Below, one piece after another: positions 1-64,000 of a stretch of 64,000 nucleotides of DNA. This stretch comes from Candidatus Poribacteria bacterium (GTDB lineage: Bacteria; Poribacteria; WGA-4E; WGA-3G), in assembly GCA_965242965.1 (NCBI GenBank), contig OZ251518.1:5312001-5376000 (forward strand). The letters run 5' to 3'. The notes under the pieces were generated by a model. It was not told the origin of the DNA and did no database searches. It saw only the letters and a list, made by a program, of their open reading frames with translations. A program made the position numbers and the translations under genes. Numbering within the stretch: the first letter of the stretch is position 1; each line of letters begins with the position of its first letter.

Positions 1-2354
1 AATTGCGCGTTCACACCGAATGCCGCATATTCGGCAGGGTAGGCAAAAGAGAGCGTTTCTGTCCGCTTTGCATTATCTTGCTCCCGCTGCGCCGTGACGA
101 GATATGCCCCACTCTCCGCTATCTGAAAGTTGCCGGCATAGCGCGTCGGTGTCAACTGTTGCATGGCGACAAGTTCGTGCGATGCATCCGGCTTGGCGAT
201 GTGAAGACGGTAGGCGGCGTGCGATGGCCGTTGCGTATCAATAACGGCTTGTCCTTTACCACTATGGGAGGATAGGGTGAGCTCAAAGTCAGCGTCGGCA
301 TCGTCCGCGGGGAGCGTCCAATTGACGACTTGTCCCCAAAAGCGTCCGAAGTGTTGCCATGGAATCCACTCCTTCGCCCAAGCGGGTTTGACATCCGATG
401 TCCAAGCGATGGATTTCCCTAAGCCAAAACGGCACCCCGCAAGAATTGGTTCGTCTTGATGTGAACGAATGAAGACTTGGGCACTCTCTTTCTCCGCTGT
501 TGCAATATAGCCGTGGAGCATGGGGAGGGAGCCAATGCCTTCCACAATCGGTGCATCAGGGATAGCTAAACGAGGCAGGAACGTTTCTTGCACAATGTAG
601 CGTTGCGTTTCTCGGACGGTTTCAGTCAAGACTGCGGGTAATTCTTGCACATTTTGCACGAAGACTGCATTTCCAGCGGCGGCTTCTGCAATTTCGGAGA
701 GGAGCGTTTTGTCGGCATCGCCTATCGCAATAGTCGTGATGCCGATGCGCGCCGCGGCGAGTTGCTTCGCTAAGTCGAGAAAATCGGAACGTTCCCCGAT
801 AGAATTCCCATCTGACAAGAGGACGATGTGTTTCCGTTTTGCGTCGGTAGTTTTGAGCATCTCACCGGCTTCTTGGAGGGCCGCGTGCATCATCGTCGTG
901 CCGCCGGTAGGACGGAGTGTGCCGACAGCACGGAGGAGCGCGCCTCTGTCGGCAGTGAGAGACGAGACGACGTGAACCGCCGTGTTGAAACCGAGGAGTC
1001 CCGCCGTGTCTTCTGTCTTCAGATTGCGAATGCCGGCGCGCACGCCTTCAATGGCGAGTTGGATTTTCTGGCGCGCGTTGACGTAATTCGCCATACTGCC
1101 GGAGGTATCAATCACAAAGAGCATCGCGAGGGAATCTTGCTGTTGGCGCGGTGTCATCTTGACTGGAAGGATACGTTCCAACGCTGTATCGGTATAACCC
1201 CCCGGGCCGAACGCCCGCGGGCCGCCGATAACGACTAACCCATGTCCAAGCACGCGGACATAATTGTCTAAGGTGTTTAACTGCTGTGTTGACAGTGCAT
1301 CAGCGGGGATGTTGCTGAGAATGAGCGCGTCACTCCGTTGGAGTGCAACCAATTCTGTGGGTATCTCTGCTGCAGAAAGGTGCTCAACAATAAACCCGTT
1401 TTCTTCCAAAACCTCTTTCAGCGGTTCGTTATAAGCCGGTTCGCCTTCCACATACAAGACATGCGGTTTATCCTGAATTTTGACAACGCCGTAGGCGTGA
1501 TTATTTTCAGGGATTGCATCGCTGACATTCAGTTTCAAGTGATAGGCATGGATGCCCTCCACTTTCACCTGTTGCACAGGCAGTTCAAGCACATGTCTGC
1601 CTTGCGGCAACGTCCATTCCGCTTCATGAATTGGAACGCCATTGTGTGAGAGTGTGGCTGTGAGCGTGGGGATGCTACCGTCGGTTGCAATAATTGCCTG
1701 TATGCGAAACCGTTGCGCTTTTCTCACCTGAGTCGGCATTTGCAGTTGATGCACCCGCAGCGCGTCTTGGACAGACTGCAGCGGCACTGTCAAAATGTCT
1801 ACGTTACTCGCTTTGAGCAGCGGCAGATAGTCGATGAGCGCGGTGCCGCTTGCATTATCAAGTCCGTCGCTAAAAATGACGATGCGGGGTTGGTGTGCAT
1901 CGACGAGCATCGCCATCGCGCGTTTGATTGCGGCGAGGATATCGGTGCCTTCGCCTGCGAACCATGCGTCGGTAGTGAGCGGCGGTTGTGCGGCTTTTGA
2001 ACGGAGCTCAAGCCAGACAGTGGGTTCCGCCGCGAAACCGATGAGTCCGAACCTGTCGGTGGGTTTCAACTTTGCGATGGCAGTGTTCATCCTGTCTAAC
2101 GCTTCGGCGCGCTGTTCCCTAGCGACGCTGTCGGATGTGTCCAGCAAAAAGACAATCGACAGGCGTTGTTCTCGGTGCGTTTTTTGCAGGTTCGCCAAGG
2201 CGAGAACGGCACAAAAGAGGGCACCCCCTCTGAGACAAAACGTCACCCATCGCCGCCATTTCGCGGCGGTGACGTTTGTCCCTCGTCGCGCGAGTATCAG
2301 CAGCGGCACGGCGGCTAGCAAAATCAAGAAGAGGGGATAGGTAACGTTAAACAT
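1..2354 (-). CDS. vWA domain / GATase1-like membrane protein (3' end runs off window)
   Basis: Not in ORF track because it has no stop in the window. Manual translation of both ends: from ATG 2354 MFNVTYPLFLILLAAVPLLIL...IVFLLDTSDSV (MIDAS DxSxS)...GTDILAAI...IVIFSDG; at the window edge ...YPAEYAAFGVNAQ in the same frame. Confidence 0.85.
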   Translation of the reverse strand, partial: MFNVTYPLFLILLAAVPLLILARRGTNVTAAKWRRWVTFCLRGGALFCAVLALANLQKTHREQRLSIVFLLDTSDSVAREQRAEALDRMNTAIAKLKPTDRFGLIGFAAEPTVWLELRSKAAQPPLTTDAWFAGEGTDILAAIKRAMAMLVDAHQPRIVIFSDGLDNASGTALIDYLPLLKASNVDILTVPLQSVQDALRVHQLQMPTQVRKAQRFRIQAIIATDGSIPTLTATLSHNGVPIHEAEWTLPQGRHVLELPVQQVKVEGIHAYHLKLNVSDAIPENNHAYGVVKIQDKPHVLYVEGEPAYNEPLKEVLEENGFIVEHLSAAEIPTELVALQRSDALILSNIPADALSTQQLNTLDNYVRVLGHGLVVIGGPRAFGPGGYTDTALERILPVKMTPRQQQDSLAMLFVIDTSGSMANYVNARQKIQLAIEGVRAGIRNLKTEDTAGLLGFNTAVHVVSSLTADRGALLRAVGTLRPTGGTTMMHAALQEAGEMLKTTDAKRKHIVLLSDGNSIGERSDFLDLAKQLAAARIGITTIAIGDADKTLLSEIAEAAAGNAVFVQNVQELPAVLTETVRETQRYIVQETFLPRLAIPDAPIVEGIGSLPMLHGYIATAEKESAQVFIRSHQDEPILAGCRFGLGKSIAWTSDVKPAWAKEWIPWQHFGRFWGQVVNWTLPADDADADFELTLSSHSGKGQAVIDTQRPSHAAYRLHIAKPDASHELVAMQQLTPTRYAGNFQIAESGAYLVTAQREQDNAKRTETLSFAYPAEYAAFGVNAQ

Positions 2355-2584
2355 TTTATTTTTTTACTATCCTTTTTGCTTGCCGATGTCTCTATACTAT
2401 CAAAACCGAAACAAAAGCATTGGAAATCGTCAGCCGTGGCCGTTTCCAAGAGTTTACAACGCATTGCGTTTTTTATCAACCAAAACCGGGTGCCGCGTGT
2501 CATATATAGCAGCAACGAAAACCGAACACGGTTCGGCTAACGTTTTTTTTTTGAAGAAATCTCCGTTTTTAGGTTACAGATACT

Positions 2585-3190
2585 ATGAAACACCGTTTGA
2601 ATCCGCTACCCGATTTAGATGAGCGGCTCGATCTTGTCGAAGAACAGGTGCGGCAGGCGCGCCGGAGCCTCAACCGACAAGTAGAAGAAGCACTCATCCC
2701 GCTTGATATTCAGGAGGATTACACCCTCTCGGAATTGCAAGGCGACGTGATGCTTGTTTCTATTGATGACGACTTGCATGACAAAATCGGCGAAATCCTT
2801 CGTTCTGAGGGGTATCCGTTTGATATCCCTGAACGCACCTCTGAGGCAATCGGGATGCTGAAACTGCGGAATTACCGCCTGGTCATCGCTGATTGCAGGC
2901 ATAGGCGACGTTCTCGCCTGTTTGACTATATTGAGCGGTATCAGCCGTTTGTCAAAACCATCACGATTGTGCCCAACCGCAGCAGGGCGCGTGAGTCAAT
3001 GACACGGGGCGGCTATAGTTTCCTCATGGGTAAAGATTTTAACCCGGAGCAACTGCGCACTTGTTTGGTAAGTTCGCTGCAGTTGCAACACCGCGTCTGC
3101 TGGCTGCTTGCACACGGCGAACCGTGCAACCGCTCCTGTGTTGATAGTTACCAATCCGATGAAGATTTCGGAGAAATTCAGGAACGGTAA
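2585..3190 (+). CDS. Atypical receiver (REC)-like domain protein with N-terminal helix and C-terminal Cys cluster
   Basis: VMLVSIDDD...LVIAD...MGKDF resembles REC beta1/beta3/K motifs; C-terminus CWLLAHGEPCNRSC. Confidence 0.6.
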   Translation: MKHRLNPLPDLDERLDLVEEQVRQARRSLNRQVEEALIPLDIQEDYTLSELQGDVMLVSIDDDLHDKIGEILRSEGYPFDIPERTSEAIGMLKLRNYRLVIADCRHRRRSRLFDYIERYQPFVKTITIVPNRSRARESMTRGGYSFLMGKDFNPEQLRTCLVSSLQLQHRVCWLLAHGEPCNRSCVDSYQSDEDFGEIQER

Positions 3191-3231
3191 GGGCGGCTAT
3201 TGTTCAAAGCCACCCCCCGTAAACGTCAAAT

Positions 3232-3735
3232 ATGGCAACAAACCTAGAATTCAAAGCCCGGTGTCAATCGCTGACAGCACTCCGACCAGGGTTAGAGAAG
3301 TTAAAAGCGACGCACCGCGAAACCGTCCACCAAGTGGATACCTATTTTCAGGCACCGAAAGGGAGGTTAAAACTGCGCGAAATCGTGGAGACAGACGAAG
3401 GCTGGCTCATTTACTACGAACGTCCGAATCAGCCAGAGTCGCGTTACAGTCAGTATCAACTCTGCGAAATTGCGGATTGCGCCGCCCTGAAAAACCTGTT
3501 AACCGCCGCGTTCGGCATCAAAACAGTTGTCGAAAAACGGCGCGAGCTCTGGATGTTTCACAATACCCGCATCCACCTTGATACTGTTGCTAACCTCGGG
3601 CAGTTTGTCGAATTGGAGACTGTTTTTCAAGGACAAACCGATGCCGAAGCAGTCAAAGAACATCAACACGTAAAAACAACGCTCAATTTAGACGCTGCGG
3701 AACCGATTGCGAGTTCCTACAGCGAGTTGAGTTGA
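3232..3735 (+). CDS. CYTH-domain protein (class IV adenylate cyclase / triphosphate tunnel family)
   Basis: N-terminal NLEFKAR, QVDTYF, RLKLRE, EKRRELW, IHLDTV..LGQFVELE motifs. Confidence 0.85.
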   Translation: MATNLEFKARCQSLTALRPGLEKLKATHRETVHQVDTYFQAPKGRLKLREIVETDEGWLIYYERPNQPESRYSQYQLCEIADCAALKNLLTAAFGIKTVVEKRRELWMFHNTRIHLDTVANLGQFVELETVFQGQTDAEAVKEHQHVKTTLNLDAAEPIASSYSELS

Positions 3736-3748
3736 GGGAGGACTTACC

Positions 3749-3973
3749 ATGGATTGTTCAATATACCGCGAACTTTTGGAGGCGCACACAAGCGTGGATA
3801 GCCACAAAAGGGACAAACTTATCCGCATCTACGCGCAGGTGCCTTCAGTGCCGAAACTCAAGGCGACCCGGGCAGCATTGGCAGCCTTGAAGACGGCGTT
3901 AAATCGGCGCAATGACGCGCCATTGCCGACAACGGCCATCCGGGTTTGGCTTGACGCGAAGCGTTTGGGATAG
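3749..3973 (+). CDS. Small hypothetical protein (74 aa)
   Basis: GGAGG RBS 7 nt upstream of ATG; follows CYTH gene in same orientation. Confidence 0.45.
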   Translation: MDCSIYRELLEAHTSVDSHKRDKLIRIYAQVPSVPKLKATRAALAALKTALNRRNDAPLPTTAIRVWLDAKRLG

Positions 3974-3975
3974 CA

Positions 3976-4250
3976 GTTCGTAGGGTGGGGGCCTGTCCCC
4001 CGCCATGCCATGACGACTCAATGGTTCGTAGGGTGGGGGCCTGTCCCCCGCCATGCCATGACGACTCAATGGTTCGTAGGGTGGGGGCCTGTCCCCCGCC
4101 ATGCCACGACTGCTCAGCAAATCAGGTCTGCGAGGGACAGGCCCTCGCACTACGATAATGCCGGTACGATTCGTAGGGCGGGGGCCTGTCCCCCGCCATG
4201 CCATGACGACTCAGCGAATCAGGTTTGCGAGGGACAGGCCCTCGCACTAC
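3976..4250. repeat. GTAG-type REP cluster (48-bp tandem units plus inverted REP pairs)
   Basis: gttcGTAGggtgggggcctgtcccccgccatgcc at 3976, 4024 and 4072 (period 48) and again near 4170; inverted partner gcgagggacaggccctcgcaCTAC twice; lies between convergent genes. Confidence 0.9.
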
Positions 4251-4276
4251 GAACGAGAGAAGGCTCGCCTTTCCCC

Positions 4277-5233
4277 TTACTCATCTCTCAATTGCGAAAG
4301 AACCGCTTGCACCAACAACGGAATCATCAACTCGTGATGTCCCGTGAACGTATACCCCTGTCCACCCATTTCTGTGGGACGTTTGACGACGTTCTCTACC
4401 GGCCGGTACTGCTGTTGCATATCAAAATTCGCAGTTGTAAAGTGAGATACTGTGTGCCCCAGGTTCCGTGCAATCGTCAACGCCTTTAAGAAAACTTCCG
4501 GCAGTATCACCGCCGAACCGAAGTTCAGCACAACGCCGCCGCCTTCAAGGTGCGTTATCATCTCTGTTAGCAGCCGAAAATCGGTGAAACTTGCTTCGCC
4601 GATGGCGGCACCGTTTGCGGAAGGATGCTGATGGATGATATCGGTGCCGATGGCGACATGGACTGTTATCGGCACATCGTGGTGAATTCCGGCGGCGAGG
4701 AGGCTATAATCGGTATAGGGCGCGTTTATCTCAATAAGCAGTTTGCCCAATGCTTCCCCCATCCCGATGCCGGTGTCAGCGGCGCGCTGGATAGCCTCAT
4801 TCATCAAGCGTCCTGTCTCTTCCCACATCCCGAATGTGCCGGTTTGTAGGTATGCGCCGACTTCCTCGGAAGTCTCGCCGATGAGTGCAATCTCAAAATC
4901 GTGGATGCTGCTTGCGCCGTTAAAGGCGAATCCGGTAATCACACCGCGCTTTGCCAGTGCAATCAGTAGTGGGCTCAACCCACACTTGATAACGTGCCCT
5001 CCCATCATCACGATGACAGGTTTCTGCCTTTGGTGTGCAGCTGCGATGGTATCAACGAGAGCCAAAAAATCGGGTGCCTTCAAAATGCGCGGGAGACTCT
5101 CCAAGAACAGGGATAAGTCTACCGATGTGCCCGGCACGGTTGCGAAATCGTGAATGGAGACTTTGTTGATGCGTTCTTGAAGAGGATAGGTAGTGACGGC
5201 GGATAAGTCGATTGGATTTGGACGTTTTTTCAT
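4277..5233 (-). CDS. Deoxyhypusine-synthase-like (DHS-fold) hypothetical protein
   Basis: MGGHVIKCG, NGASSIHDFE, HVAIGTDIIH, GSAVILPEVFLKAL, GHHELMIP motifs; ATG at 5233 overlaps upstream stop (ATGA). Confidence 0.7.
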   Translation of the reverse strand: MKKRPNPIDLSAVTTYPLQERINKVSIHDFATVPGTSVDLSLFLESLPRILKAPDFLALVDTIAAAHQRQKPVIVMMGGHVIKCGLSPLLIALAKRGVITGFAFNGASSIHDFEIALIGETSEEVGAYLQTGTFGMWEETGRLMNEAIQRAADTGIGMGEALGKLLIEINAPYTDYSLLAAGIHHDVPITVHVAIGTDIIHQHPSANGAAIGEASFTDFRLLTEMITHLEGGGVVLNFGSAVILPEVFLKALTIARNLGHTVSHFTTANFDMQQQYRPVENVVKRPTEMGGQGYTFTGHHELMIPLLVQAVLSQLRDE

Positions 5234-7581
5234 ACCAACCCCACTCGTTTCCGCACGAACCATTCCAACCCCAACATCGCCAGAAGGAGCCCGAAAATGA
5301 GCGGCATATCCCAGATATCCACATCCGTAATTGTTGAGGTAGCACTCTCCACGAGCGGAATTTGTTGGACGAGTTGCGATGCTTCTTCAAGCGGATAGTA
5401 TTTTCCGCCGCTTCCTTCAGCGAGTGCCTTGAGGAGCGCGACGTTGAGTTCCGCATTGCTGAATTCGGCATAAGAGGGTTTCACTTCAAAGAGACTTTGC
5501 TGTTCGCCGAGGGATTCGCCGTTCAGCGTGCCGGTCGCGATGACGGTATACTCGCCGTAGCGGTTGGGGATAAAGCGTGCCGAGTAGAGTCCATCTTCAC
5601 CGAGCACCTGCTCAAGACGTAGCTCTTTGCGCTTTCCCGTTTCATCGACAATTACGGCGCGGAGTTTCGCCTGATTTGTCGGTTCAAATTTCTTGTCTGT
5701 CGCCGTTACTTCGATGACTACGGGTTCTTTCAGCGTGTAAGCCGTTTTGGCGATGTCAAGTTTGAGATGTTCCTTTGGCGCGGTGGTGAGCCATTTCGCC
5801 ACCTGCCGCCAGAAGCGTTGGTAACTCTCGTCTTGATGCGATTGTAGCATCTGCCACCGCCACGAACTATTCGGCGTGAACACCATCACGCGCCCGGCGT
5901 TGTAGTTCTGCGTTGCGAGGAGAATCCGCTTGCCAAACTGATTTCGTTCAGTTGGATGTTCCGCCAAGACGAGTGCCCCCGGTTTAGCGCGTTTGACTTT
6001 ACTGTATCCGAGCAGCGGTTTTTGGCTTTCCCAGCGTGCCAGGTTTTCTACAGGCGTATCTGCCAACGCCATCAGCGGTTCAACTTTCCCATCCGGTGTC
6101 AATTGCAATTGGTAGCCTTCTCGCGAGGCGCGTCCTCGCGGTGCGGGCGGCGGTGGCGGCGAACCGAGCTCTAATTCTACCGGCAGGAGTTGTGCAATCG
6201 GCGTATTGAGATAAGATTCGGCGAGTTCGTGGTTGCCTAGTGATTCTGCGCCGCCGAGCATTAGCAAGCCGCCGCCTCGTGTTCGGACAAACTCTACCGT
6301 GTTCTCCAACTCCTGTTTCGTGAAATGGGTGGCGGCGACGTTGCCAATAATGATAGCGTCAAAATAGAAGAGTGCCTCTTTGGAATCGGGGTAGTAGTCG
6401 TTGAAAACTAGTTCGGTGCCTGTCTGGGTCCCGCCGTACTCGCTGTCGTTCTTTAAAAACCGGTCGGTGAGTTGGATGTTCGGATCTTCCCTGAGGGCGC
6501 GTTTGATATGTTTAAACTCTTGGCGCGGTTTGCCATCGACAAAGAGAATTTTCACGCGTTTAGAAGGCGCGACCTTCAGCAAAAACGTCTTAGTGTTATT
6601 TTGCGGCACCGCTTCGTCAACGTTAGTGTCAGGCAATACGTGCACCCCGTATCGCTGCGTCCCCGGTTGCCGCGGGGTAAACTTGATTGGGACACGGACA
6701 GTCCTTGTCTCTTTTGACGTGCCTTGCGGTTCCACTTTGTCCATGTCAACGGGGAGTGATGTCAGGATGCGTCCGTTGTTTGTTAATTGGAGGTTCACCT
6801 TTTTGCCTTTGTAGCCGCGTCGTTTCACGGTTGCCCACATCTCGACAGGGAAATCCTCTTCCGCCGTGCGCGGAACGTCGACTTTGACAAGTTCCAAATC
6901 GTCCGTGCCTGCCTCAGAACCGATGCCAACGGTATGGATAGGCAATTTCCGTTCGCGGGTTTGCAGTGCCAGTTTTGCGATGTCCGTGCCGCTCCTGTCT
7001 GCACCGTCTGTCAGTAGGACTACACCGGAGAGGGGGATGCCTTGGAGTTCATCGAGTGCCTCGTTGAGTGCGTTTGGGATGTCGGTGCTTTCGCCGTTTG
7101 CGTCTGTTAATGCCTCGCTAGGGATGCGTTTCGCTCCCGTATCAAATGCGAAGAGGCGTGCTTTGAATTTGGCGTTGAGTTGCGCTAGGAGTGCATCGCT
7201 ATCTTGGTTCTCCTCGCCAAACAGCAATTTGTTTGCGCGATGCAGGCGCGTTTCAGAACCGACAGCATCGGTAATCTGCATACTCTTGGAACTGTCTACC
7301 ATCACTAACAGATACGAGTCATCGGGGTTCGTATCGTAAATCGTGAGGAACGGCTTGAGCAGACAGAAAGCGAGAGCGCAAAGCACCAGCGCGCGGAAAA
7401 AGATGAGAACGCCTCGGAGGCCGCGACGCGTGCGGCCTCGCGTGCTCCGATATGCCCAGATTGTAGCGGCGAGTAGCACGCCGAGCAGGACGACAATCAG
7501 GAGCCCCGGCAAGGGAATTCCGAATGAGAAATCGCCTTCCCGAAAAACGTCGATGGGGTATTTCATAAATTTTTCAAACAT
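5230..7581 (-). CDS. Membrane-anchored vWA + glutamine-amidotransferase-like (DUF1355-type) protein
   Basis: N-terminal TM helices, DSSKSM MIDAS, LLTDGAD, GGGLLMLGG, WRWQ..YQRFWRQ, C-terminal EWFVRKRVGLV; the track's 81-aa extension to 7824 runs into a MITE. Confidence 0.85.
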   Translation of the reverse strand: MFEKFMKYPIDVFREGDFSFGIPLPGLLIVVLLGVLLAATIWAYRSTRGRTRRGLRGVLIFFRALVLCALAFCLLKPFLTIYDTNPDDSYLLVMVDSSKSMQITDAVGSETRLHRANKLLFGEENQDSDALLAQLNAKFKARLFAFDTGAKRIPSEALTDANGESTDIPNALNEALDELQGIPLSGVVLLTDGADRSGTDIAKLALQTRERKLPIHTVGIGSEAGTDDLELVKVDVPRTAEEDFPVEMWATVKRRGYKGKKVNLQLTNNGRILTSLPVDMDKVEPQGTSKETRTVRVPIKFTPRQPGTQRYGVHVLPDTNVDEAVPQNNTKTFLLKVAPSKRVKILFVDGKPRQEFKHIKRALREDPNIQLTDRFLKNDSEYGGTQTGTELVFNDYYPDSKEALFYFDAIIIGNVAATHFTKQELENTVEFVRTRGGGLLMLGGAESLGNHELAESYLNTPIAQLLPVELELGSPPPPPAPRGRASREGYQLQLTPDGKVEPLMALADTPVENLARWESQKPLLGYSKVKRAKPGALVLAEHPTERNQFGKRILLATQNYNAGRVMVFTPNSSWRWQMLQSHQDESYQRFWRQVAKWLTTAPKEHLKLDIAKTAYTLKEPVVIEVTATDKKFEPTNQAKLRAVIVDETGKRKELRLEQVLGEDGLYSARFIPNRYGEYTVIATGTLNGESLGEQQSLFEVKPSYAEFSNAELNVALLKALAEGSGGKYYPLEEASQLVQQIPLVESATSTITDVDIWDMPLIFGLLLAMLGLEWFVRKRVGLV

Positions 7582-7689
7582 TTTCGTATGTCGCGATGCG
7601 TTGTTCAGCTGCTTTTGTGCAGAGAAGGTTGTCTCCTCAGGCCGTCTTGACGATGTCAAGACTTGCATTTCTGGGCTAAGAAATTTAAT

Positions 7690-8259
7690 CGAGGGTGTTT
7701 CATATTTCAATGCACACCCATAGAAGAGCCCTCTGGTCTCGATGCAATATCCCTGTAGGAGAGCCCTCCCGGTCTCGATTTTTCCGTAGCGCGGGGGCCT
7801 GTCCCGCGCGTTGTCCATCGGCAAGATGCTGTCTTAAGTCCGTAGGACCTAAGAGCACGCGCGCCGTTTTTTTCGTTCTCTCCTCTCTGTAGTTTGTGAT
7901 CGCCTGATCACAAACGGGTCAAGATCAGGCGATCTTGACCTACAGGGGTGATGCGGTCTGACAGCAAAACGCTGGCGAGGGACACCCGCTCACCTGCGCG
8001 CGTGGTATGCGAGGGCCCAAGCCCTGCAGTGACGCACCGTTTTTTTTCCGTAGCGCGGGGGCCTGTCCCCCGTGAGCGTTGGATTGCGCCGACGCTGGCG
8101 AGGGGAACCCGCTCGGATGCGCGTGTGGCATGCGAGGGCCCAAGCCCTACGATGAAGGGGGGCTTTCTGCCGCCGCGGCCCCGGTAGGCGCGCCGGCCTA
8201 TTGCATCGAGACCGGGAGGTCTCTCCTACCGGGAAACCATCAATTATGAAACACCCTCA
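7690..8259. mobile_element. MITE-like element with REP cargo, 6-bp TSD TTTAAT
   Basis: Left (c)GAGGGTGTTTCATA, right TATGAAACACCCTCA; flanked by TTTAAT at 7684-7689 and 8260-8265; no credible ORF. Confidence 0.85.
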
Positions 8260-8260
8260 T

Positions 8261-9244
8261 TTAATCAGGCAAGCGGATGCGCTGGCCCGTGTTCGCGGAT
8301 TCGTGCAAGGCATCGATAACGCGCATATTGCAGAGCGCGTCTGAAATCGGTAGACGCTGCGGCGCGCCGGTTTCTATCACTTCACACAGATTCAGCATCT
8401 CGGCGGCATACGGGTTGATACCTTTGACGCTGAAAGTCTCGCCGTTCACCGTGAAATGCGATGTGTCCTCGCCGTTACCCCACGCCGTTTGGACAGAAAG
8501 CGTTCCATCTGTCCCTGCGACTTCGTAAGATTCGCGCCATGTCCACCCGAAACTGCAATCCAATTGTCCTGTGATACCGTCGCCGAAATCTAGCGTGCCG
8601 ATGAGCGTTTCCCAGACGTGGTTAATCGCCTCAAACTTGCCGGTAGCCCACGCGAATTTCGGTTCTTTCCCGACGAGATACCGGATGATATTGATACAGT
8701 AACATCCCAGATCCATGACGGCACCACCGCCGAGTTCGCCCCGAAGCCGCCAGTTTCGCCTATCCGTCAATCCGGTTGAAAACGTGGCGCGCGCGTATCG
8801 CACTTCCCCGATTGCGCCTTCCTCTATCTTCTCCTTCACCGCCAACGTCAGCGGATGATGCCGATACATAAAGGCTTCCATGATACGGATATTGGCGCGT
8901 TCCGTTACCTGAATCATCTGCTCCAGTTGCGTGGTGGTAACAGCGATAGGTTTTTCAACGAGGATGCCTTTGACACCACACCGCACCGCCTCCATCACAT
9001 TTTTGAGGTGACTGGCAGGCCAGGTTGCCACGAGGAGGACATCGGGTTGTTGTTTCTCCAGCATTTGTCGGAGCTCGTTATAGGTATTTTGGACGTTATA
9101 TTCGTTGGCAAAGCGGGCAAGCGGTTCAAATTTCTCATCGCACGCGCCAACGATTTCAATCTCCGGCACCTCGCGCCATGCGAGGCCGTGTGCATGTGAG
9201 ATGCCGCCACACCCGACAATTGCCACGCGGTATTTTGCGGACAT
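8261..9244 (-). CDS. Gfo/Idh/MocA family oxidoreductase
   Basis: VAIVGCGGIS Rossmann motif, VEKP, GGGAVMDLGCY. Confidence 0.9.
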   Translation of the reverse strand: MSAKYRVAIVGCGGISHAHGLAWREVPEIEIVGACDEKFEPLARFANEYNVQNTYNELRQMLEKQQPDVLLVATWPASHLKNVMEAVRCGVKGILVEKPIAVTTTQLEQMIQVTERANIRIMEAFMYRHHPLTLAVKEKIEEGAIGEVRYARATFSTGLTDRRNWRLRGELGGGAVMDLGCYCINIIRYLVGKEPKFAWATGKFEAINHVWETLIGTLDFGDGITGQLDCSFGWTWRESYEVAGTDGTLSVQTAWGNGEDTSHFTVNGETFSVKGINPYAAEMLNLCEVIETGAPQRLPISDALCNMRVIDALHESANTGQRIRLPD

Positions 9245-9266
9245 AATTTACCTCAGAAGGAACTGA

Positions 9267-10241
9267 CTAGCCGATTTCGGATACCGACACCGGCCGGTTT
9301 TCTTGTGCAGAACGGTTCGCCGCCAATGAAATCGCAAGGGTTTTGACAGCATCGCTATATGGACTCAGGATGCGCGCGTCGTTGCCGCTGCGCACCGCTT
9401 CTACAAAGACTTCATCAATAGTCGGGCTCGGCTCGGTTTTCTCGCTCCATTTTCCATCTTCGCGCACCGAAACTCGCGACGGATTCCAATTGAGCATTTG
9501 TGCGCCGTAGAAGACATCAAGAATGTTCGCGTTGGACCAGTCGCCGTCGTATGCCCATGTCGCTGTCAAAGCACCGATGGCACCACTCGCGAACTGCATC
9601 GAGACACTGTTGACATCGGGGCAATCCGTGGCTTTCAAAAACCGATTCGCCTGCATCGCGTAAACGGTGTCTACTTCGCCGCCCATGTAACGCATCATGT
9701 CAATAGTGTGCGTTGCTTGTTCGACCAGTTGGCCTCCCGATTTGTTCATTTGCCGCAGCCAAGCGTCCGGGTTTCCGTGCCCCGTGTTGCACCAATATTT
9801 GCCCACTAGCATGTTTAGCGAGGCGTTCCGTAAAATCTCGCGTGCTATCAGCGTGGAACCGAGATAACGGAGTTGATAGCCAACGCAGGTAATCAACCCT
9901 GCCTTCGCCACTTGTCCCTCAATTTCGCGGGCGATGTCCATGTTGATAGCCACGGGCTTCTCAACGAAAAAGGGTAACCCGCGCGCGATTACGTCAAGTT
10001 CCGGCTGCCCGTGCGCGAAAACCGGGAGGCTGAGATAGACTGCGTCTAAGTCCTCGCTTTCTAGCATCGCGTGATGCTCGGTATAGGGTTGCGCGTTGTG
10101 CTTTTCAGCTGCGCTTTGCGCGCGTTCGGGTTGAACGTCACACACGGCGACGATGCGCGCCCCTTCTAATTGGGTGAGTTGATTCATGTGGCCGTTGGCA
10201 TTGCCGCCACATCCGATAAATGCAATTTTAACGTCGCTCAT
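9267..10241 (-). CDS. Gfo/Idh/MocA family oxidoreductase
   Basis: IAFIGCGGNA, FVEKP, SGGQLVEQATH; likely start MSDVK at 10241 (track extension lies in MITE). Confidence 0.9.
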   Translation of the reverse strand: MSDVKIAFIGCGGNANGHMNQLTQLEGARIVAVCDVQPERAQSAAEKHNAQPYTEHHAMLESEDLDAVYLSLPVFAHGQPELDVIARGLPFFVEKPVAINMDIAREIEGQVAKAGLITCVGYQLRYLGSTLIAREILRNASLNMLVGKYWCNTGHGNPDAWLRQMNKSGGQLVEQATHTIDMMRYMGGEVDTVYAMQANRFLKATDCPDVNSVSMQFASGAIGALTATWAYDGDWSNANILDVFYGAQMLNWNPSRVSVREDGKWSEKTEPSPTIDEVFVEAVRSGNDARILSPYSDAVKTLAISLAANRSAQENRPVSVSEIG

Positions 10242-10262
10242 CAATGTCCATCCTACTTTTGT

Positions 10263-10959
10263 TGAGGGTGTTTTATAACTCCGTTGTTGTAAAAATGGTT
10301 TCGTGAGACCTCGAACGCTTCCGTTTCCCCGGTAGGAGAGACCTCCTGGTCTCGATTTCTCCCCGTAGGAGAGACCTCCCGGTCTCGATTTCTTCCTCCC
10401 GGTCTTGATACGGTGCAGGCAGCAACCCGCCGCTTTCACCGTAGGGCGTGGGCCCTCGGATGCCACACGCGCATCCAAGCGGGTTCCCCTCGCCATGCAA
10501 CTGATGAGAAATTTCTGCTGGTTTTAGGTCCGTAGGACCTTAATGTCTATAGCTCTTCGTCCTGCGAAGACTCTTAAGGTCTGTAAGACCTTAATGTGCA
10601 TCTGCACCGCGTCGCTAGCCTGCTATTAAGGACCTAACGGACCTTGAAAACGATGAAAGGCACGTTTTTCTATAGACATGCAGGACCTAAAGGACCTGAA
10701 GAGCCGTTTTTTTCAAAAGAGATTTCGTCGCTGCGAATGGACACCGCCGTTTTACCGTAGCGCGGGGGCCTGTCCCTCGCGATCGTTTTAGGCCCCGTAT
10801 CGCGGGGCCCTCGGATGCCATACGTGCATCCGAGCGGGTTCCCCCGCGATCGTTGCCTGGCGAGGGACAGGCCCTCGCCCTACGGTAAGCAAGGCCATTC
10901 TGGATACCGTAGCGCAGGGCCTGTCACCGCGACGTTAAGCAATTTATGAAACACCCTCA
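10263..10959. mobile_element. MITE-like element with REP cargo (imperfect TSD)
   Basis: TGAGGGTGTTTTATAA ... TTATGAAACACCCTCA termini; T-rich flanks; interior is a mosaic of several REP families. Confidence 0.8.
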
Positions 10960-11006
10960 TTTTTATTGTTCTCCATGCGGTTGATCGCCTCGTCTGTCCA
11001 ACATGG

Positions 11007-11231
11007 CTACATGCCTTGCAATCGTCTGCCGATTGCCTTTATCAGCGGTGTGATGAAAAAGTTAAGGCTAAAGACGACAAAGGCAATGACTGAAACGAGG
11101 AACAGGTTGGCTAGCAAACGTGGAATAACGTCCGGTTTGGAAAAGAGACTTTTGACAACCCTTGGCGAAAAAAAGCTAAGCGTTCCAAGCCAGTAGTAAA
11201 GATACCGACTCTTCAATTTTGAGAAAAACAT
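11007..11231 (-). CDS. Putative small membrane protein (74 aa)
   Basis: GGAGG RBS before ATG 11231; hydrophobic stretch LLANLFLVSVIAFVVFSLNFFI; divergent from ccmE. Confidence 0.35.
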   Translation of the reverse strand: MFFSKLKSRYLYYWLGTLSFFSPRVVKSLFSKPDVIPRLLANLFLVSVIAFVVFSLNFFITPLIKAIGRRLQGM

Positions 11232-11319
11232 CAAATCCTCCGGTCTGAACAATACGCCTGTCCAAGATGTCATCAATTTTAACATCAAATCCGATTTTAA
11301 ATCAAGAATAAAAAAATAC

Positions 11320-11348
11320 TTGCATCTGTTTTGGATAAGTGTTATAAT
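11320..11348 (+). promoter_or_regulatory. sigma70-type promoter of ccm operon
   Basis: TTGCAT-17 bp-TATAAT with TG extension. Confidence 0.7.
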
Positions 11349-11402
11349 TAAATATAGCATTTTCGTAAATTTTAGATATCGGATAAAATAGAGGAGGCTT
11401 AC

Positions 11403-11846
11403 GTGAAACGGAAAAGAGTTAAAATCGTTGCGGCGAGTGCGATGCTGCTTATAGCGATGGCGTTTTTAGTGATAGCGGGCATTCAGAGCACGAGTGTGCG
11501 CCACTTCACGCCCGCGGGGCTCGTCGCGGCGGCGAAATCGCTAAACAATCAACGGGTGCAAGTTGATGGGCTTATTTTAGCGGGGAGCACCGAATGGGAT
11601 GCAGCCAACTTTGAGCTCACTTTTGCTGTACGCGACCGGGAAGGCAGCGAAACCGTCAACGTGCTTTACGCGAAGCGGCTCAAACCGGATAACTTTATTG
11701 ATGACGGCAGCGTGTTTGTGGAAGGCAAATACGATGCCTCGCGGAACCTTATCGTCGCAACGAAACTGATGACGAAGTGTGCTTCCAAATACGAGGAAGC
11801 AGATAGCGCGACGACGGAATTGGTTACAGAAAGAGGTAAAAAATGA
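11403..11846 (+). CDS. ccmE: Cytochrome c maturation haem chaperone CcmE, CxxxY variant
   Basis: N-terminal anchor, PDNF..VFVEG, KLMTKCASKYE; directly upstream of ccmF. Confidence 0.9.
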   Translation: MKRKRVKIVAASAMLLIAMAFLVIAGIQSTSVRHFTPAGLVAAAKSLNNQRVQVDGLILAGSTEWDAANFELTFAVRDREGSETVNVLYAKRLKPDNFIDDGSVFVEGKYDASRNLIVATKLMTKCASKYEEADSATTELVTERGKK

Positions 11847-13864
11847 CAGCGGAAATCGGACAAGCCGCGATAGCCCTCTCTGTCCTCTCTGCGCTGTGGG
11901 CAATTGGATTCCTCTGTGTTGGGTTACGCCTGCGGAATGCGAAGGCAGTGCAGAGCGGCAGGAATGCTGTCGTCGCGACGTTTTTCCTCACCTGTGTCTC
12001 AACGGGTGCACTCATCTACGGGTTTGTGACAGACGACTTTTCACTGCGCTATGTCGTTGAGGTGTCAAGTGCCGCACAGCCGTTGCTGTATAAAATTGCC
12101 GCGCTCTGGGGCGCGATGTCGGGCTCTTTGCTCCTGTGGCTCTGGCTGCTCACCTTAGCGGGGGCGATTGTCGTCTGGCAGCATCGGAATTACACAACGG
12201 ATAACCTCGCCGATTATGCGCTCGTGCCAATCGTCGTTGTGCAGCTCTTTTTTATTATTCTGGTGACAGGTATTCCTGATGGAGTCTACAACCCACTCGC
12301 AAAACTGCCAGGAGGACAGGTTGCCGCCGATGGGCAAGGAATGAACCCGCTCCTTCAGACACCGCTCATGGCGTTCCATCCGCCGACACTCTATATCGGG
12401 TGGATTGGGATGACGGTGCCGTTCGGGTTTGCGATGGCCGCGCTCGCCTCCGGACGTATCGGAAGCAATTGGATACTCCGTTCCCGCAGATGGATGCTGC
12501 TCTCATGGATTATCTTGACTATTGGGATAACGCTCGGCGGCAATTGGGCGTATCGCGAGCTCGGATGGGGCGGTTATTGGGCGTGGGACCCGGTTGAAAA
12601 CGCCTCCTTCATGCCGTGGCTCCTCGGCACGGCCTATCTCCACTCCGTGATGATTCAAGAGAAGCGGAGCATGCTCAAGTTGTGGAATCTCCTCCTCATT
12701 ACGCTGGCGTTCCAGTTCACGCTGTTAGGCACCTTTATCACGCGAAGCGGGGTTATCTCATCTGTTCACTCTTTTGCGCAATCGAACGTCGGCTGGTATT
12801 TCCTCGGCTTCATCTTCGCGACGACTGCCGCTGCCATCGGCATGATGGTATATCGGCGGAAGCGGCTCAGAAGTGAAAACCACTTGGAATCCCTGCTCTC
12901 GCGCGAAAGTGCCTTTATCTTGAACAATTGGCTCCTCGTAGGATTGACGTTGATTATCCTCTGGGGAACGCTGTGGCCGATTCTCTCTGAAGCGATTAAC
13001 GGCGAGAAGGCATCCGTCCCGGAGGCGTTTTTCAACCAGGTGGTTATCATCCCCGGCCTGTTGCTCCTCTTCTTGACAGGAGCCGGTCCAATTATTTCGT
13101 GGAAGAAGTTGACACCGAACAATTTCCGCCGGATGTTTGTCTCACCTATCGGTATCGGTGTGATTGCCGGGGCGTTGACGTGGGGATTTCTCGCGTGGCG
13201 CGGCAACCCAATGCCGATTTATTCGGTGCTTTGCAGTTTCGCCGCCGTTTTCGTGCTCGCGGCAATTTTTAGCGAATTTTACCGCGGTGCAAAATTGCGT
13301 GCCAAACGTCAGGATGCTTCCTTCTTCACGGGGTTAACGCGCCTCGTGATGCGGAACAAGCGGCGATACGGCGGCTACATCATCCACATCGGCATTGTCA
13401 TTCTTTATATCGGCATCATGGGCTCCAAAGGCTATTTCCTGCTGGAATCCGAGGGGCTGAAACTCGGCGAATCGATGCAGGTAGGCACCTTTAATCTGAC
13501 GATGAAGGACTGGTTCCAGGAACGACATGCGAACTACGCCCGGGCTGGCGTGGTGTTTGACATTGAGAGAAACGGCAGACCGGTGGGCGAAATGAAGCCG
13601 GCGCGGCACTACTATGAGAAGACTGGGCAAGGCGAGACAGATACCATTGAGTCCGCCATTCAACATTTTGGCGCGAATGATCTTTACATTGCCCTCGGTG
13701 ATCTGCCGCCGAATATTAATGACGGCGGCATCGTGAACGTCCAAGTCTACCACAATCCGCTCATTAACGTTGTTTGGGTGGGGGTTGCGGTGATGGTGCT
13801 AGGCGGCATTGTCGCTATCGCGGAGAACTATCCGCACAAACCACCGAGCCAGCCGGGAGAATGA
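11843..13864 (+). CDS. ccmF: Cytochrome c-type biogenesis haem lyase CcmF
   Basis: MNPLLQ, HPP, WAYRELGWGGYWAWDPVENAS (WWD motif), SVHSF. Confidence 0.97.
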   Translation: MTAEIGQAAIALSVLSALWAIGFLCVGLRLRNAKAVQSGRNAVVATFFLTCVSTGALIYGFVTDDFSLRYVVEVSSAAQPLLYKIAALWGAMSGSLLLWLWLLTLAGAIVVWQHRNYTTDNLADYALVPIVVVQLFFIILVTGIPDGVYNPLAKLPGGQVAADGQGMNPLLQTPLMAFHPPTLYIGWIGMTVPFGFAMAALASGRIGSNWILRSRRWMLLSWIILTIGITLGGNWAYRELGWGGYWAWDPVENASFMPWLLGTAYLHSVMIQEKRSMLKLWNLLLITLAFQFTLLGTFITRSGVISSVHSFAQSNVGWYFLGFIFATTAAAIGMMVYRRKRLRSENHLESLLSRESAFILNNWLLVGLTLIILWGTLWPILSEAINGEKASVPEAFFNQVVIIPGLLLLFLTGAGPIISWKKLTPNNFRRMFVSPIGIGVIAGALTWGFLAWRGNPMPIYSVLCSFAAVFVLAAIFSEFYRGAKLRAKRQDASFFTGLTRLVMRNKRRYGGYIIHIGIVILYIGIMGSKGYFLLESEGLKLGESMQVGTFNLTMKDWFQERHANYARAGVVFDIERNGRPVGEMKPARHYYEKTGQGETDTIESAIQHFGANDLYIALGDLPPNINDGGIVNVQVYHNPLINVVWVGVAVMVLGGIVAIAENYPHKPPSQPGE

Positions 13865-13867
13865 AAA

Positions 13868-14530
13868 ATGAGAATCCGAATCGTCTTGCGGGGAGTTATG
13901 CTCTCCTTCGTCATTTTCGCCACCGGCGTGTTTGCACAAGAGGACGGCGACAACTCCTTTGAGACGCAGTTGCAGGAACTCACGACGACGCTTTACTGTT
14001 CCTGCGGTTGTGAGGAAACGATAATCCAGCACTGCGATTGTGACACCGCGCGGGCAATTGAGGAGGAATTCCGAACGCGGTTGGCAGCAGGCGAAACTGC
14101 CGAACACATTCGCGCCGATTACCTGGAAGCGTATACAACGCAACTCAATTATCCTCACAAAACTGAATTGGCACAACTGATGAGTGGCCTTTACTGTGCT
14201 TGTGGCGAGTGTGTGGATTTGACAGTCCTGCACTGTGCTTGTGATGCTGCACATGAATTTGAGCAGAATTTCCGGGCGCAACTGGACACTGGGAAATCTA
14301 TCCAACACATCCGCGCTGATTATTTGCAAACCTTCGGTTTCCAATATGATGCCACCGCGCCGACAGAGAATGGCAATTTGTTTGCCTATGTGATACCAGT
14401 GGGTATTCTTCTCCTACTCGGCGGCGTTATCATCGCTTTCATGCGGAAAGTGAGACAGCGGAATGAAGGAACCGGCGAAAACAGAAACGGTTCTGATAGC
14501 CCGAAACCACCTAGCGTCCCGGAGGCATAA
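13868..14530 (+). CDS. CcmH-like protein with two tandem Cys-rich domains
   Basis: Signal peptide; LYCSCGC...HCDC and LYCACGEC...HCAC repeats each followed by F.A/T.L..G...E/QHIRADY; C-terminal TM; follows ccmF. Confidence 0.7.
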   Translation: MRIRIVLRGVMLSFVIFATGVFAQEDGDNSFETQLQELTTTLYCSCGCEETIIQHCDCDTARAIEEEFRTRLAAGETAEHIRADYLEAYTTQLNYPHKTELAQLMSGLYCACGECVDLTVLHCACDAAHEFEQNFRAQLDTGKSIQHIRADYLQTFGFQYDATAPTENGNLFAYVIPVGILLLLGGVIIAFMRKVRQRNEGTGENRNGSDSPKPPSVPEA

Positions 14531-14533
14531 GAT

Positions 14534-15007
14534 ATGAAAATCCGAACCGCTTTTCTTGCCAGTGCCCTGCTGAGTGCCGCTTTGGCCACCGTCGTGCTGT
14601 CTCAAGAGCGTTCTGAGCCAAAATTGGAAGAGCTCATGACGAGCGTCTACTGCTACTGTGGATGTGTCAAGGAGACAATCCAAGTCTGTGTGTGCGGCAC
14701 TGCAGTGGCGATTGAAGCCGATTTTCGCGCCCGGTTGAACGCCGGTGAAACTGTCGAACAGATTCGCGCGGATTATCTTGAAACTCACGGACCCGAGTTC
14801 AATGCGCTCATGCCAGCGGAAGGCATCAATCTCGTCGCCTACATTGCACCAGGTGTCATTCTGGTGTTGATTGGCGGGGTTGTCTTTGCCGTTCTGCAGA
14901 AGATGAGAAAGCCGAAAGCTGCGGCGGCACCTCAGGCCGCGCCGGCTTCCGATGCCGCTGTCAAACAGATTGAAGCGGAATTAGAAGAATATAAACAGGA
15001 AAAGTGA
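14534..15007 (+). CDS. CcmH-like protein (single Cys-rich domain)
   Basis: VYCYCGC...VCVC, GETVEQIRADYLETHG, TM helix, C-terminal QIEAELEE. Confidence 0.75.
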   Translation: MKIRTAFLASALLSAALATVVLSQERSEPKLEELMTSVYCYCGCVKETIQVCVCGTAVAIEADFRARLNAGETVEQIRADYLETHGPEFNALMPAEGINLVAYIAPGVILVLIGGVVFAVLQKMRKPKAAAAPQAAPASDAAVKQIEAELEEYKQEK

Positions 15008-15026
15008 CCTGGTTAGGAGCACCCTC

Positions 15027-15365
15027 ATGTCTCTATTTGTCCTCTTGTGGATGAGTATCCTTGGTATTGTGCTGTTGGTATATTTGGCGTATCCGTTTTT
15101 CACGAAAACGGATACGCAACCCATGGAAACCGCCCCGGGCGAAGCGCGCATGCAAACCCTCTTGCAGGAACGCGAACGCAGCTACGCCGCTTTGGCTGAT
15201 CTTGACGAAGACTACGAAACCGGCAAACTCTCCGAAGCCGATTATCGGGAGTTACGTGCCGCCCTTTTGCAGGAGACCGCGCATGTCATCCAGCAACTTG
15301 AAACGAGTGCCAAGACAGATGTTGAGGCAGAAATTGAACGATTCAAACAGCAGAAACGCGGATAA
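15027..15365 (+). CDS. CcmI-N-like small membrane protein
   Basis: TM helix then LADLDEDYETGKLSEADYRELR motif typical of ccm-associated proteins. Confidence 0.65.
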   Translation: MSLFVLLWMSILGIVLLVYLAYPFFTKTDTQPMETAPGEARMQTLLQERERSYAALADLDEDYETGKLSEADYRELRAALLQETAHVIQQLETSAKTDVEAEIERFKQQKRG

Positions 15366-15371
15366 GGAAAC

Positions 15372-16670
15372 ATGGCGAATTTAGTCTCAACATATCTAGT
15401 AGCCGCGCTTTACAGGCGCGCAAAGTGTCCGGTAGGCGCGTTTTGGAAACGCACTTGCCTCGCGATAGCCGCACTTCTCGTTTGCGTGATGTCTGTTCAC
15501 GCCGAAGTCGGCTACATACACGGCAAACTCACGGACAAAAAACGGGAGCAACTCCTTGCTTCGCAGCCCGTAACCCTCCGTGTGCATCGCGCGAATGCCG
15601 CTGTTGAAACACAGGAGACGGTGACTGATGAAAATGGCGTTTACCGTTTCAATGAGTTACCGCTCGACCCGAGTGTCCACTACTCTGTCGCTACCACCTA
15701 CGAAGGTAGTGAATACACGGAGAAGGACCTGGTTTTGTCGGCGTGGGCACCGAATCTCACGGTTAACATTGACATCGGCGCGATGAGCGATGACCGGTCG
15801 AAAGTTCGGATTAACGCGCACATGCTAGTCATCGGCCCGCCGCCGGAAGACCACGCGCCGGACGGTGCAGTGAGCATCACAGAGATACTGCAAGTTGAAA
15901 ATCAGAACGATTTGCCGTTTAAGACGGTGCATGATGGAAACCAGGTCGGCTTGCATTTAGGGCTACCGCGCGGGTATGAGGGGTTTCATAACCTCACGTC
16001 GCACGAACTCGCCGTTAATCCTGCCACCAATCAACTCATGCTGACAACGCCTTTGCCCCCGGGGGAACTGAAATTCAGTTACGCCTACATTTTGCATGTT
16101 GAAGGGACTGAATTGGATTTATCCCGTCTCCTTCAGTTTGACACGGGACAACTCTTCATTTTTGTCCCGGAGCGGTTCAATTTTCGTCCGCAATCCAAGC
16201 GATTTAGCGAGGAGCGAGACGAGGCGATTCATAACATGATTTACAACGTTTACAATAATCCGAAGCGTGAACCGTTTCCGGCGGGCGCGCGGGCTGACTT
16301 AAAGTTGGAGTTCGGCGCGGCAAGTGAAGAGACATCGGCGGACTTGGGGCAGATGGCACTCATCGCCGTTGCCGCCGCGTTGGCGGGTGGGTTTTTCGTC
16401 GCCGCGTTGTTCATGATGCGCGGGGCTCGCCGCAATAAGCCGACAGACGCAGACGATACGCACGAGGATACGAAACCGGATGCTGGCTGGCTTGGGAAAC
16501 TCAACGACGAAGACTTGGAGAATGTCCGGGTCGCGAGGCTTGAGTTTATCACCTATCTTGATGACGCTCGCGAAAATCAGGGCATGTCGGAACGGGTTTA
16601 CAACCGATTGCGCCGAGAGCAGACTGAACGCCTCAGCGCAACCCTCAACGAACGCAAAGAGCGGGAGTAG
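15372..16670 (+). CDS. ccm-associated protein with carboxypeptidase-regulatory-like (Cna-B-type) domain and C-terminal TM
   Basis: IHGKLTD..VTLR..TDENGVYRF; TM near residue 330; helical C-terminal tail. Confidence 0.7.
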   Translation: MANLVSTYLVAALYRRAKCPVGAFWKRTCLAIAALLVCVMSVHAEVGYIHGKLTDKKREQLLASQPVTLRVHRANAAVETQETVTDENGVYRFNELPLDPSVHYSVATTYEGSEYTEKDLVLSAWAPNLTVNIDIGAMSDDRSKVRINAHMLVIGPPPEDHAPDGAVSITEILQVENQNDLPFKTVHDGNQVGLHLGLPRGYEGFHNLTSHELAVNPATNQLMLTTPLPPGELKFSYAYILHVEGTELDLSRLLQFDTGQLFIFVPERFNFRPQSKRFSEERDEAIHNMIYNVYNNPKREPFPAGARADLKLEFGAASEETSADLGQMALIAVAAALAGGFFVAALFMMRGARRNKPTDADDTHEDTKPDAGWLGKLNDEDLENVRVARLEFITYLDDARENQGMSERVYNRLRREQTERLSATLNERKERE

Positions 16671-16775
16671 TAGGCAGGTTATCCCTGTCCCGGCAATTGT
16701 ATCTCATCGGTAGGAGAGCCCTCCTGGCCTCGACAATTTCTGTCATCGGTAGGAGAGACCTCCCGGTCTCGACAA
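16667..16775. repeat. Tandem GTAG-REP units
   Basis: gtaggcaggttatccctgtcccg, gtaggagagccctcctggcctcga, gtaggagagacctcccggtctcga. Confidence 0.8.
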
Positions 16776-16798
16776 TTTACGTGAAAAAAGGGGAATGC

Positions 16799-17398
16799 AT
16801 GCACCGACCGGTTATTGAACTGATCGACGAATTATCAGATGCAGATGACGAGGTGCGCGATGCCGCCAAGGCAGAGTTAGTCGTTATCGGCGAACCTGCT
16901 ATCCCAGAACTCATCGCGGCACTTGCCGAGAACTTGTGGGATATTTCTGACCAGGCGGCGGACGCACTGGCGCAAATCGGCGAACCAGCCGTGGAACCGC
17001 TCATGGAGCAACTCCAGACTGTTGGGAGGCACCATGCGCTCAGCATCAGCGCGGCACTTTCGCGCATAGGCGTGGCTGCTATTCCGGCACTGACAGCGGC
17101 GTTATCAGACATTGATGAGGAGGTCCGCGAATATGTCATGCGCGCGTTCAGTGCCATGGGGGACGATGCTGTAGGCGCGCTGCCGGCCCTCATCCAAGCG
17201 TTGCGCGATCCGGCCGAGGAGGTGCGCACCTATGCCGCTTACGCAATCGCCAACATCGGCGAACCGGCTGCGGCTGCTATTCCGGCCCTCACCGAGACAT
17301 TTGCTGTTGATTCTGAACGCGTGCAACACCATGTTGTCTTCGCTTTGGAGAAAATCGGCACTTCCGCCGCGTTGGAGGCACTTAAGTCTTTGGTGTAG
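16799..17398 (+). CDS. HEAT/PBS-lyase repeat protein
   Basis: Repeated D.EVR..A..AL..IG..AIP.L units; start MHRP at 16799 (track extension is REP sequence). Confidence 0.9.
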   Translation: MHRPVIELIDELSDADDEVRDAAKAELVVIGEPAIPELIAALAENLWDISDQAADALAQIGEPAVEPLMEQLQTVGRHHALSISAALSRIGVAAIPALTAALSDIDEEVREYVMRAFSAMGDDAVGALPALIQALRDPAEEVRTYAAYAIANIGEPAAAAIPALTETFAVDSERVQHHVVFALEKIGTSAALEALKSLV

Positions 17399-17509
17399 AG
17401 GCAGCTGCCCGCGCTCCGGTAGGGTGCTGGACAATCGCGGGGGCCATGTCCTCGCCGTGCCTTAATTTCTCGCGAAAATCAAACCTTTCGGGGTAAATTG
17501 AAAAAAAAT

Positions 17510-17538
17510 TTGAAATCGCGATGAAAATGTGGTATAAT
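17510..17538 (+). promoter_or_regulatory. sigma70-type promoter of OFOR operon
   Basis: TTGAAA-17 bp-TATAAT with TGn extension. Confidence 0.7.
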
Positions 17539-17732
17539 TAACTAAAGTAGTATGTTTTAGGGTTATGCCTCATGAAAAAGGCGAAAAGTTAACAAACGAT
17601 TTCAGTTACTATTTCACGCACTCTGGTGGGCGGCCGCCGTCCCCGGAGTCGGATACGAAGAATCTGTCGGTGCGTCGGAGTTATCTGAAGATGACATCGG
17701 CGCACGTCAAAATGATTAAGAAGGGAGCCAAG

Positions 17733-19514
17733 ATGGCAAATTACGACTTTGTAATCGCTGTGGGTGGTGCGCCCGGCCAGGGGATAGACACCGTGGGCAA
17801 AAGCATGAGCCAAATCTGTGCCCGTCATGGCCTGCATGTCTTCACCTATAGTGCTTACCAATCTCTCATCCGTGGCGGACACACCTTCCTCACTATCCGC
17901 ATCAGTTCCGAGCCAGTGGCCAATCACGGCGACAAAATCGATCTGATTATCGCTCTGGACCGGAACAGTCTGGAGAAACACCTTCCCCATGTCGCACCCG
18001 GCGGCGCAATTATCTATAACAGCGATGATGTTAAGCAGGCACCGGAACGCGCCGACATCCAGCTGTGCCCCATCTCCTACAAAGAGCTGTCGGATAACGC
18101 CGACCGGAAGAAGTTGATGCTGAATATTTGCATGTTCGGTGTCGCCTTGAATATGGTAGGCGGGGATTTGGCGGTGCTTGAGGACATCATCACCCTGACG
18201 TTCCTGAAACGGAAGGGACAAGCACTTACGGATGCGAATCTCGCTGTGGCGCGGGCTGGATACAATTACGCCGCGGCGCACTTCACACCGTTCGAGGCGC
18301 AGTTTACGAAACAGGAACCGCTTGCTTTCGTTGATGGCAATTCGGCGATGGCGATGGGCGGCGCGGCCGCCGGGGTCAAATTCTATTGCGCCTATCCGAT
18401 GAGCCCCTCCACCGGTGTCCTGAAATGGATGGCGGACAACGCACGTGACTTAAGCATCATGGTGCGGCAGTGCGAGGACGAGATCAGCGTTATCAACATG
18501 GTTATTGGGGCTGCGCACGCTGGCTGCCGCGCGATGTGTGCTACTTCCGGCGGCGGATTCGCCCTCATGACGGAGGCAATCGGCAGTGCCGGGATGATGG
18601 AAATCCCCATCGTCGTCATTAACGTCCAGCGCGGCGGGCCCTCCACCGGCTTGCCGACGAAGACTGAACAGGGAGATCTGTGGCAGCTCCTCGGTGCCAG
18701 CCAAGGCGATTTTCCAAAGATTATCGTCTCGCCGACGAGCATCATGGATGGGTTTGATACGATTCCGGAACTTTTTAACCTCGTTGATAAGTTCCAATGC
18801 CCCGGCATGGTGCTTTCCGACCTGACGCTCTCCATGGGCTTTACGACGTTCGCGCCGGATTCCATTGATTGGCAGCCGAAGATCGAACGCGGTGAATTGA
18901 TAACCGATGCTGTTCAGACGAACGGCGACTACCTGCGGTATCAGATTACCGATAGCGGGATTTCGCCGCGCGCTATCCCTGGGACTCCCGGGCACGTGCA
19001 CGTCGTTGCTACCGATGACCACGATGAAGACGGCGGGCTCATCAGTGATGAGTTTACCAATCCGCACAAGCGGCGCGACATTATGGATAAACGGCAACGG
19101 AAGATGGATGGCATCGCCGAGCAGCTGCCGCCGCCGACGTTGGAAGGCCCCGCAGATGCGGAAGTCACCCTCATCGGATGGGGCTCAACGCATAGTGTGA
19201 TTGGCGAAGCGGCGCAGCAACTTACCGAAGCGGGGGTTGCCACGAATCACATCCATTTCAAGTGGCTCTACCCTATAGATGAAGATGCGGTGAACGCGGT
19301 GCTTGACAAAGCGGCGCACGCCATCGTTGTTGAGTGCAATTACACGGGACAATTCGCGCGGTTCCTGCGCGGTGAAACGGGTTTCAAGGCGGCTGGGCAC
19401 ATCCGGAAGTATGATGGCGAGCCGTTCATGCCGCACCACATCGTTGATGGTGCGCGGGAGCTCTTCGGCGGCAAAACGGGTGTCTATGTTCCGTATCAGG
19501 AGATTGTCGTCTAA
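17733..19514 (+). CDS. 2-oxoacid:ferredoxin oxidoreductase subunit alpha (fused gamma-alpha)
   Basis: GGAPGQGI, YQSLIRGGH, YPMSP, QCEDE, TSGGGF, QRGGPSTGLPTKTEQ; GGGAG RBS before ATG 17733. Confidence 0.95.
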   Translation: MANYDFVIAVGGAPGQGIDTVGKSMSQICARHGLHVFTYSAYQSLIRGGHTFLTIRISSEPVANHGDKIDLIIALDRNSLEKHLPHVAPGGAIIYNSDDVKQAPERADIQLCPISYKELSDNADRKKLMLNICMFGVALNMVGGDLAVLEDIITLTFLKRKGQALTDANLAVARAGYNYAAAHFTPFEAQFTKQEPLAFVDGNSAMAMGGAAAGVKFYCAYPMSPSTGVLKWMADNARDLSIMVRQCEDEISVINMVIGAAHAGCRAMCATSGGGFALMTEAIGSAGMMEIPIVVINVQRGGPSTGLPTKTEQGDLWQLLGASQGDFPKIIVSPTSIMDGFDTIPELFNLVDKFQCPGMVLSDLTLSMGFTTFAPDSIDWQPKIERGELITDAVQTNGDYLRYQITDSGISPRAIPGTPGHVHVVATDDHDEDGGLISDEFTNPHKRRDIMDKRQRKMDGIAEQLPPPTLEGPADAEVTLIGWGSTHSVIGEAAQQLTEAGVATNHIHFKWLYPIDEDAVNAVLDKAAHAIVVECNYTGQFARFLRGETGFKAAGHIRKYDGEPFMPHHIVDGARELFGGKTGVYVPYQEIVV

Positions 19515-19523
19515 TAAAGGAGG

Positions 19524-20447
19524 ATGAATCAGATGGCGAAACGTGAAAGAAGAACTCGGGTGAAAGAGAGACCGGTTATCGGCGCGCCTACGGCGAAAGA
19601 CTTCGCAAGTGATACGCGCCCGGACTGGTGTCCTCAGTGCGGCGATTTCGGGGTGCTACGTTCACTCCAAATGGCTTACGCGAAAAGCGGCCGCAGCAAC
19701 CATGAACATCTCACCGTGAGCGGTATCGGATGTTCATCAAACCTTCCCGGTTATGTTCGGACGTACGGCATGCACACGCTGCACGGCCGGGCCCTCGCTG
19801 TAGCCACCGGCGCGAAACTAGCGAATCACGAGATGAACGTCGTCGTCACCGGCGGAGATGGAGACGGATACGGTATCGGCGGCAACCATTTCGTTCACAC
19901 GATGCGGAAGAACGTCGATCTTCTCTACATCGTGATGAACAACCAGATTTACGGGCTGACTGTCGGGCAGACCTCGCCGACCAGCCTCATGGGTATGAAA
20001 ACTTACAGCACGCCGTTCGGCAACATTGAGGAGCCGATTAATCCGATTGCGATGGCCGTCGTTGCCGGTGCAACGTATGTCGCGAGAGGGTTCAGCGGTA
20101 ACCCAAGGCAACTGGCAGACCTGATGTATAACGGCATGCAGCACAAGGGATTTGCCCTCATTGACGTGTTCAGTCCCTGCGTCACGTTCAATAAGGACAA
20201 TACCTTTGACTTCTTTAAACCGCGCGTTCAGGACCTGCCGGAATCCCACGATGTCTCTGATAAGGCCGCTGCCTTGGAGGAGGCTGTCAAGTGGGGCGAT
20301 GAAATTCCGATCGGCCTGTTCTATCAGGATTCCGAGCGGCCCTCGCTGGAGCAGATGGAACCCGTGTTGGAAAATGGCCCGATGGCGCACCAGCCGCTCG
20401 GCATTTCCAAGGAACAAGGCGAATCGATTACTCGCCGCCTGATGTAG
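19524..20447 (+). CDS. 2-oxoacid:ferredoxin oxidoreductase subunit beta
   Basis: WCPQCGDF, SGIGCSS, LHGRAL, GGDGD...NN TPP motif, SPCVTF. Confidence 0.95.
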   Translation: MNQMAKRERRTRVKERPVIGAPTAKDFASDTRPDWCPQCGDFGVLRSLQMAYAKSGRSNHEHLTVSGIGCSSNLPGYVRTYGMHTLHGRALAVATGAKLANHEMNVVVTGGDGDGYGIGGNHFVHTMRKNVDLLYIVMNNQIYGLTVGQTSPTSLMGMKTYSTPFGNIEEPINPIAMAVVAGATYVARGFSGNPRQLADLMYNGMQHKGFALIDVFSPCVTFNKDNTFDFFKPRVQDLPESHDVSDKAAALEEAVKWGDEIPIGLFYQDSERPSLEQMEPVLENGPMAHQPLGISKEQGESITRRLM

Positions 20448-20507
20448 CGGGGCACCTTACATGCGCGAATGGATGTCGCTTTTGTCCGTTCGCGCACCTG
20501 AACTATC

Positions 20508-20543
20508 AAACAGGCGGATGGATATTTCTATCCGCCTGTTTTT
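20508..20543 (+). terminator. Rho-independent terminator
   Basis: aacaggcggatgga-tatt-tctatccgcctgtt followed by T run. Confidence 0.8.
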
Positions 20544-20571
20544 GCGTACCTACCCACTTCGGGGCTTCACT

Positions 20572-21279
20572 ATGCGTCTGCATGCAACCGGCATCACAAA
20601 GGACTTCGGCTCTCGTCCGATTGTTAAAGACGTTGACATTGCAGTTGACGCAGGAGAAGTCGTCACGATTTTCGGTCCGAACGGTGCGGGCAAGACAACG
20701 CTGCTGAAGATTCTCGCGACGCTCCTCCGTCCGACATCCGGGCGGCTTGTGATTGAAGGCACGGACGCGCTGGCAGATACGCTGGCTGTCCGCGACGCGC
20801 TCGGTGTCGTTATCCATGAACCCTTGGCATACCCCGATTTCAGTCCTTATGAAAATCTCAAATTTTTCGGGCGCATGTATGGCATTGCGCGATTAGAAGA
20901 ACGCTGCACGACGCTCCTCGCGGAAGTCGGGTTGAACCGTTTTATCCATGAACCGCTTCGGCACTTCTCACGCGGCATGACGCAGCGGTTTATGATAGCG
21001 AGGGCTTTGCTCCATCATCCATCAGTATTGCTATTCGATGAGCCTTTCTCCGGGCTTGATGCCGCTGCCAAGCAGTTTGTCCTCCAACGGATCGCGCGAG
21101 AACAGCACGATGGCAAGGGCATTATCATCACCACGCACAACACAGAATTAGGCTATCTTGCTGGCACAAGGTTTCTTTTCATGATAAACGGCGAGTTGGA
21201 AGCAGTGGCCAATAAAGATGACATTGCTGTGGGCGCATTGGTGCGATTATATGAGGAGCGGGTGGTAAATCTGGTTTAG
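20572..21279 (+). CDS. ccmA: Haem exporter ATP-binding protein CcmA
   Basis: GPNGAGKT, FSRGMTQR, LLFDEPFSGLD; ccm context. Confidence 0.8.
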   Translation: MRLHATGITKDFGSRPIVKDVDIAVDAGEVVTIFGPNGAGKTTLLKILATLLRPTSGRLVIEGTDALADTLAVRDALGVVIHEPLAYPDFSPYENLKFFGRMYGIARLEERCTTLLAEVGLNRFIHEPLRHFSRGMTQRFMIARALLHHPSVLLFDEPFSGLDAAAKQFVLQRIAREQHDGKGIIITTHNTELGYLAGTRFLFMINGELEAVANKDDIAVGALVRLYEERVVNLV

Positions 21280-21295
21280 AAATTTCGGATGCGTT

Positions 21296-21325
21296 TTGCA
21301 TGCATTCTGCGGAATATGCTATAAT
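21296..21325 (+). promoter_or_regulatory. sigma70-type promoter of inserted repeat-protein gene
   Basis: TTGCAT-18 bp-TATAAT with TG extension. Confidence 0.55.
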
Positions 21326-21355
21326 GCATAGTAGCGGCGTGCAAGGAGAATTCTA

Positions 21356-21928
21356 GTGAAAGAGCATCGGGTATCTCTGTTAAGTCTCAGACAAGTCTGG
21401 GAGAAGCCGGGTATTTTTATCTTTCTGGCTCAAGTCATCGTATTTTATATCATCGTTGGGCATCACGAAATCGGGAAGGGAAACGGGTTCGCCGAGACGC
21501 TCATCGCTATCTTTGGGCATGTCGCACTCTTCATTCCGGTTGCGATTTTCCACACGATGGTCTTCACTGAAGTAGGAGGTTGGCTGATGATTAAGTATCA
21601 AATGTTCATGGATGAGCGCGCCCAGCGGATTGCGAACGCGGAGGCGAAGGGGAAAGCCGAGGGTATCGCCCAAGGCAAAGCCGAAGGCAAGGCAGAGGGT
21701 AAAGCCGAGGGTATTGCCCAAGGCAAAGCCGAGGGTATTACCGAGGGTATCGCCCAAGGGAAAGCCGCAGGCATCGCCGAGGGCAAGGCCGCAGGCATCG
21801 CCGAGGGCATCGCCGAGCGCGACCGGGAGTGGACAGATTGGAATAATCGACGGCTGGATGCGGCAGCGAAAGGACAACCCTTTGATGAACCGCCGCCGTT
21901 GAATACGCCACCGGCACCCCCGCAATAG
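21356..21928 (+). CDS. Two-TM hypothetical protein with (K/I)A(E/Q/A)G tetrapeptide repeats and W..W..RR...PFDEPPP tail
   Basis: AAGGAG RBS + GTG; 13 tetrapeptide (12-bp) units; internal GGAGG RBS before in-frame ATG 21587. Confidence 0.7.
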   Translation: MKEHRVSLLSLRQVWEKPGIFIFLAQVIVFYIIVGHHEIGKGNGFAETLIAIFGHVALFIPVAIFHTMVFTEVGGWLMIKYQMFMDERAQRIANAEAKGKAEGIAQGKAEGKAEGKAEGIAQGKAEGITEGIAQGKAAGIAEGKAAGIAEGIAERDREWTDWNNRRLDAAAKGQPFDEPPPLNTPPAPPQ

Positions 21929-22272
21929 TGCGCGGGAAACGCCGCTTTGTTCCGTAGGGCGAGGGACAGGCCCTCGCCTTACAAGAAGCCAAAGTGAGGT
22001 TGGCTGATGATTAAGTATCAAATGTTCATGGATGAGCGCGCGCAGCGAATTGCGAACGCGGAGGCGAAAGGCAAGGCCGAGGGCATCGCCGAGGGCATCG
22101 CCGAGCGCGACCGGGAGTGGACAGACTGGAATAATCGGCGGCTGGATGCGGCAGCGAAAGGACAACCCTTTGATGAACCGCCGCCGTTGAATACGCCACC
22201 GGCACCCCCGCAATAGTGCGCGGGAAACGCCGCTTTGTTCCGTAGGGCGAGGGACAGGCCCTCGCCCTACAA
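21576..22272 (+). repeat. Tandem direct duplication (21576-21984 / 21996-22272), each copy ending in a palindromic REP
   Basis: Near-identical sequence except for a 132-bp (11-unit) difference in the repeat tract; both end in gtagggcgagggacaggccctcgccYtac. Confidence 0.9.
22007..22216 (+). CDS. Stand-alone copy of the C-terminal module of 21356-21928 (2 repeat units)
   Basis: Same MIKYQMFMDERAQRIANAE...PPAPPQ; GAGG RBS retained. Confidence 0.55.
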   Translation: MIKYQMFMDERAQRIANAEAKGKAEGIAEGIAERDREWTDWNNRRLDAAAKGQPFDEPPPLNTPPAPPQ

Positions 22273-22288
22273 CTCAAAGGTAACGTTG

Positions 22289-22981
22289 ATGAAGGAAACC
22301 GTCCATCACATTAGCACGCTCATTCGGAAAGACCTCGGGCTCCATTTCCGTTCAAAAGAGACATTGGCTTTAATCTTTGTCTTTAGTCTGCTAGTTGTCC
22401 TCATCTTCGCGTTCGCGTTCGGGCCGATTTTCCCAGAGAAAGCGGAACGCGGCAAACTCACCGCCAGCGTCCTCTGGGCCGCCTTCGTCTTCGCAGGAAT
22501 TATCACCTTAAACCGTTCATTCGCGCTTGAAAGGACAAGTGGTGCCTTGCACGGTATCCGACTAACAGGCGTTGATGCTAGCAACTTCTACCTCGCTAAG
22601 GTTATCAGCAACCTCATTTTTCTTTTGCTGTTAGAAGTTGTCATCACGCCGATTGCACTGCAATTCTTGGATCTCCTTAATTTCGTGACGGTAGGCGTGC
22701 TGCTGAAATTGATAGGCGTATTGAGCATCGGCACCCTCGGCTTCTGTGCCGTCGGCGTGCTCCTGGCAGGCATGTCAACGAGTGTCGGCGGTGAAAGCCT
22801 CCTCTCGGTAATCTTACTGCCGCTCGTTCTCCCGATTATCATGGGCGGCGCGAAATGCACCGTATCCCTGCTCGTCAATGGGACGGCGGCAAGCGGGATG
22901 TGGCTGAATTTGTTAGTCGGGTATAGTCTCATTTTCTTAGCCGCCGCCTATCTCCTCGCCGAGGCTGTGATTGAGGAATAA
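22289..22981 (+). CDS. ccmB: Haem exporter permease CcmB
   Basis: IRKDL...RSKE, LNRSFALERTSGAL, LLSVILLPLVLPII; multi-TM. Confidence 0.85.
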   Translation: MKETVHHISTLIRKDLGLHFRSKETLALIFVFSLLVVLIFAFAFGPIFPEKAERGKLTASVLWAAFVFAGIITLNRSFALERTSGALHGIRLTGVDASNFYLAKVISNLIFLLLLEVVITPIALQFLDLLNFVTVGVLLKLIGVLSIGTLGFCAVGVLLAGMSTSVGGESLLSVILLPLVLPIIMGGAKCTVSLLVNGTAASGMWLNLLVGYSLIFLAAAYLLAEAVIEE

Positions 22982-22995
22982 CAGAGGAACATCTT

Positions 22996-25672
22996 ATGTC
23001 TAAAAAACCGATCGATCATTATCAACACCGCGATAAACGCGCCAACAACCCAACGCAAGAGCTCAGCGGGTTTGCCGAAGACGCGGAGACGCAACCCGAC
23101 ACTATCCGCTACCCGCGCGATACTGCGCTGGACCCGCAGCTCGTCTGGCGCGGCAAGGACGCACAGAACGCTGAAGCCCTCGGGGTTAACGCCGTGCCAA
23201 TCTATGCGCAGGAGCACATCCAACCGCAAGCGATTATTGAGGCTCTCCGCGCCCAAAAAGCGCAGGACGAACCGGGGCAAACCGAGATGCTCTTTGAGGG
23301 ATTCAACGCGCTAGAATTTGGACAGCGCATTGAGTTCTATCAGCACGAACAGAATTGGAATAACCGCTTCATTTTAGGCGATTCGCTCCTCGTTATGAAT
23401 TCCCTCGCCGAGAAAGAGGGGCTTAAAAGCCGAGTGCAGACGATATACTTCGATCCGCCTTACGGCATCAAATTCGGGAGTAACTGGCAAGTCAGCACCC
23501 GAAAACCGAGCGTCGGCGATACGAAAACGGAAGATGTGACGCTCCAACCGGAACAAATCCGCGCGTTCCGAGATACGTGGGAACTCGGCATCCACTCCTA
23601 TTTGGCGTATCTGCGCGACCGGCTTACTGTGGCGCGCGAACTCCTCACCGATAGCGGCAGTATCTTCGTCCAAATCAGTGACGAAAACGTCCATCTCGTC
23701 CGTTCGCTATTAGACGAGGTTTTCGGCAGTGACAATTTTGTCACCACAATTGCTTGGACCCGGGCGGAAACTACTTCTTCGACATCCATCTCGTCGGTAT
23801 TTGATTATCTGTTATGGTATGCCAAAGATCGGAATCGGATGAAGTATCGGCAGCTCTATATGGAATGGGACGAACGCAAACCGGACCCGCTCCTTAAATC
23901 TTATGAGCGGGTGCAGCTGCCGGATGGAACACAGCGCAGAATGACGCGTAAAGAGAAGCAAGATCCGAGTCTGCTGCCTGTGGGAAGTCGGAGATTAGTG
24001 GATTATTCGGTTACCTCAGAGACAGCAGGTAATGCCACTTATGAATATGAATTTGAAGGCAGAGGTTTCACGCCAACAAGCGATAGAGGTTGGGCTGCCA
24101 GCCGCGAAGGACTAGATAGACTTGCCAAACAGGGCAGGCTTTTGGCACCGGGTAAATCTTTGCGCTATATTCGATACGCTACCGATTCACCCGGCCGCGC
24201 GCTTACGAACCTTTGGACAGATACCGCGGGAGGACGCTCTGGGAAAACCTATGTCGTTGAGACGCAACCGAAAGTCATCCAACGGTGCATTCTGATGACA
24301 AGCGACCCGGGTGATCTTGTCCTCGATCCCACTTGCGGCAGCGGCACCACCGCCTACGTCGCAGAACAATGGGGCAGACGGTGGATAACAATTGATACCT
24401 CCCGTGTTGCCCTCGCCTTGGCGCGCACGCGGCTCATGTCCGCTGTCTATCCTTACTATCGTTTGGAAGATGCCACCGATATCAAGCAGGGGTTTTCCTA
24501 CAAAACCGCGCCGCACATCAGCCTCTCGGATATGGCGAACAACCTTGAGATTGACGACATCCATGCCGAGTATGCACCGAAATTAGACGAGATTCGTGAA
24601 TTACTAAACTCGCGTTTAGAGAAGGGGGGGGTCTTGGGAAGATTGGGAAGTTCCTCAAGAACCCGATCCTTCGTGGAGTGCGGAAACGCAGCAACTGCAC
24701 AAACGGTGGCTTTCCCTCAAGCGTGAGCGGCAGGCGGAGATGGATGCGTCTACGGCGCGTCGTGCCACCAGCGAGATACTCTATGATAGACCGCATGTTG
24801 ACAGAAGTCGGACGCGCGTCGCCGGTCCGTTTACGGTGGAGAGTTTATCGCCGCACCGCATGCAAGAGGGTGCCGATACTGCGCCGCCTGTGGAATCACC
24901 GGATTTTCATGCGCACATCGTGGAGCATCTGAAGAGTGCGGGTGTGCAGAATCGCATTCGGGAACAACGGCTAACGTTTGACTGGCTGTCGCCGTTCCCC
25001 GGCGAGTATCTCCATGCCGAGGGTGCCTATACCGACGAAAACGGTGAATCACAGAGTGTCGCGATTAGCATCGGGCCGCAGTATGAGACTGTGGGTAGAC
25101 AGTGGATGGAAGGCGCAGCGCGCGAGGCGATGCGTCGTATCCCGAAATTCAAGCAGCTCATCGTTTTAGGGTTCGCCTTTGAGGGATACACGGCGGATGA
25201 GCGCACCCGCATGGGGAGTCTCCCGATTCTTCCGATTAAGATGAGCCCGGAATTGATGATAGGCGAACTCAAGAACACCGGCGCGGGCAATCTCTTCATG
25301 AACTTCGGCGAACCTGACATTGAACTCCAACGGCAGGATGATGGCAGACTCGTCGTGAAGTTGTTAGGCGTTGATGTGTTCGATGCACGGCAAGGCTTGG
25401 TGCGTTCGGATAACCCTGATGAGATTGCCTGCTGGTTTATTGACACCGACTACAACGATGAGGCGTTTTTCATGCGGCATGCCTATTTCACCGGCGCAGA
25501 CGAACCTTACGAGAAACTGAAGCAGACGTTGAGTGACGACATTGACGAGGCGGCGTGGGAGAGTCTGTATCGGACAGAGAGTCTTCCGTTTATGGGGTCT
25601 ACCTCCGGCAAAATCGCGGTGAAAGTGATTAATCACTACGGGGACGAGGTCTTGAAGGTTTACGAGGTGTAA
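22996..25672 (+). pseudogene. Type III-like RM methyltransferase Mod (beta class), split by a frameshift at G8 tract
   Basis: ORF 22996-24726 has DPPY and DPTCGSGTT; the alternative frame after the G run reads SWEDWEVPQE...RQAEMDASTARRA and joins ORF 24740-25672 (...KIAVKVINHYGDEVLKVYEV). Confidence 0.85.
24624..24631 (+). repeat. G8 homopolymer at Mod frameshift
   Basis: gagaaGGGGGGGGtcttgggaagattgg; G7 (or G10) restores the frame. Confidence 0.85.
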
Positions 25673-25685
25673 TTTTTCCTAAAAG

Positions 25686-25714
25686 TTGCATTTCGTCGCG
25701 CGATGTGGTATAAT
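25686..25714 (+). promoter_or_regulatory. sigma70-type promoter of ATPase-PIN array
   Basis: TTGCAT-17 bp-TATAAT with TGn extension, about 25 nt upstream of ATG 25739. Confidence 0.75.
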
Positions 25715-25738
25715 TACAGTCAAAGGAGACAGGAAGCC

Positions 25739-27055
25739 ATGATTACGCATATCCGCGTGAAAAACTTCAAATCGTGGGCGGACAGCGGAGCGGTGAAACT
25801 CGCGCCGCTGACGGGATTTTTCGGTACGAATAGTTCTGGGAAGAGCAGTCTGTTGCAGATGCTGTTGTTGCTGAAGCAGACTATCGGCCGCGAAGAGGTG
25901 CTCTTCTTCGGTGATGAGTCTTCGTTGGTGAATCTGGGAAGTTTCCACGATGTCATTCATGGGCATGACACCGATGCCTTGCTGGAGTTGGAATTCGGAT
26001 GCAACCTCTGGCAACCGGGGGGAATCAGGATTCTTGGCAGAGATACCGACTGGAGAATACAGAATCTTCAAATCTCTGTTGACACTTTCACTTTTACCAC
26101 GTCTATCCGGCAAAAACAGCATTCTCTCAGCGTTGCTTCCATTCGCTATGGTTTGGACTCCGGCGATGTTCCAGAGGTTCGTTGGGAGAATGGCAGCTGG
26201 TCTTATAGAGAATTGCTTGGCAGACAACCTAGTTGGCGTGAGCAAATATCGGATTGCTACGGTGGTTCTGTTTCAGCAGATGTCGTAAAGCCGCTCGCCT
26301 TTGCATTTGAGAGGCAATTTTCTCACGTGTATTACCTCGGGCCGGCTCGGGTTACGCCCCAGCGATGTTATCATTGGGAAGGCACACATCCGCGTGACAC
26401 CGGGTTGTGGGGCGATAAAACGATTGACGCTCTACTCTCCGCTCGCGTGAAACGGCTGATAACCCACTATCAGGGAGAACACCGGCAAATCGAGGAGCGG
26501 GTATCAGCATGGCTCCAGGCTATGGAGCTCGCCTCTGCTTTTTCGCTAGATTCCAGTAACAATGGCGACGGAAGGGACTATGAAGTTCGCATCAAAAAAG
26601 ATAGCGTCAGTCCTGAGGTAACGCTGGTTGACATGGGGTATGGGTTATCGCAGTTTCTCCCTGTCCTCGTTCTCTGCTATTACGCACCGGAGGGTTCAAC
26701 GCTCATTCTGGAGCAACCGGGCATGCACCTGCATCCGAAGGTTCAATCGCAACTGGCAGACCTGCTAATAGAGGTTGTCACGGAACGGAATCTCCAAGTG
26801 CTGGTGGAGAGCCACAGCGAACATCTACTCAACCGGTTGCAGCGGCGCATCGCCGAAGAGCAGATTTCTGTTGATAAAACTGCCCTCTATTTTTGTCGTA
26901 ACGAGCGTGGCGTTTCCGCTCGTGAGCGGCTAGAAGTAGACGAATTCGGTAACATCGCGAATTGGCCGGAAAACTTTTTCGGCGACGAGATGGGCGATTT
27001 GTTGGCGATGGCTCAAGCGCAAATGGAACGGCAAAAACGGGCGGGGGAGTCATGA
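25739..27055 (+). CDS. ABC-type (AAA_15/AAA_21) ATPase with DUF3696-like C-terminus, copy 1
   Basis: NFKSW, Walker A GTNSSGKS, signature GYGLSQ, Walker B LILEQPGMHLHP, ESHSEH, DEFGNIANWPENFF. Confidence 0.9.
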   Translation: MITHIRVKNFKSWADSGAVKLAPLTGFFGTNSSGKSSLLQMLLLLKQTIGREEVLFFGDESSLVNLGSFHDVIHGHDTDALLELEFGCNLWQPGGIRILGRDTDWRIQNLQISVDTFTFTTSIRQKQHSLSVASIRYGLDSGDVPEVRWENGSWSYRELLGRQPSWREQISDCYGGSVSADVVKPLAFAFERQFSHVYYLGPARVTPQRCYHWEGTHPRDTGLWGDKTIDALLSARVKRLITHYQGEHRQIEERVSAWLQAMELASAFSLDSSNNGDGRDYEVRIKKDSVSPEVTLVDMGYGLSQFLPVLVLCYYAPEGSTLILEQPGMHLHPKVQSQLADLLIEVVTERNLQVLVESHSEHLLNRLQRRIAEEQISVDKTALYFCRNERGVSARERLEVDEFGNIANWPENFFGDEMGDLLAMAQAQMERQKRAGES

Positions 27056-27582
27056 ACGCAGTTATCGTAGACACGAATGTCATCGGCATCGCAAATCGTA
27101 AAGGAGAGCACGCGTCACTGGCCTGTATTGAACACTGTCAACGGCGGCTCCATCAGATTCTCTCCCGCCGCGAAAAGGTGGTTGTTGACGATGCGTGGCG
27201 AATTTTTGGAGAATACACCAGATACGTAGACACCGGCACCCGTAAAGGGATCGGCGATATCTTCGTGAAAACATTGCTGCAAAACTTAAGGAAGCCTGCG
27301 ATTTGTGAGATGGTGCATATCACGCCATTGGCTGGAAACGGCACCGATTTCGCTGAGTTTCCTACCGATGCGGCGTTGAGCAAATTCGATCCGGACGACA
27401 GAAAATTTATCGCTGTCGCCTGCGCGTATCGGCAAACCTCCGGACAATCCGCGACTATCCTGCTAGCGATAGATAGAGGGTGGCTTGACTTTGTGGGTGC
27501 TTTGGCGGCACATGAAGTCGCGATTGACTTCCTCTGTGAGGCGGACATTCAGCGACCTCGTCCAGATGAACAGAGGAGTTAA
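27052..27582 (+). CDS. PIN-domain protein, copy 1
   Basis: VIVDTNVI, FGEY, DPDDRKFIAVA; ATGA coupling to ATPase. Confidence 0.8.
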   Translation: MNAVIVDTNVIGIANRKGEHASLACIEHCQRRLHQILSRREKVVVDDAWRIFGEYTRYVDTGTRKGIGDIFVKTLLQNLRKPAICEMVHITPLAGNGTDFAEFPTDAALSKFDPDDRKFIAVACAYRQTSGQSATILLAIDRGWLDFVGALAAHEVAIDFLCEADIQRPRPDEQRS

Positions 27583-27585
27583 GAA

Positions 27586-28914
27586 ATGTTGACGCACATC
27601 CGACTGCAAAACTTCAAATCGTGGGCAGACAGTGGGGAGGTGGTTCTTGCGCCGCTGACAGGCTTTTTCGGAACGAATAGTTCTGGGAAGAGCAGTCTGT
27701 TGCAGATGCTGTTGTTGCTGAAGCAGACTATCGGCCGCGAAGAGGTGCTGTTTTTCGGGGACGCGCAGTCGCTGGTGAATCTGGGGAGTTTCGGTGACGT
27801 GATTCATGGACACAACACCGATGCTTCGCTGACATTGGAATTCGGATGCAAGCCCCGGAAACCCGTGAAGATCAGCGTGCCTGACGTGAACGCCACTGAA
27901 CATCCAGACGCTCTTTCTGCCCCCATTGGTAGTTTCACTTTCACCACGTCTATCCGTGAAGAAAGGGGAAATTTGAAAGTTGCGCGCCTTCGTTACAAGC
28001 TGCTTTCCGGGGATGTTTCCAAAGTTTCTTGGGAAAAGGGACGCTGGATTCACAGCAATTCGCGCGGCGAATCCGTAGGAGGGAGTAGCACTATCAAGAA
28101 CTGCTGCGGGTCCCCTGAGTGGCGTTTAAGTGAAGTATTAGGGCCTCTGACCGCCGCGTTTGAAGATCAATTCTCTCGCGTTTATTACCTCGGTCCAACC
28201 CGTGTTCATCCGCAACGGCACTATCATTGGAATGGCAAGCATCCGGTGGAGATGGGTTTGTTTGGGGATCAGGCGATCGACGCGCTCCTTTCGGCGCGCG
28301 TGCGGAATCTGAAAACTTCCCACAACGGCAACGGCGTTCCAATTGAAAACCGAGTATCAGCGTGGCTGCAAAAGATGGAGCTCGCGCACGATTTTTGGCT
28401 GGGCCCGAACAGGTCTTCGGACAATAGTACCTACGAGGTTCGCATTCAAAAAAGCCCTTCTAGCGCAAGGGTGACTTTGGCAGACATGGGCTACGGCTTG
28501 GCGGATCTGTTGCCGATCTTAGTCCACTGCTACTATGTGCCAGAAGGCTCGACGTTGATTCTAGAGCAGCCCGGCATTCATCTGCATCCGCATACACAGG
28601 CGCAACTCGCCGACCTGTTTTTAGAGGTGATTGCCGAACGAAATCTCCAAATTCTGATTGAGAGCCACAGCGAGCAGTTGTTGACGCGCCTGCAGCGGCG
28701 CATTGCGGAAAAAAAGGTTGCACAGGACACCATCGCCTTGTATTTTTGCCGTAACACCGACGGTGCCTCTACTATTGAGAAATTAGAGGTAGACGCACTG
28801 GGGGATATCCACAACTGGCCGGAATACTTCTTCGGGGATGTGATGGGCGACATGTTCGCAGTCACTGATGTCCAAGTTGAACGTCTTCAATCCCAAGAGG
28901 AAGCGAGCGGTTAG
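27586..28914 (+). CDS. ABC-type ATPase with DUF3696-like C-terminus, copy 2
   Basis: Same motifs (GTNSSGKS, GYGLAD, EQPGIHLHP, ESHSEQ, NWPEYFF). Confidence 0.9.
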   Translation: MLTHIRLQNFKSWADSGEVVLAPLTGFFGTNSSGKSSLLQMLLLLKQTIGREEVLFFGDAQSLVNLGSFGDVIHGHNTDASLTLEFGCKPRKPVKISVPDVNATEHPDALSAPIGSFTFTTSIREERGNLKVARLRYKLLSGDVSKVSWEKGRWIHSNSRGESVGGSSTIKNCCGSPEWRLSEVLGPLTAAFEDQFSRVYYLGPTRVHPQRHYHWNGKHPVEMGLFGDQAIDALLSARVRNLKTSHNGNGVPIENRVSAWLQKMELAHDFWLGPNRSSDNSTYEVRIQKSPSSARVTLADMGYGLADLLPILVHCYYVPEGSTLILEQPGIHLHPHTQAQLADLFLEVIAERNLQILIESHSEQLLTRLQRRIAEKKVAQDTIALYFCRNTDGASTIEKLEVDALGDIHNWPEYFFGDVMGDMFAVTDVQVERLQSQEEASG

Positions 28915-29453
28915 TGAACACCGTTATCCTTGATACCAACGTGATTGTCATCGCGAATGGCCAAGCACCTCAGGCATCCGCGGATTGCGTGAGGCGATGT
29001 CGTCAGCGGCTGGCTCTTATTCTCAGCGGTTCGGAGAAAGTGGTGTTAGACTACGGACAGCGCATTCTGCAAGAATACAGGCGAAATCTGAGAGGTGAAA
29101 GACATCCTCGGCGCGGGCGCGGCGATCTGTTTTTGCAGTGGTTAAGACAAAATCAGTGGAACGAGGAAAGGTGCTCCCTTGTCCATATTACGCCGCTAAC
29201 CGGCAACGGTAACGATTTCGCCGAATTCCCGAACGAGGATACCGCGTTAGCGACTTTTCACAAAAAGGATAGGAAATTCATCGCTGTCGCCTGCGCGTAT
29301 CGGCAAACCTCCGGGCACGCCGCGACTATTCTGCTGGCGATAGATAGAGGGTGGCTTGACTTTGTGGGCGCGCTGACGGCACATGAAGTCGCGATCGACT
29401 TCCTCTGCGAGAGGGACATTCAGCAGCCCCGTCAAGACGAACTGAGGAATTAA
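28914..29453 (+). CDS. PIN-domain protein, copy 2
   Basis: VILDTNVI, LQEY, HKKDRKFIAVA; GTG start overlaps ATPase stop. Confidence 0.8.
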   Translation: MNTVILDTNVIVIANGQAPQASADCVRRCRQRLALILSGSEKVVLDYGQRILQEYRRNLRGERHPRRGRGDLFLQWLRQNQWNEERCSLVHITPLTGNGNDFAEFPNEDTALATFHKKDRKFIAVACAYRQTSGHAATILLAIDRGWLDFVGALTAHEVAIDFLCERDIQQPRQDELRN

Positions 29454-29456
29454 GAC

Positions 29457-30764
29457 ATGTTGACGCATATCCGCGTGGAAAACTTCAAATCGTGGAGAGA
29501 CAGCGGCGAGGTGGTTCTTGCGCCGCTGACAGGCTTTTTCGGTACGAATAGTTCGGGGAAAAGCAGTCTGTTGCAGATGCTGTTGTTGCTGAAGCAGACG
29601 GCTGAGCGTTCAAACGCAGAGGAAGTTATCTTCTTCGGTGATGATACTTCAGCAGTCAATCTTGGCGATTTCAATGCAGTGGCTCACGGACATAAAAATA
29701 ATGAGATCCTCAGGTTAGAATTTGGGGGAGAGCTCAGTTGTCCGATCGGCACTCCGATAGATAACGGTCCTGTGAGAAAAATAGATGGGTTCACATTTGC
29801 AACATTTATTACCCAAGGACTAGAAGGGCTCAGCGTTGACAAACTTCGCTACCGTAGTCTTGAGCGTAATACGCCTGATGGCCGCGTAGATGTATCTTGG
29901 AAGCACCCTGATTTCTTTCACGTGACCGGCCAAGACAGGAGAAAAAAGGTAAAGATAAAAAATAGCTATGGTGTGTCGCCCGATGAGGACAGGACTCTGG
30001 ATGGGTTCACCACCGCCTTTGAAGTTTTGTTTTCTCACCTCTATTACCTCGGTCCCACTCGGGTAGAACCACAACGGCATTACCATTGGGAGGGCGAGCA
30101 GCCTGAGGGCATTGGGCAGTGGGGCCAAAATGCAATTGACGCGCTTCTTTCCGCGCGCATCGATCGGCTCACAACACCGAGCCAAAACGGCGATGTCCCA
30201 ATTGAGGAGCGGATATCAGCATGGCTCCGAAAAATGGATCTCGCGCATGCCTTTTCGTTAAAGCGAACGGGCCTGTGGGATGAAAAGAACTATGCCTTTC
30301 GTATCCAACAAAGTCCGGCGAGTCCGGCGGTGACGCTGGTTGACACGGGCTATGGCTTATCGCAATTTCTCCCGGTGCTCGTCCTCTGTTACTATGCACC
30401 GGAAGGCTCAACGCTCATTCTGGAGCAGCCGGGCATGCACCTGCATCCGAAGGTGCAATCGCAATTGGCGGATTTGCTAATAGAGGTTGTCACGGAACGA
30501 AACCTCCAAGTTTTGGTGGAGAGCCACAGCGAACATCTGCTGACTCGGTTACAACTTCGCATCGCAGAAGAAAAGATTGGCGCGGACAAGGCTGCTCTCT
30601 ATTTCTGTGAAAATAAGGATGGAGTTTCCGAAATGAAATCGTTGGAACTTGACGAGTTCGGAAACATCAAAAACTGGCCCCCAGACTTCTTTGGCACTGT
30701 CAGAGGAGACCTGGTTAAAATGACGAAGGCCCAGATGAAACGTCAGAAGCGAACGGAGGGATAA
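29457..30764 (+). CDS. ABC-type ATPase with DUF3696-like C-terminus, copy 3
   Basis: Same motifs; C-terminal block nearly identical to copy 1. Confidence 0.9.
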   Translation: MLTHIRVENFKSWRDSGEVVLAPLTGFFGTNSSGKSSLLQMLLLLKQTAERSNAEEVIFFGDDTSAVNLGDFNAVAHGHKNNEILRLEFGGELSCPIGTPIDNGPVRKIDGFTFATFITQGLEGLSVDKLRYRSLERNTPDGRVDVSWKHPDFFHVTGQDRRKKVKIKNSYGVSPDEDRTLDGFTTAFEVLFSHLYYLGPTRVEPQRHYHWEGEQPEGIGQWGQNAIDALLSARIDRLTTPSQNGDVPIEERISAWLRKMDLAHAFSLKRTGLWDEKNYAFRIQQSPASPAVTLVDTGYGLSQFLPVLVLCYYAPEGSTLILEQPGMHLHPKVQSQLADLLIEVVTERNLQVLVESHSEHLLTRLQLRIAEEKIGADKAALYFCENKDGVSEMKSLELDEFGNIKNWPPDFFGTVRGDLVKMTKAQMKRQKRTEG

Positions 30765-31306
30765 TGGACGCTGTTGTCGTAGATACTAACGTTATCCTCG
30801 TCGCTAAAGGGATGGCATGTCAGGCATCGCAGGCGTGCGTCCAGACATGCATAGAGCGGCTAGACCGGATTGTTAAGGGGCCGGAGAGAGTCGTCATTGA
30901 TGACAACTGGGAGATCCTCGGCGAATATTCGGATTATGAAGCCGATTCAACGACAGCGGCGCGGACCGGATGGGGATTTTTGGAGTGGTTGATGCGAAAT
31001 CACGAGAATCCGAAACAGTGTGTGAAGGTGCATATCACCCCTTCGGTAGATGGGACCGGATTTGAAGAGTTTCCCACTGACCCGGCATTAAGCGAGTTTG
31101 ACCCGGGGGACAAAAAATTTATCGCTGTCGCTGTCGTTTACGAAAACGAGCATCGTCAAAAAGTGCCAATCTTACAAGCGGTAGACAGCAATTGGTACGG
31201 ATTCCGAGAGGCATTCGCCCGGAATGGATTGATAATTGACTTCATTTGCGCGGAAAACATCCGACTTTTGTATCAAAGGCGCGGTGAAAGACGCGCGAGA
31301 AACTAA
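30764..31306 (+). CDS. PIN-domain protein, copy 3
   Basis: VVVDTNVI, LGEY, DPGDKKFIAVA; TAATG coupling. Confidence 0.8.
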   Translation: MDAVVVDTNVILVAKGMACQASQACVQTCIERLDRIVKGPERVVIDDNWEILGEYSDYEADSTTAARTGWGFLEWLMRNHENPKQCVKVHITPSVDGTGFEEFPTDPALSEFDPGDKKFIAVAVVYENEHRQKVPILQAVDSNWYGFREAFARNGLIIDFICAENIRLLYQRRGERRARN

Positions 31307-31356
31307 CCGTTTGTGTTGGTTTTGGACTCAATACTTTTGTCTATGGAGAAATTCAC

Positions 31357-34320
31357 ATGCCGAAAGTGAACATAGAAAACCCTGTCATCAACAGCCCGTT
31401 TGACGAACCGCAACGCCACTTCAAATTCGATGAACGCGGCATCACCGAAAACATCGTCAACGGAAGACGCAAAAGCGAATACTTCATTCCGGTGCCGAAA
31501 CCGAGGAAGCAGCCGAAAGAGGTTCAGACGCAACTTGAACTGCACGTGCCCGAACTCCGAGAGGCCAACGCGTTTATCAACCGCGTGCGGGAAGAAGTCA
31601 GCGTCTGGCGCAAAAACGGTTACCCCGGCGTAACGGAAACAACGAGACGCTTGCTTACATACTGGAACGACACCGAACGCGAGCCGAGGCTGTTTTTCTG
31701 TCAACGCGAGGCAGTTGAAACCGCTATCTATATCCACGAAGTGGAAAATCCTCGGCGCGGGGACTCAATACACAAGACGCTGCTGAAAGCGAATGAAGAA
31801 GCGAACCCCGGGCTTTTCCGCATCGCTTTCAAAATGGCGACAGGGAGCGGCAAGACTTTGGTGATGGCGATGCTCATCGTTTATCATACGTTGAACAAAA
31901 TCGCTGCACCGCGCAATCCCCGTTTTTCCGATGCGTTTCTTGTCGTCACACCGGGGCTGACAATCCGCGACCGGCTCCAAGTGCTACGTCCAGAAAACCC
32001 TGGCAACTACTACGATGAGATGCGCTTACTGCCGCCCGACGACAGGAAGGCACTCTCTCACGCGAAGATTGTCATCACAAACTACCACGCCTTCCAACGT
32101 CGGAAGAATTCGGATGTAAGTGGGCTTGGGAGAAAAATCCTTGGCGAAGGTGTCGCTCAACTTGATGAAACTGACGATGAGATGGTGGCCCGGGTTTGCC
32201 GCACGTTCAGTAGGAAACGGCATATCATTGTCCTCAACGATGAGGCGCACCACTGCTATCGTCCGAAACAGGCGGGAAAGAAGCAGGCATCCGAGGAAGA
32301 CAGCGCGCGATTGTGGATAAGTGGCTTGGAAGCAGTGCAAGCGAAACTCGGCATCAAAACCGTTTATGATTTGTCGGCGACACCGTTCTTCCTCAGCGGC
32401 TCCGGCTATAGTCAAGAGATACCCGCCGGGAAGAAACTCAAGGAAGGCGTTCTGTTTCCATGGGTTGTCTCCGATTTCGCGTTAATCGATGCGATTGAGT
32501 GCGGCATCGCCAAAATCCCGCGCGTGCCTGTCGCCGATGATGCGATGACAGGGGAAGCTCCCATCTATCGCAATCTCTGGAACGTCATCGGGAAAAGGCT
32601 GCGCAAAAAAGTGGTCGGCGAAAGTCCACGGTTGCCAGCCGAATTGGAAACTGCGCTCAGAAGCCTCTACGAAAACTATGAAGGCGCATATCAGCAGTGG
32701 CAGAAAGAGACGCGAGACTTGACACCGCCGGTGATGATTGTCGTTTGTAATAATACGAGCGTTTCCAAGCGCGTCTACGATTGGATTGCCGGTTGGGAGA
32801 AGAAAACCAACGATGGGGGCACCGTAGTTGTGCCCGGGAACCTACCCATTTTCAACAACGAAGTCAACGGTGCGTGGGGTGAGAAGTTAAACACGCTTAT
32901 CATTGATAGCAAGCAGTTGGAATCCGGCGAGGCACTCAAAAGCGCGTTTAAGAGGGCCGCGAAGACCGAAATTGCGCAGTTCAAACGCAGTCGCAACGAC
33001 GAGAATGTTACCGACGAAGCACTTTTGCGAGAGGTGATGAATACCGTCGGGCAAAAGGGAAAACTCGGTGAGCAGATTAAGTGCGTTGTTTCTGTCTCAA
33101 TGCTCAGCGAAGGGTGGGATGCCAAGCGGGTGACGCATATCCTCGGCGTTCGCGCGTTCAGCACGCAGCTGCTCTGCGAACAGGTAGTCGGTAGGGGTTT
33201 GCGCCGTTCCAGTTACCACACCGAATTAACGAAATGCAACATCAACGGCGAAGAAATTCAGTTGGAAACGTTTCCACCGGAATACGCCGAGGTTTACGGT
33301 GTGCCGTTCTCGTTTATTCCTGCGACAGGCATTGGCCGCGCGCCAAAGCCGCGGGCGATTACCTTTGTCGAGGCATTGGCGGAACGCGCAGCGTGTGAAA
33401 TCACGTTCCCGAATGTGATTGGGTATCGCCGCCACGTGCCGCCTGAAAAACTGCAGGCGGTTTTCACGGAAGAGTCGCAGTATCAACTCTCAACGGCGGA
33501 GGTGCCCAGCCGTGTCGATATTGCAGACATCACCGGCAAAATCGTTGAAGATGAATTGTCATACGCAACGAATCATCGCGTGCAGCAAACCGAATTCTGC
33601 ATCGCAAAGGTGCTGCTAGAGAATCACTTTTGTGACGATGATGGCGATGTGCGGCACTGGCTTTTCCCGCAGTTGCTCGGTATAACGCGGCGGTGGATGA
33701 GCGAGTGTGTCACGTATAAAGACAACACTTATCCGCAGTTTTTCTTGATTGACGAAATCGCGCACAAGGCGGCACATCGCATTCATCATGCTATCCTCCA
33801 TGCCGAACATCTCCACAATGCTGGAGTGTCAGAGCATCCGCAGACGTTGCTTCCGATACTGGGCGCGCCGCTCGGCTCCACGCGAAACGTCGCGTTTGAG
33901 ACGGCCAAACCGGTGTGGAGCACGCGCCCAGATAAGTGCCACATCTCGCATGTCGCCGCGGACACGGAGTCGTGGGAGCAAAAAGCGGCTGAGGCATTAG
34001 AGCAGATGGACGAAGTGCGCGCCTATGTCAAAAATCATCACTTAGGCTTCACAATTCCGTATCTCACCCACACCTTGGAGAAGCGGCATTATGTCCCGGA
34101 CTTCATCGTCCGCATCCAAGATGGAGACGAAGTTGTCAACCTCATCCTTGAAGTTTCAGGAATTGAACGTGAAGATAAGCGTCAAAAGGTGGATACCACC
34201 AAAAACTTGTGGGTGCCAGCGGTGAACAACCACGGTGAATTCGGGAAGTGGGCGTTTCTGGAAATTCAAGATCCGTGGAATATCCAGAACGACATCCGCG
34301 CCTTTAGGCTATCTGCTTAA
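31357..34320 (+). CDS. Type III-like restriction subunit Res (SF2 helicase + PD-(D/E)XK nuclease)
   Basis: FFCQREA, KMATGSGKT, NDEAHH, EGWDA, EQVVGRGLRR, YVPDFIVR...LEVSG. Confidence 0.92.
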   Translation: MPKVNIENPVINSPFDEPQRHFKFDERGITENIVNGRRKSEYFIPVPKPRKQPKEVQTQLELHVPELREANAFINRVREEVSVWRKNGYPGVTETTRRLLTYWNDTEREPRLFFCQREAVETAIYIHEVENPRRGDSIHKTLLKANEEANPGLFRIAFKMATGSGKTLVMAMLIVYHTLNKIAAPRNPRFSDAFLVVTPGLTIRDRLQVLRPENPGNYYDEMRLLPPDDRKALSHAKIVITNYHAFQRRKNSDVSGLGRKILGEGVAQLDETDDEMVARVCRTFSRKRHIIVLNDEAHHCYRPKQAGKKQASEEDSARLWISGLEAVQAKLGIKTVYDLSATPFFLSGSGYSQEIPAGKKLKEGVLFPWVVSDFALIDAIECGIAKIPRVPVADDAMTGEAPIYRNLWNVIGKRLRKKVVGESPRLPAELETALRSLYENYEGAYQQWQKETRDLTPPVMIVVCNNTSVSKRVYDWIAGWEKKTNDGGTVVVPGNLPIFNNEVNGAWGEKLNTLIIDSKQLESGEALKSAFKRAAKTEIAQFKRSRNDENVTDEALLREVMNTVGQKGKLGEQIKCVVSVSMLSEGWDAKRVTHILGVRAFSTQLLCEQVVGRGLRRSSYHTELTKCNINGEEIQLETFPPEYAEVYGVPFSFIPATGIGRAPKPRAITFVEALAERAACEITFPNVIGYRRHVPPEKLQAVFTEESQYQLSTAEVPSRVDIADITGKIVEDELSYATNHRVQQTEFCIAKVLLENHFCDDDGDVRHWLFPQLLGITRRWMSECVTYKDNTYPQFFLIDEIAHKAAHRIHHAILHAEHLHNAGVSEHPQTLLPILGAPLGSTRNVAFETAKPVWSTRPDKCHISHVAADTESWEQKAAEALEQMDEVRAYVKNHHLGFTIPYLTHTLEKRHYVPDFIVRIQDGDEVVNLILEVSGIEREDKRQKVDTTKNLWVPAVNNHGEFGKWAFLEIQDPWNIQNDIRAFRLSA

Positions 34321-34335
34321 AACAACAAACCTTGA

Positions 34336-35796
<1,461 letters not shown>

Positions 35797-35807
35797 GAAC
35801 AACAAAA

Positions 35808-36095
35808 ATGCGCATTTTTCGTTACATTTTATTCGTCGTTGCGCTCGCCTTGCTAGGTGCCAGCATCAAGCAATTCCTGAACGGCTACGGCGACTGGCAA
35901 GCCGCCCAAGCCGCCGAGAAGGCATATCAGGCGGAAATCCGAGAACTAGAGGTGCAGCGCGCCGCGATGAAGCATCGCATTGAGATGCTAAAAACCGACG
36001 ACTTAACCAAGCAGCGACTCGCAAGGAAACGGCTTGGTTACATTAAACCGGGCGAGACGAAATACAAGTTCGTCAGCCCGCGTCAGACCCAATGA
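35808..36095 (+). CDS. ftsB: Septum formation initiator FtsB/DivIC family
   Basis: TM + coiled coil + ARKRLGYIKPGE; conserved position after eno. Confidence 0.75.
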   Translation: MRIFRYILFVVALALLGASIKQFLNGYGDWQAAQAAEKAYQAEIRELEVQRAAMKHRIEMLKTDDLTKQRLARKRLGYIKPGETKYKFVSPRQTQ

Positions 36096-36145
36096 TTTTC
36101 ACGTTGCCGGTAGGCGCGCCTTTAAAGCGCGCATACCGAATTCAT

Positions 36146-36435
36146 TGAGGATATTTCATATCTCGATGGTATCCCGGTAGGAGAGACTTCCCGGTCTTGA
36201 CAAACACCGGTAGGAGAGACCTCCCGGTCTCGATGCAATATCGTAGGGGAGCCCTCCTGGTTTTGATGCCCACCGTATCGGGACAAGGATGTCCCTCCTA
36301 CCGTAAGGCATCGGACCCGCCTCTGTGGTTCGGGAGCTCCCGCTCCCGAACGGGTCAGGATCAGGCGATCCTGCCCTACAAGGGTGATGCGGTCTGACAG
36401 CCAAACGCATGGCGAGGGACAGGCCCTCGCCCTAC
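36146..36435. mobile_element. Truncated MITE-like element / REP cluster
   Basis: Degenerate left end TGAGGATATTTCATA followed by the same REP modules; no right TIR seen. Confidence 0.6.
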
Positions 36436-36472
36436 GTAAAGGGGATTTGATTATTCACAAAAAAGGAGTTTC

Positions 36473-37582
36473 ATGCTACATCAATTTATTTTCAACGCGC
36501 CTATCCGAAAATGCACGCTAACCAGCGGACTTTTGGCGGCGTTCATCCTTATGACAACTACCCTGTTTTCAGGGTGTGAGAGGGTGCAACAGGTTGTTAC
36601 CCCGCCAGAGAGTGTCTCCACAGAAGACGCGGTGAGTTCCTGCACCGATGGCACGCGCGTCCTCAACGTCGGCTTCTATGCGTTCTTCGCCCCAGTAAGT
36701 TACAGTGCCAACGAAGACCCGGGCTCCCCCGAATTCAACACGCATCAGGGGTATGAGGCAGACCTGCTCACGGCTCTTGAGGCGATGGAAGGTGCCGGGC
36801 TCTCATTTAAACGGACAGCTATCCCGGCTTGGGACGGCATCTGGCTCAAATCAACTGAACCAGAGTTTGATATGATCGGCGGTGGCATTACGATTCTTGA
36901 CTCTCGGACGCGCGATGCCGATGGCACGCCGCGCGTCACCTTTACCTCTGGACATATCAACTTCCAGCAGTCACTTCTGGTGCGCGCCGAGGATGCAGAA
37001 CGCCTCGCAACGCATGCAGACTTAACCAGCGATGTCCAAGTCGGAGCTCTTCCGGGGACGACTGGCGAAAACCGCCTGCTCCAATTGACAACTCTCACGG
37101 ATGCCGATGGGATTCTCGCCGCGGGGACGCGGGTTGATACACCGCAAGGCACTGTCGTCGCCGATGGCACGGATGCTTACGTCATCCAAGCTTCCGGTGC
37201 GACACTGAATCTGGAGGGACGCACGCATCTCTATCCACCTTCCGAGAACATGCCGCAGGTCGTCTATCTTGGAAGCGAATTGGGGGAATCCGAGTTGCTG
37301 GCGGCACTCAATGCGAGTGAGATAGACGCGGTCGCGCGTGGCGGCATTGGAAACGGCGAGGTTGCGGCGGCTTCCGGTGGCGCGCTTGTCGTTACCGCAT
37401 TTGATGAACAGGTGGAATACGGCGGTTTCACCTTCGCATTAGAAGACGCTGAACTCGCCGCCTGTATTGATGAGAAGATCAACTTCCTCACCAATAACCG
37501 GGCAATTGGACACGCGGAATGGCTGGCGGACCCGGCCGTTTTCATGAAGCGCGCTGAAATGTGGAGCGCAGAGATGCAGTAG
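36473..37582 (+). CDS. Solute-binding lipoprotein, family 3 (PBPb)
   Basis: Lipobox FSGC, FAPVSY, GYEADLL, GGGITILDSR, VGALPGTTGE. Confidence 0.8.
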   Translation: MLHQFIFNAPIRKCTLTSGLLAAFILMTTTLFSGCERVQQVVTPPESVSTEDAVSSCTDGTRVLNVGFYAFFAPVSYSANEDPGSPEFNTHQGYEADLLTALEAMEGAGLSFKRTAIPAWDGIWLKSTEPEFDMIGGGITILDSRTRDADGTPRVTFTSGHINFQQSLLVRAEDAERLATHADLTSDVQVGALPGTTGENRLLQLTTLTDADGILAAGTRVDTPQGTVVADGTDAYVIQASGATLNLEGRTHLYPPSENMPQVVYLGSELGESELLAALNASEIDAVARGGIGNGEVAAASGGALVVTAFDEQVEYGGFTFALEDAELAACIDEKINFLTNNRAIGHAEWLADPAVFMKRAEMWSAEMQ

Positions 37583-37600
37583 AGGCACTCTGTTTTCTGG

Positions 37601-37628
37601 CAGGCGAGGGAAACCTATCCCTCGCCTG
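37601..37628. terminator. Hairpin between convergent genes, overlapping res stop
   Basis: caggcgaggga-aaccta-tccctcgcctg (11-bp stem). Confidence 0.5.
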
Positions 37629-40600
37629 AGCGCAACGCAATCCCGGCTCTCTCAAACATCACTTCCAAATACGACTTCCACTCAGAAAACGGACTGGTAG
37701 AACCGTCTTCCATCTTTTCGTGCCAATTCAACCGGAGGATGTGATAATCCACCATATTCTCGGCAATCCACTCTTCTGGTTGTTCGTTTCCGAGTTTTGA
37801 ACTGTCTCGGAGAAGAATGAACGAATTGAGATGGAACGTTCGGCCCTGGGCTGCTTCTAACTGTTTCTCAAGCATCACCAGCGTCTTGTCCTCCGATTTG
37901 CGCGCCAGTCTCACCTTCGGATGATAATGGAGCGTTGTATCGTCAAGGAGGTCGCGCTGTCCCTTCGGATCGATGAAGAGGATATGTGTTACCTCCTGCG
38001 CGGTATCGATTGCCCACAGCACAAAATCCGGAAAATAGCAACCCTCGTCGCTCTCTAAATAGATGCCTATCTTGCCCACGTTTCGCATCAGATAGAATTC
38101 GTATCGTTTGTTGCGAGCGTGTCGCCGAAGATACGCCATCAAGTCTTCGACGAATTTCTTCTCGCCATTATTCAGCCGGTCTGGGGAAATTTTGACATCG
38201 TTGTTTCGGGACAGGGATGTCCCTCCTACCGGAACCGCGTTGAGTCGAGACAGGGATGTCCCTCCTACCGGAACCGCGTTGTTTCGGGACAGGGATGTCC
38301 CTCCTACCCGGACCGCCGGATCCAACAGCAGCGGCTCGTAGATGTGCCGATGATGCGAATCTAACAACAGCCTCAGCGGTTTCCAGGTCTGCGCCTCCAG
38401 GTTAGCCTGCATCTCCCTTTCGGCGAGGAATGCCTCGTATGCCTCGCGCGTCTGGAACTCCTTCGTCACCGTGTATTCGTAGATAAAATCCTTGCGCGCC
38501 AACGGTTCGTAGACGTAGTTCGCACTATTGATGTGCGCGTTGATGCGGTTCCGCAATTTACGGATGACATCAATGACTATGCGGCGATTAATCCGGTCTG
38601 TCCATGCAACCGGGTCTTCGGCAGGTTTCTGATAGCGGATTTCTGTCACTAACGCCAGAAAATCGTCTATCGTCGGCATCCGCTTGTCGGCATAGATTTG
38701 CAACTGATTCTTCTGTGCTTCGCGATGAATCACAGCGGCGAGCCCCGCACGATTCAGGTAACGGTGATACTTGTCATTGGCTTGCCGCAAATCTTCACGG
38801 ACATTCGGCGCGGGCACTGTTTTATCCGTTCGGTAATCTAATGTCTGCACGCGCCAACCTGTGATGATGCCGCTCTTCTCGGTGCCGTTATCAAGGTAGG
38901 TATACCGAATGTTTCGGTTCCTGATAAAGACGCGCTTGATGCCGCTCATCGCGCCCCCTGACGACTTGAAGATGGACAATTTGTGCCGATAATCTTCAAA
39001 GTCAATGGAGGTATTTGCATCGACTCGAAAGAAGGTAGATGTTACCGGAACCTTGAAGGTATGCATCAGCGGCACCCCTCCTGCATGCACTTCCGCGATG
39101 AATTTCTCAAGGTAACTGCGGCGTAAACTGAAAACGGTTAACGTTTCTAATCGGCGAATGTCGTCTTCCCTATCTTTTGGACGGAGGAGATAATAGTCGG
39201 GGTTGTGGGTGAGATAACGCCGTTTGCCATCGCCGCCTTTTCCGCGGAGCCGCACGCCGCGCCCGAAGATCTGGATAATCAGGTTGCCCCGAGAACTTCC
39301 CAGATTAATCAGATCGATGACAGAAAGGCGATAAGAATTCCATCCTTCGGCAAACTTGCGACTTCCGAGCAGCACATTGATAGGACTGGCTTCGTCGTCA
39401 AGGTTTTCAAAACGGAGGCGTGGGTTTGTAATCGCTTCGGTGCGCGTTTCAATGCGGGGGTTTTCAATGCTGTTGTAAAACCGCAATCCATCGCCGACGT
39501 TAATCATGCCCCACTTCTCGCCTTCGCCGTAGGAAAGGAGCAGTTCGTTATTGTTTTCGGGGTTGCGCGCGACAACGAGCGGGCCGATGATGCCATCGCC
39601 GAAAACCGAACGGAATCGTTTGCGTTCCTCGTCACGCAATGCCGCGAGAAAATCCAATACCTTCTGGATGTCCGACACCTCGTCGTTTTTCCCTTCCTGT
39701 GCCGGATTCTCTACAGTATGCCCCATAAACGCCATCAACGGACGGTGATACGTCAGATCGATGTCGGTTTCTTCACTTTTGCGGAGATTTTTGAAGGTTT
39801 GCAGCTTCTCTTCCATCACGTGAAAACATTCGTTCAGGTTATCCCAAATTTCTGTGTCGGCATCCGCGACCTGGTCTGCGGCGATGGGTTTGAAATAGTG
39901 GTCCTTCCCGTATCCGTCGCCGTAGAATCGCGCGTAGTCGTAGCGGTAGATGATGGCGTTATCATATTCCTCTTTCAGTTCCTTCGCGACGTTGTGGAAG
40001 GTGGCGGAGTATTCAAAGAGGAAGGAGGTGCCGACGTTGAGCCGACTTCGCAGTTTTCGGAACTCGCCGGATTGCTGACTGCTCAACCCGATGTGTGCTT
40101 CGTCCACCAAAATTAACCGGCGCACGCGCTCGTCTTCCGAGAGGCGGAAGTAATCGTCCGGTTTCTGGAGGAGAGCCTGCGTCGTGTCAATTGTCAACTC
40201 CAACCGATTGTTGTAAACCTCGTTGAGTTTGCGCACGTAAGGTTCTAACTCGCGCCGATGCTGTTGAATGAGGCCGGCGAGCGGCGTTGTTAAAAAGAGT
40301 TGGATGCGAAAGTCATCTTTTTCACAGAAATGGTGAAGGAATTGGAGGATGTTGAGGTGCATGACGAGGGTTTTCCCACTGCCGGTAGCCATCCAATACG
40401 CGAGCAGATTTTTGCCGTTCGGCGCGCCGGGTGCTGCCGCCGCTTCCGACAAAAAACATTCGGTGCAAAGCAACGCCAATATCTGGTAATATCGGAGTTT
40501 GAAGTTCTGCCCCGTTACGTCATTGTATTGTTCAAGGAATTCCTGAATTTTATCTAACGGTTCGATGGGCAGGCTTAATTCCCTGTCGTATCCCTCGATT

Positions 40601-40674
40601 GCGTTTTTTATAGTGTCGTCCGAGGTGTCCATTCCGTTCAGGATTTTCTGTTCGTAGGTTTGGTAGAGTGTCAT
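37615..40674 (-). CDS. Type III-like restriction subunit Res (second system)
   Basis: WMATGSGKT, VDEAH, EYSATF, FAEGWN, QIFGRGVRLRG, YFPDFVLW...FIDPKG. Confidence 0.9.
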   Translation of the reverse strand: MTLYQTYEQKILNGMDTSDDTIKNAIEGYDRELSLPIEPLDKIQEFLEQYNDVTGQNFKLRYYQILALLCTECFLSEAAAAPGAPNGKNLLAYWMATGSGKTLVMHLNILQFLHHFCEKDDFRIQLFLTTPLAGLIQQHRRELEPYVRKLNEVYNNRLELTIDTTQALLQKPDDYFRLSEDERVRRLILVDEAHIGLSSQQSGEFRKLRSRLNVGTSFLFEYSATFHNVAKELKEEYDNAIIYRYDYARFYGDGYGKDHYFKPIAADQVADADTEIWDNLNECFHVMEEKLQTFKNLRKSEETDIDLTYHRPLMAFMGHTVENPAQEGKNDEVSDIQKVLDFLAALRDEERKRFRSVFGDGIIGPLVVARNPENNNELLLSYGEGEKWGMINVGDGLRFYNSIENPRIETRTEAITNPRLRFENLDDEASPINVLLGSRKFAEGWNSYRLSVIDLINLGSSRGNLIIQIFGRGVRLRGKGGDGKRRYLTHNPDYYLLRPKDREDDIRRLETLTVFSLRRSYLEKFIAEVHAGGVPLMHTFKVPVTSTFFRVDANTSIDFEDYRHKLSIFKSSGGAMSGIKRVFIRNRNIRYTYLDNGTEKSGIITGWRVQTLDYRTDKTVPAPNVREDLRQANDKYHRYLNRAGLAAVIHREAQKNQLQIYADKRMPTIDDFLALVTEIRYQKPAEDPVAWTDRINRRIVIDVIRKLRNRINAHINSANYVYEPLARKDFIYEYTVTKEFQTREAYEAFLAEREMQANLEAQTWKPLRLLLDSHHRHIYEPLLLDPAVRVGGTSLSRNNAVPVGGTSLSRLNAVPVGGTSLSRNNDVKISPDRLNNGEKKFVEDLMAYLRRHARNKRYEFYLMRNVGKIGIYLESDEGCYFPDFVLWAIDTAQEVTHILFIDPKGQRDLLDDTTLHYHPKVRLARKSEDKTLVMLEKQLEAAQGRTFHLNSFILLRDSSKLGNEQPEEWIAENMVDYHILRLNWHEKMEDGSTSPFSEWKSYLEVMFERAGIALRSGEG
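38200..38310 (-). repeat. 3 x 39-bp REP-derived tandem repeat in frame within res
   Basis: gttgtttcgggacagggatgtccctcctaccggaaccgc x3, encoding VGGTSLSR-containing 13-aa units; near-identical motif intergenic at about 36278-36302. Confidence 0.9.
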
Positions 40675-40719
40675 CGGTTTGTCCTCGGCTGGCTGTGGCC
40701 CGCGCTAGCGTAAGTCCTC

Positions 40720-41120
40720 GTAGGAGAGACCTCCCGGTCTCGATGCAATAGGGTGTCGCGCCTACCGGGGCCGCGGCGGCAGAAAAGCCCGCTTGAAAAA
40801 ACGTTTCTTAGGTCCGTAGGACCTTAATGTCTATAGCCCGCGCGCCCGCGAAGAGCTCTAAGGGCCTTTAGGTCCTTAATAGTTTTTACCATGGCCGCGC
40901 GTGTTTTTATTAAGGACCTAAAGGACTTTGACAACGGCACGACACGTTTTTCTATAGACATATAGGACCTAAAGGACCTAAAACGCCACTCTTGACGATG
41001 GAGATCACAGGGGACAGGCCTCCGCACTACGGGAAGAATCGAGACTAGGAGGTCTCTCCTACCGGAAATCGAGCCCCGAGGTCTCTCCTACCGAACACAT
41101 CGAAATATGAAACACCCTCA
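40720..41120. mobile_element. MITE-like element, inverted relative to 7690-8259, one TIR missing
   Basis: Right end ATATGAAACACCCTCA; both subterminal regions are approximate reverse complements of those of the 7690 element. Confidence 0.75.
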
Positions 41121-41310
41121 GTAAAGCTGCGGCATGTTGAGGGACAGGCCCTCAACCTACGATTCAATGCGGCAATTTATTCATTGCGTGGTTGAGGGAC
41201 AGGCCCTCAACCTACGATTCGATGCGGCAATGTAAACATGTTAAGCGTGAGTCGTCGTAAAGTTGCGGCATGTTGAGGGACAGGCCCTCAACCTACGATT
41301 TGATGCGGCA
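41121..41310. repeat. Three REP units gttgagggacaggccctcaacctac
   Basis: Copies near 41136, 41191 and 41272 with shared flanks gattcRatgcggca; irregular spacing. Confidence 0.85.
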
Positions 41311-41330
41311 GTTCATTCATGGCTCGTCAA

Positions 41331-41561
41331 TTATTCTTCCTGCGATGCGGCCTTTTCTGCCGCCTCCCTTGCTTCGCGTGCCGCGTAGATGCGCTTCATA
41401 ATGGTATCAATATCGGGCATGGGCTGCTGATGCCGTTCTTCGGTATAGTTGCCCTTGCCGTCTTTGTACTGGAAAATCCGATCCAAATGCTCGCGAAAAC
41501 TCTCCTTTTCCGGAGTTTCCCGTTGTGCCATCTTTCCTTCTCGGAGTTGGTTTTGGTCCAT
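41331..41561 (-). CDS. Stand-alone antitoxin-like small protein (GNYTEER motif)
   Basis: AGGAG RBS before ATG 41561; paralogue of C-terminal 74 aa of 41686-42375; preceded by a remnant of the PIN C-terminus (VANPHTW). Confidence 0.6.
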   Translation of the reverse strand: MDQNQLREGKMAQRETPEKESFREHLDRIFQYKDGKGNYTEERHQQPMPDIDTIMKRIYAAREAREAAEKAASQEE

Positions 41562-41685
41562 TGCGATAATCTCCTGTATCCACGTATGTGGGTTTGCGAC
41601 CTGGACGCGAAGCAAGGAGCAGGCTGGTTGCCGGTGGAGACAGAAGGCTGCGTCTCCTGCAGCCAGCCTGCTCATCGCGATGCGG

Positions 41686-42375
41686 CTATTCTTCCTGCGA
41701 TGCGGCCTTTTCTGCCGCCTCTTTCGCTTCGCGTTCAGCGTAGATCTCCTTCATAATGGTATCAATATCGGGCATGGGCTGCTGCCTCCGTTCTTCGGTG
41801 TAGTCGCCCTTGCCGTCTTTGAAAGCGAAGATTCTATCCAATCGGGCGCGAAATGCGGTTTTTCGCCGTTGGCGTTCCTGTTCGTCTTCTTGGAGTTGAT
41901 TTGGGTCCATTGTGGTAATCCCCTGTAGCCACGTGTGTGGGTTTTCGACCTGGAGGTGCAGCCGCGTCCTCTGCCGTTTCGCGGCGTTAAGCACCTGGTC
42001 ATCGGTTGTTAAAAATACGTCTGCCTCGCCGCTTTCTGCACAGGCAAGGTGCAAGGCATCGTAAGGCTTAAATCCGAACGTTTCCAAATATTTTCCTCTA
42101 GAATTCTCTACAGCACCGCCCGAGACAACCTGATGCGCGTCTTGGAGAATGTCCAAAACATCGTTACGTCGCGTTAAGTCACGAATTTTCTTAACTTCAT
42201 TCACCAAAACGTTGCTGGCGATCCATAGCCAATAGTCGGTCTGAAAATTCTCAAGGATTATCCTGATAGCTTCCGTTTCTTGACGCACCCGCAACTGCAC
42301 CTGTGCATCAAAAAGCCGGCACAAGCAACAAGTGTCAAGGTAGATTTTCAAAATCTGCAAAGAAGTTTGCATCAT
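41686..42375 (-). CDS. PIN-domain toxin fused in frame to antitoxin-like GDYTEER module
   Basis: KIYLDTCCLCRLFD, KPYDALHLACAE, FLTTDD, VENP; continues without stop into MDPNQL...GDYTEERRQ; GGAG RBS. Confidence 0.8.
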   Translation of the reverse strand: MMQTSLQILKIYLDTCCLCRLFDAQVQLRVRQETEAIRIILENFQTDYWLWIASNVLVNEVKKIRDLTRRNDVLDILQDAHQVVSGGAVENSRGKYLETFGFKPYDALHLACAESGEADVFLTTDDQVLNAAKRQRTRLHLQVENPHTWLQGITTMDPNQLQEDEQERQRRKTAFRARLDRIFAFKDGKGDYTEERRQQPMPDIDTIMKEIYAEREAKEAAEKAASQEE

Positions 42376-42435
42376 TTCTCCACGATAAACAGACATTTTT
42401 CGGTGAGTTGGCTGAGTGCCAACCCGACATCAATA

Positions 42436-42465
42436 ATTATATCACATTTCTGGACAAATTGCCAA
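42436..42465 (-). promoter_or_regulatory. sigma70-type promoter of PIN gene
   Basis: Minus strand TTGGCA-18 bp-TATAAT with TG extension. Confidence 0.55.
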
Positions 42466-42480
42466 CCGAAAAAATCTCGC

Positions 42481-45400
42481 TTACGGCGATGTATCCTCCC
42501 ACACTGTGCCCGTGTCAAAATCAGCTGTGGTGATGAGATATACTTCGCGCAAATCGGGGTGCTGGAGCAAGGCATCCTGGTCTGCATCGAAGTTCACGTC
42601 TAATTGCCGCGCGCCTGCTAACCGCGGATCTGCCAAAATTTCTAGCAACTGCGCCGTATCGTCTATCTCATCGGTGACGTTGCGGAAGACTACCAAACGT
42701 TGTCCGCTTTTGACGACGCGGTAGGTTCGCGCGCTATCGGGCATTGCAAGGGGGCATCGAGACCGGGAGGTCTCTCCTACAAGAGAGGTTTCTCCTACTG
42801 CGAGATCGAAGCGCAGGCGGCGTTCAATCGGAAGCCCTTTAAGATAACAGTAAGACTCCACGATGTCCACAACGCCTTCGGTGTTGTCCTTGCCGTAGGT
42901 GATACGGTTGGAAAACGGTGCGCGCAAATCTAGCATCAGCCGAATCTGCTGCTCCTCCGGCCGATAGAGGTATTTAATAGGAACTTGCGATTGGACATCG
43001 CGCTTAGTTAGCTCGGAATTGTTAACTGGATTGCGAAATTTTGAAGGGGGGGTAAGTGTTAAGTTGTTAAGCACGTCTTCATACTGCTCTAACCGTTGAT
43101 ACTTAACGATGCCGACGGTGCCGTCAATTTCCTGTTTAGGATTCGGTTTTCCGTCGCGCCAATTTTCGGAGAACATGGCGCGGCGGATTCGTTCCTTCAG
43201 CGTGCTCTCAAAATAGTCGCCCATCTCAACGAGGATGAATTTGCGGTTGCCGTTGTCTGCCTTGTTGAGGCGGAGCACGGCGTGGCCGGTGGTGCCGCTG
43301 CCGGCGAAGAAGTCAAGCGTTGTCCCCTTTCCATCGGGTGTGACTGCCCAGACGAGTTTTTCGTATAACCCGACAGGATGGGAATAGGGGAAGTTGAGCC
43401 CCAGGGCATCCATTTTATGTTTGCCTCTCTCACCTGACGCGATGACAGAGGATAATTCACTGATAACATGGTCGCGCAAATAAACTTTTCGTTGAGGAAG
43501 TTTTGTTTCGTCCGGCCCGAAAACAATCAGATTGTTCGTTAACATTTCCTGCATTTTTTCGGGTATTCTACTCCAGCCATTCGCTGGAACGGGACACGGT
43601 TTCTGCGTGATTGGATGAATTAACGGAATGTGGAATTTGGGGTTAGCAAGGTGGCCGGGAGCTTCCATGCCGACCTCCGTATAGACGAGTCCTTCGTCGT
43701 CTATTCGCCAATAAGCCTTTTCTCCACCACTCAAATCGCGTTTGTTCCTCACCCAACTTCTAAATTCTTTGCGGCACGCCTCCGTTGGCCCGCGATGCTT
43801 TTTTACCAACGAAGCTGCCTTGTCGAGAATCAATTGGCGATTAAGGGGTTGCTTTTGAAGTTTTATGCTTCCCTTGGACTGACACACAACAAATTCGTGT
43901 TGCGTGGCTATTGTCTTTGTCCCAAAAACAGGATTTCGCTTATCCCACACGATAGTGCCTTGATTCTGCAGCGGAAGTTGATTGGACAACTGAAACAGAT
44001 TTTCATATTCGTTCTCGTCGATGTGGCACAGGAGACAGCTGCTCTCCGATGCCATCAATTGTTCGGCGAGAGATAGGCGATTTTCCATCATCGTTAACCA
44101 GCTCGCGTGCTGATAATCGTTTTTGTATAGAAAACCGCTCGTGTTGGTGTTGTAAGGCGGATCGATGTGAACGCATTTCACTTTACCGCGATATTTCTCC
44201 ATCAGCAATTCCAACGCTTGGAAGTTCTCGCTGTTGAGAAGCACCCCGGTCGTTTCCGCCTCTAAATTGTCAAACAGCGCGAGCACCCGGTCGGCAAAGT
44301 CCGCGTCAAAATGCCGCGTGTCCAGGGGGAGTGTCGGATATAACCCCTCAAGCAGGGGCAGCTGCTCGGTAATGTCAACGCCGAAGGTGTCCCGCCATTC
44401 TGCGAGTTGGGCATCATTTTCGAGAATCTGCGAGATGAGCGTTTCTCGCTGTGCGGTGTCATTTTTCGTCGCCTCGGCAATTTTCCCAAGCGAGATGAGG
44501 TAGTCTGTCGTAAGCACCTTTTTCTTCATCAGAAAGAGGCTTTTTTGGAATGTCTCCACGGTGACAAGCAGTTTGATGACTTCGTCGGTGACGCTTCGGA
44601 ACGCTTTCGCCACGGCGAACGTTGGGTTTTCGGGACTGAGGTTGAGGAGCGTGTCCAGATCGCCCAAGATGCTGTTCTGGATATAACGGCGTTGCTCAGT
44701 GAACAGGAATTCCCCGAGGTCTTTGTGGATAAAGTAGTCCGAATCCATGCCGACGAAGAACCGGTTCAGGTTTTTATCAAACGCGTGAAAGCGGTGGACG
44801 GTGGGACGCGTCTGGAGTGCCTCTTGCCTGATGGTTTTGTTTCTGCCGAGTTCGCCAAAGTCCGGGTGTTCAACGAGTTTTTTGGCATACTCCTCTAGGC
44901 TCATTCGTAAGGCGCGGATGCCTCGGATTTGGCCGCTCTGCACGTTGGTGGAATTGTCTTGCAGTTCCTTAAAAATTGGTTTTCCCGGTTCCGCGCTTTT
45001 CCGCGAGTGCGCGTAGAGATAGACATCTACGTCTTCTGGTTCGCCGAAAATCTGCGCGTTCATCTCGCGATAGAGCTCTGCCTTCGGCGTTGAGGTTTCT
45101 GCGAGGTGCAGGACAACACCCCAAGTCGGCTCAGTATCATCGGGCTGAGGCGGTTCAATTCTACCGAGGCGATAGTGCTTAAAGTCATCGCGGTTGTTAT
45201 TCTGTGCGATGCCGTGAGTCGGCTTCCCTTCCAGCCGGTATTCAATGCGTTTGCCTTCAATTTCAAAGGCGATGCTATTGAAGCCGGTGGCGGTTTTGAC
45301 GTAGTAACTATCGCGGCATTTCCAGTGGAAGAGGATATCGGTGCCGGTGTAATCCGCCTCGTCGGGGTAATCGACTTGATAGAGCGCGGTGCTTCTGTCG

Positions 45401-45861
45401 TTATAGCCGAAGTCCCCGTCGCGGTAATAGCGTTCAAAGAAGTTGTGGATGTGGTTATAGATGCCTGCGGCGAGTATCTCTTTGAGCGCGCCCGGGTCGG
45501 ATTCTAGCGGCGCGCCCAGGTCTTCGCGCTGTTTATAGGCGAGGAAACTGATGAGTTGTTGGCGATTGTCGGCGATATCGTTCAAGTAGCCGTGTTCTCT
45601 TGCGCCGCCTTCTTCCTTAACGAATTGCTTGAGTTCGCCGAGTTGGCTTTCCCAAAGGGTATCCGTGACCTCGGCGAGCGCGTTTTCAACGATGTTTGTC
45701 AATTCGTCGTCAATAAAACGGTTGACTTCGTCGCGCTTGAGTTTGAGGATGCGGAAGATGCCGAAATCCAGTTCATTCTGCGCGAAGTGGAACATCTCGC
45801 GGAGTTTGTCGCGTAGCGTGTTCAGTGCTTCGGTTGTGGGGTTCGGTTGTTGCGTTTGCAT
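42481..45861 (-). CDS. Type III-like RM methyltransferase Mod (large form)
   Basis: LDFGIFRI, FHWKCRDSYYVKT, SENFQAL, HIDPPYNT, DFFAGSGTT, LEQYED. Confidence 0.9.
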   Translation of the reverse strand: MQTQQPNPTTEALNTLRDKLREMFHFAQNELDFGIFRILKLKRDEVNRFIDDELTNIVENALAEVTDTLWESQLGELKQFVKEEGGAREHGYLNDIADNRQQLISFLAYKQREDLGAPLESDPGALKEILAAGIYNHIHNFFERYYRDGDFGYNDRSTALYQVDYPDEADYTGTDILFHWKCRDSYYVKTATGFNSIAFEIEGKRIEYRLEGKPTHGIAQNNNRDDFKHYRLGRIEPPQPDDTEPTWGVVLHLAETSTPKAELYREMNAQIFGEPEDVDVYLYAHSRKSAEPGKPIFKELQDNSTNVQSGQIRGIRALRMSLEEYAKKLVEHPDFGELGRNKTIRQEALQTRPTVHRFHAFDKNLNRFFVGMDSDYFIHKDLGEFLFTEQRRYIQNSILGDLDTLLNLSPENPTFAVAKAFRSVTDEVIKLLVTVETFQKSLFLMKKKVLTTDYLISLGKIAEATKNDTAQRETLISQILENDAQLAEWRDTFGVDITEQLPLLEGLYPTLPLDTRHFDADFADRVLALFDNLEAETTGVLLNSENFQALELLMEKYRGKVKCVHIDPPYNTNTSGFLYKNDYQHASWLTMMENRLSLAEQLMASESSCLLCHIDENEYENLFQLSNQLPLQNQGTIVWDKRNPVFGTKTIATQHEFVVCQSKGSIKLQKQPLNRQLILDKAASLVKKHRGPTEACRKEFRSWVRNKRDLSGGEKAYWRIDDEGLVYTEVGMEAPGHLANPKFHIPLIHPITQKPCPVPANGWSRIPEKMQEMLTNNLIVFGPDETKLPQRKVYLRDHVISELSSVIASGERGKHKMDALGLNFPYSHPVGLYEKLVWAVTPDGKGTTLDFFAGSGTTGHAVLRLNKADNGNRKFILVEMGDYFESTLKERIRRAMFSENWRDGKPNPKQEIDGTVGIVKYQRLEQYEDVLNNLTLTPPSKFRNPVNNSELTKRDVQSQVPIKYLYRPEEQQIRLMLDLRAPFSNRITYGKDNTEGVVDIVESYCYLKGLPIERRLRFDLAVGETSLVGETSRSRCPLAMPDSARTYRVVKSGQRLVVFRNVTDEIDDTAQLLEILADPRLAGARQLDVNFDADQDALLQHPDLREVYLITTADFDTGTVWEDTSP
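42755..42798 (-). repeat. REP (gtaggagagacctcccggtctcga) in frame within mod
   Basis: Encodes VGETSLVGETSRSRC; the full unit is identical to the intergenic REP family. Confidence 0.85.
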
Positions 45862-45931
45862 GTTTAATAGATTAGCAGATATTGCAAAAATTGTCAAGCG
45901 AACGTTTTTCATCCCGCGGCGAGAAAAATAG

Positions 45932-45960
45932 TTGCATCTGTCACAGGATTCTGTTATTAT
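45932..45960 (+). promoter_or_regulatory. sigma70-type promoter
   Basis: TTGCAT-17 bp-TATTAT with TG extension. Confidence 0.55.
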
Positions 45961-46004
45961 ATTCTACAAAAGCGCGTTTCTCGGAGATTTAACCTAAAAT
46001 CCAC

Positions 46005-46832
46005 ATGAATTTGCTGTCTTACGATTGGTGTGCCATCGGCTATTTGGCGATAACAGGCGTGCTTATCCTGATTTTCCATAAAAACGTCTGCCGGTGGTAT
46101 CTCTACCTGCTGTTTCGGGGGTGTGTTATCGCGGGAATTTTATCGCTAACCTTTGTCCAAGGGCCGCTGCCATCCCCATGGCAATTTATTCGGGACTGGT
46201 ATCCGTTGTCAACCATTGCGCTCTTCTATTTTGAGATGGGCAAACTGACACAGATGGTGTTTAACCGCTTTTTTGACGATACCGTCATCCGTTGGGAGAA
46301 ACGGGTTTTCAAAGGGATGCCGAGCATTGCGTTGAGTGACAAGTTTCCGTCGTTGCTACTCTCAGAGTATTTGCACTTTTGCTATTTCAGTTATTACGTC
46401 ATCGCCATTTTTTTAGCGGCGTGGCTCTATTTTCAGGGCAAAGCGGTGCCGTTTCAGGAGACAGTCTTCGCCGAGACGTTGACGTTTAACCTGAGCCTGT
46501 TGTGTTATCCGTTGATACCGGCGGCGGGGCCTCGCTACCATTTCGATAAGATTGCGGGGAAGTTGTCCGCTGGTTTTTTCTTCAGACTGACACACGCGAT
46601 TCTCTCGGCAGGTTCGTCGAAAGGCACTGCGTTTCCGAGTTCGCACGTTTCGTTATCGGTTATTGTGCTGCTGTGCGCACTCCGTTATGACACGACAGCC
46701 TTCCTGATTTTACTTCCGCTTTGCACAGGATTGACACTGGGCACCGTCTACTGCAGGTTTCACTATGCAATAGACGCGCTTGCGGGCGCGGGGTTGGCAC
46801 TCCTGATATTTTTCATCACGCTGGTTGTTTAA
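46005..46832 (+). CDS. PAP2-superfamily membrane phosphatase/phosphotransferase
   Basis: PAAGPRY, AFPSSHV, HYAIDALAG; multi-TM. Confidence 0.85.
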   Translation: MNLLSYDWCAIGYLAITGVLILIFHKNVCRWYLYLLFRGCVIAGILSLTFVQGPLPSPWQFIRDWYPLSTIALFYFEMGKLTQMVFNRFFDDTVIRWEKRVFKGMPSIALSDKFPSLLLSEYLHFCYFSYYVIAIFLAAWLYFQGKAVPFQETVFAETLTFNLSLLCYPLIPAAGPRYHFDKIAGKLSAGFFFRLTHAILSAGSSKGTAFPSSHVSLSVIVLLCALRYDTTAFLILLPLCTGLTLGTVYCRFHYAIDALAGAGLALLIFFITLVV

Positions 46833-46887
46833 ATGGAATTGATTTTCACGTGAAAATGTGATACAATTTAAGGACAAGGAGAAACAG

Positions 46888-48489
46888 ATGAGGAGTTTTG
46901 GTATCCACGGCCGCGTCTATCCCGATGAGCACTATGTCGTTGCCCGCACGGAGGAGCTCGCCGATTTTATCCGCCGAGTTAGAAGGGGTAGATATGTCGT
47001 CCTCTTCGCGCCCCGGCAAACCGGGAAGACGACGTTCTTTCGGTGGGCCCTGGAGGCGTTAGCAGCAGAAGACGAGACTTACTTCCCCATACCGCTCAAT
47101 TTTGAACGGTATGAGGACTGGCCCATCGCCGAATTTTACCGCGACTTTTATGAAAGAATTCGCAAGCAAGTCGGGACTGTTCTCCAGAAACGCGGTATCG
47201 CGCCAACCGAGGCACTCGGACGTTTTTTAGAAAACGGACATCTTGCCGACCGGTTTATGATGGTGGAATTTTTTGAAGAGTTGGGTAGTTTGCTGCCTGG
47301 AAAGCGGGTGATGCTCGTCATTGACGAGTTCGATGGCATCCCGCGCGACGCGGTGCGTGGTTTCCTGCACACACTTCGCGACATCTACCTTTCCGATAGA
47401 GAGTTCCGATGTCCTTTCAGCGTTGGGATTGTCGGGGTTAAGAGTATCACACAACTCAACTATGACAAGACTGTTTCTCCGTTTAATGTGCAAGATGAGT
47501 TTCGCTTGCCGAATTTCACGCTGGCCCAGGTGCAGGAACTCCTCGGGCAATATACGGCGGAAGTCGGGCAAGCATTCGCGCCGGCTGTCATTGAGAATAT
47601 CTACAAGCAAACGGCGGGACAACCGGTGTTGGTGAACCGCCTCGCGCAGCTCCTCACCGAGGAGATGGATATTCCCAAAACCGAGACGATTGGCATGGAG
47701 CACTTCGCCGTGGCGCATCGGCAGTTGCTGCGCGGGCGCAACACGAACATCCAGCATCTCACGGCGAATATCCGCCGCGACCCGAGATTTGAAAGGCGGT
47801 TGATGCAAATCGCGTCGTATGACGAAGCGGTGGACTTCAATCTCGATGATGACATCATCAGTGAACTCGCCACCTACGGTGTGCTCGTGGAGGGTGCTAA
47901 TGGGATGTGTGAGATTGCGAATCCGATTTATCTTTACCGCATCCTGCGCACGTTCCAACCGGCGATGAACGGGGTAGAGAGCGACTATTACCCACAGGAC
48001 ACCGGCACTGGGTATCGCGATTACCTCACGGCGGCCGGGGAGATAGACATGGTGGGGCTGTTGGATAATTTCCGTGACTTCATTGGGCGTGCCGGTTTCC
48101 GTATTCTTCAGGTGCAGGCGAAGCCGCGGGAATATGTCGGGCAGTATCTGCTGTTTGCTTATCTGGACCAGGTTGTGCGGCAGGTGCAGGGTGTCATGCA
48201 TCTGGAGGTGCAAACCGGGCGCGGGCGCATAGATTTGATGATAAATCACCGCAGTCGTAAATACATCGTAGAGACGAAGGTGTGGCAAGGCGAAAAGAGT
48301 TATCGGGCAGGGAAGGAACAACTCGCCGCGTATCTGAAAGTCGAAGGGGCAGTGGCGGGATACTACGTCGTGTTCGATCATCGCGTTGTCCCGGAGCCGC
48401 GTGTGGAGACAGAGACATTGGCGGGTGTGACGATTCGCAGTTATGTCATCCCCGTTGTCTACGAACGCCCATCGGAAAGGAGAAGATAA
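46888..48489 (+). CDS. AAA-like ATPase with C-terminal PD-(D/E)XK nuclease, copy 1
   Basis: APRQTGKTT, VIDEFD, SPFNV, GQP.LVN, GRGRIDL...IVETKVW...QLAAY. Confidence 0.85.
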   Translation: MRSFGIHGRVYPDEHYVVARTEELADFIRRVRRGRYVVLFAPRQTGKTTFFRWALEALAAEDETYFPIPLNFERYEDWPIAEFYRDFYERIRKQVGTVLQKRGIAPTEALGRFLENGHLADRFMMVEFFEELGSLLPGKRVMLVIDEFDGIPRDAVRGFLHTLRDIYLSDREFRCPFSVGIVGVKSITQLNYDKTVSPFNVQDEFRLPNFTLAQVQELLGQYTAEVGQAFAPAVIENIYKQTAGQPVLVNRLAQLLTEEMDIPKTETIGMEHFAVAHRQLLRGRNTNIQHLTANIRRDPRFERRLMQIASYDEAVDFNLDDDIISELATYGVLVEGANGMCEIANPIYLYRILRTFQPAMNGVESDYYPQDTGTGYRDYLTAAGEIDMVGLLDNFRDFIGRAGFRILQVQAKPREYVGQYLLFAYLDQVVRQVQGVMHLEVQTGRGRIDLMINHRSRKYIVETKVWQGEKSYRAGKEQLAAYLKVEGAVAGYYVVFDHRVVPEPRVETETLAGVTIRSYVIPVVYERPSERRR

Positions 48490-48502
48490 AAAGGAGGCAC
48501 CG

Positions 48503-50107
48503 ATGAGAACCTTTGGCATCCACGGCCGTGTCTACCCTGAAAAGCACTATGTCGTTGCGCGCGCCGAGGAGCTCGCCGATTTCATCCGCCGGGTTAAAGA
48601 TGGCAAATACATCGTGCTCTTCGCGCCTCGGCAAACCGGAAAAACGACGTTCTTCCGGTGGGCTTTAGAAGCGTTGGCGGCAAAAGACGAAACTTACTTC
48701 CCGGTGCATCTCAATTTTGAGGATTACAAAAATCTTGTTTCTCCTCCCGAATTTTATGCGGGACTTTACGAAGATCTGCGCATGGAAATTGAGAAGGTTT
48801 TTCAAAAGCGGGGCAGTGTGCCATCTGCGGCGTTAACGCAATTTCTGAATGCTACGCGGTTAACCAACCAGCAGGCAATGCGAAGGTTCTTTTGGCGACT
48901 GGCATCCTTTTTAACCCCGCAGCGGGTGGTGCTCATCATTGATGAGTTTGATGGGATTCCCGCCACTGTCGTGAACGATTTTCTGCATGCACTGCGGGCT
49001 ACCTACCTGTCCGATAATCTGGCGCGATGTCCCTATAGTGTCGGCATCGTCGGTGTAAAGAGTATCACGCAGCTCAACTATGACAAGACTGTTTCTCCGT
49101 TTAATGTGCAAGATGAGTTCCGGTTGCCGAATTTCACGCTGTCACAGGTGCAGGAACTCCTGGGGCAGTATACGGCGGAAGTCGGGCAAGCGTTCGCGCC
49201 GGCCGTCGTTGAGAATATCTACAAGCAAACAGCGGGACAACCGGTGCTAGTAAACCGCCTGGCGCAGCTCCTCACCGAGGAGATGGATATTCCCAAAACC
49301 GAGACGATTGGCATGGAGCACTTCGCCGTGGCGCATCGGCAGTTGCTGCGCGGGCGCAACACAAACATCCAACATCTCACGGCGAATATCCGCCGCGACC
49401 CGAGATTTGAAAGGCGGTTGATGCAAATCGCGTCTTATGATGAAGCGGTAGACTTCAACTTGGATGATGACATCATCAGTGAACTCGCCACCTACGGTGT
49501 CCTCGTGGAGGCCCCCAATGGTATGTGTGAGATAGCGAATCCGATTTATCTTTACCGCATTCTGCGCACGTTCCAGCCGGCGATGAACGGGGTAGAGAGC
49601 GACTACTACCCACAGGACATCGGCACTGGGTATCGCGATTACCTCACGGCGGCGGGGCAGATAGACATGGTGGGGCTGTTGGATAACTTCCGTGACTTCA
49701 TTGGGCGCGCCGGTTTCCGTATTCTTCAAGTGCCGGCGAAGCCGCGGGAATATGTTGGGCAGTATCTGCTGTTTGCTTATCTGGACCAGGTTGTGCGGCA
49801 GGTGCAAGGTGTCATGCATCTGGAGGTGCAGACAGGGCGCGGGCGCATCGATTTGATGATAAATCACCGCAACCGGAAATACATCGTAGAGACGAAGGTG
49901 TGGCAAGGCGAAAAGAGTTATCGCGCAGGGAAGGAACAACTCGCCGCATATCTGAAAGTTGAAGGCGCGGCGGCGGGATACTACGTCGTGTTCGATCATC
50001 GCGTTGTCCCAGAGCCGCGCGTGGAGACGGAAACACTAGAGGGTGTGACGATTCGTAGTTATGTCATCCCTGTTGTCCACGAACGCCCATCGGAAACGGG
50101 AACGTAA
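48503..50107 (+). CDS. AAA-like ATPase with C-terminal PD-(D/E)XK nuclease, copy 2
   Basis: Same motifs; AGGAGG RBS. Confidence 0.85.
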   Translation: MRTFGIHGRVYPEKHYVVARAEELADFIRRVKDGKYIVLFAPRQTGKTTFFRWALEALAAKDETYFPVHLNFEDYKNLVSPPEFYAGLYEDLRMEIEKVFQKRGSVPSAALTQFLNATRLTNQQAMRRFFWRLASFLTPQRVVLIIDEFDGIPATVVNDFLHALRATYLSDNLARCPYSVGIVGVKSITQLNYDKTVSPFNVQDEFRLPNFTLSQVQELLGQYTAEVGQAFAPAVVENIYKQTAGQPVLVNRLAQLLTEEMDIPKTETIGMEHFAVAHRQLLRGRNTNIQHLTANIRRDPRFERRLMQIASYDEAVDFNLDDDIISELATYGVLVEAPNGMCEIANPIYLYRILRTFQPAMNGVESDYYPQDIGTGYRDYLTAAGQIDMVGLLDNFRDFIGRAGFRILQVPAKPREYVGQYLLFAYLDQVVRQVQGVMHLEVQTGRGRIDLMINHRNRKYIVETKVWQGEKSYRAGKEQLAAYLKVEGAAAGYYVVFDHRVVPEPRVETETLEGVTIRSYVIPVVHERPSETGT

Positions 50108-50125
50108 AACGGGCAGTTTTCGGCA

Positions 50126-50236
50126 GATTGCGAGGGACAGGCCCTCGCACTACGGGATCTGATTGCGAGAGATTGCGAGGGACAGGCCCTCGCACTACGG
50201 GATCTGATTGCGAGGGACAATCCCTCGCGCTACGGT
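50126..50236. repeat. Three tandem REP units gattgcgagggacaggccctcgcactacgg
   Basis: Direct repeats near 50127, 50172 and 50207. Confidence 0.85.
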
Positions 50237-50263
50237 ATCCAAGGAGATATCAAGGAACCCATC

Positions 50264-51496
50264 ATGTCCAAAACATTGGCCGTATCGGGCGGTACGCCTG
50301 TGCGGAATCTAGAAACGCATCCGTGGACTTCATGGCCCCTCAACACCGCCGAGGAGTGGGATGCTAAAATTGAGCCGCGGCTCCGGGAAGTCTATCTCAG
50401 CGGGAATGAAGGTTCTGGCGGCACGATGATTGACGCGTTCGGCGAGCAATATGCGTGCTATTCCGGCACCACCTACGCCATTTTCATGCCGCACGGCACC
50501 GATGCTATCAGTGCAGCCTTGGCCGGCGCGATGGATTTAGACGGCTTTAGCGATGGCGGTGAGGTTATCGTGCCGAACTATACCTTCGTTGCAACCGCGA
50601 GTGCTGTCTTGGAACGCCGATGCACCGTCGCTTTTGTCGACATTGACGCGGAGACATTCACTATTTCTGCGAGTGCCGTTGAGGCGGCACTCCAGCCGCA
50701 TACCCGCGCGATTTTGCCTGTCCACCTCGGCGGACACCCGGCAGATATGGGCGCGTTACGCGAGATTGCCCAACGCCACAATTTAGCAATCATTGAAGAT
50801 TGCGCGCAGGCACACGGCGCGGCATATCAGGGCAAAAAAGTCGGTTCACTCGGCGATGTCGGCGCGTTCAGCTTCCAATCCTCCAAAAACCTCACTTCCG
50901 GCGAAGGTGGCATGGTGACTACCGATGATAAAGACATCCGCGACCGCGTCTACGCCTTCATGAATGTCGGCCGTGCACCCGGCGGCGCGAGATGGGAATA
51001 CCCACGACTCGGATGGAATTACCGTCCCTCCGAATACCTCGCTGCCATCTTACAGGTGCGGTTGGAATTGCTGGAATCGCAGACTGATTTGCGCAACCAT
51101 AACGCCGCCTATTTGTCAGACGCGTTGGCGGCAATTTCTGGCATAACGCCGCCGAAACTGGCACCGTGGGTTACCAAGCACGGGTATCATCTCTACTGCC
51201 TCAAGTATGATGCGGAAGGGTTCGGGGGCAAGTCTCGCGCTGAATTTGTCAGGGCACTCTCCGCGGAAGGCGTGCCTTGCTCTATCGGATACCGTTCGCC
51301 GCTCTCACGGGAACCGGGCATGGCGCGCGTTGCAGAGAAATATCCGCATCTCATTCGCACATTGCCCTCGCCGAATACAGAGCGGGTTTGTGAACAGAGC
51401 GTGTGGTTTTTCCAAAACCTCTTTCTCGGTTCCGAGAGGGATATGGATGACATCGTTGCGGCAATCGCCAAAATTCAACGCGCATGGAATGCCTAA
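50264..51496 (+). CDS. DegT/DnrJ/EryC1/StrS family PLP aminotransferase
   Basis: YTFVAT, PVHLGG, EDCAQAHGA, FSFQSSKNLTSGEGG. Confidence 0.92.
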   Translation: MSKTLAVSGGTPVRNLETHPWTSWPLNTAEEWDAKIEPRLREVYLSGNEGSGGTMIDAFGEQYACYSGTTYAIFMPHGTDAISAALAGAMDLDGFSDGGEVIVPNYTFVATASAVLERRCTVAFVDIDAETFTISASAVEAALQPHTRAILPVHLGGHPADMGALREIAQRHNLAIIEDCAQAHGAAYQGKKVGSLGDVGAFSFQSSKNLTSGEGGMVTTDDKDIRDRVYAFMNVGRAPGGARWEYPRLGWNYRPSEYLAAILQVRLELLESQTDLRNHNAAYLSDALAAISGITPPKLAPWVTKHGYHLYCLKYDAEGFGGKSRAEFVRALSAEGVPCSIGYRSPLSREPGMARVAEKYPHLIRTLPSPNTERVCEQSVWFFQNLFLGSERDMDDIVAAIAKIQRAWNA

Positions 51497-51842
51497 ACCG
51501 CTCCTTGTTTACGATGGAGAGTGCGATTTTTGCCGATACTGCATTGCGCGATGGCGGCACGTTACCGAAGCGAGAATTCGCTACGCGCCTTACCAAGAAG
51601 TCGCCGCGCAGTTTCCGCAGATACCACTATCGGTGTTCCAGAATGCTGTCCAGTTGATTCTGCCTGATGGAACCGTGTTGAGTGGTGCGGCGGCCGTGTT
51701 TCACGCCTTCGGCAACCGACGTATCCTCTGGTGCTACGAAAATGTCCCCGGTTTCGCGCCGATGACGGAAGGAGTCTATCGCTTCGTTGCGCGGCATCGC
51801 GCCTTTTTCTCTAAAGTAACGCGCAAGTTTTGGAAAACATAA
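51489..51842 (+). CDS. DCC1-like / DUF393 thiol-disulfide oxidoreductase
   Basis: LLVYDGECDFC, YRFVARHR; start overlaps DegT stop. Confidence 0.85.
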   Translation: MPKPLLVYDGECDFCRYCIARWRHVTEARIRYAPYQEVAAQFPQIPLSVFQNAVQLILPDGTVLSGAAAVFHAFGNRRILWCYENVPGFAPMTEGVYRFVARHRAFFSKVTRKFWKT

Positions 51843-51843
51843 A

Positions 51844-52080
51844 TGAGGGTGTTTCATAAATTTATCCCTTGAGGGGAGGCGCATCGGGCCCACCACTGTA
51901 GTTCGGGATCGCCCGTGGGCGGGCGGTAAAACGGGTCAAGATCAGGCGATCTTGACCTACAGGCCTAGCGCGCGAGCGATGGCGAGGGACAGGCCCTCGC
52001 CCTACGTGAAGGGGCGGCGTTTTTTCACCGTAGCGCGGGGCCTGTCATCGCAACGTTGAGCGATTTATGAAACACCTTCA
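51844..52080. mobile_element. Short MITE-like element, 18-bp TIR, 6-bp TSD CATAAA
   Basis: TGAGGGTGTTTCATAAAT / ATTTATGAAACACCTTCA (17/18 match); CATAAA at 51838-51843 and 52081-52086. Confidence 0.9.
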
Positions 52081-52154
52081 CATAAATTCAAGAACGGAGA
52101 TATTCGGAACCACGGAGATATACCCTCTTGAACCAGAAACCCTTATCGAACGAC

Positions 52155-52931
52155 ATGCAAACAACAAAAAATCCATTTTTATCCGTCGCATTAGAAGCGG
52201 CGAGAAACGCCGAAGAAGTCATTACGTCTTACTACAACGGCGATGCGATGAACGTTCAACTGAAAGCAGATGAAACGCCTGTCACCCGCGCCGATACCGA
52301 AGCGGAACGGGTTATCCGCGAGACTATCAAGGCGGCATTCCCCGAGCACGGATTTTTAGGCGAGGAATTCGGCACCGAAAGAGGCTCATCGCCTTATTTG
52401 TGGATAATCGATCCGATTGATGGCACCAAGAATTACATCCGCAAAATCCCCATCTTCGCGACGCAGATTGCGTTGATGCAAGATGAGCGGCTCATCCTCG
52501 GCGTTTCTAATGCACCGTTGTTGAACGAGCTGCTATATGCGACAGCAGGCGGCGGTGCTTTTTTGAACGACGAACCGATAACCGTCTCGGACGTAGGCAA
52601 CCCTTCGGACGCGATGATTTGCCATGGTGGCCTGAAATGGTTCACGCCAAAGGGAGTTCTTCCCGGAATGTGTGAACTTATCAACGACACGGCGCGCTCA
52701 AGAGGCTTCGGTGATTTCTATATGTATCACCTCCTCGCTTCTGCTAGGGCAGATGTTGTCGTTGAAGCAGCGATAAGTATCTGGGACATCGCCGCGCTCA
52801 GCGTCATCGTGCGGGAGGCGGGCGGCAAGGTAACCGACATGCAGGGACGCGCTATTACAAAGGATACCGTGTCTATGGTTGCAACGAATGGGCGTTTGCA
52901 TGAGGCGGTGCTTCGTTATTTTCTACCATAA
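52155..52931 (+). CDS. Inositol monophosphatase family (possibly histidinol-phosphatase HisN-type)
   Basis: TPVTRAD, LGEE, WIIDPIDGTKNY, RGFGDFY, WDIAA. Confidence 0.88.
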   Translation: MQTTKNPFLSVALEAARNAEEVITSYYNGDAMNVQLKADETPVTRADTEAERVIRETIKAAFPEHGFLGEEFGTERGSSPYLWIIDPIDGTKNYIRKIPIFATQIALMQDERLILGVSNAPLLNELLYATAGGGAFLNDEPITVSDVGNPSDAMICHGGLKWFTPKGVLPGMCELINDTARSRGFGDFYMYHLLASARADVVVEAAISIWDIAALSVIVREAGGKVTDMQGRAITKDTVSMVATNGRLHEAVLRYFLP

Positions 52932-53121
52932 GAGCGAGTGCTGCTTGCTATTCATTCTTTTCAATTGTGGCGAGACTCAATTGCATGCCGAGATGCTATT
53001 TTTACGTGGCAAAAAATGCGTTTTTGTGGTAAACTTTATTACCAAACGGTGCTAACATCGGTTGACACGAATCTCCTACTGCAGGAGCCTCAACAATTTT
53101 GATAAAAGGATACCTAACGCC

Positions 53122-54897
53122 ATGAAAATCGCTTTTTTGACGTTGCTTATCGTTTTGACGCTATGTTTACCATTCACTTTCGCGCAAGATACCTCACAGT
53201 GGCGTTTACCCGAAGGTGCCAAGACCCGCCTCGGTAAAGGCTGGGTAACTCAGGTAGAATTTTCGCCGGATGGGACCCGGCTTGCGGTAGCCGGTTCTAT
53301 CGGGATTTGGATATACGATGCCCGAACCTATCAAGAAATCGCCCTACTGACTGGACATACGGTGACTGTTGAGAGTATCTCCTTTAGTAAGGATGGAAAA
53401 ATGCTAGCGAGTGGGGACAGGAACCGCACTATTCGGTTGTGGGATGTTCCGAAGGGCGAACTCCGAAAAACACTCATTGGGCATATGGGTGATGTTGCGA
53501 TGGGTGAACTCCGAAAAACGTTCAGAAACATCGGCCAGCAGAACCCTAGGGTCCTACTTAGTGGTGATGGGAAAACATTGGCGGGTGCGAGTCACAATGG
53601 CACTATCCTGTTGCAGGATGTCGTCACAGGCGAGCTCCTCCACAGCATTAAAGGACATAAGGACCGGGTTAACAGTATCTCCTTTAGTTGGGATGGTAAA
53701 ATGCTGGCAAGTGCAGGAGGCGCGCAGGATAAGACTGTTCGTATCTGGGATGTTGCAACAGGCGAACTTCGCCACACTCTGACAGAACACGTGCACGAAG
53801 TCTTAAGCGTCGCCTTCAGCGGTAATGGCACCACGCTCGCGAGTGGCGGAAGATTCCGACTGCTTTTATGGGATGTTGCCACCGGAAAACTGCGCAAAGG
53901 CCTCACAGGCCATACGGACTGGGTGAACAGCGTTGCCCTCAATAGCGATGGCAGTACTTTGGCGAGCATAGAAGGACATCGTGTCATTCGTATCTGGGAT
54001 GTTGCAACAGGCGAGATACGAAAAACATTCAGAGGACATACGGATTGGGTCTATAGCACTACGCTCAGAAATGGTGGAAACACAGTCGTGACTGGAAGTG
54101 GGCGCGGCACTATCCGGCTATGGGATACAGACACCGGAAAAGTCCACGAAACTCGGGTCAAAATTAGTGATTGGGACTTTGTTAGTATGATTGCTTTTAG
54201 TTGCGATAGCCTAACCGCGGCGAGTGGCAGGGGGAGTGGCACTATCCAACTGTGGGACGTGGACACGGGTGAGCATCGAAACACACTCACAGGACATACG
54301 ACTTGGGTCGACAGCGTCTCCTTCAGTGAAGATGGAAAAACGGTGGCAAGTGGCAGCCAGGATAATACCGTTTGTCTGTGGGATGCTCTAACCGGCGAAC
54401 TTCGCCATACTCTCACTGGGCATACAGCCTCTGTTAATAGCGTTGCCTTCAGTAGCAACGGAAACACACTAGCAAGTGGTAGTAGCGACGGCACTATTCG
54501 GCTCTGGGATGTGAGGATGGGGAAACTCCAAAAAACACTCACGGGAAGTTTCACGGCAGTTGAAAGTGTTGCCTTCAGTAGTGATGGCCTCACTCTGGCC
54601 GCCGGAGGCAGGGATGGCACCTTGCGCTTGTGGGATGTCACTACGGGCAAACTTCGCAAAACCCTTGCCGGACATACGAGTCAGGTTTTTCGCCTATCCT
54701 TCAGTGATGATGGGAAAATGTTGGTGAGTGGGAGTGCATACGGTCCTATCCGCTTGTGGGATGTCGCCACCGGAGACCTCCGGAAAACACTTAAAGGACA
54801 TACAGGTGAGGTAACCGGGGTTTCCTTCAGCAGCGATGGGCAAACGCTGGTAAGTGGCAGTGCTGATGGCACGGTGCTTCTGTGGGATCTGCGCTGA
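53122..54897 (+). CDS. Secreted WD40-repeat protein
   Basis: Signal peptide, WRLPEGAKTRLGKG, multiple GH...WD repeats. Confidence 0.92.
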   Translation: MKIAFLTLLIVLTLCLPFTFAQDTSQWRLPEGAKTRLGKGWVTQVEFSPDGTRLAVAGSIGIWIYDARTYQEIALLTGHTVTVESISFSKDGKMLASGDRNRTIRLWDVPKGELRKTLIGHMGDVAMGELRKTFRNIGQQNPRVLLSGDGKTLAGASHNGTILLQDVVTGELLHSIKGHKDRVNSISFSWDGKMLASAGGAQDKTVRIWDVATGELRHTLTEHVHEVLSVAFSGNGTTLASGGRFRLLLWDVATGKLRKGLTGHTDWVNSVALNSDGSTLASIEGHRVIRIWDVATGEIRKTFRGHTDWVYSTTLRNGGNTVVTGSGRGTIRLWDTDTGKVHETRVKISDWDFVSMIAFSCDSLTAASGRGSGTIQLWDVDTGEHRNTLTGHTTWVDSVSFSEDGKTVASGSQDNTVCLWDALTGELRHTLTGHTASVNSVAFSSNGNTLASGSSDGTIRLWDVRMGKLQKTLTGSFTAVESVAFSSDGLTLAAGGRDGTLRLWDVTTGKLRKTLAGHTSQVFRLSFSDDGKMLVSGSAYGPIRLWDVATGDLRKTLKGHTGEVTGVSFSSDGQTLVSGSADGTVLLWDLR

Positions 54898-55035
54898 TAT
54901 CCGTCCCCGCTTCCCTATTTCACGTCTTGAAAAAACTTGACTCCCGATGGTATTCTTCGTATCATTACCGGAAGTCTTTTTGCACAAACCCCAAACAGGA
55001 ACCACTATTGACGCTCAAAAAAGGATGTCTACACA

Positions 55036-56985
55036 ATGAAGACAAAACCGCTTCTTTTTATTTTCATCGCTCTTGTCATGACAACGGCATTTCTGCCACT
55101 CACCTTCGGTAAAGATTACTGGCAGTGGCATTTACCCGATGGGACTCTTGCTCGTTTGGGTAAAGGTAATGTGAATGATGTCGCGTTTTCTCCAGACAAC
55201 ACTCGGCTTGCGGTAGCCAGTTCAGTCGGGATTTGGATTTATGATGTCCAAACCTACGAGGAAATCGCTTTGTTAGCGAGTGACACGCTGCTTCCTACCT
55301 ATAACTCATTGTTCAAAGGAAATCCAGAGTTGTTCACCCCTGAGCAATTCCCCTTGCTTGAGGCTGTAGGACAGGCTGCACATAGTGTTGATTTCATTTC
55401 AGATGGACAGACGCTGGCTAGTGTGAATCTCGATAGCACTATTCGGCTCTGGGATACTGCCACGGGCGAACTCCGAAAAATACTCGCAGACTGGACACAC
55501 TCGTTTCCCTCTAACGTTGCTTTCAGCAGCGATGGGGCCGCGCTAGCGAGTCGGCATCAGGACGGTGCCATCCTTCTGTGGGATACGCGGACTGGGGAGA
55601 TCCAAAAAACTCTCCTAGGACATACCGACTTCGTGAACGGCCTTGCTTTCAATGTTGAGGGTACTATGTTGGCAGGTGGCGGCGAAGACAGCACCGTTCT
55701 TCTATGGGACGTTACCACCGGAGATCTGCGCAAAACACTCCAGGGACATACCGACTTAGTCCTTAGCGTATCCTTTGGTGGTGATAGAAACACGCTGGCG
55801 ACTGGAAGTAAGGACAAGACTATTCGGTTATGGGATGCCGCCACGGGCGAACTCCTGAAAACCTTGTCGGGACATACGGGCGAAGTTGCAAGCGTATCCT
55901 TCAGTAGCGATGGGAAAATGCTGGCAAGCGGCGGGAAGGACGGGGCAATCCTTCTATGGGATGTCACCACTGGCAACCTTCGCTCAGCATTTACTAGAAG
56001 TTTGGATGCCATCACTAGCGTATCCTTCAGTAGCGATGACCGCCGGTTAGCGAGTGGGAGTCATAACTACCTGCTGCTTTGGGATGTCCCCACCGGTGCT
56101 ACCCAAAAATCCTTCACAGGAGATAGAGAAGAAGTCCTGCGTGTTGCTTTCAGTCCGGATCGGAAAACTCTGGAAAATAGGGAAGCGGCTTTAATCACTT
56201 GGCCATGGAATGTAACCACGGACAAAATTCGAGAGATCTTGCTAGAACACGCAGGTTATTCTGGCCCTCCTGCGATTGCCTATAGTAGTGAGAGTCGGAC
56301 TCTGGCAATTGGTAGTTGGGTAGGCGATATTCAGTTGATGGATGTGGATACGAACACCCGAAAAAGACTTCGCGCACGTAGTACTGGACGCGTTAGTGTG
56401 GCCCTCAGTAGTGATGGCACCACGCTCGCAAGTGCGGGTGAGAACGGTGATATCCTCTTGTGGGATGTGGCCACGGGGAAGCGCCACCAAACTCTCACTG
56501 GAAGTCCCGAAACTGCTAACATCATTGCCTTCAACGGCGATAACAGCATCCTTGCTGGGGTAAGGCGGGATAATATCATCCATCTGTGGAATGTCTCCAC
56601 CGGAGAAATCCTAAAAACGTTGGATGGACATACAAGAGATGTGCGGTGCGTCGCCTTTAGTCCCGATGGGCAGACGCTGGCCAGTGCGGGTTACGATGCC
56701 ATGATTCATTTGTGGGATGTGGATACCGGAAACATCCAGAAAACACTCAAAGCCCCCGACCTTACAAATGCTATTTATAGCATTGCCTTTAGTCCCGATG
56801 GGCAGACGCTGGCCAGTGCGGGTTACGATGCCATGATTCATTTGTGGGATGTGGATACCGGAAACATCCAGAAAACACTTGCTAGACACACACGGTATGT
56901 CTCTGGCGTTGCCTTCAGCAGCGATGGGCAGATGCTGGTGAGTGGGAGTAGGGATGGCACGGTGCTCGTATGGGATCTGCGCTGA
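55036..56985 (+). CDS. Secreted WD40-repeat protein
   Basis: Signal peptide, WHLPDGTLARLGKG, multiple GH...WD repeats. Confidence 0.92.
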   Translation: MKTKPLLFIFIALVMTTAFLPLTFGKDYWQWHLPDGTLARLGKGNVNDVAFSPDNTRLAVASSVGIWIYDVQTYEEIALLASDTLLPTYNSLFKGNPELFTPEQFPLLEAVGQAAHSVDFISDGQTLASVNLDSTIRLWDTATGELRKILADWTHSFPSNVAFSSDGAALASRHQDGAILLWDTRTGEIQKTLLGHTDFVNGLAFNVEGTMLAGGGEDSTVLLWDVTTGDLRKTLQGHTDLVLSVSFGGDRNTLATGSKDKTIRLWDAATGELLKTLSGHTGEVASVSFSSDGKMLASGGKDGAILLWDVTTGNLRSAFTRSLDAITSVSFSSDDRRLASGSHNYLLLWDVPTGATQKSFTGDREEVLRVAFSPDRKTLENREAALITWPWNVTTDKIREILLEHAGYSGPPAIAYSSESRTLAIGSWVGDIQLMDVDTNTRKRLRARSTGRVSVALSSDGTTLASAGENGDILLWDVATGKRHQTLTGSPETANIIAFNGDNSILAGVRRDNIIHLWNVSTGEILKTLDGHTRDVRCVAFSPDGQTLASAGYDAMIHLWDVDTGNIQKTLKAPDLTNAIYSIAFSPDGQTLASAGYDAMIHLWDVDTGNIQKTLARHTRYVSGVAFSSDGQMLVSGSRDGTVLVWDLR

Positions 56986-57282
56986 TGATGGATACCCATG
57001 ATTTCACAATGTGATTTCTTGAAAACGGTTTCTTTTTTTGTGAACCCTCTAATACAAATGAACCTGAGCGGTTCGGGCTCTTCTGAAGTGATGGCATGTT
57101 TGCCAAGCGAGCCTGAACAGGTCAAGATCGGGCGAGCACCACCCACAAATGTGAGACGACTAAAATAAATGAATTGGGGATAAGCCCGATTCAGACAGAA
57201 ATCCGCGCGTTATTCCTTGCATCAACGCGCCGCTTCATGGTATACTATATAAACATACCCTAAAAAAAGCGAGAATTTTAAT

Positions 57283-57963
57283 ATGCACCTCGATTTCCAA
57301 GAAGTCATCGACCTCTCTTATGTCGTTGACGAAAACAGCCCGCGCGAATTGCCCATCGAGCCGGTTAAAATCTATCCTCAGGCCACGCTTGAAGAAGACG
57401 GCTATTTTGAAAGCCGCGTCGATATGTCCGGGCACTGCTCCACGCACATTGACGCGCCGTGTCTCATGTATCCCGATGGGTTCACCGTCGCGGAAATCCC
57501 GAAAGACAAACTGACCGGGGCTGCCGTGCTGATGGACTTCTCCGCAATTAAGAAACCAAACGATGCTGTCACCGCCGAAGATGTGAGCGCGTGGATAGCA
57601 GAAAACGGCGAGATACCAGAAGGCAGCATTGTCTTTATGCGGACCGGCATGGATAGATTCGTCTATCAGGATAACTTCAACCGCGAGTGGATTGGCTTTA
57701 GCGAGGATGCCGCCGAACTGCTCGTTGGAAAAGGCATCAAGGTAATCGGCACAGACGCTTGCAGCATCGATTCGGTTGCGGGACATCCGCCGTTGCACGA
57801 TGGATTACCGCCTGCGCATCTCGTCTTCTTGGGCGCAGGCATTCCGCACGTCGAAGATTTGTGCAATTTAAGTCAACTGCCGATGCACTTCTACGTCGTC
57901 ATCGCGCCGCTGAAATTGGCGCGGAGTTCCGGCGCGCCGACGCGCGTGCTGGCGTTTGTGTGA
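57283..57963 (+). CDS. Cyclase family metal-dependent hydrolase (kynurenine formamidase-like)
   Basis: HCSTHIDAP, GTDACSID, PAHLVFL...HVEDL, GAPTRVLA. Confidence 0.88.
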   Translation: MHLDFQEVIDLSYVVDENSPRELPIEPVKIYPQATLEEDGYFESRVDMSGHCSTHIDAPCLMYPDGFTVAEIPKDKLTGAAVLMDFSAIKKPNDAVTAEDVSAWIAENGEIPEGSIVFMRTGMDRFVYQDNFNREWIGFSEDAAELLVGKGIKVIGTDACSIDSVAGHPPLHDGLPPAHLVFLGAGIPHVEDLCNLSQLPMHFYVVIAPLKLARSSGAPTRVLAFV

Positions 57964-58038
57964 TTTTTGTCGTCCGCAAGGCGTTCGGATACGTATCTGG
58001 TGCAAGAACGTTTCCTTACGCTATCCGTAAAGTGATGA

Positions 58039-59499
58039 ATGATGAAACCCAAAATTCCTGAACCACTCTTATCGTGCCTGCGAGAAATAGGCGAGGTGGG
58101 TGGAAACGGCACCTACCTCGTGGGAGGACTAGTCCGTGATTTGCTGCTGGAACGGAAGAGCCTTGATATTGATATTGTCGTTGAGGGGAACGCGTTCCGG
58201 GTAGCGGAAGCGATGCGGGAACGGTGGAACGGCACGTTAAACGTGCATCCGAATTTTGGCACGGCAACCGTTACGCCTGAAAACCCAGAGATGCCCAAAG
58301 TGGATTTTGTGGCGGCGCGTCGTGAAACTTATCAGCACCCTGGAACGTTACCTATAGTAAAGCAGGGGACTATCGATGCCGATCTGCGCAGACGCGACTT
58401 TACTATCAACGCCTTAGCGATGCGGTTAGATGCCGATGCATTCGGCACTATCGTTGACCCGGGGGACGGCATGGCTGACCTCGGGACCGGCACTATTCGG
58501 GTGCTACATCAGCAAAGTTACATTGATGACCCTACCCGTATTTTCCGCGCCTGCCGATATGCTGGCAGATACGGCTTTCACATCGCCGATGGAGATAAGG
58601 TTCTCATTCGGGAGGCACTGCCGGTATTACTGAAGGTCAGCGGCGAACGCATCCGCAACGACATTAACCGCATCCTTCAGGAAGAGAACGTCCCCCAGAT
58701 CGTGCAACTCCTGACAGAATTTGATGTCTGGAGAAAAATTTCTATAGGGTGGGACATTGGCGAGAATTTTGACCGGCGATTTGCAGAAGCACAGCAGGCA
58801 ATCACGTGGGTATCGGAACATCTACCAGATGAACCATTTTATCCGGAAATAGTTCGGTGGATGACACTTTTCAAAGGGAATTTGGACTCACATTGGCTTG
58901 AGGCAATTAGTTTCAGGCTGGTATTGCCGCATCAACTTCTGCGCCTCGGGGGCAAAGTGCCGGAAGACGTGTCCTTTGAAAATGAAGAGTTTCAGGATGA
59001 AGAACTTTCGCTTTCGCAGCATGTCACCGTGGCATCTCACAACGGCAAGTGGCTTATCGTTGATGCGGAAAACCACAAAACCTACGTGCGCGCGGATGGG
59101 CGGTTCTATCAGGTTTTGACACCGCTGACGACACATAACGCTTTGCTGTTGCCGGTGCTCTTTTTGTTATCTGAGACCCCGACGCTCAGCGAGATTCATA
59201 ACTTGTTGAAATCTTATCCCCTGGAGGCATCGGTGCTGGCAATGCATCATGTCAATGTGGAGCCGCTGCAGCGCGAACAGATAGGCAATTACTTGCGAAC
59301 GGTGCGGCAGATGGAGCCGCTTGTCACCGGCCGCGACCTGATTGAGTGGGGTGAGAAACCTGGGAAAGCCTTTGAGACGTTTCTGTCACGCCTATTTTCG
59401 GCGCAGCTGGATGGGAAAATCACCACAAAATCGGAGGCACATCGCTGGTTGCAGGCGTTGAAAAAAGACTCGGCGGAAGCAGTATCCGAGAAATCGTGA
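58039..59499 (+). CDS. Class II tRNA nucleotidyltransferase (CCA/A-adding)
   Basis: VGGLVRD, DIDIVV, RRDFTINAL, DDPTRIFRACRY, SGERI. Confidence 0.85.
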   Translation: MMKPKIPEPLLSCLREIGEVGGNGTYLVGGLVRDLLLERKSLDIDIVVEGNAFRVAEAMRERWNGTLNVHPNFGTATVTPENPEMPKVDFVAARRETYQHPGTLPIVKQGTIDADLRRRDFTINALAMRLDADAFGTIVDPGDGMADLGTGTIRVLHQQSYIDDPTRIFRACRYAGRYGFHIADGDKVLIREALPVLLKVSGERIRNDINRILQEENVPQIVQLLTEFDVWRKISIGWDIGENFDRRFAEAQQAITWVSEHLPDEPFYPEIVRWMTLFKGNLDSHWLEAISFRLVLPHQLLRLGGKVPEDVSFENEEFQDEELSLSQHVTVASHNGKWLIVDAENHKTYVRADGRFYQVLTPLTTHNALLLPVLFLLSETPTLSEIHNLLKSYPLEASVLAMHHVNVEPLQREQIGNYLRTVRQMEPLVTGRDLIEWGEKPGKAFETFLSRLFSAQLDGKITTKSEAHRWLQALKKDSAEAVSEKS

Positions 59500-59556
59500 T
59501 TACCGTAGGGCGTGGGCTAGCCGCGACGCGTGCTTTCGTCTTTGATTAGGGAAACT

Positions 59557-60234
59557 ATGTTCAATCCTTTTGAAGCCATTCTTATCGTTACGCAGTTTAT
59601 CGTCTTGCTAACCTTTCACGAGTGGGGGCATGCGAAATCAGCCCACATGCTAGGCGATTCAACCGCTCACAGCCAAGGCCGCATGTCGCTCAATCCGGCG
59701 GTGCACATCGATCCCATCGGCACGATATTACTGCCGCTGCTCGGCACCTTCTTCGACAGCACCTTTTTTGGCTGGGCGAAGCCGGTGCCTGTTAACCCGT
59801 TCAACCTCAAAGATCCGAGAAGGGACGTGATGCTTATCGCGGCCGCCGGGCCTTTCATGAACATCGTCCTAACTTTTGCGATTTTAGCGATTGCCCGGCT
59901 GTCGGAAGTGGTCTTCAACTTTCCGCAACCCGGCTCTGTCATGCATGCGGAGATTGCTCGGCAATGGGTTCGCATGGGGCTCATCAGCGTATTTTTGGCT
60001 GCGTTTAACATGCTGCCGCTCTATCCGTTAGATGGGTTCAGCGTTGTGCGTGGCTTGCTACCTGCCCGTGCCGCGCGCCAGTGGGAAAACCTCAGCCCTT
60101 ACGGCATGCCGATTCTGATGTGCCTGATTTTTCTCCCCGGTCTCCTCGGAATACCGAACTATGTGTTCCGTTTTTTGTCTGAAATCAGTTACACAACCTT
60201 CGACCTCATCGCGAAAATCGTCGGACTGCGCTAA
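59557..60234 (+). CDS. Site-2 protease (M50) family
   Basis: HEWGH, GWAKPVPVNP, AAAGP, NMLPLYPLDG. Confidence 0.92.
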   Translation: MFNPFEAILIVTQFIVLLTFHEWGHAKSAHMLGDSTAHSQGRMSLNPAVHIDPIGTILLPLLGTFFDSTFFGWAKPVPVNPFNLKDPRRDVMLIAAAGPFMNIVLTFAILAIARLSEVVFNFPQPGSVMHAEIARQWVRMGLISVFLAAFNMLPLYPLDGFSVVRGLLPARAARQWENLSPYGMPILMCLIFLPGLLGIPNYVFRFLSEISYTTFDLIAKIVGLR

Positions 60235-60316
60235 AAACGCAAGTCAAAAACGGAGATATTGACAACGTCGATGTTGATAGTTGATAGTCGATATCGAATG
60301 ACGCAAAGAGACGCTG

Positions 60317-61135
60317 ATGAACCAAACAACCTTATCAAACGCCTTGCGAACAACAGAAATAACCACACCGACTCTCGCACCCGCGCCGCCGATTTCTCCG
60401 ATGTATTCGGTTAAATTGGATGGATTCGAGGGACCGCTCGATCTACTCCTCCATCTCATTCAGAAGGAAGAGATGGACATTCACGATATCCAGATCGCGC
60501 ATATCACTGACCGGTATCTGGAATACGTGAATTTAATGGAGCAGCTGGATTTGGACGTAGCGTCCGAGTTCTTGGTAATGGCGGCGACGCTCCTCTATCT
60601 CAAATCGCAGAGCATCCTCCCGCAAATCGTCGCGGATGCCGAGTATCCTATCGGCGACAGGGAGCAGCTCGTCGAGCAGCTGCTGGAGTATAAGCAGTTC
60701 AAGGAGGCGGCGCAGGCGTTAGATGTTTACGCCGAACGGCGTTCGTGGCTCTATGGTAGAAGCCCGGAGCTCCACGCCGAGTTAGATGGCAGCAAGGAAT
60801 TCGAGATTAAAGCGACGCTGTTTGACCTGTTGACTGCGTTCAGGAACGTTAACGAACGGCTCGCGTTAGCCGAACAGGAAGAGCCTTATGAGACGTTTGA
60901 AGAGGAGCCGATTACCGTTGAGGACAAAATCGCCTTTATTGAGCGGCAGCTGCTGCACGAAGATCAGCTCCTCTTTGACGATCTGTTTCCGTCGCTACCC
61001 GGTTCGCCGTCACATCACGCCGAACGCATCGTTACGTTCCTCGCCATTTTGGAGTTGGCGCGGATAGGGAAAATCGTCACGGTGCAGACGGGACCGTTTG
61101 AGAGTATCTATATCGTCAAAAAAGGCGCGGTTTGA
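60317..61135 (+). CDS. scpA: Segregation/condensation protein A
   Basis: FEGPLDLLLHLI, EFLVMAATL, VTFLAILEL. Confidence 0.93.
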   Translation: MNQTTLSNALRTTEITTPTLAPAPPISPMYSVKLDGFEGPLDLLLHLIQKEEMDIHDIQIAHITDRYLEYVNLMEQLDLDVASEFLVMAATLLYLKSQSILPQIVADAEYPIGDREQLVEQLLEYKQFKEAAQALDVYAERRSWLYGRSPELHAELDGSKEFEIKATLFDLLTAFRNVNERLALAEQEEPYETFEEEPITVEDKIAFIERQLLHEDQLLFDDLFPSLPGSPSHHAERIVTFLAILELARIGKIVTVQTGPFESIYIVKKGAV

Positions 61136-61297
61136 CATCGCGCCTACCGGGGAGACGGAGACGTGGACTTGTGCGTCCGTCCCCAAATCACCTGATAGGA
61201 ATCTTGATCATCTACCAGAAGGAATCGAGACCAGGAGGTCTCTCCTACCCAAATCACCTGATAGGAATTGCTCATGCTCATGGAGGCTGAAAATACG

Positions 61298-61906
61298 ATG
61301 AACGCTCAAAATTTAGCGGCAGACCTGGCCCCGAAGGCTATCTTGGAGGCAATTCTGTTTGCCGCGAGTGAACCCATCTCGGTAAAGCAGTTTAGGCACG
61401 CGCTGCCCGCGTTATCAACGCGCGAGATCCGCAACGGGCTTATTGAACTTCGCAACGATTACCAGGAGTTGCATCGCAGTTTCCGCCTCGTTGAAATCGC
61501 GAATGGGTATCAGATCTGCACTTGTCCCGAATATGCGGAGTGGGTTAGTAAGTTTTATACACGTCAGGTGCGTGTCACGCTGTCGCCTTCCGCGCTTGAG
61601 ACGCTGGCGATTGTTGCGTATAAGCAGCCTGTCACGCGCGCCGATGTCACCGCCATCCGCGGTGTCAATAGCGATAGCGTCCTCAATTCGCTTGTCGAGA
61701 AGGGGCTCGTTTGCATCGCTGGCAGGAAAGAGGGAGCGGGACGTTCGCTGCTCTTTTCCACGACAGACGCGTTCCTCCAGCAATTCGGATTGAAAGAGCC
61801 CGCTGAATTGCCCTCCCTTGAGGAAATTGAGGCGTTGTTAGCGTCTTCAACAGCGGAGGCAGCAGAGGAAGCAGCGAAAGAGAAAAATATGGAGGCGATA
61901 GAGTGA
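61298..61906 (+). CDS. scpB: Segregation/condensation protein B
   Basis: LEAILFA, LETLAIVAYKQPVTR, FLQQFGL; GGAGG RBS. Confidence 0.93.
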   Translation: MNAQNLAADLAPKAILEAILFAASEPISVKQFRHALPALSTREIRNGLIELRNDYQELHRSFRLVEIANGYQICTCPEYAEWVSKFYTRQVRVTLSPSALETLAIVAYKQPVTRADVTAIRGVNSDSVLNSLVEKGLVCIAGRKEGAGRSLLFSTTDAFLQQFGLKEPAELPSLEEIEALLASSTAEAAEEAAKEKNMEAIE

Positions 61907-63228
61907 TGAACTACGACGCGCGCTTCCAGTGCAGTGAAGGCTGCACCTATCCACTCACTGAAGTTATATACCGCTGCAGGAATTGCGATGGGCTGCTTGA
62001 AGTGCGGCACGACATGAACGCGCTCAAACAGCGCAGTGCTGACGACTGGAAATGCCTCTTTGAAAAACGTTACATGCGCACTCAATATCCCTACGGCAGT
62101 GGTGTCTGGGGAAAGAAGGAGCTGGTCTGCCCGAACCTTGATAACGAAAATATCGTCTCGATGTATGAAGGCGGCACAAATCTTTTTTGGGCGGAACGCT
62201 TCGGTGCGCAACTCGGACTCCCCGATCTCTGGATTAAGCAGTGCGGCAACAGCCATACCGGTTCTTTCAAAGACCTCGGGATGACTGTCCTTGTCTCAAT
62301 GGTAAAGCAGATTATCGCCGATGGCGGTGACATTCGCGCCGTCATGTGCGCGTCCACCGGCGATACGTCTGCCTCCTTGGCGGCGTATGCATCAGCCGCT
62401 GGTATTCCGGCGATTATTCTTTTGCCGAAAGCAAAGGTGACGCGCGAACAACTTATTCAGCCTATTGCTAATGGTGCGCTGACGCTTTCGCTGGAGACAG
62501 ATTTTGATGGCTGCATGGAGATTGTCCAAAAACTCGCCGCCCGAAAGGATTTCTACCTCGCCAATTCCATTAATTCCCTCCGAATTGAGGGGCAGAAAAC
62601 CATCAGTATTGAGATAGTTCAACAGTTCAATTGGGAAGTGCCGGATTGGGTTATCATTCCGGGTGGCAACCTCGGCAACGTTTCGGCACTCGGGCGCGGG
62701 TTTCTGATGATGCTAGAACTCGGCATTATTGACAAGTTACCGCGGATTGCGTGCGCGCAGGCGGAACGCGCAAATCCGCTCTACCGCAGTTACCAGACAG
62801 GTTTCACGGAGTTTCAGGCTATCACCGCGCAGCCCACACAAGCGACAGCCATCCAAATTGGCAACCCTGTCTCGATTCATCGCGCCATCCGCATCTTGAA
62901 GAGGTTTGATGGCATCGTAGACCAGGCGAGTGAAGCGGAATTAGCGGATGCCGCCGCGCGCGCCGATAGAACCGGGCTGTTCAATTGCCCGCATACCGGT
63001 GTCGCCCTGGCGGTGCTTATCAAGATGATAGAACGCAAGCAGATTCTCCCGGACGAGAGAGTAATCGTCATCTCCACGGCGAATGGTCTCAAATTTCCGG
63101 ATTTCAAGGTGGGGTATCACCATGTCGCCCCTGGCGAACCGCCGCCGCGTTATCTCAACGCGCCGGTAGAATTGCCGGCGGATTATGACGGTGTGCTTCA
63201 GAAAATCTCCGCGCATCTGGATACCTAA
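61903..63228 (+). CDS. thrC: Threonine synthase
   Basis: HTGSFKDLGM, CASTGDTSA, RIEGQKT, PGGNLGN, CPHTG. Confidence 0.93.
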   Translation: MMNYDARFQCSEGCTYPLTEVIYRCRNCDGLLEVRHDMNALKQRSADDWKCLFEKRYMRTQYPYGSGVWGKKELVCPNLDNENIVSMYEGGTNLFWAERFGAQLGLPDLWIKQCGNSHTGSFKDLGMTVLVSMVKQIIADGGDIRAVMCASTGDTSASLAAYASAAGIPAIILLPKAKVTREQLIQPIANGALTLSLETDFDGCMEIVQKLAARKDFYLANSINSLRIEGQKTISIEIVQQFNWEVPDWVIIPGGNLGNVSALGRGFLMMLELGIIDKLPRIACAQAERANPLYRSYQTGFTEFQAITAQPTQATAIQIGNPVSIHRAIRILKRFDGIVDQASEAELADAAARADRTGLFNCPHTGVALAVLIKMIERKQILPDERVIVISTANGLKFPDFKVGYHHVAPGEPPPRYLNAPVELPADYDGVLQKISAHLDT

Positions 63229-63368
63229 TCCTGAAAATCGGTAAATCCTGCGTCAAATTTGCAACAAATCTGCAAAATGTGTTATCATGATAAAAACGTA
63301 GATAAGGTGGAAACGTCGCTCGCGTAAGTTTTCTACCTTTTGCCAACAACAAAAATAGGAGTCACTGA

Positions 63369-64000
63369 ATGCCAGAATTGTATCAGCCAAAGCCGGAACA
63401 TAAATTTACTTTTGGATTGTGGACGGTGGGGAACCCCGGCCGCGACCCGTTTGGGGATGTCGTCAGGCCTCCCTTGGCTCCGACTTATACCGTTGAAAAA
63501 TTAAGCGAATTGGGTGCCTATGGTGTCAACTTACACGACAATGACCTGGTTCCCTTCGATGCTTCCGCTGCGGAGCGCGATAAAATCGTCACCGAATTCA
63601 AAAAGGCACTCAAAGACCATGGGCTAAAAGTGCCGATGGCCACGACGAACCTCTTCTATCATCCGATTTTCAAAGATGGCGCGTTTACCTCGAACGACCC
63701 GAGGGTGCGGGCGTTCGCAATCCAGAAAACTTTGAACGCGATCGACCTCGGGGTGGAACTCGGCGCAACAGTCTATGTCTTCTGGGGCGGCCGCGAAGGC
63801 GCGGAAGTCGATGCCGCTAAAAACGGACCCGATACCCTCAAGTGGAACCGCGAGGCGATGAACTTTTTCACGCACTACGTCAAAGACCAGGGTTACAACC
63901 TCCGATTCGCATTGGAGGCGAAGCCGAACGAACCGCGCGGCGACATTTACCTGCCGACAACCGGACACATGCTCCACTTCATTGAGACGTTGGACCACCC
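63369..64000 (+). CDS. xylA: Xylose isomerase (class I), truncated by window end
   Basis: Not in ORF track; [29 protein letters not shown]...HDNDL...WGGREG...EAKPNEPRG; AGGAG RBS. Confidence 0.93.

Follow-up and report, generated by a model that had tools for sequence, protein, structure and literature searches.

Three diverged HEC-03 modules in tandem within a type III-like restriction-modification operon of Candidatus Poribacteria

The window analysed here is a stretch of 64,000 nucleotides from Candidatus Poribacteria, and all coordinates refer to it. Between the mod and res genes of a type III-like restriction-modification (RM) operon, the list of open reading frames contains three co-oriented, abutting ATPase-PIN pairs (25739-31306, all on the + strand). 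The features of the locus are:

22996-24726, +: mod, 5' part, N6/N4 DNA methyltransferase, type III-like (Pfam PF01555, 112 bits; PADLOC MTase_III PDLC03632, 528 bits, covering 61-613 of the 983 profile positions)
24624-24631, +: poly-G tract (G8), mod frame break (from the sequence and frame analysis against intact orthologues)
24740-25672, +: mod, 3' part, frame open from ~24630 (PADLOC PDLC03632, 256 bits, covering 650-982 of the 983 profile positions)
25686-25714, +: candidate internal promoter (TTGCAT, 17 nt, TGgTATAAT)
25739-27055, +: ATPase1, HEC-03 ABC ATPase of unit 1, 438 aa (PADLOC PDLC04148, 376.7 bits; Pfam AAA_15, AAA_21, DUF3696)
25837-25901, +: gene-conversion-like tract near the ATPase 5' end, common to units 1 and 2 (13 consecutive polymorphic sites identical; P<0.0005, permutation)
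27052-27582, +: PIN1, HEC-03 PIN of unit 1, 176 aa (PADLOC PDLC04147, 94.9 bits; PIN1 clade)
27401-27522, +: gene-conversion-like tract, PIN1 3' end (sliding identity 87-92% to the PIN2 3' end, 47-55% to PIN3; P<0.0005, permutation)
27586-28914, +: ATPase2, HEC-03 ABC ATPase of unit 2, 442 aa (PADLOC PDLC04148, 357 bits; model pLDDT 87.2)
28914-29453, +: PIN2, HEC-03 PIN of unit 2, 179 aa, GTG start (PADLOC PDLC04147, 82.7 bits; model pLDDT 91.7)
29457-30764, +: ATPase3, HEC-03 ABC ATPase of unit 3, 435 aa (PADLOC PDLC04148, 350 bits)
30764-31306, +: PIN3, HEC-03 PIN of unit 3, res-proximal type, 180 aa (PADLOC PDLC04147, 82.7 bits; PIN3 clade)
31357-34320, +: res, BPTD_3080-family type III-like restriction endonuclease/helicase, 987 aa (Pfam ResIII; NCBIfam NF046055, 1097 bits, cut-off 800)

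The ATPase stop and PIN start overlap by 4, 1 and 1 nt in units 1, 2 and 3, and 3 nt separate the PIN stop from the following ATPase ATG at each inter-unit junction. These coordinates and overlaps bear out the three coupled units that the initial annotation had placed between mod and res. We set the start of ATPase1 at 25739 because an upstream ATG (25703) overlaps the -10 box and because the paralogues begin MxTHIR. None of the six array genes is disrupted, nor is res, and their catalytic motifs are conserved.

A promoter of the array's own had also been proposed upstream of unit 1, and it stands as a candidate. The -10 (TATAAT, 25709-25714) is perfect and extended, the spacer is 17 nt, and the -35 (TTGCAT, 25686-25691) matches at only 3/6 positions. 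The site is missing from the list produced by a generic promoter scan because that scan demands 4/6 per hexamer. In eight of nine embedded loci, a perfect TATAAT begins 23-31 nt 5' of the first ATPase ATG; in the ninth (G023) the distance is 56 nt. The array is likely to be transcribed from a promoter of its own, which probably feeds res too, because the gap between PIN3 and res is only 50 nt and the generic scan found no promoter-like site in it.

Judged by its sequence, each ATPase-PIN pair is the already described system HEC-03, which is included in PADLOC-DB v2 and has been experimentally tested. HEC-03 is the best PADLOC match for all three ATPases (PDLC04148, 350-377 bits; the next best, NsnB, scores 205-217 bits) and the only match for all three PINs (PDLC04147, 83-95 bits). 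Pfam searches found AAA_15, AAA_21 and DUF3696 in every ATPase and gave no match for the three PINs. The preprint describing HEC-03 (Payne et al. 2024, bioRxiv 10.1101/2024.01.29.577857) presents the system as an ABC ATPase with a VapC-like PIN; alone, it lowered plaquing in E. coli MG1655 ΔRM, its defense needed both genes, and it was toxic upon IPTG induction. The earlier reading of the pairs as a sensor and an effector (an ABC ATPase and a PIN RNase, acting in the manner of abortive infection) agrees with this work. The accompanying statement that no described system could be recognized does not hold at the level of the pair, which fully matches a known one. Like HEC-03 (Hma-embedded candidate 03), each unit here has two co-oriented genes, for a DUF3696-tailed ABC ATPase and a VapC-like PIN of ~160-180 aa, and lies within another defense operon. 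However, three diverged units are in tandem here, and they are hosted by a type III-like RM operon (N6/N4 methylase and BPTD_3080 res) rather than by the published Hma (helicase, m5C methylase, ATPase). The naming of the two genes is swapped between sources: the ATPase is A and the PIN is B in the paper, and the reverse applies in PADLOC-DB.

Structural models place both proteins in familiar folds. For PIN2, the best 15 VIA-align rows are VapC/FitB toxins, further proteins of the PIN fold, or archaeal proteins that lack annotation (Z 7.6-8.9 over 118-135 aligned residues), and the best Foldseek match is FitB, at an E value of only 1.2e-3. The acidic residues D7, D46, E54, D119 and D144 are invariant in 49/49 PINs, and likewise in a 48-row alignment. 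Foldseek matches of the ATPase2 model are the SMC head, OLD, PtuA, Rad50 and GajA (~1e-11 to 1e-10). The Walker A lysine is conserved in the ATPases. Of 55 ATPases, 52 have LILEQP as Walker B, two have EE and one has ED; this motif aligns with EE in OLD and with DE in an ABC transporter. The Q at the catalytic position may mean that there is little or no ATP hydrolysis.

Several known systems combine similar parts. Septu (PtuAB), PARIS (AriAB), Gabija (GajAB) and the OLD nucleases, structural neighbors of the ATPase model, also join an ABC ATPase sensor to a nuclease effector. Their effectors are HNH or TOPRIM DNases, whereas here the effector is a PIN, and the AriA models of PADLOC score only 63-87 bits. 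The ATPases resemble NsnB of Menshen (NsnA/NsnB/NsnC) in their scores to the NsnB model, DUF3696 tail, non-canonical Walker B and GxG replacing SGG, and the partner is likewise of a PIN-type fold. According to the paper on Menshen (NAR 2025, PMC12065111), NsnB has EN and GxG at the corresponding motifs, an AF3 model of NsnB4-NsnC2 has DUF3696 helices clamping the PIN-like domain, and the PIN-like domain of NsnC is inactive and acts as an adaptor. In contrast, the PINs of the array keep their acidic catalytic residues and are without the C-terminal BECR effector domain. A check of the neighborhood found no ParB-DUF262 NsnA near the array, as the initial annotation had noted.

The ATPases were said to have conserved ends and a divergent middle, and they do. 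Mean pairwise identity among the three paralogues is 0.22-0.43 at residues 81-200, compared with 0.77-1.00 at residues 1-60 and 301-360. In the ATPase2 model, the divergent residues correspond to the β-rich strands E82-E167. This region, first described as a specificity insert, is the ABC "Insert 1", which the preprint proposes as setting trigger specificity (Payne et al. 2024, 10.1101/2024.01.29.577857). The ATPase cores and the PINs are under purifying selection (dN/dS of 0.05-0.24 and 0.13-0.24, respectively). For Insert 1, dN/dS is 0.34-0.75 in units 1 and 3 and 0.14 in unit 2; these values, below 1 and low in unit 2, do not demonstrate diversifying selection, and relaxed constraint fits equally well.

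The PIN tree resolves the three PIN types as old clades of paralogues common to several genera, and the array is old. The PIN3 clade groups PIN3 with the res-proximal PINs of six other genomes (G001, G002, G010, G014, G023 and G024). The units stand in the order 1, 2, 3 here and 2, 1, 3 in G001. The ATPase tree disagrees with the PIN clades, requiring 13 label changes where 4 would be the minimum; partners have therefore been reshuffled or homogenized, and the claim that each ATPase has a cognate RNase is not supported. Units 1 and 2 have runs of 18, 16 and 13 consecutive identical polymorphic sites, longer than the 11 sites that mark the 99.9th percentile in 2000 permutations; evidence for conversion between units 1 and 3 is weak (P ~0.02, permutation test). 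Thus, ATPase and PIN partners and core segments have been exchanged by recombination or gene conversion.

Similar arrays recur across the phylum. Both mod and res flank 22 arrays among 79 Poribacteria loci: eight have one pair, eleven have two, one has two with a broken PIN, and two have three. Neither mod nor res lies near another 33 single pairs and five double arrays; where checked, the flanks of solo pairs and RM-free doubles are housekeeping genes (glycerate kinase, sulfatase, ThiF, ABC permease). The fourth ATPase-PIN pair of the same genome is also solo. Of the triplicated, RM-nested layout first pointed out, the tandem RM-nested array appears new and recurs, but the pair itself is known. 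In the literature searched, the following appear to be undescribed: HEC-03 in a type III-like RM operon instead of Hma, arrays of one to three units across Poribacteria, the HEC-03 PIN directly 5' of res in most of one lineage (14/17), old PIN clades with reshuffled ATPase partners and conversion tracts, and variation concentrated in a β-rich Insert 1.

We consider it likely that the array is a set of three diverged anti-phage modules carried as cargo in the type III-like RM operon of this sponge symbiont, and that the embedding records long co-inheritance with one RM lineage. The initial annotation instead had the units triggering when RM is inhibited or bypassed. In such a scheme the units would monitor the flanking enzyme, or anti-restriction proteins directed against it, RM failure would lead to abortive infection, and the embedding would be functional and not historical. 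A HEC-03 PIN is indeed directly upstream of res in 14 of the 17 type-a res genes of this RM lineage (mod is directly adjacent in two, and one is unresolved), compared with 0/13 in two paralogous res lineages. In addition, embedded PINs cluster on the PIN tree (8 label changes, compared with a mean of 16 after shuffling; 0/500 shuffles gave so few), and the array promoter probably drives res as well. However, this clustering is equally expected under vertical co-inheritance. HEC-03 protects E. coli ΔRM alone (Payne et al. 2024), the same genome has a solo pair, and there is no specific support for a guarding role because solo pairs and RM-free doubles sit among housekeeping genes where checked. 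We therefore regard such a role as unlikely, and the embedding most likely reflects long co-inheritance and not mechanistic dependence on RM. Nonetheless, the lineage-specific association exceeds what simple hitch-hiking predicts and leaves room for functional coupling.

In the type I RM system EcoprrI, PrrC likewise lies between RM genes and acts in abortive infection by cleaving RNA. PrrC is a single polypeptide, an ABC-type NTPase fused to an anticodon nuclease, and is kept latent by the type I enzyme. Such RM-held latency is not likely for the array.

The pairs might also be selfish or stabilizing cargo: toxin-antitoxin-like addiction pairs, kept by a mobile operon or stabilizing it, with little role in defense in Poribacteria. 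The VapC-like PIN fold and the toxicity on induction described for HEC-03 (Payne et al. 2024) would fit, as would the homologous pairs on conjugative or mobilizable plasmids that adjoin AbiE and Hok/Gef modules, and the decayed locus of G008 (where a stop codon interrupts the PIN and both mod and res are partial). Yet the same source measured anti-phage activity, PINs and ATPase cores are under purifying selection, and the HEC-03 PIN model matches 123/176 Poribacteria genomes (0/14 control genomes). Moreover, the locus keeps the same chromosomal flanks in genus g1 (ccmB-like and enolase genes), which indicates vertical descent and not mobility. We find this explanation improbable, more so than RM monitoring.

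If the pairs are anti-phage cargo, a function suggested by their homologue HEC-03, we can propose how they might act by analogy. Each module would pair a VapC-like PIN nuclease, whose acidic active site is intact, with an ABC ATPase that combines a core like that of Menshen NsnB, the hypervariable Insert 1 and a DUF3696 helix at the C-terminus. An ATPase oligomer would grip the PIN through the DUF3696 tails. A phage cue sensed by Insert 1, together with ATP binding, would free or activate the PIN, which would cleave RNA and stop the infected cell. The three units, with differing Insert 1 surfaces, could then serve as a panel of sensors.

The mod gene is split at G8 into two open reading frames in different frames, and G7 or G10 would restore the frame. 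The two frames match consecutive stretches of one 983-position MTase_III model, and of the 23 related mod genes inspected, 21 have the corresponding parts continuous. The initial annotation did not mention this break. Because the mod frame is broken, the assembled majority probably has RM switched off, yet its array is intact, which also argues against a role in monitoring RM. Could the operon be heading to loss, with the array a functionless leftover of duplication? The split mod and the degraded relative G008 point that way, but the intact array genes and res, their conserved catalytic motifs and dN/dS values well below 1 make this very improbable, the least probable of the explanations considered here. 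Furthermore, the break falls exactly in a homopolymer, and the same position is homopolymeric in the paralogous mod of the same genome (G9) and in three other genomes (G10 in G002, G8 in G007 and G7 in L067). This suggests reversible switching, and not random decay, with mod phase-variable through the length of the tract. Similarly, in the phase-variable type III mod genes (phasevarions) of Haemophilus, Neisseria and Helicobacter, a simple-sequence tract within mod breaks the frame. Those genes are known from host-adapted pathogens, whereas here the hosts are sponge symbionts and the candidate tract, known from assembled sequence, is a poly-G run in the linker 5' of the C-terminal domain of a Mod of ~890 aa.

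Judged from profile matches, each ATPase-PIN unit between mod and res is the known two-gene anti-phage system HEC-03. In PADLOC-DB v2, the HEC-03 ATPase model PDLC04148 is the best match of all three window ATPases (350-377 bits), the second-best for each being NsnB of Menshen (205-217 bits), and the HEC-03 PIN model PDLC04147 is the sole PADLOC match of all three PINs (83-95 bits). The initial annotation had not recognised a described system here; for the pair this does not stand, as all six proteins are best matched by HEC-03 models. Its account of the genes, three coupled ATPase-PIN units nested in a type III-like restriction-modification (RM) locus, is correct in content and position, since the gene layout and the Pfam and NCBIfam matches agree with it.

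Genes of the string at 22996-34320
22996-24726 and 24740-25672, plus strand: mod, two ORFs in different frames (PF01555, N6_N4_Mtase)
25739-27055, plus strand: ATPase1 (Pfam AAA_15, AAA_21, DUF3696)
27052-27582, plus strand: PIN1 (PDLC04147)
27586-28914, plus strand: ATPase2 (Pfam AAA_15, AAA_21, DUF3696)
28914-29453, plus strand: PIN2 (PDLC04147)
29457-30764, plus strand: ATPase3 (Pfam AAA_15, AAA_21, DUF3696)
30764-31306, plus strand: PIN3 (PDLC04147)
31357-34320, plus strand: res (Pfam PF04851 ResIII; NCBIfam NF046055)

In all three units the PIN start overlaps the stop of the preceding ATPase, and 3 nt separate a PIN stop from the next ATPase start. The other two window ATPases are 61-62% identical to ATPase1; PIN1 shares 64% identity with PIN2 and 46% with PIN3. 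Pfam gave no match for any of the three window PINs, and an Rfam search of 22000-35000 found nothing. Two antisense ORFs on the minus strand (25679-26245 and 27463-28053; 188 and 196 aa) lie across from ATPase1 and ATPase2 at their conserved 5' ends and are interpreted as a side effect of the coding repeats.

HEC-03 consists of an ABC ATPase and a PIN protein 'similar to VapC' and was discovered embedded in Hma systems, according to the parts of Payne et al. 2024 (bioRxiv 10.1101/2024.01.29.577857) that we draw on. The same parts report that HEC-03 reduces phage plaquing in E. coli MG1655 ΔRM, that protection requires both genes and that IPTG induction is toxic; the authors' proposal is that trigger specificity is determined by Inserts 1 and 2 in ATPases of this kind. 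There the ATPase is A and the PIN is B, names that are reversed in PADLOC-DB. By analogy, the window pairs may also protect against phage; the demonstration by Payne et al. concerns one homologue, not these genes.

Menshen was considered and rejected, since the locus has neither NsnA nor an NsnC-type effector. PF03235, the match expected of NsnA (ParB-DUF262), is found seven times in the genome, never in the window and nowhere within 100 kb of it, in agreement with the earlier remark that a DUF262 partner gene is missing here. Among the matches listed for nine proteins (for the ATPases and the first mod ORF, the best 25 families) there was no Nsn model besides NsnB. Whereas NsnC of Menshen joins an inactive PIN-like domain to a C-terminal effector, the window PINs are single-domain proteins of 176-180 aa that keep the catalytic acids. 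PARIS and Septu need a TOPRIM (AriB) or HNH (PtuB) partner and were also rejected; the partners here are PINs, and only HEC-03 was matched. VapBC would place a small VapB directly upstream of the PIN; here the gene upstream of each PIN encodes an ATPase of 435-442 aa, and its stop overlaps the PIN start.

The predicted model of PIN2 (pLDDT 91.7, 48-row alignment) aligns with VapC, FitB and other PIN-type chains at Z 7.6-8.9 across 118-135 residues (VIA-align, all-against-representatives). Residues D7, D46, E54, D119 and D144 are identical throughout the 49 collected PINs. A Foldseek search of the model against the PDB gave nothing at E <= 0.001 (best E 1.2e-3), and phmmer of the PIN against PDB sequences gave no match at E <= 10. 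The PINs have a predicted VapC-like fold with an acidic active site. Homologous pairs on plasmids of Azotobacter (pAcX50e, L131:8001-10619) and Aeromonas salmonicida (L132:8001-10629) show ~34% (ATPase) and 42% (PIN) identity. A gene for an 'RNA ligase family protein' directly follows the pair on these proteobacterial plasmids, whereas the Poribacteria arrays have no RNA ligase gene. This neighbor is a possible clue that the PIN targets a repairable RNA, for instance tRNA.

The predicted model of ATPase2 (pLDDT 87.2, 54 rows) matches SMC heads, OLD, PtuA, Rad50 and GajA at ~1e-11 to 1e-10 (Foldseek); phmmer of the ATPase against PDB sequences gave only weak OLD and ABC transporter matches. After the P-loop helix comes a β-rich insert, Insert 1 (model residues 82-167). 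Identity in this block drops to 0.12-0.33 among 54 homologues and to 0.22-0.43 among the three paralogues, which bears out the strongly divergent middle noticed in the initial annotation. Between orthologues of the window's genome and of G001 (its sister) or G002 (another Poribacteria genome), dN/dS of Insert 1 is 0.34-0.75 in units 1 and 3 and 0.14 in unit 2; the values are 0.05-0.24 for ATPase cores, 0.13-0.24 for PINs and 0.11-0.13 for res. Insert 1 evolves faster than the core, with a dN/dS that does not amount to positive selection. The G001 orthologue of ATPase2 (L012:11970-13148) has ~50 fewer residues in Insert 1 (392 vs 442 aa) and is elsewhere 89% identical. Thus, Insert 1 tolerates large deletions.

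Of 55 ATPases, 52 have LILEQP as their Walker B motif, two have EE there and one has ED (ATPase2 residues 324-329, window 28555-28572). In pairwise alignments this motif pairs with EE of OLD nuclease and DE of an ABC transporter, and the Q (Q328 in ATPase2) therefore sits at the position of the catalytic glutamate. A glutamine there suggests ATP binding with little hydrolysis, and its near-universal occurrence bears on whether HEC-03 sensors need ATP hydrolysis or binding alone. In the parts of the Menshen study used here (PMC12065111), NsnB has EN at Walker B and GxG replacing SGG, and in an AF3 model of NsnB4-NsnC2 the inactive PIN-like domain of NsnC is clamped by two DUF3696 tails. By this comparison, HEC-03 appears to be a stripped-down relative of NsnB-NsnC whose own PIN would act as the active effector. 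A complex prediction for ATPase2 and PIN2, at 1:1 only, scored 0.01 against a mark of 0.32; it could not show a clamp because the Menshen model is 4:2, with the PIN held by two tails.

In the host operon, mod lies upstream of res and matches MTase_III PDLC03632 at 528 and 256 bits (two ORFs). With 1097 bits, res exceeds the cut-off of 800 for NCBIfam NF046055 ('BPTD_3080 family restriction endonuclease'), and it matches the PADLOC REase_III models weakly (E 2.7e-6 to 3.5e-5), so we call the system type III-like. Hma, composed of the helicase HmaA, the m5C methyltransferase HmaB and the ATPase HmaC (Payne 2021), was rejected as the host system: the methylase is of the N6/N4 type, not m5C, and res has no Hma match at E <= 0.01. 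All three res lineages occur in the window's genome. One paralogous RM locus there has an intact 956-aa mod abutting res. Another has a PDC-S03-like gene between mod and res (L133:9967-10620; G000:C1 near 4812970-4813620; 63.5 bits, PADLOC), separated from res by an unassigned 125-aa ORF and ~1.1 kb of unassigned DNA.

The window mod loses its frame at a G8 tract (24624-24631), where G7 or G10 would give a single ORF; the assembled copy would therefore not yield full-length Mod. A single intact ORF is present in 21 of 23 related mod genes. A paralogous mod of the window's genome, 43% identical, is broken at a G9 tract (L133:8699-8707; G000:C1, near 4811700). Tracts at the same linker position are out of frame in the Poribacteria genomes G002 (G10, L014 near 8139) and G007 (G8, L020) and at locus L067 (G7, near 7419). 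All five tract-bearing mod genes, two in the window's genome and three in other Poribacteria genomes, are off in the assemblies. Contingency-locus switching occurs in type III mod genes of pathogens, and the pattern fits such switching, with mod a candidate phase-variable gene. Homopolymer assembly error may explain the frame breaks in long-read assemblies; the assembly carrying the L067 tract is Illumina-type by contig name.

The array had been proposed to have its own promoter. The candidate (TTGCAT-17-TGgTATAAT, 25686-25714) is followed by AGGAG 10 nt upstream of the ATG at 25739. Of 9 embedded loci from six genera, 8 have a perfect TATAAT whose start is 23-31 nt upstream of the ATG of the first ATPase, within spacers that have otherwise diverged. 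This comparison gives good support to a putative internal promoter upstream of ATPase1, though its -35 matches only 3 of 6. A generic promoter scan did not list the site, because the -35 is weak. The 50 nt before res contain no promoter-like site.

HEC-03 is widespread in Poribacteria. Among the best 80 of 196 confirmed matches, all related contigs belong to Candidatus Poribacteria. At E <= 1e-8, the HEC-03 PIN model has matches in 123 of 176 Poribacteria genomes (up to 5 per genome) and in 0 of 14 control genomes, which suggests that HEC-03 is close to a core defense in this phylum. We surveyed 79 named loci with flanks of up to 10 kb. Arrays between mod and res held one pair at 8 loci, two pairs at 11, two pairs with a broken PIN at one and three pairs at two; another three-pair array is bordered by res at one end and by a contig end at the other. 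Where neither mod nor res was in reach, the survey counted 33 single pairs and 5 double arrays, along with a few loci of the form ATPase-ATPase-PIN. The last form occurs in another family of the order (L046:8490-11629, L047:8484-11608 and L048:8445-11536, genus g10; also L095 and L125), where two diverged tandem ATPases before one PIN hint at a hetero-oligomeric sensor.

A separate, even sample covered 41 genomes of the same family, from which 30 res loci were fetched. A HEC-03 PIN lies directly upstream of 14 of the 17 res genes orthologous to the window res; two of the remainder have mod directly adjacent (empty sites) and one has no recognisable neighbor. The two paralogous lineages contributed 13 res genes, all of them without HEC-03. 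By eye, no repeat or target-site signature was seen when two empty mod-res junctions were compared with an occupied one.

This strong association with one RM lineage favors the proposal that the array guards the flanking RM and depends on it mechanistically. We nevertheless consider such dependence unlikely and the guard mechanism unsupported, because HEC-03 works alone in a ΔRM host (parts of Payne et al. 2024, 10.1101/2024.01.29.577857), solo pairs and RM-free arrays are common, and the window mod is out of frame although the array is intact. The fourth HEC-03 pair of the window's genome is solo, 1.2 Mb away amid glycerate kinase, sulfatase, isochorismatase and M16 peptidase genes. Our default explanation is that HEC-03 is cargo long co-inherited with its host operon. 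There is a small chance that the array and the RM lineage work together as a single immune locus, composite and switchable, in which restriction failure is coupled to PIN activation. If so, the poly-G tract would switch Mod, and hence restriction, on and off, while the internal promoter would maintain the expression of res and of up to three ATPase-PIN pairs, a sensor panel that recombines. The 14/17 association would then reflect functional coupling of restriction failure to PIN activation, and core gene conversion together with a fast-evolving Insert 1 surface would make the array the bacterial equivalent of NLR clusters in plants.

The pair itself is already known; the array, the type III-like host operon and the phylum-wide recurrence are new. 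HEC-03 was previously described as a single two-gene system. The main texts searched yielded no published HEC-03 arrays within type III RM and nothing specific on Poribacteria defense. The natural series of one to three diverged units per operon provides a comparison set for Insert 1 sensing and a test set for the interchangeability of ATPase and PIN partners. Type III-like RM operons can now be added to the hosts to which 'guilt by embedding' applies, and another locus of the same family in the window's genome holds a different candidate, PDC-S03.

The units are old paralogues, not recent duplicates, because window PINs 1-3 fall into three separate clades of the PIN tree, each common to other genera. 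PIN3, the res-proximal type, adjoins res in six other Poribacteria genomes (G001, G002, G010, G014, G023 and G024). Counted from mod, the unit order is 1, 2, 3 in the window and 2, 1, 3 in G001; G002 retains the unit-3 type alone. An ATPase1/PIN3 recombinant origin of the G002 unit was rejected, since its ATPase groups with unit-3 ATPases in the tree. The ATPase tree is incongruent with the PIN clades (13 label changes, minimum 4): the unit-1 and unit-3 ATPases of the window's genus cluster (97 SH-aLRT), but their PINs do not. In units 1 and 2, runs of 18, 16 and 13 polymorphic sites are identical (permutation test, P<0.0005); these tracts fall in the 3' end of the PIN and the 5' end of the ATPase. 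A block shared by units 1 and 3 (26609-26790, 83-93% identity) is weakly supported (P ~0.02). At a decayed locus in the Poribacteria genome G008 (L021:11013-11549 and flanks), the PIN is cut short by a stop at codon 57, and mod and res survive only as fragments. One further locus (L100:5959-15196+; L088) reads mod-ATPase-PIN-mod-ATPase-PIN-res with both mod genes intact, so that mod seems to be part of what is repeated there.
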